Positions 1-64,000 are shown, counted from the stretch's first letter. The stretch: 64,000 nt of DNA from Azolla caroliniana (GCA_043228905.1 JBHGNT010000006.1:3410001-3474000); one strand, 5' to 3'. Made by a program: numbers and translations. Notes: generated by a model from the letters alone, not told the origin.

Positions 1-1757
1 GTAGCATTGCCAACATGTTTCGGTCGATGTTCTATCAATGTGTCCAATTATGATTGGAAGGAAAGAAAACAATTAAGTATTCAAAATATCTTGTAGTTTT
101 GATAAGTTCACCCTTCCACAAGCAGGGGTAAGCATATGTTCGCGTGGCCTTCACTATCAAGGATTTGGTTTTCCAAAAACATTTAAGAGGTTTACACATT
201 GTAAAAATGATGTGGGGATTGTTGTTTTTCCTCGAGACTCCTTCCAAAGTTCAAACTCTTTTGAGAATCCATGTTTATTGTTTTTAGCATGCATCACAAA
301 GTAGTAGTTAATGTAATGTAAATAGCTTAGTTAATAGTAACTAATTAGTTGTGGTTAATAAGCAATGTAACTAATAGGTAATGTAATGTAATTAACTTAT
401 TATCTATTAGTAGCTTTAGTTGTGCCTAATAATCGATGTAGCTAATAGGTAACGTAGTGCAATAGCTAATATAGTTATTTACTATTACGCTAACAATGAG
501 AAATATTCATATTGAAAGATCTTAGCTTATTGACTAATTTAGATTATTAGGATGAGACAAGGTTCTAACTACCTAATTGACAAGGAATAGTTTATTATCT
601 CGGTAGCTAAGTCATGTACAAGTGTAGTAGGTGGTTAGTTATGTATATCACAATAACGCTAATAAGCTATTGTTGCCCTTGTTTTCATTTGTCTCGTATT
701 AGAATCTTTAACAATTAGGACCATCACGAGCTTGTATGGGAAGGAAACATGTCTCTATGTTATTTACTTTAACCACATACATATGGACTCTCATACACAG
801 GCCCTCTTAGTTCGATGTTTGAGGAACATCACTCATGATCTACTCTCTCCATATACCTCTACACATGTGACGAGAAATGGATGTCACTTAAAATGCTCAA
901 CCTTTTGTCGCCATCTTTAAAGGCACTACATTTGGATTCAAATACATGGCAACTTTGTCAACATGCTTCGGTAAACGTTTTATGCACATACCCCAATTAT
1001 GATTGGCAAGAATGTTAATGCTTGAGTATTTGAAATATCTCATAAAAATCGTTATTAACTTATTTCATCCATGTAAAGCATGAACAAACACATGATTGCT
1101 TGGCCTTGACTATCATTTATGTGTTTTTGTCAACATATTTCAATAAAAGTTCTATACATGTGCCCCAATTATGATTGTTGAGAACATTAAATGCCTAACA
1201 GTTCGTCGATAGATGTGACAATATCTATATCTTCTTCCTTATACATTATGAAAATTTGTATTTGTTAGGATACAAAACATTACACTATGTTCTTCAAGTA
1301 CTCATTAAGGTACTATATCGAAATATTTTTGAAATAAACAAAGAAATAATAAAGAATTTATTCATTGCATTAGTCTATCTTTCATTATGACCTAGAGGAT
1401 AATGAAATGGTATGTAGTGGATTGTTTATGTTGCAAGGGCGCTTGCCCGATGAATATTTTAGTACATTGGTTAACTACTCAACGTTTTCTTTCAATATCA
1501 TATTGTTTGGTTTTTGTAAATGTAGGGCTTGTCATGAGAGTATAGTAGGTAGGTAGAACATTCATGTTTCCACCCTTTTAGATGGATTTGTAATATCTTA
1601 ATCTATTGATTAAGTGAGGTGCAGTTTAATGGAGGAGTTGGAGACCTAGGTTGGGCGACTCCAACCCCAATACGTCGACATAATAAAGGAAATTAGAATT
1701 AGAATTTTTATCTTCCATAAAGAGGCTAGTTTTGACGGGGCCATTTTTATCATAATG

Positions 1758-1788
<31 letters not shown>

Positions 1789-3861
1789 TGGAATATGACG
1801 ATCTTACTAATTAAAGAGGGAGGTTTGAAAGGTACAAAGCATTAGCCTATATACTCCATTGGCATGTGAGAGCCTTAACTATTATAAAACTATACATATG
1901 CTATGGATTTATTAGTACTTCGGCAATTAAGAATCACTTAGTTATAAACCACCCCAACCCCATTGGGTGACTTGGTTAGACGAAAAAACATGCAGGTACA
2001 TTATTGGGTCACTTGATCCCGTTTATTGTGAAGAATATCTCTCACTTTATTGCCAGTTAGATAGGAGCACAAACCTTTATTCACTTTCTACAATGTATAA
2101 TGAAAGTTAGGCATGCATCTCCATGCATTTAGTGAGTGTACATAAAGTGATTGAGTATGTATATTAGCATATCGTTTTCGCGTAAATGTATGATTAGTCC
2201 ATTGATGAGTTACATTGTTACATAATCTATTGCTAGATGCCGACCATAGTTAACCCTTTCTTCGCTTCCTTTAAGGTTTGATGCCATCGAGCATTTATGT
2301 ATGTGCATTTGGTGGTGCAGTGTGTAAACATATTTTGGTATAGTCTTTGACTCTCCACCCTAATTCCCATTATTTATAGACTATCTTCTTGCAATGCACG
2401 TGTTCATGTAAAACAATAACTTTTTCTTTATCCCTTTGTTCTTTTATGTAATAGATAGTGCTTCCTTCTTGCGAGAGCAAGAATGCGTGACATGGTTGTC
2501 AAACAAACATAATATGAATATAGTACATGCCACATGAAAACATTGCCTTCGTAGGCCATGTTAGACCCAAGGGCTGAAAATAAAATCATTGCCTCGAGGC
2601 AATGTTGGAAAGATAGTAGAAGTCTATCATCCTCATTTATTTGCTAGTGGGAAACGTTGATGCGGGGTAAATATTGACAAAAAGTAGTGATGTACATTGT
2701 TGTGCTAAATAACACTACATGAATATTTGAAATTTTCATGAGGGAAACATCATAGAGTTGGAGACAACCATGCAATGATGGCTTGAGATGTTGTCTTTAA
2801 AAGAAGAATTCACCTACAGTAGGGCGATTGAAGATCAAGTTGTTATGTGATATCCCATAGCCATAGTTCCCAAATTCTTACCGAGATGAAAATTGGATAC
2901 ATTATGTGGTGGCTCTGGGAATAGAACCAATTGTTGAAAAGTTCATTCCAAAACAAAAATATTGGGAAATGATTAGAAAGGAGTTGCCTTACCCTCTCAA
3001 AATCTCCCTTAATGGCACAACCATGTGCTAGATTGTTGCTAAATAGTTTTCCCACAAAAAATACAACTCAACTATGCTCCATACTTTATCGTCGTGTCAC
3101 TTTATCAATGGAGGTGGAAGTAACAAGCCATGTACATACTTTGTTAGCTTGTCATTTGATAAAGATTTGGAACCCAGGTAGGTCCCAATATTGTAAACAT
3201 AATTGGATCTACATGTGATGGAAAACGTACTCAATTATGCACCAAATCCTCTATTTTTGTGCCACATGTATATTTCAAGGGCATGTACTATATACCTAAT
3301 GTTCTTGAGTGAATGGGATAAAATAACCATCATTCCTCATTAGATCCTTGTCTTGGTAAAAATATTGTTTATAAACATATTACACTAATATAGAAGGGAA
3401 AAATATGGCTTCAATGGATGCTTTTCATTTGTATTGAATTGATTGATCTTGATCCCATCCTTCCAAAACATATGATCATGTGACTTTCCTCTGAGTTTGA
3501 ATCAAATTTGGTGCAAATGGATGTCCAATGGTGCGGATGGAGAACTCTCTTGTCACGAACAATCATCTTTAACACCACTGTATCGAGGGAGAAAAGAGAG
3601 TATTGTTATTGTCAATTGATGTTGATAGTAGGATAAATAAGTAGTTATGGGTAGAATATGGAATAGCATGAAAATAGATGCCATTGGTTGGTGTCTACTT
3701 CGCATAATATGTTATGGCTATACTTATTCTTTCTTTTTCATGTTCGCTAATTTAATGTGTTGTGGTAGCATTTGCTTCATTTTTTACCTGAATGGTTAAA
3801 AAAGATCACTCACAAACATTTTTCATAGCCCCAATGTTTTTATCTTGCCGTTTTCACTTAC

Positions 3862-3899
<38 letters not shown>

Positions 3900-5379
3900 T
3901 TAGAACTACAAACATTTCACCCTGTATATGTCTCGTGCTTGGTTGCACATAGATACTTTTCCTCTCACACTTATTTCACACTGGCACATTTTGCGTCTTT
4001 ACACCACCATAGTTCACGAATCCGTTAAAGTTGATTGGTTTTTTGGCATTTACTTTGCATGAATCTTCTTTGCATTTTTATTCCATGCATATTTCCGCAC
4101 TTCTTGAAATCTTTCTCGTATTACCGAAACCATGACAAAGGTTTCGTGGATGACTAAGTTAAATAAATAAATATATTGATAATCTATCCCTGTTTAATGA
4201 TTTTCCAAATACTAGACTTGAAAAGAAATTCTAGTGAAAAGCTCACCCAAAAGTTGCATAGCGCGTTGTTCGAGTGAATCAAACCACCAACAAATGCTAT
4301 CTTATTGTGGTTTCCGAAGCTTGTTAGGAAACTGAGAAAAAATGTGTTTGGCATACAATGAATGCTATGTCTACTTCTTTGTAAGTCTTTCTCGAGCGAG
4401 GTAAGCATGGCTCTTTGTCCACTTCCCTTCTAAGTCACTTTGAAGTCCCTACAATGTGCCCAAGGATAAGATCTAATGCGAATATAGGAAGTATGAAGCC
4501 ATGTATGTATATATTAAGCTCGTATCATTTGTTTATTTTAGGCACTCTCTAATTGTGTCACTTACAAGAGTGATACCATGAACATAGTTTTTGGTAGTAT
4601 CTCCTCTATATGATCACGAAATTAAGCAAATTTCAATATTTCCCTTTTGTATCATTTACATGTATTATATGTCTTCGAAATACAATTTTTTGTTGTTGCA
4701 AATGATCAATTTTTGTTTTTTGAAATTAGGTTATAAGCGGTAATTACCAAGTGATGGAGCCAATACCACTCTTTACTCAAATTATTTATTTAAAAAGTGT
4801 GTACCATTTTTCTAAGAAATCAACACACAAGGATGCTCTTGAAGGTGCATTGTCCCAAGCACCCACACTTCACTAAGATTGTACCGCATTAGTTGTGCAT
4901 GTTTTAAGAGGCTAATGTTTTTTGTCTAGGCATGTGGCTTTTGCCACATTCTTTCCATTTTTTTTTTTACACATCTAGTTTAATAAGGCATGATTTGATG
5001 TCCACCTTCTACATATCTCGAGCTGTGCTTTTGTATCACATTTCCAAATTGTCCATGGGCATCGGTGGAATAGCAAGAATGTGCGAGAGTACAAGGGTTC
5101 AGACCCACGACTTTGTGATGTGTGAATGAGGAATGAGGAATGAGGAATGAGGAATGAAGGGTTTTGTGAACTCTCGTTCATTGGTTATTAGTCATAGAAG
5201 TTTTTTTCAAAGAGAAAGACACTAAGATGCTACCCTCGGGCTTCAACCCTCAAGGAGAAGCCATATATATATATTGGTGGTGAAACAAATACATAGGATT
5301 TGAGTTCCCCAAGGAGCCCTTTAGGAGTGAACTCTATTCAAGTGCATTTGTTTATGAGTGAAAAAAGCTCAATCTGTAT

Positions 5380-5423
<44 letters not shown>

Positions 5424-5975
5424 GGTCTATGTCCAGACTCCAAATGCATACATATGTACATATATGTATATTGTGTATAATGTACATAATGAATGAATGA
5501 ATGATAATGTGGCGGGTGTCCGTTGCTGGGGCGGTGTTGTCGGGATTCGAACAAAGGCGCACAAAAACACACAGGAAAACACTAATAAATTTACGATGGA
5601 AAAAACTCCCTCATAAATTTACGACGAAAATAAAAACGATAAAAAAAAAGAGCCAAATAAATATAGAAAGATATGTATGTATGTATATGAAATTAAAATA
5701 AGAAAATAAAATAAAATAAAATAAAGTAGAAACAAAAAACAAAAAAAAAACATATAAAGTAGAAACCCATGAAATAAGAAAGTGGAAGGGCACAAAAAAC
5801 ATACCAAAAATAAAAAATAAAAATTGAAATGGAAAAACGAAAAGGAATTCGAAGCGACATACTATGTATTATTATTATTATTATTATTTATTGTTTTCTA
5901 ATAATATTTATGCTTATTCGTTTTTCGAAATTCCGCTTTGTTTATTTATTTTTACGATTATTCGCTTTCGCTGAT

Positions 5976-6152
5976 GGTGACGTGGCATCCAAGTCAGCCA
6001 GCCTCTGTTTGACTGCAACCCTAGGATGCAGACGTGGCAAGCCTATTTCGTAGGGGTGCCACGTCGGACGGCGGGGGGGCCTACGACCGGCCCTCACGTG
6101 GATGGGACAGCTTCCTGGCGGTTGCCACGTGGCCCGGCTTGGTGACGTGGCA
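5976..6152 (+). promoter_or_regulatory. Cluster of six G-box/ABRE motifs (ACGTGGC/CACGTG) upstream of the WEB-like gene
   Basis: ACGTGGC at 5980, 6032 and 6145; GCCACGT at 6058; CACGTGG at 6095; perfect palindrome GCCACGTGGC at 6124. All lie in a GC-rich island just before the (CT)n-rich putative 5'UTR. Confidence 0.55.
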
Positions 6153-6175
6153 GCGATGGCAGGACCAGCTCTCAG

Positions 6176-6225
<50 letters not shown>

Positions 6226-7886
6226 GTCTCTCTCTCTCTCTCTCTCACTATCCCTCTGCCTCTCTGTTTTCTGAGAGTTTTTAGGGTTTCATAACTTAAG
6301 CTCCTCTCAGCTCTCAGCTCTCTCTCTCTCTCTCTCTCTGAGCCCCTGCATTTTCTCAGAGCTAGGGTTCCATAACTAGAGCTTCTCTTCTTCGAGTTCT
6401 CTGTGCGCCTGCCTCTATGTGATTTCCTCAGGGATAGGTTTCTGCGTTCACAGATACACACACAAACTGCCTCTGTCCCTCGCATTATCTCCGAGTTTTT
6501 GATTTCTTTTTTCTTAGCTTCTCCTCTGTCTAAGAACCTTCCTAAGTGCCTCCTTCAGAATTTGGTTTTGTGTTTCTTTTCTTTATAATCTTTCTCTTTC
6601 TCTCTCTCTCTCTCTCTTCTGCGGTTACGGTCTGCATCGATCAACCTTCCCCGAGAGCAGAAATTAAGCCTGGCACGGGAATTTTAAGTTAAGCCCGCTA
6701 ATTATTGAATTAATCTCCATAGCCGGAAGAGCATTTACGGTAATGAAAAAGAGGCGTTTATTCCAACATTCCAATCTCTTTTCCTTTCATTCTCTTGAAG
6801 CAATTCGTGCATTTCTACTGATACACGTCTTTGTGCTTATTATTGGTATGTAATACCCATGTTGGTTTTCTGCAGATTCAGACTGTGCAGCGAAAAGAGA
6901 AGAAAAGACAAGAAACGAAAAACAACAACAGGGAAAAAGAACCCTCGAGAAAAAAGACTCACGGACCTAGCGATGGAGTATTAAAGAAAAGGTATCTAAA
7001 TAATGCATCTAAAAAGTATCATGTGATTCTTTACCAGATTTCTCTGTGTCTATCTATAATATTAATATGCTTGTTTGTCAGAACCTTTACAGACATATCC
7101 ACCTCGCTTTGCTTTTCTGCTTATATTGATCATTTATGCATATGACTGATTGATCATCTGCAAGCTATGGAAATGGCTCCTAAATTCATGGCCTCAATCA
7201 ATATCCAAGTTTTGTCCTCCATTGCTTGACAAGATTTTGCTTTGGCTCGGTATTCTAATTTTCATAGCCTCGCTTTTTTATGAACGTCAGCCATACAGTT
7301 TCAATGAGTAACGCTCTTCCTTTCCTCTCTTCACTACAACATTTGAAAATTAGTGATTTTTCACCATTAATGTGAATTTGTTCAATTTGATCAAATCAGT
7401 CTTGCGTTATTTTCTTTAAATCCTTAACTCCAACAGTAATTGCTCTGAAAGCTTCTCGTTATAATGAAGCGAAGAATGACGATAAACCCAATCATCCTTG
7501 ATTCCTTAATGTATCAGTAAAGCTACCATCATCATCATCATTCTGATTTATCATGATCGTGCTCACATTCTGTTATATTATCTTCATCTTGACGCTATCT
7601 CCACAGCTTTCCACAACTTTCCATTAATGGAATAGTAGTACACAATGTATTTTTTGGTTGCAGACACAAGCCGTGCGTGCTGCTCTCCGCAGCTTTCCAT
7701 TAATATTTCAATATTTCTTTATTTATTTCTGATCAGATTTTCTTGCAATTTGATGAGACAATTGTTTTGACAGGATAACTACGTTGGGGGATCTAGAGTT
7801 GTATATAGTTACATATTGAATGGAAATCTCTGTAATAAGAAAGCTCTGATAAGCTTCTTCTTGTAAGGGTTTCTACAGAAAAAGCT

Positions 7887-10800
7887 ATGGCCAGTAAAGC
7901 TTCGCCTCATAGTACAGTGTCTACTTCACGATCATCAAAGATATCTAACGATATAAAGCCAGTTTCCATAGATCCATCGCGTAAAATGCCATCGTCTTCT
8001 TCCAACATAAATTCAAATACAAACGCAAGTGCAAGTTCGCCTACTGTCACTTCTTCTGTTACTAAGAAAAAAGCTCTGATCAAAACTGTGGGATCGGAGA
8101 AGAGTTCAAGTCCCAAGGTGATCACACCTGACAAGAGGCCTAGTGTTCGAGCAGTTATCTCCAACATAGAGGTGATCCCAAATTGCAGAAAAGAATACTC
8201 TTTCTCTCATCTAATTATAACTTGAGCTTCTTATTTCTTTCTTTCGTCTTTTCTCAGATATGGCCTGATTTGATATTTTCATTCCATAATGTTAAAACTA
8301 TATGCAGAAAAAGACTCCTTCACTGAGTAGACATGGACAAGGGACACAAGAAGATATTCTCAAGACGAAGGAGAAGCTCGTTTTGTCAGAGAAATCAAAC
8401 CACTACCTGAAGAAAGAGGTAGCAGAGTACAAGAAGCAAGTGGAAAATTTAACATCTGAGCTTCAGAATGCTATAGAAGGTTCGAGAAGAGATAGACTTC
8501 ATGCCGATGAGATAGAAAAAGCAACACAGTCACTGGCTGGGCTATGTCAAGGAGAGCTAGAAGCCATGAAGAAACAGTATGTGTTGGACCTTCAGAAATA
8601 TCAAATTGAAATGGAAGAGTTGAAGAGGGAGCTTCATATCTATGTTGAGGAGAAGAATGAAGCTGTGAGGTTAGCTTCAGAAGCCATGAACGTTGCAGAA
8701 TCCAGAGTGGAGAAGAGAGCAGAAAACATCTCAGCTGAGGCCCTAGTTACAGAAAATGGGACTGATTTGGAGTCTGTTATATTAGCTAATCTGGATACAA
8801 GGGAAGAGTTAAAAGGTCGTTTGGTTCAAGAGCTTGATCTCTGTAAGGATGAATCAAAGGCTGTATCAGACCATGCCTTTGAGGATAATGAATCAACAGA
8901 TTTATCAGAACATAAGCGTGAAGTGAAAGATTCAAAGTATGAACTAGAACACATTAAATTCGAAAAGGGGAAATTAAAGGATCTATCAGAATATCATGCC
9001 TTTGAGGAGGATGAATCAAAGACTATATCAGAACCTATTATCTTTGTCGAGGAAAGATCAATTATTGCGTCAGAAAATACTCTGGAAGAGGTAGAATCAA
9101 AGAATATATCGGAGCCTTCCACTTTTAAAGAAGTGGAATCAAAGAATACATCAGAAAACACTTCTCACAAAGGTGAGGAACATAAGAAGACACAGAAGGA
9201 AGCCACCACTGTATCTGACTTTGAGCTAATGGATCTGAAAAAAAAGTTTCTATCTCTTAGCACAGAGCTTCAAATTTCCAAAGAAACTGAAGAGAAGTGT
9301 AAACTGAAGATAGCAGAACAAGGTTTGGAAGTGGACTATCTCCATTCAGAGCTTATGAATGCCAATTTACAAGTTTCAAATATGAAATCTACCATCGGGC
9401 AACTTAAGACCGACCTCAGAGATGCTAAAGAAGCTGAAAAGAATGGATCAGTAAATGGTAGCCATTCTAAAATGCATGACAATAGTGTGAATACTGAGTT
9501 GTTGGGCATTTATACTTCAACTATGGATGTATCAAAGGTAAGAGAAGCTGCAGAAGAGAATGCGGTCAAGGTAACTGTGGAAGAGTGTGTGCTTTTGACG
9601 TTTCTTGAATCACTTGTAGCTGAACTAGCAAAAAAAGAAGGCCACATTGGGATACTTCTAGAGAAAGAAGCACATGAAAGTATGGAATCTCAAGTTTTGA
9701 AACTGGAAATGGCAAGGATGATAGAAGAAAATAATCATGAATTGATGCTCCTCGGCAAGAAATTAGCTAGTGCTGATGCAGAAAAGGCGAATCTGAAAGC
9801 TGAGTTACAAGAAAAAATCTCAGAGCTAGCTTCATCTGTGATGAAAGAAACAACAGCAATTCAAAGTGCCAGTGATCTTCAGAATAAGTTAGAAGATGCT
9901 CAAATTCAGTTAGCAGGGATAATGAGAGAAGAATCAGCATTATCTGAGAGGTATAGGGCACTGATGAGGCAGATGGATTTTAACAAGAAGGAGCTCTCAG
10001 ATTTGAGAGAGAGAGAGAACAACATGGCTTCTATTGTCTCTGCCATTAAAGAAGAACTTGAAGTGAAGAACATGGAAGAGGTAGAACTAAGAAAGGCAGT
10101 TTCGAGTTCAAATAAAAGGTGTTTTGCATTATCGTCTGAATTGGACCGAAGTCAGTCGGAAGTACTTCAACTCAGAAGAAAAGGATCTGATACTTGCGTT
10201 AAACTTGCTGCACTGTGTGTCGTCCTAACAAACATATCTGAAAGATATGATAGAAGAATCCATGAGCTTGAAAGAGATTTACACACTCAATCGTCAGAAT
10301 TGAATGATGAGCTCATAAGGATGAAGATGGAGTTTGAGAAAACATTAGATCTTGCTCGAGTAGCAAGAGAAAAGGAGGTTCTCTGTAAAGATAAAGCAAG
10401 AGATGAAATAGAGACATTGAAAGAGCAGCTTACTGTTTCGAAAGCAAAGGAAGAGGAAATTCTGAAAGAGCTACAAGATGTAATGCAGGAGAATGATTCA
10501 GCTTGGGAGGAGATTGAATCACTGAGAAAAAATGTAACGGAATTAGAAATCAAGAGTGATGTACAGGGAACTCAAGAAATGAAACAAGAACTAGAAATGC
10601 TCAGAATGGAGATGATAAAGTTGAGGAAGGAGAAAGAAATGGCAGAAATTGCTTGTAAGTCTGCAGAAGATAGGCTTGAGGTGCAACTAGAGTCACTAAA
10701 ACAACAGAGAGAGTCATCGCTCACAATGATGGATTGCATTGTTTCAAATGAAAAGGATTTAAGTGATCTTAGAATCAAACTTACGAATGCTGAGGCAGAG

Positions 10801-11349
10801 ATGGAAGAAGCCAAAGCTAATAGCAAAAGAAGCCAAAGGGAGCTTGATAACTACAGATTAGAAGAAGAGTTCAAGGAAAGGCAGATAACCGAGTTAAGAC
10901 AACATCTTGCAGATACAGAAAAAGCAAAACTCAATTTAGAAGGTGAGATACAGCGATTGCTAGAAGAAAACAAGAAATTTCAAGTTGCTGTAGTGGATTC
11001 AATGCTAGACATACCCATTCATTCAGAAGGTCCAAATGGGTATTCTATCCCAGAGCGTAGGGAAGAGAAACCTCAAGCAGATAATGGTCAGATGAATAGG
11101 GTTGTCTTGAAACAGAGCTCATCTCTATCTGAAGCTATAAGGAGGGCAGATAGTGGATTAAGAGATTATACGGAAGGGGGGCTTGCAGAGCAATTGTCAT
11201 GTTTATCTATGAGGAGAGATGATGTAACCTTCCATGATGAGTTAATCTCATTGCCCTCTGAGGAGGAAGAGGAGAAGAAGATGAAGAAGAAGAAGAAGAA
11301 AAGCCTGCTCACTAGGCTTGGCACCCTTTTGGACAAGAAGAAACCCTAG
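7887..11349 (+). CDS. WEB-family / ICR-like long coiled-coil protein (At5g16730/At3g02930-like); coding exons 7887-8171 and 8308-11349
   Basis: Ser/Pro/Lys-rich N-terminal exon joins in frame (GAG|gt...cag|AAA, phase 0) to a 1015-aa Glu/Lys-rich heptad ORF. The C-terminus KKKKKSLLTRLGTLLDKKKP resembles the basic KKKK-x-LL-x-K-x-G-x-LL-KKK tail of this family. Confidence 0.75.
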
Positions 11350-12231
11350 AATTAAACACTGAGAAGATCGACTCTGGTTTCCATTGAACCTGGACATACA
11401 GTCATTCATTCAAAGGATTTTTTGTTATTTGGATCGGCCGGCATGGATTTGGGCCTTGTGTGCAGGTATGCAGATTTGGCTTGACTACAGTTTTCATTGA
11501 AGGCTGGCAGGCAGGCCTTAGCTCTTAGGAATGGCATAACACTCCATATTGGATCATTGTTTGCCTATTTATATTATTTCTTCATGAAAGTGGATTTAGC
11601 ACACCAATAGATCAAGTGTCAAGTCACATAACTTCCTGTCTTGGAAAGAAAAACACATAAAATTGAGCTCATCATTTTGACACTACCTGGATATATATAG
11701 TCTCTATATATAGAGACATGTCTCTTCCACTATTATTAGTAGTGTCATGTTGTGTTATGTGCACAAAAAAGGATATCTCAATTCGGAGGTTGTTGGATCT
11801 CTCATGAATTAAAGTGCTGTTAGATCTCTCATGATTGAAATGTCGTTCGATCTCTCGTAATTCATTCAATGTACAAATTGAGATCTCACCCGAAATATTT
11901 GATGATATTTGCCTCCTCTTCTTTTCCGAAACCGTAACTTAATTTAAAGAAATATAGAAAATGAACCCCCCCTCCCCCCCTCTTTTGGATTTAGAGTGAG
12001 ACATATAGAGAGACCTGACTTAGAGAAAGAGGGAGAGCTAGGATTTTATAAATCAAGGTGACATTTTCGTCAGTCCTGTATCTACCATTTACATTGTTAA
12101 CTTTTCAACTAGAAGGGTAAACTGATAATTTAGAAGCTGGTAGTCTAAAGAAAAGTAAACAATGTAGATAATTTAGAAGCTGGTAGTCCTATATCTACCG
12201 TTTGGTTAGCCAAAAGAAAGAATCCATATTA

Positions 12232-12570
12232 GTTTTTGAAAAGTTTTGTAATCCATTTTGCCCTTAATATGAGGTGGGGTATTTTTGATATTTTCTCAGT
12301 ATTTTTGGGAAAAAGCACCTGCATATGGCTGCTTTTGTTTTGGTATATGTATGTATGAATGAATGAATACCCCCTTAATGAACGAGGAAGTCTGAATAGA
12401 ATTCATCTGTTTTTCAAAAGTTTTGTAAATCCATTTTACCCTTAATATGAGGAAGGGTATTTTTGATATTTTCTCTGTACTTTTGGAAAAAGCACCGGCA
12501 TATGGCTTCCTTAGTTTTGGTATATGTATGTACGAGTGGATACCCCTTAATGAACGAGCAAGTCTGGAAT
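12232..12570. repeat. Diverged ~178-bp tandem duplication
   Basis: Unit 'aaaagttttgtaa..ccatttt.cccttaatatgagg...atacccc.ttaatgaacgag.aagtctg' occurs twice back-to-back. Confidence 0.8.
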
Positions 12571-15170
12571 GATACTCCAATTGCCCCCCAGTTTTCGGAT
12601 TGGAACTTGTAAAATGCTCAGGACAAAGGAACTATCCCTACGAAAATTGAATTGTGCGCTAAGTGCTACTACTGCGGGTTTCCTTTGCTATGTTTAACCA
12701 TCCCAAACCCTTGTACAATATTAATTGTTTTAGCAAGGAAGAAATGAGGATATCTTGTTTTATAATGAGGAAGAAATGAGGAATTTCATTACACTAGCTT
12801 TATAATTTTGGTTTAAAATGCCGATTCTCTCACCTAATCAGTCGAAATCTCATAGGGCCATGGTAAATGGATTTATTCGGCTTGGCTTTAACCAAATAGC
12901 TTAGAAATTTTTCCTCGGGAAACTATTTAAACCAATGGCAAAATATCAATGTCAGACTACAACATGGTATTTTGGGTCTATAAAATTCATGTTTTCCATG
13001 AAAATTTTATTTGCGTCACATTCATTCTCAAAAGTATTAACATATGATGCCTTTGAAATAGATAGTTAGATAGGGGAATATTAATGTTTCCCACATTTTA
13101 AGTTTTTAGCAAAACGTATATATTTTTTCTATGACGTACAAATAAACCAGGTCCAGAGAGAATATAAGAAATTGCCTCCCTCATTGTTTAAGACACAGAT
13201 CCAATATATGTATGTACAGTACATATACTAAAAAAAACAAAACAAAATGAATAGATGTTTTTCTTGTTTGAATGTCTATGTAATGATTCAATCACTTAAT
13301 TATTTTGTACATCTCTCTCTTCCAAGTTCCCACATTCTCAATTAATTTATTACTTCTTGATTCTCTCCCACCACCATTAACTCATTGACTTAATACTTTA
13401 TTCCTTTCTCCAACATTTTCCCTTCTTTGAAAATGTTCTATGGTTTTACCCTTTAATGGTTTGTGGCATGTGCCTTTTTGCTCGCTATCAAATTCTCTCA
13501 ATGAGATTGTTCCTCCTCGAGTAGCAACCGATTGTAGTTTTTTTTGGAGGTTGTGGTTCAATGCATGTCGTCCCGTGGTTGGCCTCAGTGAGCCCAACAA
13601 ATGATTCCCAGACCGAGCCTCACTCTTTGTTGTGTCCACGGGCCATTGCCTTCCTTACACACACAATGTCAACACTACCATGGAGCTACCCTAGAAGACA
13701 TTACTCGCTTACATGCAATACGACACAACCCTCTCCACTTGATCACAAACACATACATATATGGAGCTCAATTAGATGATGCATCCCTCATAATATAACT
13801 ACCCCTCACTCCTAGAGGCATATATATAACCACAACCAACTCTATTTTTTAATTGGGTTACACAATTATACACTCATGAATATGTACTTATGTAAGCGTT
13901 TGATAGGTTTGATTTGCATTTGCAACTCATGAGTGAAGACATGTTGTCCTACAAACTATGAACATGTTTATATTTAGTCCAAAACTTCTGTAATTCAAAT
14001 AAGGCATCATGGTTTGTAAACCCACGAATAGCAAGGTGGACAATTTCATTTTCATTGCCCCTTTCATTATGACAGGTGTAATATTATGCTTAAGGTTATG
14101 GAAATGTAGGTATTGATGAAAACTTGAAAAGTAAATCTTTAGTCGTTTGTAATTTTCTCATAGCTATCATATTCTCACGTTATTCATTATGCATGGATTT
14201 CCAGTTGCATATGTATTTCTTTTAGCATAATTCTTTGCAATGGTAATTTTCTTCCATTCCTACAAAATTTGATCTTATTTTTTGGGGAATAATTTTGAAC
14301 CCACAATAGCAAATTGAGTTGTGCAGGGCATTGCAATAATTACAGGTAAAATTGAAAATAAGGCATCAATTCAGGTGAACGTTGCTGTAATTCAGTTTGT
14401 ACTGAAGGGATGTAATGGAGATCATGAAAATGTCTTAGTCTAGGGGGTGTCTCAAATATGCAATACAGGGTTCCACAAACATATGGGAATGCTGAAGAAA
14501 ATTAGCACAGTAGTTCTCATCTGTTAATCTTTGCCAATGACCATACATACATGCGGGGTGAGAAGCAAGCATGCATTATATAGCCAGATTGATCATCATT
14601 TTGCTAGTCCAGGGCCAAAGAATTTTCAGCATGGTAATAATGCATGGACACATCCCATATAAAAAATAATTATTTCCCAGATGAGTCAATGCATATGAAT
14701 TTCTGTCCGGGTAAACAGGGCATGTGGATCATTTCCTCTTGATTTTAGGGGGATTCCATCATCTTAAGGAGCTTGCTTCACATTTGGAAAAAATCTGAAT
14801 CTGAATCTGGTTTCTTTTTTTTATTCTCTTTCTCAAAATCATTGCCCTAGTGAGCACCCATGCCTACAGTAGGTTGCTTGTATTTCTCTGTTTTTGCTTC
14901 AGATATAGGAAAGCTTGAAGTCATGCTATCCTGATAATTTCTATTTAGAAGTCCTCCTTGATTAGAAGGTAGTCCTGAAATAGGGCATATCAACCATTGG
15001 CAGGGCTTCAGTCACTGTTATGGGGGGAAGGGTAGAGTTATTTTAGTCAATTTACCATGGTACTATGGTTTCTATTGGCTCTCCTATAGTCTTTCAACTA
15101 TAGACATGACTTGAAAAATCTTTCAATCCAGTCATATGCATCTTTTAGTCTTCAGAGGTTAAATTTTCCA

Positions 15171-18119
15171 TTATTCGTGCATGCTATACATGTTACTCAT
15201 GCAAACCAGTGCTACCACGTTATTTTCATCTAGCTGCACCAAATTCTCGAATGCCCATCTCCCAAGATCTATGTTTACCCATTTCTGACAAGCACCCAAC
15301 AAAACTGACAATACACAAACACGGTCAGCAGATGGTACATTTTCAACAACAATTGCAGCCTTTTCAAGGTGCCCGGCACGGCCGAAAAGATCAACCATAC
15401 ATGTATGGTGTTCCCGTGTTGGGATGAATCGGTAGAACATAGTCATGACATGATAGTAAAATTGTCCTTCTTCCACTAGACCTGAGTGACTACAAGCAGT
15501 CAGCAAGACAACAAATGTTACCATATCTGGCATTATACCTTCTGTTATCATATTATTGAATGAGATGAAAGCCCGTCCAACATAACCAAGCTGAGCATAT
15601 CCAGCAATCAGTGAATTCCAAGCGACGGCATCATGTAATGGCAGCTCATCGAAAACTTCTCGTGCTTTGCTAAGAGACCCACACTTGGCATACATGTCAA
15701 CTAATGCAGTGCCAAGTACAATATCTTTTCTCAATAATCCATGCTTCTTCACCTCCATATGAATCTCCTCTCCCTTGTGGATCAATCCTATATTACCACA
15801 GACTTTCAAAATGCAAGCATGAGTGACTGCATCTGGTAAGAGACCCTCATCAAGCATGCTTGAGAAGCAGTCCAGAGCTTCAGCACTAAGCCCATGATCA
15901 GCATACCCAGTGATCAATGTAGTCCAGGAAACTACATCTTGCACAGGAAGCTTATCAAACACTTCTTGGGCTTTTCCAATCTCGCCACACTTCACATACA
16001 TGCCCAGCAATGCATTACCAAGCAAATTATTTCTTTCCAGCAACCTTTGCTTCTGCAGCTCGGCGTATATCTCTTCTCCTTTTTGAACCAAGCGTAAGTT
16101 ACCGCATGCTTTCAATATACAAGTAAAGGTAACCTCATTCGGGGATATATCATTGTCTCTCATCCTTGCAAAGCAGTCCAAAGCTTGACTGCTGAATCCA
16201 TTCTGAACATAACCAGAGATCATTGCATTCCAAGAGACAATATTGGGAGTTGGAAGCTCATCAAACACTTGTTGTGCTTTCAGAAGCATGTCACACTTTG
16301 CATACATATCCACCACTGCGTTTCCGATCACAGGATTGTTTGTTATTAGCCCTCGCTTTCTCACCTCGGCGTGTAGTTTTTCTCCCTTGTCGACTGATCC
16401 TGTGTTGCCGCAAGCTTTCAAAATACAAGAAAACGTGATTGCATCCGGTTCAAAACCAGCTGCTTGCATACGCACAAAGCAGCTGAGAGCTTCATCACCA
16501 AGCCCATGCTGGACGTATCCAGAAATCAGAGCATTCCACGAGATAACATCCCTTTTGGGAAGATCAACAAACACTTTCTGTGCTTTTACAAGCATGCCAC
16601 ACTTGGCATACATGTCCACCAATGCATTTCCCAGCGCGATATTGTTTTCCAATAATCCATCTTTACTGAGTTTGACATGTATTTGTTCCCCCATCTCCAA
16701 TAATTCTAACTTGCCACAAGCTTTCAAAATACAAGCAAAAGTGGCTGCATTCGGAGAGAAGCCCTCTTTCTTCATCCTTGAAAAGCATGTTAGAGCCTCT
16801 TCACTGAAGCCATATTGAGCATACCCAGCAATCAGCACATTCCATGAGATGGCATTTCTGATGGGGAGCTTGTCAAACACTTCCTGTGCTTTTGAAAGCA
16901 CACCACATTTGGCGTACATGTCCACCAATGCGGTACCGAGCACAATGTTTTTGACAAGAAGCCCTTGTTTGTTAATCTCAGCATGTATCTCTTCTCCCTT
17001 CTCGAATGACTTTACGGTGCCACAAGCTTTCAAAACACAAGAAAAGGTGACTTCATTTGGAATAAGGCCTTGGTCTTGCATTTGGGAATAACATTTGAGA
17101 GCTTCATCAGCAAGCCCATTCTGTGCATAGGCAGCTATCAATGCAGTCCATGAGACAACATTTCGTTCTGGAAGCTCATGGAAAACTTCTAGGGCTTTGG
17201 AAATTGCTCCACATTTGCCATACATGCCAATCAAAGCACTTCCCAGAACCATATTAGTTTTCAACAGCCCTCTTCTCCTAATCTCAGCATGTACTTCTTC
17301 TCCCTTCACAAGTGATCCAATGCCACCACATGCTTTCACAACACATGTAAAGGTGATCGCATCAGGCAACATGCCCTCACCCTGCATTTGCGTGAAACAG
17401 TCCACTGCCTTGTTACCAAGTGCATGCTGGGCATACCCAGCTATTAGTGCATTCCATGTGGCAACATCACGCATCGGGAGATCATTGAACGTCTCTTGTG
17501 CTTTTGGAAGAACACCACATTTCACGTACATGTCCACTAATGCATTGCCAAGGAGCACATTGTTTCGTAATGAACCTCGCTTATGGATTCCAGCATGTAT
17601 ATATTCTCCCTTCTGAAGTAACCCTACGCTTCCACAAGCTTTTAAAATGCAAGTAAACGTGACAGCATCAGGCAAGAAGCCCTCGCTTTGCATTTGCTCG
17701 AAGCACTTCAAAGTCTCAAAACCACGGCGATGTTGGGAATACCCTGCTATGAGCGCATTCCAAGCAGCGACATCAGGCAACAATGGAAGTTCATGAAGGG
17801 CCCTTCTTGCCTCTGCAAATGCACCACATTTGGCATACATACTGACAAGGGAGGTACTAACATAAATATCCTTTTGAATCGATTCTCTTTTGAGGAATTC
17901 AGCATGCATTTGGATGCCTCTGTCCAAGTCCTTATGTTTGCCACAAGCCTTGATTGAATCCAGGAGGACATGGCGATACTGAAGGTATTCTTGATGGGAG
18001 AGGTTGGGGAGGAAATCTACCTTCTCCATCATGGGTATATTCAAGTCATCTTGGACCAATGCACAAGAGAGACGATTGAGAACACCATCCAGATATATAT
18101 ATATACATCCACCACTCAC
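15171..18119 (-). CDS. PLS-class pentatricopeptide repeat protein, E-subclass without DYW (probable organellar RNA-editing specificity factor)
   Basis: 982-aa ORF with ~8 P-L-S triplets (WNALIAGYAQ..., PDAVTFTCILKACG..., GNALVDMYAKCG). These are followed by L2/S2 (ACSHSGLVEEG; CMVDLFGRAG) and E motifs (LLGACQKW...MSNMY), then a stop. The first in-frame ATG is at 18032; the true 5' end is uncertain. Confidence 0.93.
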   Translation of the reverse strand: MSGGCIYIYLDGVLNRLSCALVQDDLNIPMMEKVDFLPNLSHQEYLQYRHVLLDSIKACGKHKDLDRGIQMHAEFLKRESIQKDIYVSTSLVSMYAKCGAFAEARRALHELPLLPDVAAWNALIAGYSQHRRGFETLKCFEQMQSEGFLPDAVTFTCILKACGSVGLLQKGEYIHAGIHKRGSLRNNVLLGNALVDMYVKCGVLPKAQETFNDLPMRDVATWNALIAGYAQHALGNKAVDCFTQMQGEGMLPDAITFTCVVKACGGIGSLVKGEEVHAEIRRRGLLKTNMVLGSALIGMYGKCGAISKALEVFHELPERNVVSWTALIAAYAQNGLADEALKCYSQMQDQGLIPNEVTFSCVLKACGTVKSFEKGEEIHAEINKQGLLVKNIVLGTALVDMYAKCGVLSKAQEVFDKLPIRNAISWNVLIAGYAQYGFSEEALTCFSRMKKEGFSPNAATFACILKACGKLELLEMGEQIHVKLSKDGLLENNIALGNALVDMYAKCGMLVKAQKVFVDLPKRDVISWNALISGYVQHGLGDEALSCFVRMQAAGFEPDAITFSCILKACGNTGSVDKGEKLHAEVRKRGLITNNPVIGNAVVDMYAKCDMLLKAQQVFDELPTPNIVSWNAMISGYVQNGFSSQALDCFARMRDNDISPNEVTFTCILKACGNLRLVQKGEEIYAELQKQRLLERNNLLGNALLGMYVKCGEIGKAQEVFDKLPVQDVVSWTTLITGYADHGLSAEALDCFSSMLDEGLLPDAVTHACILKVCGNIGLIHKGEEIHMEVKKHGLLRKDIVLGTALVDMYAKCGSLSKAREVFDELPLHDAVAWNSLIAGYAQLGYVGRAFISFNNMITEGIMPDMVTFVVLLTACSHSGLVEEGQFYYHVMTMFYRFIPTREHHTCMVDLFGRAGHLEKAAIVVENVPSADRVCVLSVLLGACQKWVNIDLGRWAFENLVQLDENNVVALVCMSNMYSMHE

Positions 18120-18200
18120 AAGGACTCTGTTTTCTTAATTTATATATATGTGTTTTTATTTTTGCTTGTATCTGCCTCTGTATGTGCCAAGTGGCCTCAA

Positions 18201-18440
18201 GAGAGCTTAAGCATCTTTGTGAGGCAAAAGTCTTGCTTCAATACGGTTTATACACACACACACATGTATCTTCATGAGCACATAAGATGAGGATGAGTTA
18301 CGCAAATACTCCATGGAAAAGAGAGCTTAAGCATCTTTGTGAGGCAAAACCCTTCCTTCAATACAGTTTCTATACATATATACACATCGTCATGAGCACG
18401 TAAGATATGGATGGGTTAGCTAAAAACTCCCATGGAAGGT
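18201..18440. repeat. ~120-bp tandem duplication upstream of the PPR ORF
   Basis: 'gagagcttaagcatctttgtgaggcaaaa' at 18201 and 18321, with similar downstream sequence. Confidence 0.8.
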
Positions 18441-20658
18441 AGATGTATACACACATAGTACCTTGGAGTTTCCGGTAGTAGCAGAGAGAAAGGCAGGGCA
18501 GAAGCAGGACTAAAGAAACAGAGAGACTTGCCAAAGTAATCCATGCTATGAATGAGATCAAATGGTGTATACTAATACAAGTATGTATATGTGTATGTAA
18601 TCTTGAAGCCAATGCTTTCACATTCTGCTCTTCACATCAATAGACACTCTTCGTTCGAATGGTCATGACTTCTGGTGGAGTCCCTGAAGCCCATCATTTG
18701 GGCTTCCCGATAAAGTTGACCGCAAACTCCGGTACAATATGCATAGGGACCCGATCGACATTTTAGACCTTGACAAACCTTTGATCATTCATTGTCTTTG
18801 TTGCTTGCTTGCCGAAGTAGTGTTAGTCGTTTGTTGTAGGTTATATAAGAACAGAGCCCATTCTAACCCCTTGCCTTTTGATTCAATTAGGTTTGGTGTT
18901 GTAATCCAAGTTTTTTAACCCTTCCGAAAAGCATGTACAATGGATTATTGTACACATTCCCTTGCATCAGTTCTTTTAGAATGCATTGGGTGAATTCCAT
19001 ACGAAACACCTTTTGGTATTCCTTTGTTCTTCAAGAAAAGGGAATGCCACAAAGACATTCATCTTCTTTTGTTTTGTCAACTTAACAACGATCTTTTTCT
19101 AATTACCAATTTGATGTGTTGGCTAATGGATCACATAATATTTAGTTCATTTTCAACTATTCATTGTTTTTGTTTCTTACATGTTCCTTTGCGGTTATGT
19201 ACTCGACATCTTTGGGCAAAATCCATCTTCAAACTTACATAGTCCTATAACATGTAGAACTTTAACTGTAGACATAACAATTCCCTCACCATGATAAGTT
19301 TAAGACATGATAGCTTTGTCATTATGATATGGTGCAAAGCTAATAGCCCATTATGCAATATTGTATGTCCACTCCACATTTACAAGCATATAACAATCCT
19401 AGAACTATCGTCAACCCATTAATAATTTTTTCGTGCAATCATCTCCATGGAAGGCTTCACCTAACTCATCGGGTAGAGGGATAATAGAGGCATAGGAACG
19501 AGTCAGGATAAGTAGATTCACCTTTTTGTCTCTATATAGTGTGCTTGTTAGTTTCATTTCTAAGACAAGTGAACAAACTATAACGTCTGGTCTCATAAGC
19601 CACATTGATAGATGTTAATATGTTTTCATCATAAAAGTGGTATATGTACTATAACAACACGTCAACATGAAAAACCCTCGTTGTCCCCATCTAATAACAA
19701 GGATCTTATGGTTGTAATTTTTCAAGGATAGGAGGGACAACAGACATGGACATACCCGCACCACTCGGCCTCTCCCTCGCTGAAGTGAAAAACCAAAGAA
19801 CAACCAAATGCCCTCAAATATTGGGCCTCAAAGTCACTGGTTATGTAACAACAATTAAGAAGATAAGAGAACGTGAGTTACATTGCCTAGAAGCTATGGT
19901 CAAGATATCTTTTACATCGGGACCATGGGCCACACCCACATTGAAATCCTTTGACCTCCCACTCCTTTTTGAGAGACTTGGATGGAATGAAACTAGTCCC
20001 AACACATAGTCATTTTCCTTTATAGAATATGTTACACCATAACATCTTTTGTACCATAAGAGAACTCTTTTATCTACGTTATTTTATTTTGATTTTCGGC
20101 CCCATTATTGTAACCATGGGCCAAATTTGGTCATTAGGTAATTGGGTCTATGGCACTATTGGAGTTTGAGAAATGGGTTCTTCATCGATGGTCTCCATCT
20201 CATGGGCCAAATTTGGTCATAGAAAACGTTAATATATCTTTCTTTATGGTGGTTTGAGGTTAGGTAACGTAAAGGCAACTCATTTGAGGATAAAGTGTTT
20301 GCAAAGCTCATTTGTGGGAATTGCTAAATCAAATTTCTTTTTGACCCACATACCAATTGCGGCTGTGGATATGACAACGACACTCCCTAGATGGAGACCA
20401 TCAAAGAAGAACCCATTTCTCAAATAGTAGATAGCCCTTAGGAAGGGTGACAAAACAATTGAGATTGGCTTCAAGAGTTGAGCAAGGAAAGAAGCTCGTG
20501 GGTAGCATTCCTCCATGAATCACCATATATAGGAACACACGGAACAAAAGGATGCCCCATTGGAAACTGTTGTCCCGCGTTCGCTAGAGCACCTTGAGAG
20601 TGCTAGGGTATAGAGCATGTGCAAGCGAGCGATATCTTAACCGCAGATCAAGCTTAAG

Positions 20659-20767
<109 letters not shown>

Positions 20768-20994
20768 TATTAATTATATATCATACATATATATTACATT
20801 ATACATATATGTACATATATTACATATTACATATATTATACTTGATATATAAGGTATGGTATATGTATATGTATATGAATACCGTGGTGTCTAACTACTA
20901 CCAAATATTAAAGAGGGCAAGTGAGGGAATCGCGGAGAGGGATGGTGCAAGTCGCTAGATGAGGGCGCATGCGATCTGCACCGTCCAATGTGGC

Positions 20995-21215
20995 TGTGGA
21001 AAAGGCGCGAAAAAGCGTGCCAATTAAAGAGGGAGCCCGTCTCACAGAAAAAGGAGCCCGTCTCATTAAAGAAGGGCTCCACTTTGTGAAAGGGAGCCCT
21101 TGTGGAAAAGGCGCGAAAAAGCGCACCAATTAAAGAGGGAGCCCGTCTCACAGAAAAAGGAGCCCGTCTCATTAAAGAAGGGCTCCACTTTGTGAAAGGG
21201 AGCCCTTCTCATTAG
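20995..21215 (+). repeat. Left subterminal repeat array of the MULE (GGAGCCCG-core units; ~103-bp block duplicated)
   Basis: Block 'tgtggaaaaggcgcgaaaaagcg..ccaattaaagagggagcccgtctcacagaaaaaggagcccgtctcattaaagaagggctccactttgtgaaagggagccc' occurs twice. It is mirrored by CGGGCTCC units at 26750-26855. Confidence 0.9.
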
Positions 21216-22255
21216 TTTGAGGGAAGTATAAAAAGCCATTTTCTGTCATTTTTTTCTTGTTTTCAAACAAGAAGCGTGAGGTTGAGGGTTTAGGGTTTTT
21301 GAGCGCACCGCACCACCTGCTGTTTGGCAGCACCTGTTGCAGACATCTTCCGTGAGGCACAACACCGGTTGTCCGCAAGCACCTGCAGTCTAGAGGTAGG
21401 TATCATATTCCTTCTATTAGGTTTAGGGTTTTATTAGGTATCATATTCCTTCTATTAGGTTTAGGTTTTATTCCATGTCATAAAAACCATCAACCTAATA
21501 TGGATGATTGCTTGAACCTAATATGATTTTATTCCTTCTATTGTGTCTTCAAGCAATCAACCATGGTTTTGAGTAGACATGGAATAAAAAAAATACTTGT
21601 CTATGTGTATTCAAGCAATCATCATCCATATTAGGTTTGAATGTCATTATTTGAATGCTTAAATTTGCCCATGTGATTCATGCATTATTGGGCTTTTTTA
21701 TGCCCACATTTAAAGGTCAAATCTCAAATCTTGTATACATTCTTTGCGATGGCTTGACCCCAAATAATAATAATGTAACGAATGCCTTACTAAAAAAAGT
21801 TGTGTGCTATGTAAGTCTACGTAAGTATGTTTTAAGTTGGAAGTAAAACGTTGTGTCCATTATAGTATTCTAAATGATAAATGATAAATTCTTGCTGAAT
21901 GAAATTAGGATTCTCCATGAAGACCAACTATTTGTCATGAACTCATGAACTATGACTATGATTTAAATACGTATCATTATTATGGTTATCTCCCTTAATT
22001 TAGAATGTGCCCTCTATGTATATATATTACAAAAACTAAAATAAAAACTGCAAGTAGCATTCATGAATTTTAAATTATTGACATTAATATGTTAGAATTT
22101 GTTAAGATTGATCTATTTTTTGAAATCATTGACAATTTTTGTCCATTTCAAAATCCTTAACACTAATGTATTGTGTAGAAACAATAGGATAGACTCAAGT
22201 ATTCTTGAATTTAAAGACAAACATATGGTAATGTTTTGGCATGTGTTTTGTACAG

Positions 22256-24284
22256 ATGGCTAGTCGGTCCAAGACCTTCATAGACTTTGATGCGGATTGG
22301 GGTGAAACAATACCCTATGAAGGGAGGTATGGCATGAATCATTTCTCAACTTTATATTGTGTATAAATAGTGATGCTTGTTGAATGATGGTTTAGGGTTT
22401 TTGTAAGAAAGGGTGCTAGGTGCCCCAAATCCAACAATATGGATGCTGAAAACATCATTACTGAAGACTCGAACATGGATACGAACCCCATACATGACGT
22501 GGGGCCAGGTGTTGAAGATATCAGTGTAAATGGTGAGTTGATGTACATTCTTATAATCATTATTGAAGTAAGTATATATTGGGTTTTTCTAATGCAAATG
22601 TCACACCATTGTTGTAGTGGACCCCATGTCCCTCTTCAAGGCGGGAAGAGACTCGACAGGTATCAAATGTCGCACATGTATCGTTGGAGATTCATGTAGA
22701 AAAGAGGTACGATGGTTTCGCAAAAAAGTTGACATGGAGGCTCACTTACAGAAGGCACATGGCATCCGTGTAGTACTGCCTCGGGGGCTAAAGATAGAAG
22801 AAGAAGAGCAATCAACCTCCATGAGGAGTACAACCACGTCATTCTTCAGCCACTACGAAAGACAACGATCAATAAAGCGTTTTTTGGATCCGGAGCTAAA
22901 GTACAACAGGTCACGCCAATCACACATGAGGAAGTTGAGGACAAGAGCGATTAAGATCTTCAAAGCCACTCCGAACGCACTTCAAACATCCAAGGAGGCC
23001 GATTTCATTGCCCAATTCGTCAGCCAACAAATGGCCAGGTATGACGAGGGAAAGGAGCATAGGATGGCAAAATTGAAGTTGAAGATTGCGGCTGTGTCTA
23101 AAGCTTATGTAAGTAAGGTTTATGATTATGTGTGCATCTTATGTGAGTCTAAATCTAGTGTGTGAATGATTATGTGTGAATCTTATGTATGAATTTTAGT
23201 GTAAGAATCATGGAATTCCCATGCCAGAAGATGAGACACATGTCGAGATCGATGGTGGTCAAGACCAACTGTCAGAATCGACAACCCAACAACCAAGGAG
23301 GCCTAAAATCCAAATCCGCAAGAAAACAGTGGACCCCAGTAAGTTGTCGTTCATTACATCATTTGACACAGATGAGGGTGCGGACATTGGGATTGTCTTT
23401 ATTGGTCCTGGGACAATCACAAAAACATGGGATAACACAACAAGAAAAAAGTTCACTAGGTATGCCGTTATGGTGGGGGCATGAGATCAATAGTTAACTT
23501 CATGTTTTTTTTGTAGTTACTAATCTGGCCTAATAAACAGGTTTCAGGTGGCTTGTCGACGATTAGATCTAGCGGTCTTTTTGACGGAGGTAGAACTATG
23601 TTCGTTGGGCACTGTAGGAGAGATGGCATCCACATGGATGATGACCCTCTTCCACTTATGGATGGAGTACTCGTTGCCCCCCGAGATCAACAAGCGGTTT
23701 CATATTGTGGATCCACTATGGGTACAACTAGAAGGCCAAAGTGATAAGGGTGAAGACATACTCACTCGGGTCCCTAAACGGGAATATGTCTTCATTCCGA
23801 TATTGCACTCAGGGCATTGGGTGCTTTGGTTGAAGATGCGACAGACTCCTATAGGTCTCGATGCCAAGGTGAGGAGCCATATTATTTTTTGCGATCCACT
23901 AAATCATCATCCGACTATCGGCATGAAGACATTGGGTGATTTGGTTGTACAACATATCTCTAGCGCCACACACGACCATTGCATCATCAACAACGAGCGG
24001 TTCCAGGTATTGCATATCCCAACCCAACCTAATGGGACGGATTGTGGGTATTACGTGATGCAAACCATTCGAATGTTGGTCGAGGAGTTCATTCAAGGAT
24101 TTGAGTCTGATCAATTTGTAAGTATTTATGAGAATTGAATTTATGAGAATTGAATTTGGGCTTAGGTTGATGGCATCTTGTGGTGTAGGGTAAGGAGCAA
24201 TGGTTTGGATTCGAAGATGTGCAGCTCCTTCGGAAAATCATGGCAAAATGGACACGAAGGACTCTGGGCATAGGGTTATTTTAA
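22256..24284 (+). CDS. Transposon-borne C2H2-zinc-finger / Ulp1 (peptidase C48, SUMO protease)-like protein, ~543 aa; exons 22256-22326, 22396-22532, 22618-23108, 23200-23459, 23541-24117, 24189-24284
   Basis: All five GT-AG introns join the ORF fragments in frame (1632 nt, no internal stop). It has a CRTC...HLQKAH zinc-finger-like motif and the C48 catalytic motifs FIPILHSGHW, FCDPL and TQPNGTDCGYYV (His-Asp-Cys triad plus oxyanion Gln). Confidence 0.85.
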
Positions 24285-24349
24285 TCACTAGCATGTTGTA
24301 CTTTGTAACATCAAACATATGATCTCGATTTACTATCTCATGTGGATTG

Positions 24350-24720
24350 TCAACTTTTTTGTAATATCTGGTAAATAGTTGAATCTCATTTTGGTTGTAT
24401 ATGACTCAATTTGATGTACATTTTGGTTGTGAGTCTTATTGTGTGAATCTCATTTTGGTTGTATATGTCTTTGTTGATGTACATTCTGGTTGTGAGTCTT
24501 ATTATTTGAATCTCATTTTGGTTGTATATGACTCAATTTGATGTACATTCTCATTTTTGTAATATCAAATCAATATTTGAATCTCATTTTGGTTGTATAT
24601 GACTCAATGTGGACTCTATCTGAAAATCATTTTGTAATATCTGGTAAATAGTTGAATCTCATTATGAATCTCATTTTGAATCTCATTTTGGTTGTATATT
24701 TGGTTGTATGTTTTGGGTGT
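24350..24720. repeat. Internal tandem repeat array of the MULE
   Basis: Core 'gaatctcattttggttgtatatgactcaatttgatgtacatt' is reiterated about 5-6 times with variants. Confidence 0.85.
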
Positions 24721-24939
24721 CAAAAGAATAAAACTAATAGCTTATTGACAAGTAGTCACGGCAATGGTTTTTGAGAAAGGCCAAGAAAGAGTAAGTATAT
24801 AGAAAGAGTGTTGTAATCAAAGAACGTTGTTGTAGAAAGAGTAAGTATATAGAAAGAGTGCTTCGGTCCTTGTTGTAAACAATACGAAAGACATAACAAG
24901 ACTCAATGTCAATCTTATTCAAAGACATAACAAGACTCG

Positions 24940-26565
24940 ATGTCAATCTTCTTCAAACCAATGGCAATCGACTCGACATTTAAAACAAACCAATTCGGGC
25001 TACCATTATATGCAGCAGTTGCCCCCAACGCCATGGGAATTGGGATCCCATTATGGTACATGCTTTGTAGTTCTGATAAGGGGTCAAACCATGAGCAAGT
25101 GGCATTAGAAACTTGTTTGAGAGTCATATTCGCAAGGATGCCCATGGTGAGGCCAAATGCGATAGTGATCGATAAATGTTGGACATCATATAATGCCATA
25201 ACTAATGTGGTTGCAACAGACCGTCAATCTTGGATTGTTGTAAATGGGCAACGGTCCCAAACACATTGTCGACTTTTGTTGTGTCAGTTTCACGCCAAAA
25301 AGTCATGGGTGGACAACTTGTTGCCAAAAGTAAGTGCAAATGAGAGAATCCATCTTTATCAACGAATGTGCCAACTGATGCAATGCATTACTGAATCATC
25401 ATTCAATGCAATGTGTGAGGAGTTAAAGTTAGAATATGCGGACAAGCCCGGTGTTTGGCAATATATAGAAGGAGGATGGTGTGGTTTGACATGTGTGTGG
25501 AGGAAACTCTGGCCCAAGTTTGGTAGAATGTTCAACTATGGACACGTTGACACTACCAATATTGTGGAAAGACATTGGCATTTTATCAAGTATACTGCCT
25601 TGAGGGGAAGAATAAACCGATCAATTACCGACCTTTTGCATGTCTTAATCGGGGATAGTGAAACTGGCACTTGCATAGGAGGAACGGTAATAGAGTGGTA
25701 CAAGCAACGACAAGAAATATGTGAGAGTGGTTGGTTTGCACCCCGTGCGAATTGTAGGGATCAAAGGTCCCAACTTAAAGAAGCGGAGAGAATATTGGAA
25801 AGGTATGTCGACAATACTTCCACAATTGAAATTGTCGACGAGGCCCGATATTGGTTTAGAATCTTGAGCATGACGACTCCCACTCTATGGTATAATGTCT
25901 CACTCCAATGCTCATATTGTGATTGCCAAGACATTGTTAGTAAATGTAAGCATTTACTAGGTATCCGAATGATTATTGAGAGGCATATGCCACATTTATG
26001 TGGCTCATTACCTTTTATAGATCACGCGACCCAAATGCGAATGGACCATAATACAGAAATAGAAGTGGAGGCAGAGGTAGAGCAAGTAGAGGAGACAAAC
26101 CCCACAATATCCGAGATTGAATCATTCAAGTCCAAAATACAAACGGTCGTGAAAGCACTTCAATGTCTAGAGCAAGGGTTAGGAACCCTCGACCGTGCAA
26201 CTATTGTCGAAGGTATACAAACATTGGAAGATGTGGCTGAGAAGGTGTATCGCGTTGGTGCACCAAAATCAACCAATGAAGAAGATGGTAGATCAATAAG
26301 TCGCAACCAACAAATCAGTGCCAAAAGAAGTGCAACAATAGACATCTCGCAAGAACTTATTGGCAACTCCCCAAACACTTCCAAATCCCACTCCGGAAAA
26401 CTACAAAGAGGTGCTAGTCGGGCTAGGAGGAGATTGCCATTGGTTGACCATGAGAAGGTTCGGTGTTTGCGTTGTGATGGCTTGACCTTGACTTCAAGGG
26501 ACTCAAATGTTACATGCTGTAAAAATTGTGGTTGCATCTTGCAATCATCCCGACATGAGCCATAA
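24940..26565 (+). pseudogene. MULE (MuDR/FAR1-type) DDE transposase with SWIM zinc finger, N-terminally truncated
   Basis: Motifs IDSTFKTNQFGLPLY (D1), IVIDKCW (D2), LCQFH (CxxH), TTNIVERHW (E), SWIM CDC...CKH and a C-terminal CLRC...CKNC are present. D1 is only ~10 aa from the ORF start, so the N-terminal DNA-binding region is missing. Confidence 0.88.
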
Positions 26566-27050
26566 TCTTAATATGTAACGTGTATATTCATATTTCATTT
26601 TAGGGTTGTCAACATTTGACATTTTAATATTTTATGTAAGACATGTTATTTGAATCTTTAGGTTTTGTTGAGAAATTTTATGATCAGTTTCATGGCAAAT
26701 ATTTGTTGTACACTTACAATTTTGTGGAGTTTTTGATGTTTGTTGCTACAGAGTCGGGCTCCTTTTGACAGAGTCGGGCTCCTTCTTACTGATGTGGTCT
26801 AACAGCGGGGCTCCTTTTGACAGAGTCGAGCTCCCTTTCGCAGAGTCGGGCTCCTTGTGATAGACGTTGTCAGCTTTTTATCCAACTTGGACGGTGGAGA
26901 TCGAACGCGCCAACAACGGTGCGACCTGCACCGTCCCTCTCCGCGATTCCCCCACTCGCCCTCTTTAATATTTGGTAGCATCTAATCATGAGCATATGAA
27001 TACTATTGCATGTATGTATATATATGTATGTGAGAATAATAGAGATTATT

Positions 27051-27084
<34 letters not shown>

Positions 27085-27109
27085 GAAGAGAGGATAAGGC
27101 TGTAGAGCT

Positions 27110-28848
27110 ATGGCTATAGGGATTTCGATGGCTTCCTGCCCCGCCACGACCTCCTGCTGGGATTTCACCTCCCTGCGCTCCTCTCTGCCTACATTTCGAG
27201 CTTCTGTTAAACCCCAAGCTCATCGTCTCCGAGTCGCCCCATTACAAGCCTTCCGCGGCCTTGCCAAACAGAACCCCCTTCAGCTTACAGGTATTTGGAT
27301 TCCTCAACTCTTTACCTGTACAAATTGCAGAGTTTGAGAAGTGTTTCTCTACTTTTGGATCGATGGAATGAATGCTCTTTGGCTGGTGGTCTGTGTTGCC
27401 AGCTCTGACGAATTTTTGGGGCTAGAAAATGATGCCACAGTTTTTCGTGCCTGTTTTTTTTGTGGATGTGATATCAGCAGTTTGTGATTGACAATATTGC
27501 CAGTTGTGAAAATTTAGGTCTTGAAATTGATGTGAGGAGGTATAGCTTTTTTCTATGCAGTTGTAAAGCCTTATAATCTGTCCTTTCTATCATGAGAAAT
27601 GGGAGAACAGGAAGTTGGGCCTATAAATTTAGTTTTGGCTTTCGATTTAGGGTTTGTGATATCATTGAAATATCAGAAATTTATGTTACTGAATAAATTT
27701 TTTAGGATTGTTTGTGAGGATTTTGAATTTGTGGCATCATGGAAAATGGATATTAGCTATTAAAATTTAAGGTTTTCATCCAGTTAGGGAAATGGAGGTG
27801 TTTCTTTTTTTAGATATGAAGATTTAAGGTTTATGCCATCATGGAACATGAAAGAGAAGGATGTTGCTAACTATAAAATGTTAGATTTTTTTTGGGATAT
27901 TGTGGAAAATGGCTGAAATTGATGTGGACTATGAGATTTAGAGTTTCTGCCCTAAAGGTAAATGAAAGTAAATGATGGTAGGGACGAGGACTTTTCATTC
28001 ATTTTTTGAAGATTTATGATTTGTCACCATGGAACATGGCAGAAAGGATGTCAGCTATCAAAATCTAGGGATTTTGTTGAGTCATGAAGATTTAGGGTTT
28101 TTGTATAAAGTAAGCACCGAAAATTTTTGTTTTCTTTTTAGATTTTGGAAAATGAGCTGTGGAAGTGTAGTATTTTTTATCTGGTTATGGAAATTTGAGG
28201 TTTGTGCCTTCATTGGAAATAGCAGAAAAGTATATCAGCTTTGAAAATCTGGGGTTTTTTACTCTAGACTTGTTTCATGAGGAAATTTGCTGAAAAGTGT
28301 GTCATCTTAGGGTTTTTTATCAATTTCATCTTTGGAAAATTAGGACGCAGTGAATTTCAACCACGGAAAACTAGGTTTTGTTGCAGTTATAAGGAATGGC
28401 AGGGAGAATCCTCATCGTCTCTCTCTTTTTTGTTGTAGAATCATCCGATTTCAGTGGGGCAACCTTTGGGGTTTCCAATGGTGCCCGTGTGTTTGCAATG
28501 CGACATGGAAAGAAGGTTCCAAAGCTTAATAGGCCTCCAGATCAACGAAAGGCCCTTCTCCGTGGACTTACCACCGAGATTTTAAGACATGGAAGGATCA
28601 AGACAACTAAGACTCGTGCAAGAGCCATGAGGAAGTATGTTGACCACATGATCACACTTGCCAAAGGAGGTTCACTGCATCAACGGAGGCAAGCTCTTGG
28701 TTTTCTATATGATAAGAGCTTGGTGCATGCCCTGTTTGCAGAGGTTCCTGATAGATATGGAGAACGTAATGGTGGGTACACTCGAATCATCCGAACTATG
28801 CCTCGACGAGGAGACAATGCTCCCATGGCCTTCATTGAACTTGTCTAA
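27110..28848 (+). CDS. RPL17: Plastid 50S ribosomal protein L17 precursor (~196 aa); exons 27110-27290 and 28439-28848
   Basis: Exon 1 is a Ser/Ala/Arg-rich transit peptide. A phase-1 intron joins it in frame to [41 protein letters not shown]...[25 protein letters not shown], the bL17 signature. Confidence 0.96.
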
Positions 28849-29381
28849 ATGAGTTTTTTGTTTTTCCACTTTTATGGGCATTAGTTGTAAACAAGACCAT
28901 CCAATCATTTTTCTAAGTGTCAAACTAGACTTTAGTTGTAACAGGAACTACATCAATTTCCAATCACTTTTTGGGTGTTGCAACAGAGAGGAACCTTGTA
29001 AATCTCGCAAGCATCATCCTTTGATGAGAGAGAGTATGGGACAATAAAGTTATCTCTCATACTGAATCTCAGTTTAATTTGTTACTAATATGATGCAATA
29101 CGTGCTTCCAATATTGAGGTTATGGGGGAATCTTTTGCTAAATTTGGTTGGGGATTCTCATAGGCTTTTACTGCTTTTGATCTGGGAAATTATACGATAT
29201 ATTTTTATGCCTCTTGTTGTAGCATCCATAATCTATTCTTTGTAACCAATTTGATCAAAGAGTATTGTTTCAATATGTAGTCTATGTTATAAAAGGCCTG
29301 ATAAACATTTATATAATTTCTCTTCTTTTATGCAAGCAAAGCACTGATTATTTTGCCTTCTTTAATGAGAGAATAAATAAA

Positions 29382-29685
29382 GGGAAAAGTACCAGGATAC
29401 CCCTGGAAGTTCATCTATTTACCAGAATGCCCCTGAAAGTTCCAAATTACCCCTATGTCCAAAAAATTACACTTTATAAAGTAATTATACACCCAAATCT
29501 TTGGTAAGTAGGGCTCGTTCGGGTCCATTTCTCCCATCTTTGGTAAATAGGGTTTGTAGATTTGAGTGTATAATTACTTTATAAAGTGTAATTTTTTGGA
29601 CATAGGGGTAGTTTGCTAAATTTGGAACTTCCAAGGGCATTATAGTAAATAAACGAACTTCCAGGGGTATCCTAGTACTTTTCCC
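29382..29685. mobile_element. Mutator-type MITE (~304 bp)
   Basis: GGGAAAAGTACCAGGATACCCCTGGAAGTTC... pairs with ...GAACTTCCAGGGGTATCCTAGTACTTTTCCC (inverted repeats of ~120 bp). Perfect 9-bp TSD ATAAATAAA at 29373-29381 and 29686-29694. Confidence 0.92.
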
Positions 29686-29883
29686 ATAAATAAAATAGTT
29701 CTGTCACCATTCCTTCAGTCCAAAAACAGGTATGACTACTTTCTTTGAGAATGTCTAGCTCATTATAGTAAATAAACGAACTTCCAGGGGTATCCTAGTA
29801 CTTTTCCCATAAATAAAATAGTTCTGTCACCATTCCTTCAGTCCAAAAACAGGTATGACTACTTTCTTTGAGAATGTCTAGCT
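29638..29883. repeat. 123-bp tandem duplication covering the MITE right end, TSD and flank
   Basis: 29638-29760 appears identical to 29761-29883. Confidence 0.9.
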
Positions 29884-31031
29884 CAAAGGTTGTTGCATGT
29901 ACATATGGGAGAAATGTGAATGATATCTATTTAGTTTTAATGGATGTCATCAATGAGAATATAAGTAATAAAGTATCTAGAAAACAATGCATTCATTTGT
30001 CTCAACTAAAATAACATGGGGTATATAGTGCAATTTATGTACCAAGTTTATGTGACCATTGATTTAATCATTTTTATTAGATACTCATTGATCTAAACAT
30101 TCTAAGTACGTTTGGTAATATCTCCTCAAGTCAAAATAAGGGATATGGTAGGAAACTTGGGGACAATTGATCAATTGAATAATTTTCGTTATGTATTCAT
30201 TGATTAAAATATTTAAAGAATGATGAAATCTCATGCAAGATCTTTGGAAAAGCTTTGTGAACTTTGCTATTTATTCATCATTCATATTCGTTTCCACATA
30301 CATAGGAAGATCCCCAAACAAAGCCACTGTCCTCAAACGCCATAGAGAGTCTCAACTTGTATAGTTTTGAGAGTCATGTTGGCAAAAAAATGCACATTTT
30401 CTGTATGTTGAACTGTTGTTTATAAAAACCAGAGGCTAATTATCCTCTTCATATGAGGAAGTATGGGCAAGATCTATAATACAAATAGCTGCTTGATTAA
30501 GATAAAAAAAATCCTCATTAGAGATGTCACAACTCTGCTGATTATGCAACCATTCATTATTCATGGTTAAAGATGATGATGTACTCAAGGATTTTAAGCC
30601 GTTGTGCCTTTGCCCCTGCTTTTTCTCTGATCCACATCTATAGAAAACCTAAATACTATTGCCATGTCAGATTGGTGTCTTTTTGCTTTCATTATCTATG
30701 TTAGTAAAAGATTTTTATATGCTTTGTTAATATAATTATAACAATGTGGCAGCAAAATGGATAACAACACGATCTTCTATACCACCATAATCTGTGAGTA
30801 CGGATTATAGCGCGACGATCGATACCTGAAACCAACTGATCTATATCCTCTGATATAAACCCTTTGGCATATACACATAACTATTCTATGGCTGTAGTAT
30901 ATATAGAGACACACACACGTGATATATACATGTAAATCTACACATAACAAAGCTTACAGAGACTCTATATTTAAGACTAAAAGAAAGATAGGAGGGTGTT
31001 GTGAGATTTTGTTGTTTTACCCTATTAGTAG

Positions 31032-34000
31032 TTAGTAGGAACTGAACAAGTGAGCCACTGAGGTCCAACCATCGAACCAAGACTTGTCCAAACATGGAGG
31101 AGAAAAGCTGAGTTGGAACATTTCCTTGGACGCAGACCCATGGCTTGTACCCCACAGTCCAAAAAGTCGAGCAACTAAGTCTGCACTCAATTTGATGTGC
31201 TCCTCGTTCTCAGGATTTGTCCAGATGAGATAGGCTAACTTGACTTTGCGCTCTTTCGCATCCAATGGGATGCCCCACTGCTTGTAGATCGTATCCCTTT
31301 GATCAGCTGTCATTCCAGTTTTTAAGTGTTTGACTATCGACTCCCTCTCGCGCTTGAGATTGCGCACACTGTATGTTCAGAAACACAGAATGTAAGATGT
31401 TCAAGTTGAACAACAAAGTACGAACTTGCAGGTATAAAGACCTCGATACAGTATGTGCTATCTAAAACATTATTTCACATCCGCATTCTATCAATGGGAA
31501 GTATAATAAAAGATCATGTCGTTCAATTGCAGCCACTGAAAATTAAGGCATGATTCTATCTTAACCAAGTGTACTTTGCAACAACCTGCAGCAGGATGCC
31601 TATGTCATTAATGTGATGTTTTTTAGCCCCACATAGTTGATCCCATCACTAGAATATGTAGTGTAGTCCTGAGGCAAGCTTTGGGCTCGAAGGAGAAGAA
31701 TAAAAATTCTGAGGCTCATGCAACATAATAAAATCCCTTTTAAAGATATAGAGGGAACTTATTACCTCAGAACAGGGCTTGCAACATGGCTCTCTCTTCC
31801 AACCTTTCTCGTGGGTTTCAGATGCTGATTCCTCAACCATGTTAGCCTTCGTAGCTCGACCTCGATATAAATAGCATCTGCGGGGTCTCCACGGAACAGA
31901 AGATAGAATTGTGATCTGTGTATGATTGAAACATGACAAGCATCCCAGAGTTCAAAGATCTCCTTTCGCTTCATATAGAAATCTGATTTCCATTTCGCAG
32001 GTGACAGTGTAATGCCAACCAAGTTAATGGATTCATCTTCATTACTCCCATTCCTCTCAAGCTCCAATACCTTCATAATTCAAAATAATCTCTGTATGCA
32101 AATATATGCATGCAAAGAAACTCAACGAGAATTTTATGTAACTGGAGGTAGACATTCTTTACCTGAAAAGCTAGTAGTTGCTTCTGGTACTGAAGTTTTG
32201 CAATTCTCTCCTTAAGATCGGTTATATACGCATAAACACTCCTAATATTCTCCTCTGCAAAATGAAAAACAAGCATTACAGACACCCACACACAGAAAAA
32301 AGGCAGTTTGGAATCTTCTCCATTCGCATAAGGTTCCATATTTGACATATTTTCAAGTTAACCTGCTCGTGGAGGAATCTTTTCATTGAGTGTAAAGTTA
32401 TTCTTTGAAGAAGCCATGTCTAATTGATGGTGGTTTGCATCTGAAGAGCTTCGGTGACTATTTAAACTACTTCGAGTTTCATTCTCAGCTATCAAGAGAG
32501 GTACTGTTCCAATTATAGCCGTCATTTTAGGCACACCAAGCTCTTCCACCAACAAATGCAAATTCACAAGAACCTTGTCTAAATCAATAAGATTCAGCTC
32601 AGATTCTCCATTTTTCTCTCTCTGCTTTGCTACAATCCTCTGAATTTCATCTTTCAGAGATATGCTTCCTGTGCTTTCCTCCATGATCCCATCTTCAGCA
32701 ATGGAATAATCTTTCACAAGGTAACTGGTTATACAAGACTTGTAGATTTCATTGATCTCAGCTTGAAGCCTTGTTACACTCTCAATTACTTTCTCATTCA
32801 TGCCGGATTGTGCCAACTGTAGGCATTCGATCTCCTTCTGGACTGCTTCAAGAGCCTGATTTGCATGTCGTGCAAGTTCATTTTGTAAATGCTCTAGTTT
32901 GTATATTTCCTGAAGAAGAATGGTTGAAGCAGATGTATTTTCCTTCTCCCTAAACTTTACAAGCAATTTTTCTGATGGTCTTCCATCCATCTGTTTAACT
33001 TTTTCATGTTTAATGCAAGGCTCATCATCTCGTTCCAACGATCCATTGCTTGAAGGAGTTTGGAAATTTTGATCATCAAACGAATCTCTCAAAAGTGGTA
33101 AATCAACAATGTTGATTTTGGACAGAGTCTGTAACATTCAAAAGCAGATAAATTTCCAATCAAAACACACATAACTTGGTCGTCCTTGGTTTACAATTTA
33201 GCATTAATGTTCAATAACTTACTAATGTTCTAGTTTTCTCACTAGCTTCCATTTTTTTACGAAACCCATCCAGCTGCGACTCTGCAAGGTCACGTTGTTG
33301 CCAAGCTTTACGCATCTCTTCTTGCATCTGTTTGTGCATAGCGTCCATGTCTAATTAACATGTGTAAATGAGACAAGTAAAAGAGAGAAAATAATCAATG
33401 GAACCAATACATATACACCAGAATCATTATACTCCACTTACAACAAACATGAATTGTCATCTGTTTGTGCATAGCGTCCATGTCTAATTAACATGTGTAA
33501 ATGAGACAAGTAAAAGACAGAAAATAATAAATGGAACCAATACATATACACCAGAATCATTATACTCCACTTACAACAAACATGAATTGTACCTTTTGAA
33601 TCTGCAGATTTTTCTCTACTATCAATAAATCAGAAGAATTTCGAGCAGAGTATGTAGAGATCCGAAGCTTTGCCTCAAGCAATGCCACTTCTCTTTTCAA
33701 TTGCTTGATCAATTCTTTATCAGAAATCACCTATATGATGAACCACCATATTTGAAAATTTTAAAACAATTTCCAACATTGGACTTACACTGCTCGTACT
33801 ACAGCTAGTTTCTCACCATGTTTACTTGGGCCCTATTTGTCACTTCCTTTGCACAGGAAGCAAAGAAAAGAGTGTTCCTTGTTTGCTCAACATGTCTATT
33901 GGATCCACTTATTGTACATATTATTGCAGTCCGAGCATTGCCTCCGAGTGAATTTTGTAAAATACGAGTAAGTTTGGAATCTCTGTAAGGAACATGACAT

Positions 34001-36948
34001 GCTTTCACCTGGTTTGGTTCACTACACAAGCAATAGACTTGTTCTCAAAATCATTACGATGGGAGATATTGTTTCCTCCTACAATATGGGATCCTCTCAA
34101 CTACTAAATTGTTATGAAAAACTCTACTAGAAACTGAACGTTGTATACCTTAGTTTGCGGATCACAGTACTTAATGTTAGAAGACTGCGATTAATATAGC
34201 AACCTTCCTTCAGTCGAGTTCCCTCCGAATGAGGAAATGATGCACGTTCACTTCCTGCAAGATCAACAAAGTTCTGTAGAAAGGTTTGAACTTTCCTTAG
34301 TCCAAGAATAAAAATTATAGCCCATGAATCAAATAAGAAAAAGATACCATCTAGAGAGAGCAAACTCACCAAGATTGCAATCAAAGATTTCACAGGCCCA
34401 TCATCTGCTACTATTCGTGGAGAGCTCTCAATGGACTGTCCCAAAATAATAATAAATAGAATCAGAAGAACATATTAATAATAAATGAGCTCCTCGAATA
34501 CTATATAAAATTGTTCAGAGATCTTTCCCACCAGTCTGATAATTTGATGAGATCTCGAACTGTGGTCATTTAATGATGTCTCTCCAACTTGTCTGTGAGC
34601 TGCAAAAGAGTGGAACTTCTTCAGCAGGCTTAAAACCGTTCGGAAATTAAAGACAATAAATTATAAAGACCTTCACAGATAGCCAAAAGACTCTGAAGGT
34701 GATCTTTATCTTTAATAATATTCTCTCCTAACTTCTCTATCACAGTTCCTCTCTGTATAAGTAAAGAGAACGACAGCATCTTCAGATTGACATCATGGTA
34801 CAATTTCATCCTTATGCCCAGAACACAAGAAATAGCATTTGTATAACTCCGATGGACATCTATAGAATTCACCAACTTTGCACATTTAAAAAAAATGATA
34901 CAAAGAAGTTGAATCCAAAATATGCAGAGTCCTATACTGAAAACCATATTTAGCTCTGGTTATATGCATCTGTCCTTGTTCTCTTACAATGTAAACACAT
35001 GTTATTGCATGAAGAATTTTCAGATGTTTTGCCACTATCTGCGGCTTCATTAAATTTCAGTAATTCAACAATAAATGGTTTATTGTGTTGGAGGCAATAT
35101 ATGGATCAAGATGGGCTAGTTAATTACAAAACCTCAGGATCATCCATTAGTCGCAAGGGGCCACTCTCAGGATTGAGAAGATCCGTCGTCCCCTCGTTAT
35201 GTATCTCTATCGCCGAAAATTTTAGCAGAAATATACGATCATCGTTCTATTGACAAGAGAAGAAAATAAAAATGCTTCTGATGTTGATCTTTACAGCTAT
35301 ATACTGCGTATCTAGACTATGCTTTGATGTACATATGAATACAAATATACCTGCTTAATGTATGTAAATATATCATCCACAGCATTTTCTGTAATGCTTT
35401 GCATTGTGTATGTCTTTCCACTGCTTGTCTGTCCATATGCAAATATGGTTGCTGAGATGCAGAGAAAATGTCAGTTTAGAAATATTTATATATAAAGCGA
35501 GCAAGAGAGAGAGTGAGAGAGAGAGAGCTTACCATTCTTTCCTTTTAGGGCAGAGAGGGCAACATCTTTAGCACCTTCCTCATAAACTTCTTTACATGTT
35601 GTTTCTGCTCCGAATACACGATCTTCAATCATGAAACACAGAATTTAACAGTGCCAATGTCAAACAAAAGAAGCATTTGAACATGAAAATTTATGACATT
35701 ATTGTATGAAGAAAACCATTTGAACATGAAAATGCATTCATTACATTGTTACGCAAAAAAATCAATCAAACACAAAAGTTTATGATAAATTTAAGCCAAA
35801 AGAACCAATCAAATGCAAAACAAGATGAAATTGTTGAGTGGAAGATTGACAATCGAAAGGGATAATTATGACATTGACCAATCGAATGCAAAAATATATG
35901 ACATTGTTCAGTGGAAGATTAACAATTGATAGTGAACAGTATCACATTGTTGAACAAAAAGAAACAGTTGTATGCAAAAATTTAATGACATTGTTGAGCA
36001 GAAGAAAAACAATCAGATACAGTGGAAGCATCAATCCAGCAGGATAAAAGACATCCATTATTCCTATTATCCTCTACCATGTGATACTGTATTAATCTCT
36101 CTCACTTTTGCAATGTATTTTTTCAGACGTGTACTTCAGATACTATCCCAGAAAACCTTCAATGATGCAGGAAGAATCTCTCCCCTTCATCACAATTTCT
36201 ACTAGAATTATCAAATTTTTTATCACATTTGACAACGCAGTGCGAGATATACATGGCATTTTCTTTTATTATTCTCAACTAACGATTACCTAAGATCAAT
36301 GACTTTGATCTCACTTTCAGACGGATATTGTGGCTGAGAGAGAATGAGAGTGAGAGAGATCAGACATTAAAGGTGAGAGAATCGACATGCCATTCTTCAT
36401 GGTGAATATTTAAAAGATATCATTTTGAAGATATTACTCTGGAGGACATGGGATATGGCAGGTCAAGCAGCTCTGCATTATGCTATAATTCAGAGATGCT
36501 TAAAGAAGGAGGAATACTTAACATGTATATAAAGTTTTCACTGACCAAAAGCATATGACTGAGGGGTCAAAGATCGTTGGCGATCGTTGCTGTAAGTACA
36601 GGTTATGGTGTTTTTCTCTGTACCATAGCATTCCCATACAGAGAAGTCATGCCTTGCCATCTCTCTATCATTGATCGGCCTCACACGAACACTCACAAAT
36701 ATCTTCTCTTCTGTGATCTTAACTCCATTCTTCTTTGATGCCCTCGAAGAAGAGGATGATGATGATGAATTAATATTGTTGGTATTGATATTGAATTCTG
36801 ATACGACACCGAATTCCTCCTCCGATTCAGCCATGGATGCAGGAGTATTACTCATAAGGTTGATAACTTCATCATCCTCCATGTCGTGAACGTTAATGTT
36901 GTTGTCAATGTCAAAGAAGCCATGGTTGAGGATGCTAGATCTAGACAT
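31032..36948 (-). CDS. NACK1: Kinesin-7, NACK1/HINKEL/TETRASPORE-like; 15 coding exons (36948-36546, 35622-35533, 35451-35351, 35246-35133, 34752-34671, 34599-34532, 34435-34370, 34273-34149, 34021-33817, 33730-33593, 33327-33223, 33128-32363, 32254-32163, 32070-31766, 31368-31032)
   Basis: Motor motifs [34 protein letters not shown] and [14 protein letters not shown]. The C-terminal DUF3490-type tail reads [37 protein letters not shown]. Exact orthology within kinesin-7 is not established. Confidence 0.9.
33325..33590. repeat. 133-bp tandem duplication of almost an entire kinesin intron
   Basis: 33325-33457 is nearly identical to 33458-33590, and each copy includes the acceptor caaacag|ATG on the minus strand. 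Confidence 0.92.
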
Positions 36949-37968
36949 GTTTGCTACACACTGATCTTTCTTTGGATCCAATTTAAATTGTATGCTGAAT
37001 GAAACTACCTTCCCGTCGGTCAATGATGATATGATATGCTATAGTGTGTAGGAGGCTTATAGAGATATATAACGAGAGGTTCCATTGGCGGCTGCTCCTT
37101 TTTCTGCAGGTGAAAATTAGCGTTTGACTAGAAAAGAAGAGTACTGCATTGAAGATATATGAGAGGGAGAGGGAGAGGGATTGCTGTGAAGAAAGCTTAG
37201 GGCAGCGATGGCAGATTAGGGTTTACAAAGGAGAGAGAGAGAGAGAGAGAGAGAGAATGTGTATTCCTCGCGCCTCTTTGTATCTTTGAAAATAACACAC
37301 GAACATAATATGTATGCATACTACATAGTACGTCGTATACTCGAATGCATTGGAAAACATTCGTTTTCATACGAATGCGTATGTTATCCCAACATTCTTG
37401 AGTATTTTTTTACACTTGTACTTTAACTTTCTTACCTTAAAAAAAACATATTACCTTATAATAAGTAATGAATATAAAAGTATGGTATTTACCATACTTC
37501 GACGATGTTTACCATACTCGAATGATTGAAACATTCTCGAATGGTGCATACAATGTATGTATGTATGGATGTATATACCTATGTATATATCTGAAATTCA
37601 AGGTTTAATCGATTGGTTGATCATCCTAAGCAATAAGATGTTGAGTATTTATGAAACCAAAGATTCCAAGTTTGACTCCGCTTCTGAGTGTACGATTGAT
37701 CTTGTTAATAGTGTAGGAAACCAACCAAGAGGGGGTCCGGGGTCCAAAGCTCAACCATTGGCGACACGATTGAATTATCTTATTAGTTGCATATGCAAGG
37801 TCTTATTAGCTAGCCATACAAACCTCCGAAACTTTGTGGACTATATGATAGATTCTTACTCAAGAGCCCAAGGTTTGGTCTCTATTAATTTACTAGATGC
37901 CATTGTGGAATGTACGATTGATGCTTCCGATGCGACATATGATTCAAGGTCTTCACTCTCTCTTGATT

Positions 37969-38044
37969 TACTAGATGCCATTGTGGAATGTAGGGGTTTA
38001 AACCCATGGCATGACAATCTTGTCTCCATTGGGCAACCTTACTG
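37969..38044 (-). repeat. Short dispersed repeat (tRNA B-box-like SINE head or Helitron-like CTAG end); copy 1
   Basis: 'actagatgccattgtggaatgtaggggtt.aacccatg...ttgtctccattgggcaaccttactg' is shared with 60153-60223. A partial copy lies at 37891-37914. Confidence 0.6.
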
Positions 38045-40106
38045 ACTAAGCTACATCCATCTCGACAAAACTCTCTCTCTCTCTCTCGGTCTCATCCTCC
38101 ATTGGTTCACTAGATCTTTGTCTCAAGGTCTCATCCTCCATTGGTTCCCCATCTCTCTCTCTCTCTCTCTCAAGGTCTCATCAACACCTTCTCCATTGGA
38201 GTACCATCATCATACACTTTAGCCTACAATTGGTTGAACCTAGAGTTTATTGTTTGGTCCACCATTGGCTTATCTATTGGAATACCATCAATCAATCAAT
38301 CCTACTATGCATCACAACTAGAATTTTTGGTTTTATATACTTCTCCATACCTTATTCCTTATTGACTTCTATTTCCATCAAACTAACATGATACAAGTGT
38401 GTCAAAAATCTTAGTCCTAGCAAACCATTGATTAGCTTCTTGCCAAATTTGTTTATGCAAAATGAAAAACATGGAGGTGTGAACTCTATATTTATTTAAT
38501 TCTCTTGCCATCAATAAAGATAACAAATCAATGTTCAAGCAAGGTTACTTGTATTTTCAATTGATTAAAATGAACCAACCATGTTGGTGGTGAGGGCCAT
38601 TCATCAACCTACTATTGCATGTTTAGTTCACAACTCATGCGCATATATTTAGTATGCAAAAGACTTGAGCCAAAATATATCATGCACCAAAATTGATACA
38701 TCTTCAACTCGATAACTCTCAATCTAGAAAACATATTGGGCCATCATTGTGAACCCCCCTAACCCTATCCAGGAGGCCACAACAACATACCAAGATGTGC
38801 ACATTGCTCAAGATATAAGCTGATAAGCCAACTTAAAAACCTAATCATAATAATTTATAGATCAAACAAGTGAGAATGTAAGAACAAAAGGCTTACATTA
38901 TGTGTATCAAAACAACAAGTTAGAATGCAAAAACAAAATGCTTACATCATGTGTATTAAGAACCACATTCACGATACATTGTGATGCAGTGCCATCTTAG
39001 TGTTGTATATATATTCTCCTTTAGATCTCATACATGTGCAAAATGGTTGTGTGTCTCATTTGGTTTCTACTCTCACAACAATGAGGATAAGGACTTAATT
39101 GATGGTTACGACCATAATGGGAACAATGAGTTTAAGATGTGGTCGAAAGTAATGTTTGGATAATATTGTCTTAATCACTATCTTAGGCACTTGCTTGTGA
39201 CCTATATTTTTACTTTCATTTATATCAGGTAGGAGCCACGTCACTTCAAATTAATCCTCCGATGTTTCTCTAACCTTGATTATGTAAATTAGAACTACAA
39301 TTTATATGCTGTATTGAAATATTTTCATTTCCTCAAAAGCTTGCAATCAATATCTTATTGCTTTCATGTGGTGGGTTGTTCACCATATGGTAGACTCTTT
39401 TCCACCAATTTATAGCATTACTTTGAATTGGACTCGGTAATTCCATGACAATTACCATGACGTTGTGCCACCAATGTTTGCGCAATGCCATGTCATATCC
39501 AATTACTTCATCACTATTACCAATAATCCACGAAACATACCAATACTTCGAATTGGATTCAGTAATTCCATGATTGCCACCTCCAATATTTGCAAAATGT
39601 CGTCGTATCCAATTACATCGCCATTATCCAATACCATAACACATACCATAGAGCACAAAATGCAAGTAAACCTTTATGGCATCTCCTCTGGAAGTGTCAT
39701 GCAGCTAGGAAATCCATGTCCCTATGTTTGCCAAAATCAGCCGATCCAACCATACAAATAAATAAGCAGGGAGAAGAAGCACATAAGGATGGATTGCCCT
39801 CATTGGCCCATATCTATGTTTGATTTGACCCCTAGGAGCATATCAATAATAACATACACAAGTAGAAATCCCTTCGTGTCAAAGAGTAACCAAAGAGTGC
39901 CAAAATCAGACAGAATAGTTGTGTGGGAATGCAGGGAAATGATAAGCATGCAACAAAACCCATTACAAAGGGAGCAACGCTACTTTGATCACCAAAACTG
40001 TGAGGATGTGATATTCAAAATAATATAATCACATTATCATGTGATTGTACTGGATACATATTTCAGTAATTTATTCGAAGCAAGCAAAGTGAGTGTAAAT
40101 ATGCAT

Positions 40107-40400
40107 TTTAAATCTAATTAAGGAATGTCAAGAACACAGAGATAATGAGATTCTTAATTTACCACCAAGAAGTTTGTATTATACTAGTACTCTACAGATA
40201 ACTCTCCGATACCTTTTCATGTGCTCATGATGCACAAACATGACAATACATGTTTAAATCTAATTAAGGAATGTCAAGAACACAGAGATAACAAGATTCT
40301 TAATTTACCACTAAGAAGTTTGTCTTATACTACGTACTCTACAGATAACTCTCCGATAACTTTCATGTGCTCATGATGCACAAACATGACAATACATGTT
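40107..40400. repeat. ~147-bp tandem duplication downstream of FAB1
   Basis: 'tttaaatctaattaaggaatgtcaagaacacagagataa...gctcatgatgcacaaacatgacaatacatg' occurs twice with few mismatches. Confidence 0.88.
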
Positions 40401-41636
40401 TACATACTAATACATTGTTTTTTCTGTACTGCACACTCCAAAGCAAAATTTTCAAGGTAGATCTTGGAGTTGATCCATCAACAAAAAAATGTACCTTTTC
40501 AAAACAAATATCTGATGACAGATATATGTTCAGTCAAGGCACACACATTCATGAAGCGGTCTATGCTGCACAATCTTTTACTGTTGCAGCGAGGCAAGTT
40601 CAAAATTGCTGCATCTTATCCATCCTGTAAGCATAAAACCACCCCATTGGAACCTCTATTTTGAGCTGCTGGAAGACGAAAAGAAGTTGTTCATATGTAT
40701 AATGTCTAGCCTGTATGTATTACAGGTCCACTTGCACCGCAGGTCCTTTCATTGAGACTGCTATATGCTCTATTATGTAATTAGATGTACTTCATTTGCA
40801 AACTGACTTCTTGACAGAGTTATAGCAAATCTCGTGTTGTTTATACACTCGGTAGGGCATGTCGAATTATAGCTCCTGGTGATATATAAAGGAAAATCAT
40901 GAAAACGAAGATTTTTCAGGTGTAGCAAGGAAAGCTATTCATGAATATATAGAAGAAACAGTAATCCTACATCCCATGCCACACAACATACAACACCAAA
41001 ATAAAAAATGGTGAATTGATTGGATTTCGCACCGAGACCAGGAAAGATTAAGAGTAGTACCTCAAATCAAGAGGCTATAGGAGAATACTGCTCAAGTTGT
41101 GAGCACGACATTGTATACATGACAATAGATAGCAGCTCCGCCCTGAGTCCAGATAATGGCAAGCTATTTCCTGCAAAACTTATGGAAAATAACTAAACTC
41201 AACATTGTGTTTAAATAGACATCATGAAACACTAATCCAAAGTAGCATACATACCCCCATTTGGCCATTTATTTATTCATGCTACCTTTGCAGAAATCAG
41301 TAGAATTCACAATGGCAGTTTCAATTTCTCATCACCTACATCATACTGCCACATGCACATCAATATCGTCAACAGCTTCATCAATATCTGAAATCTTTTG
41401 AACAAAAGTTGATGCAATTGAATATACGGGGAACAGTGAAAAGTCAAATAGTTGGGGATCTATTTATAAACCATTTATCTGAAAAATATGGCTTCCATTC
41501 TTGAGGATAAATCCATGTTACAGAAAAGTTAAATCAATTAGGAGTATTCCCTCGCTGAGATAATATAAAGCATTCATTGAATACGAGAGTTAATACACAC
41601 ATATACATTTCAACGCCCAGTTCCCGATTGATAACC

Positions 41637-44600
41637 TCATGATACTGACTGAAAACTCTCAACAGAATCAGCATGAGGTGGTGGACAGAAAATCTCCATG
41701 GTGGGGGACCATTGATCGGGAACCATGAGAAAATAATTTTGCATTGCCTTCCGGAACCGCTTTTTGTATTGTTTGGGAGAAATCACAGTGGGTTGTGCAT
41801 TTTTGGGGCCACCTAAGATGCCGGAGGCCTTAACCCAGGTCTCCAGGTGCTTGTCCCACGTATATTGCCTCATGAAGTCAATGATACCAAGCACCAACTC
41901 TCCGCGCATCTCATCTACTCCCACAAGTAAAGAATAATCCATAACGTCCACAGACTGCAGACAACATGAAACACTATAAATTAGAAACAGAAATCCACAA
42001 AAGTAATTTATCTACAACGGTGAAAAAAGATAGCCTACTTACTGCAAGGAAGGAGGTGTCATTCCATACTGCCCGCTCCAATAATCGTTTTGCTTTGTTG
42101 CCAATAAATAGAGGATTTGTAAGCATTGACTCCACTAGATTTTCATCTAGCAGAACATTATTCTTTCCAGTTTTGTCTGAGTTATACCGAGATCTAAGAG
42201 ATCCTTTCAAGTCATAGACACGGTTTATATGCCGACCATATAGAAGGTTTTCCATTACCATCAGATCTGTTCTGACTTCCCGACCACCCTTTGCATGTTT
42301 GACTGAAACCTGTGGAAATATTTGTATATCTAATCAATGAACTTAATCTTTTTATTGAGTCAAATGATGCACAATATCAAAACAAAATGAGGGGAAGATG
42401 AAAACTATTTTCCTTTTTAGGAACTTCAAATATGTCACTGATGTTGCATCATAATGGGGGGAGACCTCAACACACTCATGCTAACAGTAGTTGCCACCTC
42501 ATTCACAAAGAACAATGATTTTTGGCAGCACTATGCCTAATTTAGAAACTATGGTCGTAGTTAATACAGTCTGAAGTCAGAAATTTTGTTGATTTTTCAC
42601 CCAGATTGTTCTAGCCAACTTTTAATTAATGATTATTGTTCAATAGCATCACATTCACCACCAAACCTTTTTGCAGGAGGCAAAGAGCCATATTTTTTTC
42701 TTTCTTGATATTCAAAAGCTAACCCCAAATAATTAAAGCTAGAAATTTTTTAGCTGTCTCCTTACATTGTTGTAAAAGTAGGATGGTAGCGGTCCTTTGT
42801 GTGATAGACCTTGACCTAAGTGTGCAAAACTTTATTTTGACAGTCTTCATCTACATCTCAGAACAATGATGAGAAATTTTGACTTTTTGTGTGGGAAACC
42901 TAGATATGTTTCTGTATAAATTGGTTTGTTTAGAATATTACTTATTCTAATTAAATTCTATATATATAACCATATGATTTTGGCAACTTTTTTTCCGCAT
43001 GTTGCTTCTAACACCAGCAACAAACATAATTTGTGTCATAGAACATAAAGCATGGGGCATTTGGTAGTTACAACTTGCCTGAAAAATACCGAGAATTTTC
43101 GCTAAACAGGTGGGACTTCCAGTTTTCAGAGATTCGGATACATATTTGAAATATTCTGGTGCAAACTTGATAAAGGATTCCAATTCTGTCTTAGTCACCT
43201 GTTTGATGACAAGCCTATCATCTTTCGTCTTGGCAAAAAACACATTACTTTTACCTCCTTGTGCACCCCATTTTTTACAGCGGCATAAAGAACGAATAAA
43301 ATCCATCTCATCAGAACAACATGTCTTCCTTAGGGTATCAAACCGTTTTGCATAATAGCAAGTAACCATATACTTCACTTTGCCAGAAGGCTCCTCAGCT
43401 GTAAACACTACCTTTACATGTGTAGCTTTTGAATACTGCAGATTACCATTCTCTCTTAATCCTGCATAAGAAGCCTCATTCACCAGATTACTTTTATCCA
43501 AAGACCCTTCTGTTGATTGGAGTGGATGAGAAAGAACAGACTGTACGCTTGACATGTCTAAGTCAAAGTTTTCATGTTTTGGTTGCATCTCCTTGTCTAC
43601 CGCTCTAAATTTGTCCCCTTCTAGAGGCCCATCAGATAAATGAGCATGATATTGATGGGACATGATGGCATATGCTATTATGCTTGTTGGTTCACTATCA
43701 TATACTGCAATTACAGTATTGTGAATTCCTACTGGTAACAGAAGGTGTCCTTCACTGCTACATGAGCTGTAGATTAAATGGGACGGTGTTGCTGACATAC
43801 CAGTTGTTTCAGATATGCTGCTGCTACTATTATATAAACGGGGAGTACTTGAAACAATATCAGATCCCACCCAAGATACGTCAGACAGATTATGACTGCC
43901 AAGATCTGGAGTGCTGTCAGAAGTAGTTTCTGTGTTAAGCACAGTAGCTAAATCATGAACGGAAGCAGATCTGCCTATGCCAGTGCCTTGTGAGAAAATT
44001 TCTTGCCCAGTTGATGATATGTTTACCATATGTGCTTCAATAGTGTGCCCTTCACCTGTCCAAGCAGTTTCGAAGGTATGTGGAAGATCTGGCAAGCTAG
44101 GAACTCCACCCTCAGAGCATGTTCTCTGTACCAATATTTCACATTCCGGCAAATTAAACTGGATGGCAGACTTACTGCTGAACAGTCTCCTGTCTGAGCC
44201 CACACTTCCTTCATCTATTGCTTCAATTATTTTACTAAATGCTTTATTCCTCCCATAAAGCTCTTGAAAATCATGGAAAGCTATGGTAGAGGAGTTCCCA
44301 TTCACCTCACTATCACTGAGATGATTCGTTTCATGATCACCCATTCCTCCAGAAACCTGATTATCTAAACGTAGGCTTTCCTCGAATGAAATTCTTTGTT
44401 GATGTGTGATGTCAGAGAGATGTACCTCTACCAGTTCTTTTGACTCAGAAACAGTATTTGATATAGGATTCGAAATTTCATGATCTGAATCAACTCCACA
44501 TGAAATTTTATATTGGAAACTGATATCTTTAGTTTTCATTGGTGTCAACGGCTCTTCTAGGTTAGCAGAGCTGTTAATAAGAGACATCTGTTGTAATTTG

Positions 44601-47600
44601 AGGAAGATATTGAATTGCTCATTCCAGGCATAAGAAAAAGTAGCCAAGAGCCTCCTTGCTGTATTAAGCTGTAATATGTCAACATATGGATGTCCTGACT
44701 CCCTTGCTATCGGTGCTGCACTCTGCATAACTTCCTGTAAACATTTATCACATGAACTAATCAAGAACAAACATTTAACAGACCATTGCAGATATCGGCT
44801 CTATGTCAATCTGCTTACCAAGAAGGCCTTGTGATCAACTTTCAATAGGCGGACAAATTCTAGGATACACCTTCTACCCTCTGGGGATTTCATGATTCCA
44901 TGACATGACAGTTTCCCTTCTATTGCACAAAGAGTACGAAACGCCTTGGTAAAAATGCCATATGCTTTTTTCTCGACCTGATGACAACCATAATTTAATT
45001 GCAGAGACCCAAAAACCAACAGCAGAAAACTACACAGCATGTCAAAGCTAGCATATAGCATTCTTAGTACCTCACATACTTCCATGTGTAACCACTCATC
45101 CAACTCAAGGTTATTGAACTCAAGTTTGGCAGGGGGCAAACATACAGTGTGAACATTAATGGAGCCATATCTAAAGCATGCTATCATATCCCCAAACCTG
45201 CTCTAAGACAGTTTTAATTATATTAAACAAGCTGTGGTGAAAACAATAGGAAGAAAATGAATGCTTCTACAATAACACAAGTAAATTAAATTCATACCCA
45301 TAAAACCTAAGACAATCTCTGTGCAAGGAGTGGCCACATGCAGCAACTCTTCCTGCAGCAGCATGATTAGAAAAGCTAAGCTCCAGAAACTTCCCAAATG
45401 ACAAACCCCAGGCTGCGTCTGACATCAAAACTCTATGTGTTGCAGGTGGGACATTATTGACACGTGGACATATCAAACAACGATGCCACATCCAAATTTT
45501 CTCCTCCCCTTCCCCTGGCAACACTTGACCCTGACGATGAACGGATATAATCAAGCTCCCCTGCTGATGCATATAGCAATGAATATGTGCATCTCTCATC
45601 TCTCCACACGCACCACATCCATTATTCTGAATTTATTGATACATCACATAAGGTTAAAACCTATTGTAAATAAAGCAAAATGCTTATAATCAAAAGAAAG
45701 AAAATATACCAACTTCCAATGATACTTACAGGATCAAAGACATTGTCCTTGAGAAACTTTCCCAAGGGCTTGTCAAAGCTTCCATAATATTTTATCCTGA
45801 AAAGGTGACCTCTTTGACAAACAACACGCTTTCGCAAGCAAATACTGGAGAACAATACAAGAATGCTTTGATCTGATGGTGATGGTAGGAATTCTTCCTG
45901 AATGGCATCCTGTTCCTTCATGGTAGATAAGGCTATTGCAGAGGCCATTGACTTTGACCGCTGATAAGCATATCCTAGATTAGAGTCAACTTTTCGCATC
46001 CCAGAAGAAGCCTCGCCTTGAGTAAACTCAGAAACATTCGATGAGGACCTACGTGGTTTCAACCTACACCCATGAGTGTTAGCCATGTTATGGAATCCAA
46101 CATTGAGGTTATACTTTCCACCATCCATTAGTTTTGAGGACGTTTCTCCATATGGGAGCGAAGGATATGATAAACGAAAATCTTTGGGATCTTGTAAGGT
46201 GAACGTGGATTTGGTTACGCAAATCTGGTTGCTACTGAATACCTTGTCTCTGGCTTGCTGGTCATCAATAACTCGAGGGCTTGTACTTGGAGAGTTGTTT
46301 TGTGATGAGAAAGAAGAAGATTTAAGAGAAAACGGAGTTGAAACAATAGCTCCATTTACATTAATATTAACATTAGACCAGCTTGGCATATTCATAGACA
46401 TGTCATGCTCAAGAAAGGAACTTACAGACTCATTCTGGAAACCTACAGTTGGTAAAGGCCCTGAGTCGGGGAGTACAAGGCGAGGCACAGTTGTGATAGA
46501 CCTATCAAATTTTGAATGATTATCAGGTAAGGCAACACTAATTGGAGACTTCAACGATAAATCAGCACCCTCGTCAACAAGGAATGAAGTTTCTAAAGCT
46601 AGCTGATAGGCAGCAAAAACTGCAAATTGGATTACACGCTTAACCTTCTTCAACTCTTCCCCACTGGCCCCTTTTAGCAAGACCTGAACAACTTAAAAGA
46701 AATAGAAAACCATAAGACATACAATTATTAAACGAATAAAAAAAGAGCACAATAGTTATCACCTACAGTGCATCCTAATGGCCTTGGACAACCCTCAAAA
46801 AACATGAGTGTTCTCGCTGAAGGTTGCCTTGCTTGTCCCGCAGTTCCAAGTTCCTCTATAAACTTCTCAACATGAAATAAATCGCAATATCCAGATTTTG
46901 CCCTCATTAGATGATCAGGAGCAGGAACCACCTCTGCACCAGTGCACCTAGCAATGTGCTCTAATAATGGTCTTTTTACATTCAATACAAGAGCGATTCC
47001 CTTTGAAAGCAATATTTCTTGTGCTTGTCCAGAAACATTCTTTTCTACAAGTACCACATTGGGATGATGTGCTTCAATTCTTGAAACGGTCATTGAGATG
47101 TGCTCCTTTTCCTACAAAAAGAACAAGATATGTTAAAATGACTTTAAGATAGACTAAACCTATTATTTAAGCAAAGAAAGTGATAAATCATGAAAACAAA
47201 TATATGCTTGCCTTTACAGCAGTAAAATGATATTTTTTACAGAAAAGCATAAACTTTTTACTTGAACAAAGAACGCCGTGCAGCATGCCACTAAGATACA
47301 TTAATTTTATAGACATTCAAATATGCCTAGCATTATCCCTTAAGTTCCTGGTTATAATGAATAGGATTAATGGAACAACTTAAAGCTTTTCTTGTCTTAA
47401 TCAGGTATTCCCTTTCCCCACATGCCTCATGTGCCACTTCTTCCCAATCTTGAGGCCTTCCTGCTGCCTACAACGAATTTCAAACTTCCCCGATTTCCTA
47501 GAGGGTTCAAGTGATTGAATCGTGGGATAAGGTATCTTCATGGTGTGCCTTTTTTCCTCAAACTGGAACATATGTAGCATTGTACAAGGGCCATGAATGC

Positions 47601-50439
47601 ACACAGAAGTGCCTCCCACAACGGGGTTTTAGAAACGGTTGCTGCTTCAAATGTGCAAGTAGATGAAAGAAATATGTATGTAAACTGCGAAAATAAAACT
47701 AAAAGTAAACCAAAAGAGCTTGTTACTGATCCCAAGGAGAAGCCTTCTTTGAAAGAGAACACAATTAGCAAAAAGTAAATGCCAACTTTGAAGAATGATC
47801 ATTGAGTAAATGCCAACACTGGACCAGTTCCAGTAAACAAATGTGAGTCCAAATAGATGAATCCTCAAGTAAGGACATGCCTTTCTTCTACAAAGATGGC
47901 CTCATGTTTCTTAAGGGAGTCCGCCCTAATGTTGTCACGTAATGAACTCTGAACTGTTCACAGTAATAGCACCCATTTGGAGATGAGAAAGCATTTTTTA
48001 ATAGAAAAGAAAACCCTGAGTTTTTCTTTATTTCCCCAAAAGCTCAGATATTTTCATTATTTTATCAAATGCAATTGGTCAGCCACCTCCAGCAATTATA
48101 AGTGCTGCTTGTATAATTACAAGGTCAATTAATCCCTCTTTCGACATTCTCTCCTTTTTTGAAAACTTGAAAATGCTTTTATAGCAAACTGCTGCACATA
48201 TCGAGCTGCAATATAGCAATCAGCACCCACATCCTATAGGCACTTCATTTTCAGGAATCAACTGGCTGAAACTTATAGGTTGTGACTACTCTATCTCTTC
48301 CAAACAATGCCACTACACAATGTTTAACATAAAGTATTTCTCATGAGTTCTACGCTCTACCTAGTGGGGAGCCAATGTCTCCTAATCAAGAAAGGGCTCT
48401 TTGAACTTAATTCTACAACTGAAAAGCCTAAAAGAATGTGTGCTAACATAATCAATATCATGGGCTTTAAATTCACATATATGACCAGAAAGAAGTCAAA
48501 ATAACTATTAACTAGAAAAAAACAGTAAGACGACGAGGACACCATTAAAGGGTCATATAAAAACCTGACCTGCTGGAGCAAGGTGTCGAGGGAAGAAAGC
48601 ATATTAGGAATGCGTTGATACTCAAGAGCACCCCCCAGCAGTAGTAACTTTGGACGATTGTAATATGAAGGCATCCGCCTATGTGCTACATTTCTTTTAC
48701 ACACCACTCCTTTGACAATTCGACTATCAAAGACAAAATTGCTTATGATTGAAATTTCATAGTTATTGATATTAGCCAAAGCTCCAAAATATACCTGAGA
48801 TTTCTTTGTTCTCTAAATGCCTCCAATCCTTCACTATTTACCCAAATCCCCTGGTTAACCCCAAAAAAGCAATCATATGTGGTATTTGAGCAATCATATC
48901 ATCAATAAATCCCTTTTTCTCTCTTTTGGAGATTGACCAAGGGCGTTTGGGGAAATATGAAGACTCAGGGGTATTGGGGGAATTCTGGTGTTTTTCCCTT
49001 GATATGAATGTCTAAAAACATTTCTTACCTGTCACTACGCATGCCAGATGCAATGCACCTGACCTTAACATAGCCACCAGGGTCCATACCACCTCCTTTG
49101 CTTGTATCTGGTTTTATCAGCTTCGCTGCTTGAGTAGCTAAACTGGACACAATTTCTAACCAGCCATTTTTCTCTAATCCTTCACTTTCATATGCATCCA
49201 AACCCTCAGCTTCAAGTAGTTGTGCAACAAGCGCCCTGAAATGCCCATCCACAACAGCTCTCATGGCTCTCCTCCGATCTTGCAATGCCGTTGTTTTTTC
49301 TTGAATCCTATACTCGCTGTTTGTTAAATTCCCCCAACCAATTTCGTCGTCATCATCATCATCATCCACCAGATACACAGCTCTTTCATCAGCTTCATCT
49401 TGGGGGGGTGGGGGAACCCAAATGGACATGTTATTCTCCACATCAACATCATGACTTTCTTGCGTAGAGCTTGGAAGCAATGAAGGAGCATAAAAATTGC
49501 TCTCATCCAAGCTTTCATCAAGAACTTCATAGTCATCCGATGACATTGTAGAGTGTTTAGACATGTTTCGTTCCACTTGTGGTGTTGTCACCATCTCTAC
49601 AGTACTCTCCTGAAATCTGCTCTCCCCATGTATATTAAAATCTTTGTTCGCATAACTTGGGGACTTTGTGAGAAAACTTTCAGAAATACTGTTGCGAACA
49701 GTGACAGATTTTTCTATCCCATCATCCTCTTCCCTTTGGTTCTGCTGACAACAAAGTGTCCATGTTGAAGTATGTAATTCGTTCTTTGCCTCATCAGTTT
49801 CTTCCTCGTCATTCCTACAATTCTCCACTGAGATCAGAACACATGCATACAGAAAATATAATTTCAGATCAGAAAAGAAATAAAGATTTCACCAAATTAC
49901 CTGTTGCTGCAAAAGTCATAAGGATTGGGAGACATCTCCCTTTCTCTTGGCAATACTGGTCCAAAACTTTCATCCCCCTCATGCACAAATTGATTCTTTT
50001 CTGTGATATTGTTGATCCCATCAGTTCCAGAGGATCCATGTGGAGAATGAAATTTCCCTTCACTCTGTAGAGCTGAATTTCTGGTAGTATAATTTGCACT
50101 TGCAAAGTTCCCTGAATTAGATTTATTCTCATCATCTTGTTTTAGCTTAAAGCAAAAGTTACACGCTCGAACATGACATCCTTCATAAGAAACACTTGGA
50201 TGGATATCAATAGAAGGCACTGTGTTTTGTGTACATTTTGCACAGAAGATGCGACCACAGATTCGGCAATGGTGTCGCCGATTGAAGAAGCTGAATGGGA
50301 CCTCACATTCATAACAGACTCTGCAACTCTCATCTGGCATCCAGAAATCCCTTGAAACTGAATGCCATTGGGTCCTTTGCCGAATCCATAAGAGGAACCT
50401 CTGCAGTACATCGCAAAACACACTTTCTACAACTTCCAT
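41637..50439 (-). CDS. FAB1: 1-phosphatidylinositol-3-phosphate 5-kinase FAB1A/B-like (PIKfyve); 11 coding exons (50439-49901, 49814-49029, 48723-48570, 47111-46767, 46683-45730, 45626-45298, 45197-45071, 44977-44819, 44734-43079, 42309-42043, 41954-41637)
   Basis: FYVE domain FWMPDESCRVCYEC...RRHHCRICGRIFC; MDPGGYVKV and a CCT/Cpn60-like domain; FGKFLELSFSNHAAA...CGHSLHRDCLRFYG; PIPKc motifs AQGGKSNVFFAKT, MENLLYG, DLKGS, MDYSLLVG and IIDFMRQYTWDK. Confidence 0.96.
48790..48998. mobile_element. Degenerate Mu-like MITE in FAB1 intron 2
   Basis: 'cttcactatttacccaaatcccctggttaaccccaaaaaag' is an imperfect inverted repeat of 'ctcttttggagattgaccaagggcgtttggggaaatatgaag'. The right end ...TTTTTCCC resembles that of the 29382 MITE. 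No clear TSD. Confidence 0.55.
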
Positions 50440-51914
50440 GTGAAGAGATCAGCATCTCTGTGATCTAATCTCTGCAAACCAGCATGAGGTCGAATGCAAA
50501 AATGTGTTAGATGATAATAATAATAGTACAAATACTGTGGAGTAGGAGTTTCTTGTTCTCTTGCTAAGTGAACTGCGGCCGAAGAAGCTCATCAATCTGA
50601 TACAAAATCGAAACAAATCAAACAAAAAATTGTAGTTTCAAATTCCTTATTGTGCATAGTCAAAATGTTTTATCAACTATACAGAAATTCAAGACAAACT
50701 CTGGATGAAAAAAAATCAAGCAAAGAAAAAAGGACAGTTTGATATTCCATATACTCTGCACATGGAAAACGACATCAACTATGCAGGAAATCCTTAATAA
50801 CTCCATCTGATCCCATCAAGACAATATATAGGTCCAATCCTTCCATATTATGCACAAGAAAAACATTATCGAGTATTCAAAAGTCCTGAATAACTCTGTC
50901 TCGTCAGAATAATAAAAAATGGAAAAAGCATAGTTTTTCCAAGCTCCCTCCTATGCAAAGGTAAAACTTCATCCAGAATGTGGAAATTCTGCACGACCCC
51001 TGTCTAAATACTCGGTTTTATCTCAATCAGAACAAAGTAAATGAAGTATTCAACAAATTCCTTATTCTGAACATAAAAAAAAAAGCTAAATCAAATATGC
51101 AACCACTCAAACTAACAGGATGCATAGAAACTAATCATGGTTTACATACCAATGAGTATGCAATCAGTGGTCACACAGAAGAGCTAGCGTTCTTGCAGAG
51201 ATGATGTTCGGAAATGAACTGAAAAGTCAGAGACTGCTAGGTTTCTTGAGCGGGTTGAGCTTGCAGGATATAACAAGAGCAACAAACGGAAATGGCTTCG
51301 ATCTAACAATGCAAAGGAGCCATCATCTGTCGGAAGGAGAGGGAGAGGGAGAGGGAGGGGGAGGGGGAGGTGAGAATGCAGATAACAAAATCGGATGGGA
51401 TAAGCTTACAGAGAAGAAGTGAGGCTATGGGGATCTGAGGAAAGGGGAGGGGGGAGGGAAGAAGGAACTGTGCGGCGGGTAAACCTGGTGGTACTGAGGA
51501 CCGAGGAGAAAAGCTAGTTTGTGGTGCAATGGCGATGGAGAGAGAGAGAGAGAAAGAGAGAGAGAGGCAAAGGGGGGGTACCTCTTCTTCTTCTTCTTCT
51601 TCTTCCTTCTTCTTCTTACAAGTTACTATTATTTACTGACTGCTGCTCCTACAGTCTAGTCTAGTAAAGCAAAATATGATGATGATATGAAGTGTCTGTA
51701 AAATGAATTGAATGATTGAATGGAGACAGTCAGGTAGAGATGGAGAATCGAGATGGAGGGTCGGCCTCCTCCCCGAGCCGGCCGGCCCCGCTCCTTTGTC
51801 CATCGGCCTCCTCCTGGCTCGACCCTTCTTCACACTCTCTCGTGTCTTCCTCTTGTCCTAATGTCCGGCCTCTGTCTTTATTGCCCATCGTGCTTACAGC
51901 GTTGCTTGATACAC

Positions 51915-51936
51915 CCAGCTTCTCAATTGCGTCGCA

Positions 51937-51967
<31 letters not shown>

Positions 51968-52220
51968 AAAAAGAAGAAGAAGAAGAAGAAGAAAAGACAT
52001 AGTGAAGGGATAGCTCGTAGGGAGTTGAAACGATGCACATGGCAGCCGAAGAGAATGTTAGAATGGGATACGTTGGCTACTCTTCTCCATGCTTCTCGAT
52101 AAACCTAGCTTCTTGATTGCGACACAAAAGAAGAAGCAGAAGACGCATAGTGAAGGGATAACTCGTAGGGAGTTGAAACGATGCACGTGGTAACTGAAGA
52201 GAATGTTAGAATGGGATCCA
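51915..52220. repeat. Tandem duplication with a (GAA)n expansion in one copy
   Basis: 'catagtgaagggata.ctcgtagggagttgaaacgatgcac.tgg...gaagagaatgttagaatgggat' at ~51997 and ~52146. Copy 1 is preceded by ~19 GAA units, copy 2 by only a few. Confidence 0.8.
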
Positions 52221-53579
52221 CTGGCTTGCTCTTCTCCCCTTGGCTTCCTTTTCTACTCCCTTTGATGTGGAGGAGACCTTTGGGTATGTGGACATCTCTT
52301 CGGCATATTGATGCTTGATGGATAAAGGCCCAATGCACATGGCTTCAAATGATGGCAAATTGCTTAGAACCTCGAGTCAATACAATGAAACAAAACCTTC
52401 TTGAGGCTAAAAAGGAATCCTGCTCGCAAAAAATAACAAAAAACTAGTCAATTAGTTCCTACCATGTCCCTTGTTAATGAAAATGTGACCTAAGTTCATA
52501 GGAACTCATGATATAGATGGTGGACATGTGGAAGGGAATGGGAATGGCCCTAACTTGTATGGGGTGATTGCATTTTTCTTGTTTGAAGAATAATATAATC
52601 TCGTATTTTGGTGAATGCTTTGTAAGTATAATGTGCCAATTGTTTTACTTGCTTCACACAAAAATGAACATCAAAATCAAATGCCATCAAGTTCATGATC
52701 TCCATCATCCTTCCAATACCCCCCACCGCTCACGATCATAAACTTTTGATGATACCCTATATTGATATCCATGTGCATACAAGGCTACACCAATTTAAAC
52801 ACGCTTGAGCATCTCTATTCTTGCAAAAGTGATTATGCACTTGTCCATCTATACCATAAAAGGAAAAGGTAAGTGTAGTATAAAGAGTGAAGTGAGAGAA
52901 GATTGTGAGAAAGAATAGACATGCACAAATAGAAAGAAGAAGAAGAAGAAACCAGGAAAGTCAAATGTTGAGATGACCAAAGGTTTATTCTTCTCTTGGA
53001 ATATGATCCCCCCACCCGACCAATAATAACCTTTCATTGTCATCGTGCAAGGTAGTTTACATGTATCGCCAACAAGGAAATAGTTTTAAATGTAGAATTC
53101 TCTATCAATTATGCTATCACAAACCTTCATTATAATTCCAATCCTTGCATGCATGACAAAAGTTGTGGCTAATGAGTTGATTATATAGTAACCAATAAAT
53201 GTGCACATCTACAATAAACTTGGACGCTCGTTGAAGATTATGCAATTATGCACAACGACATGATCCAATCAATGATCATTGACCTTTTGTACATGGCATT
53301 TTGAATGTATTACACAATAAAGTTTGTATTTAGATTTTCTGAAAGTGTTATGTATTTCGTCATCTCTTTTCAAATGTTATGATAAGTTAAATAACATATC
53401 ATAATTAGCATTAAACAATTTAATGTGATGGCTAGTAGTAGAGTTTAGGTGTCATAGCCTGTAAATTACACTTAACTATATGTTCCGTTAATAAACAAGT
53501 AAATTGCTTCTAGCTAAGGAAGATAAGATTTGGGTCCTTGACCTTGATCCTAATGATGTTCATCCATGGTGGGATCTAT

Positions 53580-54480
53580 GGGTAATGGGGAAAAAACCAT
53601 TATGTGAATTGGAATGGGACCCAAGGGAATGGAAGTGGCTACCTAATCAAAAATCTAGGTAGGATGGTAGGCCGAGTCCATTTTTTGAATATTCCGTTCG
53701 ATTGGGAAGGGAGATTATATGACGTAGGGTACCCCATTGGCTACAACAACTATAACATGGTTAACTTATAATGTTGATCCTACTCACATGACAACATTTT
53801 GGAAATGGCTATGGGTATGCAAATTCCAAAGAAGATTATTCTATTTAGATGGTTGATTGTTCATTATGCGGTAGTTCCTATTAGGGTTTAGATGTATTGT
53901 AAAGACGTGGATAAGATGTGTGGTTTTTGTGGGTTAGAAGTGGAGTCTCTTCATCACCTATTCTGGTGATGTATGGCTGCCAAATTGGTTTGGAATAGGT
54001 TTCATGCTACGTCTCTTGCATGAGGTGCATGGCTCTAGAGTATATAAATGGGGGGCAGTGATTGTGAGCTTATATTAAGGGTGAGATACAAGATTATGAA
54101 AAAAAGGAGGTAAAGTTTGCAATGTATACAAGAGGTCGATATGTTGAGGAAGTGTCGCCATTATTGCCTATTAATTCAGTCCAGAATGGAGTGGTTTGGG
54201 AGACGATGAGTTCAATAACCTTATGGATTTTGTGGACTAGTAGATGTCGAAGATATTTTAGCAAAATCAATGGAATGTTGTGGATGTAGTCAAGGAGATT
54301 TGGATGACCTTGGTGCATGCAATAGAAGGAGAATATGATGCTATCAAAGGTGATTCAGATGTAGTCTTTCGAAATCAATAAGTTTTTAAGAGGAGATGGG
54401 GAAGGATGAAGGTATTCTGTATGGTTAATGGTTGTATACGTTGGAGGTATTAGCCACCACTATGGGTATTTCCTCCATCG
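53580..54480 (+). mobile_element. Degenerate L1-type LINE 3' fragment (zf-RVT region)
   Basis: Frameshifted translation FWKWLW..IPKKIILFRWLIVH...DKMCGFCGLEVESLHHLFW*CMAAKLVWNR, later LWILWTSRCRR. This is the CCHC zf-RVT pattern of plant LINE ORF2. Confidence 0.78.
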
Positions 54481-56423
54481 ACATGAGGCATGTGGCCATG
54501 TATAACTGTTATTACTAATGCTTTGGGACATATGTAAGTCTATAGCAGTCCAAGAACAGTTGAAAAGATAAAAATCTATACTGAAATTTCATGTAAATCA
54601 CTTTAAACATAATATAAACCATTGTTGGAAAAAAACAAGTAAATTGCTTAGGGCACCCAACGTGGTATAATATAGCTAGGTGCCATGAACTTCTCATTAA
54701 TTCATGGGAGATGCATGTGATATTATGGCATGCACATTCAACTATTTCTAAACCGAGGGATAAGCTGTCAAGGTTAGGAGATGCCTCCATAAATCCACTT
54801 GATCTTGTACATAATCAAAGTTCAGAGGCTTCATTCGGGTTTTTTATTGCCAAACAAGAATGTGAAGAGATAGAGGATATCATAATGTAATGCAACTATT
54901 GTGAATGGCATACATATTGTTTCATTCGGAGCATAAAGAACTCGCCCTTTTCTTTAAGAACGCCCACCAAATTTCTAGTTGAATACAAACATTTGGAACA
55001 TGGAGAAACGTTTACATCATCAATGAAATTGAATCGATCTTTATTACTTTTTAGTCATGGTCAAAATGTTCGTGATGTTTTACATAACTAATACAATCCT
55101 TTGACTTTCTACACAACATTCATACATCTTTATATATATGCCGGTTCTTGATCATTTTGTAATGAAGTTCGTAAAAAATGTGGGTTTGTATATAAGTACA
55201 CAATTACACCATTTTGTGTACATTGACAATAATAATGTATACAATTTGTTTCCATACAACTAATTTGTATGTGCTTAACACATTACGCAAAGAAACACTA
55301 AAGGATACATGGGATGCTTCTCTATTGTAATAACATACACCAAAGATTAATATAGATAGGAACCACTTAGACTACAACCAAATAGTTATTGCAAACGTCG
55401 ATTATTATTTTGACATTGTTTGTGCTAGAACCATGTTGTTGCAATTAAGGAATGTCCAGTACAAAGGCGAATCTTGGAAACTAAAATTAAAATTGAAATG
55501 TGTTTTTATAACATAAAGTGATGCTTTATACCAACATTGATAAGAAATACAATGCTTGTCAATATATGCTTTATCATGAAACATAGGGCGTCTATGTTGA
55601 CAAGTCCATGAATAATCACTTTTTTCATGCACAGTATCTTTGAATGTCAATGCAGAAAAAGGAAAATGATAATGCCCCTCTATTCTTGCATTATTCCAAT
55701 AAAACAACTCATCAGGTAACGACGACACTTCCCAGTCATTGAGAATATCATGGCTTACAACAATAAGCTATGAAGTTTGACAAACATACAAGATCCTCAT
55801 GTCTTTTGGGATAGTCACGTGTGAACAATGAATTGTGATTCGTTTCATTTCACTTTGTTGTAAGCAAAAGCCAAATCTTATCTATAATTGTGTTAATCGT
55901 TTTGCTTTTATTTAAGCAAAAGCCAAAATAGTTTGTTAACCCAAACATCTCGAGCTCCTTTAATATATAGTTTTGCTAAGGATAAGATTGTAGGTGGAAA
56001 TGATATACAAAACATATCACTATATCACATCAAACTATGATGTGATATGGAAGATCCTCCATAAAATGTTCAGACATAATGAATAAAAGGATATGGCTAC
56101 ACCCAAATGCCAAGAGGTGTTATGAAGAGGATCCACCTTTTACATCCACACGTAAGTTTGAGCATATTTGTTACACACGTTTTAACTCTCCAAATGTGGT
56201 CGCATATGTTTTTAGGTAGAAATATTCTTCTCATACCATAAAGAAATTTACATGGTTTTCTTATAAGTTATAACAGTAATTGGATTGTCTAATAACAGAC
56301 ACGAGGATTATTCCAATAGAGTATAGATCAACCCATTAAAGATATGCACATTTAGGTACACCACAATTCATGACACTCATCACTTGATATATCATAGATA
56401 TGTCATCATGAAACAATCATACC

Positions 56424-56426
<3 letters not shown>

Positions 56427-56493
<67 letters not shown>
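56427..56493. repeat. (TA)n(GA)n compound microsatellite
   Basis: Direct observation. Confidence 0.95.
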
Positions 56494-56496
<3 letters not shown>

Positions 56497-59396
56497 GCTA
56501 ATGTGCCTACACCACACAAATTAGAGTCGATTAAGGTGGCTTGCTTGTCCATATCCTTTGGCTCAATATATATCATAGATACTAGCTAATCCATTACTAT
56601 AGCTAAATCTATGTATATTCAACATACCAACCACAATTGTAAAAAGATTACAATATCCATGGTATAGCCATGTCCTTCTTTCCTTAAGCACAATTATAAC
56701 TATAATTGAAGTGAGATGTGCTTATTTCTCCACGTCACGCAATAACTAGAAAATACTAGAATTTAGGGACAATGGAATAGTTAGCATAGTATATGGTATG
56801 GTAATTAAATGCATAGTGGCTAACAAACTTGATCAACTAAATCAAACCCATGTTCGTCTTTCTCACAATAACGAGGCATAGACACCGCACATATGTTATT
56901 GTGTATGGATATGAAGGAATCCTTAATTAAGTGAAATGGTTTTAAAGCTTTCATCCTTTTCTAATGCTATACTCTAATGTTTAATACAATCTTGACTAGA
57001 TTCCTAACAGGCGTCATATTTTAGGCATACATAAGCACATTTTACATGGCATTTTTCTTTTTGTGATTGTATGTCAAATCATTCCCATAAAAACATTATT
57101 AAACGTGAGATCAAATACTTGCAATATACAAATCCAACAAGCCAAGAAAAGTAGTTTATATGTTTTTTTTCAATGACTACATTGATGCCTCGAAGTATGT
57201 TGTAAACGAAATGTAGACACTTTTTCAATGGAAGTAGAGTTGTGTTGCAAAGTATTTGCCTCGTGTTCAAAAACTCTTACCCAAACACTTAACTTGTTTA
57301 CCACATGTTACAAACCCATTAAAGCCTCAAACTTATTGTCAATTCAACTTGTTTAATATTTTATACTCTTGAATGCATAATGTTTTCATCAAATTCCAAA
57401 TCTTGAATCTACTTAAATTTTTTAGAGTTGATTGTAAGAAATTTCTTAATAAAGGCACCATTTGTTCGCAGACGTGGGGAAAGTTAATAAAGCTCTCATA
57501 ATCTATCTATCTAGTATCTACTTAACCTTAGCCTACAAATTTGATGCAATAGTTATCTAATCAATGCTTAATTTTTATGCTGAACAACATTCTTTATCTG
57601 ACCAAAACAGAGATCACGTGTTAAATAGATATCAAGTAACCAAAACCAAATGTCATTATATAGCATTTAGAAAGCCAAATTGTCCAGAACAATACACGCT
57701 TATTAGCGAACCATGATTTTAATGGTGAGATATATCAAGGTAAAGTAAAAACCCACAATGAGCATCTACACTACATTAAATTTAGAACCATTCAAAAAGT
57801 AGGGCATACATGTGCTCATCATTGTCACAAGAGACAAAATAAAGATAAAGAAATTATGGAGATAGACACACATATATGTACATGCTTTTCTTACCAATAC
57901 CTCATATTACACGTGGGAAACATAGTAATGAAGTAAAAACCCACAATAAAAAAGTATACAATCAATGATACTAACAATAATAAAAAAAGAGGGCAAAGGG
58001 AGAAACATATACATACTTTTTTTTTTTTTTCCAAAAAAACACTACTTCGCATTAGTTAGCAAACAAAATTACATCATAGAACACCCAAAGTTCTTCTCAC
58101 CATCCCTCACTCTGGCCTTCCCACCAAAGTGGACATAGTCCCCACCTCATTTTCAACAAACGTATCCAAACAACTCCAATAACCTAATAATTTGTACCAT
58201 ATCTATACAGATTTACAACACCTAGACGCTGTTGGAAACCTTGTGGTGAGGAGAAACATATACATACTTATTACATGGAGGAAACCTTGTGGTGAGGAGA
58301 AAACCCAAAAGGTATGGATACATGGCAAGGATTTAAGATTCTCGTATACTCAATAAGCTTACAAACAATCACACAAATATGTAGATCTCTATCCTTGGCC
58401 AAATAGTTGTTTGGGTGTAAACTAGTACTTGCATTTTATCATTTCTAATATCCAATATTGAAGAACAAATAAAGGAGCAACACTTGAAGAGGACCAAAAA
58501 GAGGGTCAAGGAGAAGGGATCACACCAAGGAAGCCCTCACTCCCCATGAATATAGATTGGTGCAAGCTTCTATGCCAAAACATATAGGATGTTCCATAAA
58601 TCCCAACATTCCCCCCTCTTGTATATAATGTTGATTTCTGCATGATATATAGTTATTGTTGATCTAGTCATTTTAATCATAGCATATAATCATTCCCCGA
58701 TTTTGCTAATATAGATGTCATTGGTATCCTCTCTCTCTCTCTCTCATACACACACACACATTCTCATGAAAACACACAATTATACTAACAATGTGTGTGA
58801 AAATTTGATCTTAATTACACAAGTATGCTCTTCAACTAGTTTATTTTGGATTTGTGCTATGCATGGTGGAATTGCATTAAATGACGCACTATATGTGAGT
58901 GGCAATTATGAATAATGAAATGCTCTACAATTATGGATGTTGATCGGTCTAGTGGTTTAACATATCCCCATTCAACATCAAGCTTCATGTTCTTTATCGA
59001 AGCATCACCATATCCTAGAGTAGTAAGATGCAACTTATGATGGCTTTATCAAGCACAAACGTAGATTATCAAGGCACAATCATTATTGCATATGAAGACT
59101 TCACCCTCCATTTGAATGAGCTTGGTGGTCCATGTGTGCAAGAGATGGATTGTGGAAAGAGATGTTGAACCCCACCATATTTGCATTGATTTCCAGTGAA
59201 ATATATATTTACCACAACACTTCACGCATAAAACCTTGGACAATTATAAATGGTGGCTGGTCTACATTTGCTTGACCTTCATGTGGAGTATAAAAACCTG
59301 TAAAGAACTTGATAGTCCAATACACTTCAAGCTTAAAGGGGCATGTCAAAATATCAAGCTCAACTACATATGTGTGAACATAAGTATATGCTACCC

Positions 59397-59855
59397 TTAC
59401 CCGTGATGTGTTGGTGTAATGGTAATGGGGGGACACTCCAACCGCTACCCTTACCCGTGATGTGTTGGAGGTTCGAGTCTCCTCGCACCAACATACATGT
59501 GGTACCTAAAAAGGGTGGTTTGTGCTCGTAAGTGACGACGACGCAAAATGGTGATAGTGAAGGGCGGTTTGTGCCCGTAAGTGACGACGACGAAGATGGT
59601 GACGGTGACAACAATGACGGTTTCGACGATGAAGAAGGTAAAATGTAGCCTGTCTACAAGTTGCATGATGGAACGTGGTGCGAGTCTCATCATATCCTAG
59701 AGGTCATCCTGTGCATGTATCTCACTCGTACCATTCGGTACACCCTCGATGGACTATGTACTGTTAATAAAACATGACTTCGTGTGAGTTGTAGCCTTCG
59801 GGCGAGCCAAGGATAAAAAATACTAAAGTAGTATAAAAAAAAACAAAAAAAGAAG
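59397..59855 (+). mobile_element. tRNA-derived SINE with A-rich tail
   Basis: A-box-like TGGTGTAATGG (~59412), B-box GGTTCGAGTC (~59470), and GTTGGTG...CACCAAC pairing. The A-rich 3' tail spans ~59815-59855. A perfect 15-bp flanking direct repeat AAGTATATGCTACCC lies at 59382-59396 and 59856-59870. Confidence 0.8.
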
Positions 59856-60022
59856 AAGTATATGCTACCCGAATCCATGATAAAAAGTAGTGAGAAGTTA
59901 TTGTTGTTACTAACTAAAGCAACCTTGTCCCCCTTTAACTAGTGAATTCATTATGTAATCCCTTGTTTTAATATATTTCATCTATCTTTTGGTTTTAATG
60001 TATTGATTTGTCTCTTGCACGA

Positions 60023-60053
<31 letters not shown>

Positions 60054-60152
60054 TTAGCTTAATAACACTACAAGCACTGCGTCTTGGGTTCAAATGAGAA
60101 TCCAATTTTCTCACTTCTCTCTATTATATACTTCATATATATCTCTTAATTC

Positions 60153-60223
60153 ACTAGATGCCATTGTGGAATGTAGGGGTTGAACCCATGACCACCTTGT
60201 CTCCATTGGGCAACCTTACTGGG
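60153..60223 (-). repeat. Short dispersed repeat; copy 2 (see 37969)
   Basis: Minus strand reads ...ggtcatGGGTTCAACCCCtacattccacaatggcatCTAGt. Like copy 1, it is adjacent to (CT)n. Confidence 0.6.
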
Positions 60224-60248
60224 CTCTCTCTCTCTCTCTCTCTCTCAT

Positions 60249-60281
<33 letters not shown>

Positions 60282-60399
60282 GTGGAGGCTCATGCTTTAC
60301 AAACTATACTACATGTGCTACACCTGACAACAAAACCATATTCTTTGTTGAACAAGGAAACCGCAAGCACTGATATATGTTAGATACCATCCCTTTGTC

Positions 60400-61700
60400 C
60401 AACATCCGAACCATTGTTTCCATACTACTCGGTTCACATTCCCTTCAAAGTGAGACAAGATGATGAGACATAGGTGACGAGAAAAGTTTTGAGTATCACA
60501 ATTTGATACAATACTTGCCTTTGATCACATCCAACTATGTTTTTCATAAATCTTTGGCCCAACCCAATCCTTACATGAATTTCTCTCACATTCACAAAGT
60601 GTAGTCTCAATCACAACATTCATAAGTAATGTTCTTGAAATTGAGAGTCTATACTCATTCTATAACATTTTGATCTTATAGGTGACCTTGAAGATTATGA
60701 TAATCTTCCTATGTAGGTGTATTTCTTTATCGTACAAGAGGCATATAGCCAATTTTATACAACATGTCAACTTCCCCACAACCTTGTTGCATTTCCTTAT
60801 TCAGTTTAACTCTTGTGCCACCTCCCAAACCAGGTAGAGGAAGTAGACTAAAAAGCCTTCCTAAAGTGTAGAATCAAGTTATCCCTCCACAAATACATGA
60901 TCTTGATGGACTTTACCTCCAGTATCCTTGATGGAACGGTTTTGAATTTGAACCACAACCATCAATGAATCCTCAAATGATGCATAAAGTAGCCCAAATA
61001 TCCTCATGAATGAACAATTGTTCTGCCATATTATGCAATTCACTACCCACCTTTACAATAAACATTCCTCAGTGGACTACCTTTGGTGATCGGCATGTGC
61101 CACATTCGACTTTAGCCTTATACCAACAAATAGTTGTGAGTACAACAAGTGACTTGGACAATGGCTTTGGAGTACTCGCTCGCAATTAACCATATTATCG
61201 TGCAATCACTTCAACAAGGAGAATCTATTTGTTAGTGCCAATATTCTCCTCAATGACGCCCTCGTACCTACCTAGGGCTCAATATTCCCAAATTCACAGC
61301 TTGTCACAGTCGTTGGTAGTGATGGTCTTTCCACCTCCAAACGATCATCAAAGCCATAAATGAAGAGAACCCAAGTTTGATCCTTGCCATGGGCTAGGCC
61401 TCATCTCACACTAGATAGTATTGGGTTGGTTTGATTTGTAAGTGCTAAAGTCTAGAATCATTAGGAAACTCTTGGCCCTTGAACAATGGAGTGAGCCAAC
61501 ACATAAAGAAAATTATGGACATTATTATGGGAACCAAAATCAACATTGATGTGATAAATATTTGGGCCATTCCCTTTGAATGAACATTACACCATATTTC
61601 CTTGCAATGGGACATTGCAACTACAAAAGATTCATTATCGAAATCTAGTTAGGTGTCCAATAATATATCGATTGATCGAGATGATGGTGTGACCAAGTAT
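60400..61700 (-). mobile_element. Highly decayed hAT-like transposase relic
   Basis: Minus-strand fragments occur in hAT order: DNMVNC (~61190, cf. DNAANC), TCCTHN (cf. CxxH) and TLCECERNS (~60590, cf. dimerisation motif SSGCERNWS). Many stops and frameshifts. Confidence 0.45.
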
Positions 61701-63656
61701 GCACATATGATGGGAAAGTTGTTTGATGTAAAGTATTTTTGAAGAATTATAATACTCGTATTTATTTATTAATGAATTATGTATGATCAATGAATAATTT
61801 TTACTAATCTAGTTCATATACATGTGATTAAATCCAACAAGATATGCTTGACATTTGGTGAGTGCATGTACTCTTCAATTTCTTCTTTGAGACCACATAA
61901 CATGCATGCAACATGCATAAGGTAGAGTCCACTTGTAGAAAATAATCTCTAAGTTCTTTCACAAGTTTGCTAATGATTGCAAGCACTTCGCAAACTTGTG
62001 CTTGCATGAGCTACCAATGTATGCATATTCCATGACCCTATGCATAGATACAGAGCTGTTTGTCCCAATGGTTTATATTAATCTCTTTCCAAACATTGGT
62101 AAGAGTTCATTCATCTATATATCTATGGCCAACAGCAGGAAATGCATATCTACCTCAGTTTCAAAAGTGAATACCAATTGGATAAACAATGCCCATGATA
62201 GTCAAATCTATAAACCAAAACTTATCCAAAATTACATTCTTAAGCAAATATCAACTTCACGCAATAAATACAATAGTTCTAGAGAAAACAATGAAACTAG
62301 AGGGGTTACCTCACAGGTGGATTGGATTGGTATCGTCACAAAATTTCCCCAATGATCTATTCAAACAATATTTAGACAAGATGAGTTAAGCGTGGTAGCC
62401 ATTGTTAACAATCAAATGATGCCATAACTATATTCACATACTAGAACCACTCAAGTGAGTTTAGAGCAAAACAACTTATGAAGTAGTGCTAAAAAAGAAA
62501 AAAGAAGAAAAAAAAACCATGTATTGAGGTACAGTAAGGGAAACTGACTAAGAAAAATGTACAGTGGCTACATGCAATTCTTGCTATTTATAACAGTTTG
62601 TCATAGCCAGCAAGTGTTCGCAGTTCCAAATACTGTTATGAATAAACACCTGAAGTACTGACATCTCGACACAACATTCATAAATTCAATTATTATCTCT
62701 ATTTCAGCATCCTGTTAATACAAACATGGTCACAAACACTGGACCATAACTATTGTTGCTATATAATTAAGCATTATAGCTAAAAAACACTCCATCGTCA
62801 AAAACCCGTTGCAATGGATGACATTGCATCTATTACATCTGTCATACTTGAAAATACATCTGTCACTCGAAAAATGCATAAATCTCACAATACCAATTGA
62901 TTCTACATTATAAAGTACACCAAAATAATCGAGGTTTGTTTTTGTTGGGCATATGGATTCTAAACATAGTGATAAAATCTCCAAGAAAAACATTATGGCC
63001 CAAATAAATTTAAGAAAACTCTTAATGGACAGAACACTAACGATCTAAACCCCTCATTTAATTGCATAGCTAAACAGCCCATCCAAACCTTGACAAAAGC
63101 TATTGATACCTCAACCTGAATGTGCATCAAGAAATGTCATATAGCTGGTGTTGATGTGTTTCCTGAAGATGCAAGAATTCAATCAAGAACGAAGATCGTG
63201 GTTACTTTTCTACCGGATCATTCAAATAAATCCCAGCACACTTTAGTAGCCAAACACTTACCAATCGACATTTCTGCACAAATCACAAATTAACCCTAAA
63301 GAATCCCTGTGTTAGCCACGAATGTGTGCATATTTTAGGTTAATTTCCCATATCTGTAATATGGAGAGGGAGGCTGAAAAAACTATCAAGTCGAGCATAC
63401 ATTGCTCAGACAAACCGAAGTTCTAAAGCCATTTGAATAGTTACACAACTTGCCAAGTATGTAGAATAAGGGGTCAACAAGATATCACTCTCACAATCCT
63501 TCCTAGTGACAAGCGGAGAAAGGATGCGTTTATCTTCTACTCCCCTTGAATCCTCCTACAAGATAAAAGATGTTTAAGGGTGAAATCCACCATAATTTAA
63601 GACACAAAAACGCCAATGTGATCAATGACAGTAACACATGATAGATAACTCACCTG

Positions 63657-64000
63657 TTATACTTCGGTTATGGCTGTCTCTGAGCGGCATTTGGCATGCA
63701 CAATTGGGCCATGCGTCAAGGGATCCACGCCATCCATAATATCATCACCATCACCATTGCCACCATCATCACGAGAATCATTCATGTAGACAGCTCCCCT
63801 ATACATCCACTCCTCTGTCTCATCACTATAAAAATCTTCGAAAGGCTCACCACACAAGAAACAAGTGATCTGGTTCTCATCCGCAGGGACAGCCACCATG
63901 ACCTCATCATCAGGTTTCACCAACACTTCCTCACTAAAGAAAGCTGGTGCAGCCTCAGCTGCTGTTGCTGCCGCTGCCTCTGTGCCTGTGAGCCATTCCT
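63657..64000 (-). CDS. PCFS4: PCF11-similar polyadenylation/cleavage factor (PCFS4-like), C-terminal zinc-finger exon; gene continues beyond the window
   Basis: EWLTGTEA...[35 protein letters not shown]...[11 protein letters not shown] matches the C-terminal C2HC zinc finger of plant PCFS4/PCF11. Confidence 0.88.

What the first reader, a model, noticed from the sequence alone, without database searches (positions are those of the whole stretch)
22256..24284. Intact spliced zinc-finger/SUMO-protease gene inside a MULE whose transposase is broken
Seen: six exons splice in frame into ~543 aa, with an acidic N-terminus, a C2H2-like finger (CRTC..HLQKAH), a basic helical region and a Ulp1/C48 domain with intact H-D-(Q)-C residues. 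A TATA-like TATAAAA lies at ~21227, right after the subterminal repeats, and there is a probable 5'UTR intron (donor ~21396, acceptor 22255). Known: Ulp1-carrying MULEs (Kaonashi-type) exist in angiosperms, and SUMOylation contributes to heterochromatic silencing. Inference: a DNA-binding finger fused to a deSUMOylase could be a sequence-targeted anti-silencing factor (VANC-like logic) acting on the element's own GGAGCCCG repeats. I do not recognise this fusion architecture in a seed-free plant MULE. Its integrity next to a dead transposase suggests selection or domestication.
Basis: partly seen in the sequence, partly recalled or inferred. Interest (0 to 1): 0.8.

Follow-up and report, generated by a model that had tools for sequence, protein, structure and literature searches.

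The report
Fern transposon zinc-finger SUMO-protease accessory gene
This is a young, internally deleted copy of a many-copy plant Mutator transposon, not a gene tamed by the host; its second gene joins a zinc-finger-like module to a SUMO-protease-like enzyme, has relatives in Adiantum ferns, and likely binds the transposon's own repeat arrays to help keep the element switched on.

Summary
The six-exon, 543-aa gene is real. It has GT-AG splice sites, a Peptidase_C48 domain (H412, D438, Q482, C488) and a finger, whose conserved ligands are C90, C96, H112 and H117 rather than the CxxC. Domestication is not supported. The genome holds at least 150 matches to each of two exons. The element (20883-26993, 10-bp target duplication) is a deletion derivative 98.7% identical to a copy with a complete transposase. 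Its dead transposase remnant is just as stop-free, and sister copies carry stops. The gene is under purifying selection between subfamilies (dN/dS 0.18-0.34). The same architecture occurs in two Adiantum species, once apparently beside the same transposase type. Full elements carry motif arrays before both genes and at the right end, and three subfamilies use three different motifs (54 of 54 scorable copies concordant), the VANDAL/VANC pattern. The N-terminal module matches no VANC domain. The transposase's own DNA-binding region diverges almost as fast, so it could be the binder instead. Ulp1-carrying MULEs and anti-silencing Ulp1-VANC genes are known in angiosperms, so this is a new variant and a possible convergent system. 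The scan had not noted this family before.

The parts
20873..20882 (+). left target-site duplication (10 bp, identical to the right one)
   Evidence: 9-bp duplications flank other copies
20883..26993 (+). whole non-autonomous MULE copy, 6111 bp
   Evidence: ends defined by 23 other loci printed with both termini and
20883..20990 (+). left terminal inverted repeat (58-nt core 20898-20955, 93% complementary to 26921-26978); its inner core is similar in subfamilies A, C and D
20995..21207 (+). left subterminal array: two 106-bp units holding 8 GGAGCCC sites on either strand
   Evidence: 12 sites in the 6.1-kb element against 1 in the other 57.9 kb of the window
21227..21233 (+). TATA-like box directly after the array
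   Evidence: sequence; same position in A and B copies and in C
21396..22255 (+). predicted 5' UTR intron; the acceptor abuts the ATG
   Evidence: donor conserved in L049, L106 and subfamily C; acceptor use suggested by X2 contigs but with a foreign upstream sequence; donor not seen in RNA
22256..22326 (+). exon 1 (71 nt in both A and C)
   Evidence: junction to 22396 supported by X2 contig ends
22396..22532 (+). exon 2, variable low-complexity region
22618..23108 (+). exon 3: C-x5-C-x15-H-x4-H finger (C90 22677, C96 22695, H112 22743, H117 22758), then a basic four-helix region (23 K/R against 12 D/E)
23200..23459 (+). exon 4, fast-evolving linker
   Evidence: 33% identity A against C
23541..24117 (+). 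exon 5, Ulp1/Peptidase_C48 core (H412 23815, D438 23893, Q482 24025, C488 24043)
24189..24284 (+). exon 6, end of the protease and stop
   Evidence: joint 24117-24189 in 4 polyA reads and one contig
24379..24700 (+). AT-rich 32/63-bp tandem repeats in the 3' region
24957..24963 (+). deletion junction (5-nt filler) that removes about 2.2 kb: the internal motif array, the transposase promoter and codons 1-436
   Evidence: same junction in L035
24963..26565 (+). stop-free 3' remnant of the MULE transposase (residues 437-969 of the full protein)
   Evidence: Pfam MULE E 9.5e-10
26748..26864 (-). right subterminal array, 20-bp units with 4 GGAGCCC sites
26890..26993 (-). right terminal inverted repeat, outer 11 bases degenerate in this copy
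26994..27003 (+). right target-site duplication

Best explanation
This is a recently inserted deletion copy of a many-copy Mutator-like family whose second gene is conserved under selection across subfamilies; the protein likely binds the family's own short-motif arrays with its finger and basic helices and would bring a Ulp1-type protease there, which is predicted to remove SUMO or a related tag from silencing proteins and keep both promoters usable. Shown: gene structure, copy number, deletion history, selection between subfamilies, Adiantum homologues, position and subfamily specificity of the arrays, spliced sense transcripts of some family members. Inferred: zinc and DNA binding, which protein reads the arrays, protease activity, substrate, effect on silencing. 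The gene is intact in this copy because the copy is young, not because the host keeps it.
For: Copy number: 153 matches to exon 5 (150 of 403 candidates scored), 150 to exon 3, 110 to the transposase. History: 98.7% identical to L031, which has a 969-aa transposase. Private changes pooled over 9 young copies are 57 nonsynonymous, 21 synonymous and 7 stops in the accessory gene and 58, 25 and 4 in the transposase, as expected for neutral decay. Between subfamilies dN/dS is 0.34 (A-B) and about 0.18 (A-C, dS saturated). Catalytic H, D, Q, C are kept in 60/61, 58/60, 54/59 and 59/60 copies; finger C90, C96, H112, H117 in 60/62, 60/62, 62/63 and 63/64. Three of the four ligands are invariant in 19 aligned sequences that include distant homologues, and the fourth is kept in 90% or more. 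Adiantum capillus-veneris KAI5063453.1 and A. nelumboides MCO5587038.1 have finger, helices and C48 in one chain. The latter's next locus tag (L7F22_040984) is 96% identical to the tail of a full-length homologue of this transposase. Arrays: left, internal and right in full elements, and nearly absent from coding DNA. Motif and accessory type agree in 54 of 54 scorable loci out of 68 (AB 26, C 26, D 2; 14 had no array). The TIR core stays similar across A, C and D, and a Mutator transposase is reported to bind TIRs (bioRxiv 10.64898/2026.08.24.746577, passages). VANC targets form family-specific tandem motifs in non-coding DNA, and VANC diverges faster than the transposase (PMC5735166, passages); here exon 3 is 46-49% identical between subfamilies and the transposase core 75-87%.
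Against: The transposase N-terminal region also diverges fast (53-59% between A, C and D; 47-59% over the FAR1-like part), and no recombinant separating the two genes from the motif was found, so motif concordance may be plain shared descent (three lineages, not 54 events). A transposase alone can activate its own family. CG and CHG transitions run about 10 to 30 times the A/T rate in coding DNA and are not clearly lower in the arrays (A: CG 10/465 against 66/1762 in the transposase; C: 6/499 against 16/2223), so no footprint of array demethylation was seen. In the profile alignment the Trp of the yeast Ulp1 WLND motif has no Trp counterpart (its role in the Gly-Gly tunnel is recalled), so SUMO specificity is open; a review doubts that KIU proteases act on SUMO (PMC6117577). 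One Adiantum homologue has Arg in place of the catalytic His (P0080). Two X2 contigs use an upstream intron 3 donor that would shift the frame and drop the protease. None of 56 X5 reads was 99% or more alike to this copy.
Confidence: 0.45

Rival explanations
1. The transposase reads the arrays. The accessory protein is a transposition helper that acts on the transpososome or on repair proteins at the cut site, removing SUMO or ubiquitin-like tags; its finger and helices serve protein contacts or non-specific DNA binding.
For: The transposase N-terminus diverges almost as fast as exon 3 and has a weak FAR1 DNA-binding match (E 0.03, below cut-off). The right array has no promoter to serve. AtMu1 transposase alone binds and activates cognate copies. 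Ulp1 domains recur in Ginger, Mutator and CACTA elements, and a repair-related role has been proposed (PMC2836005; PMC2528002).
Against: The internal array lies about 4 kb from either end, directly before the transposase gene, which fits regulation better than synapsis. The TIR core is conserved while the array motif changes. Many distant homologues carry a basic GRP motif after the finger (its likeness to an AT-hook is recalled), though this family has LPRG there.
Confidence: 0.3
2. The accessory protein binds the arrays but works mainly as a plain activator or chromatin shield. The protease has another substrate (NEDD8, ubiquitin, self-processing) or only binds its substrate.
For: No Trp at the WLND position. 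Structure hits do not separate SENP7, Ulp2, SENP5, NEDP1 and NopD, and come from a weak model (pLDDT 47.8). A protease-less splice form appears in X2. Most VANC proteins work without Ulp1.
Against: The triad and oxyanion Gln are kept across subfamilies, protease dN/dS is 0.31 (A-B) and 0.14 (A-C), and the best sequence match in the PDB is yeast Ulp1 (E 9e-7).
Confidence: 0.17
3. This copy has been domesticated and is kept by the host.
For: It is the only one of 10 young subfamily-A copies with all five canonical introns and no stop or frameshift (L031 is also open but has one acceptor changed).
Against: It is still inside TIRs and a perfect target duplication. It has only 4 private codon changes, 2 of them nonsynonymous. 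The useless transposase remnant is equally open, as in 5 of 9 copies tested. No read matched it at 99% or more. Five other fetched copies pass the same strict test (subfamily C) and four B copies are open to a stop at codon 541.
Confidence: 0.03
4. The gene is a passively carried captured host gene (Pack-MULE cargo) without function for the element.
For: C48 is lost sporadically from MULE clades (PMC4948706, passages).
Against: Purifying selection, conserved introns and ligands in three subfamilies and in Adiantum; no single-copy host parent appeared among the profile hits in the genome (70 of 407 candidates scored).
Confidence: 0.05

Closest known systems
Kaonashi (KIU) genes and C48-MULEs of angiosperms (Hoen et al. 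2006, not read; seen through passages of PMC4948706, PMC2528002, PMC6117577, PMC13317346)
   Same: A MULE with a second gene carrying a Peptidase_C48 domain, many copies, protease function unknown. Direct orientation and TIR-bearing forms are already described in melon, rice and grape.
   Different: Fern host range. The N-terminal part is a C-x5-C-x15-H-x4-H finger plus basic helices, with no DUF1985, DUF287 or plant mobile domain match. The transposase clade's named relatives are in Adiantum and Selaginella. Arabidopsis KI-MULEs are non-TIR with the gene reversed. Common origin of the protease domains was not tested.
VANC/VANDAL anti-silencing system, including Ulp1-bearing VANC (PMC5735166 passages; Sasaki et al. 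2022 not held, known only through PMC13317346)
   Same: Fast-evolving accessory gene; family-specific short motifs in tandem arrays in non-coding regions; transposase core far more conserved; Ulp1 fused at the C-terminus in KIU-type VANC.
   Different: No sequence match to VANC domains. VANC is described as dicot-specific and MAIN-like (PMC13547354). TIRs are kept here. No binding or demethylation data exist for this family.
Spm TnpA and AtMu1 transposase as sequence-specific activators (bioRxiv 10.64898/2026.08.24.746577, passages)
   Same: Clusters of family-specific motifs near element ends that diversify with the lineage.
   Different: Those binders are transposases or transposase-derived; this accessory protein shows no such derivation and carries a protease.
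Ginger1 and animal Mutator transposases with Ulp1 or OTU domains (PMC2836005, passages)
   Same: Ulp1-type protease carried by a cut-and-paste transposon.
   Different: There it is fused to the transposase; here it is a separate six-exon gene with its own promoter.

Membership tests
MULE (Mutator superfamily) | MULE transposase domain | tested here: met
   PF10551 at 39.2 bits (cut-off 27.6) in the remnant and 38.3 in the full copy
MULE (Mutator superfamily) | TIRs and 9-11 bp target-site duplication | tested here: met
C48-MULE (broad sense) | second gene with a Peptidase_C48 domain inside the element | tested here: met
KIU / VANC of VANDAL elements | DUF1985 / DUF287 domains | tested here: not met
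   Pfam scans of exons 3-5, of C and D exon 3 and of six long Adiantum proteins gave no such family; exons 1-2 were not scanned
KIU / VANC of VANDAL elements | MAIN-like fold of the N-terminal domain | tested here: inconclusive
   Model of exon 3 (pLDDT 79.6) gave no match at E 0.001 or Z 8; absence from a list excludes nothing
KIU / VANC of VANDAL elements | degenerate or absent TIRs | tested here: not met
   58-nt core 93% complementary here; near-perfect in other copies
KIU / VANC of VANDAL elements | family-specific tandem motifs in non-coding regions | tested here: met
KIU / VANC of VANDAL elements | protein binds the motif and causes loss of methylation | not testable with these tools
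   The indirect mutation-spectrum test showed no clear protection of the arrays
KIU / VANC of VANDAL elements | protease domain descends from the same capture as KIU | not tested
Ulp1/SENP SUMO proteases | His-Asp-Cys triad with oxyanion Gln | tested here: met
   H412, D438, Q482, C488 align with yeast Ulp1
Ulp1/SENP SUMO proteases | two Trp residues of the Gly-Gly tunnel (role recalled) | tested here: inconclusive
   The Trp after the His is kept (59 of 61); the WLND Trp has no Trp counterpart in a weakly aligned stretch
Ulp1/SENP SUMO proteases | cleaves SUMO | not testable with these tools
   needs an assay
Classical C2H2 zinc finger | C-x2-4-C spacing and Pfam zf-C2H2 match | tested here: not met
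   Conserved spacing is C-x5-C-x15-H-x4-H; no zinc-finger family. The model has a beta-hairpin and the two His on one helix, so an atypical finger remains likely
Domesticated (exapted) transposon gene | single or low copy, TIRs lost, selection on the locus | tested here: not met
   synteny in other genomes could not be tested

The most novel reading that the evidence does not exclude
Fern Mutator elements evolved a sequence-specific anti-silencing system independently of VANC: an undescribed finger-plus-helix DNA-binding module, co-diversifying with subfamily-specific arrays at both promoters, that tethers an active deSUMOylase to the element's own chromatin. It would be a convergent counterpart of eudicot KIU and the simplest system in which to test why transposons keep capturing Ulp1.
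Probability: 0.3. Interest if true: 0.8.

Novelty: new variant of a known kind. Interest (0 to 1): 0.52.

Why it matters
Why DNA transposons of plants and animals repeatedly carry Ulp1 proteases is stated as unknown in the papers read. This family offers three natural pairs of protein and candidate motif in one genome, with intact alleles of the accessory gene, so motif-swap binding tests and catalytic mutants can be run directly. If the accessory protein is the binder, sequence-specific transposon anti-silencing extends beyond flowering plants and has arisen twice with the same enzyme on unrelated targeting modules. The particular copy in the window is ordinary.

Tried and rejected
Domestication: rejected. 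Search for longer proteins with exon 5 as query found nothing among 170 candidates (weak evidence); the Adiantum relatives came only from the exon-3 profile. Atlas: exon 3 gave only leads under 0.9, an Adiantum full-length protein no usable hit, exon 5 generic C48 clusters. Fold searches of exon 3 returned generic helical bundles (best Z 6.9) and, for the finger, a 43-residue archaeal ribosomal chain (6skg_Bo, Z 3.5, rmsd 2.6, 42 aligned; E 0.42), which is not significant; the finger was not folded alone. No PDB sequence match for exon 3. The protease model was poor (pLDDT 47.8, exon 6 missing). The mutation-spectrum test for demethylated arrays was uninformative. No recombinant element separating accessory type from transposase type was found among 68 loci. 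A more distant transposase copy (L082) had no accessory match in the 9.9 kb fetched. Run search: no RNA holder listed on record; X1 is probably DNA and X2 and X3 are only guessed to be RNA. P0117 does not align directly with the local transposase; the link runs through P0118. Papers: searches for fern + Mutator + Ulp1 + transposable (2 unrelated hits) and fern/MULE/transposase/protease/C48 (15 listed) showed no description of this family; PMC6446971 has no mention of Ulp1, C48 or ferns; PMC12903978 concerns rice only. Sasaki et al. 2022 was not held; its range survey and supplements could mention fern elements. No complex prediction was run.

Full report
Observation. The six exons named under parts splice with GT-AG ends into 543 aa. 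Exon 5 matches Peptidase_C48 above the curated cut-off, and a profile of 17 family copies finds yeast Ulp1 as best PDB sequence (E 9.1e-7). H412, D438, Q482 and C488 are present. The TATA-like box at 21227, the donor at 21396 and the acceptor at 22255 are in the sequence. The finger needs correction: C87 is Cys in 30, Ala in 31 and Ser in 1 of 62 copies, while C90, C96, H112 and H117 are kept in 60/62, 60/62, 62/63 and 63/64 (the script's labels are one residue low). AlphaFold on a 26-row alignment gives a beta-hairpin, a short helix and a helix bearing the His residues, a disordered link, then four long helices (pLDDT 79.6, pTM 0.49).

The element. It spans 20883-26993 with a perfect 10-bp target duplication; 23 other loci printed with both termini fix the ends, with 9-bp duplications in the cases checked. 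Against locus L031 (98.7% identical) the window copy lacks about 2.2 kb: an internal motif array, the transposase promoter and codons 1-436. L035 has the same junction and L037 aligns without the segment too, so the deleted form was itself copied. The genome search gave 153 matches for exon 5, 150 for exon 3 and 110 for the transposase, all lower bounds. I fetched 80 stretches around a chosen subset of these, giving 68 oriented loci with the window.

Why this copy is intact. It carries 4 private codon changes in the accessory gene (2 synonymous, 2 not) and 7 in the transposase remnant, with no stop in either. The remnant cannot be made, yet it is stop-free here and in 5 of 9 young copies, so an open frame of this length is expected at this age. 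Pooled private changes in the nine copies are 57 nonsynonymous, 21 synonymous and 7 stops for the accessory gene and 58, 25 and 4 for the transposase. Against this, the window copy is the only one of 10 young A copies that passes the strict test. Five C copies pass it too, and four B copies are open up to a stop at codon 541. Singleton transitions at CG and CHG run about 10 to 30 times those at A/T in coding DNA, which points to methylation after insertion. Domestication is not supported.

The gene matters to the family. Subfamily C has the same five introns although the protein is only 46% identical. dN/dS is 0.34 between A and B and about 0.18 between A and C, where dS is saturated. A profile of exon 3 found 84 proteins among 1.84 billion. 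Of 20 clusters looked up from this and the later profile and transposase searches, those with an organism name are all Adiantum capillus-veneris or A. nelumboides; the follow-up search gave 10 hits, 9 named, all Adiantum. Several are full-length with finger, helices and C48, and the A. capillus-veneris copies lie on many chromosomes-sized contigs. In A. nelumboides the gene L7F22_040983 has as next locus tag a protein 96% identical to the tail of a transposase that is 38% identical to the local one over 978 columns; adjacency is inferred from consecutive tags and accessions. Many homologous open frames end in the same run-on into a donor site at the end of exon 3, which supports the 23109 donor. 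The transposase also has Selaginella relatives; whether they carry the gene is unknown. The host is likely a fern, by these relatives.

RNA. No holder was on record as RNA. Three polyA runs with the same species label show reads on the strand expected for sense transcripts, with the last intron removed exactly as predicted (4 reads on the window in X5; 4, 1 and 2 reads on L049 in X5, X6, X7). Contigs of X2, only guessed to be RNA, support introns 4 and 1, use the intron 2 acceptor with a different exon 2 end, and use an upstream intron 3 donor (23039) in two contigs, which would shift the frame and end the protein before the protease. Joint lists were truncated (33 and 1 rows hidden). None of 56 X5 reads was 99% or more alike to the window, and the runs carry three organism codes, so family members are transcribed at a low level but this copy is not shown to be.

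Arrays. Full elements carry one short motif in three arrays: before the TATA box of the accessory gene, before the transposase gene, and at the right end; coding DNA has almost none. The motif is GGAGCCC-type in A and B, GTYRCCCAA in C and CCCGGGTTA-type in D. Scoring only DNA downstream of the accessory gene, motif and accessory type agree in 54 of 54 loci with an array; 14 of 68 had none. These are three lineages, not 54 independent events. The TIR core stays similar across them. Exon 3 is 46-49% identical between subfamilies, the transposase core 75-87%, but the transposase N-terminus only 53-59%, so either protein could read the arrays. Synonymous distance is much larger for the accessory gene than for the transposase (A-B 0.23 against 0.017; A-C 2.8 against 0.66), which suggests the cassette is exchanged between elements. 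The arrays show no clear protection from CG decay.

Mechanism. Most likely the basic finger-helix module binds the arrays and holds a Ulp1-type protease on the element's promoters, where it would remove SUMO or a related tag from silencing factors. Every step after the anatomy is inferred. I did not read a paper establishing SUMO-dependent transposon silencing in ferns; one search gave only a listing. The main rival is that the transposase reads the arrays and the accessory protein helps transposition; a third is binding without SUMO cleavage, since the WLND Trp seems absent.

Comparison with what is known. C48-MULEs are widespread in angiosperms, with and without TIRs, and their function is called unknown (PMC4948706, PMC2528002, PMC6117577; passages). 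A review states that KIU genes are VANC genes with a captured Ulp1 domain and that KIU-carrying VANDALs hypomethylate related copies through non-coding motifs (PMC13317346, passages); the primary paper was not held, and PMC10398659 was read in passages only for its VANC summary and reference. VANC has DUF1985 and DUF287 domains and tandem target motifs (PMC5735166, passages) and is called dicot-specific and MAIN-like (PMC13547354, passages). The fern protein fails the domain and TIR tests for VANC but shows the same genetic layout. Two paper searches aimed at ferns found no description of it; the proteins are in databases as hypothetical. The scan's own notes hold no look-alike, but list two transposons of this genome with another accessory enzyme and arrays and an animal element with a Ulp1 remnant; I did not check these.

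Verdict. The domestication reading fails. The family is a new variant of a known kind, with a fair chance of being a convergent, testable anti-silencing system. Interest 0.52.

Noticed in passing
window 26994-28848: The element ends roughly 120 bases before what looks like the transit-peptide exon of a plastid ribosomal protein L17 gene (Pfam Ribosomal_L17 on 28393-28845), so it may sit in that gene's promoter.
   Followed up: partly
window 15171-18134 (-) and about 31000-36000 (-): Flanking host genes: a 987-codon single-frame PPR gene with 306-bp repeats, and a kinesin with DUF3490.
   Followed up: partly
flanks of many copies: Most insertions lie in TA/CA-rich microsatellite-like DNA, which suggests a target preference.
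   Followed up: no
L031 against L046 and L068: Transposases are 99% identical while accessory proteins are 85% identical, so the accessory cassette seems to have been swapped between elements.
   Followed up: partly
L092 and L109 (G000:C5:22.88-22.90 Mb): Four tandem, stop-free copies of a divergent exon 3 lie before one protease exon and a decayed transposase.
   Followed up: no
window 23180-23497: Exon 4 is also open in a second frame, the one entered by the upstream 23039 donor seen in X2; a protease-less isoform is possible.
   Followed up: partly
L049:6725: Two X2 contigs continue from the acceptor before the ATG into unrelated sequence, which may be a host exon spliced into a family copy.
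   Followed up: no
loci L051-L060 (subfamily C): None of the fetched C copies has both genes intact: those with an open transposase have a damaged accessory gene and the reverse. In A and B, L046, L068 and probably L031 have both.
   Followed up: partly
window 20939 and 26937: Contigs join the two TIRs on opposite strands, which hints at MITE-like derivatives of the family.
   Followed up: no
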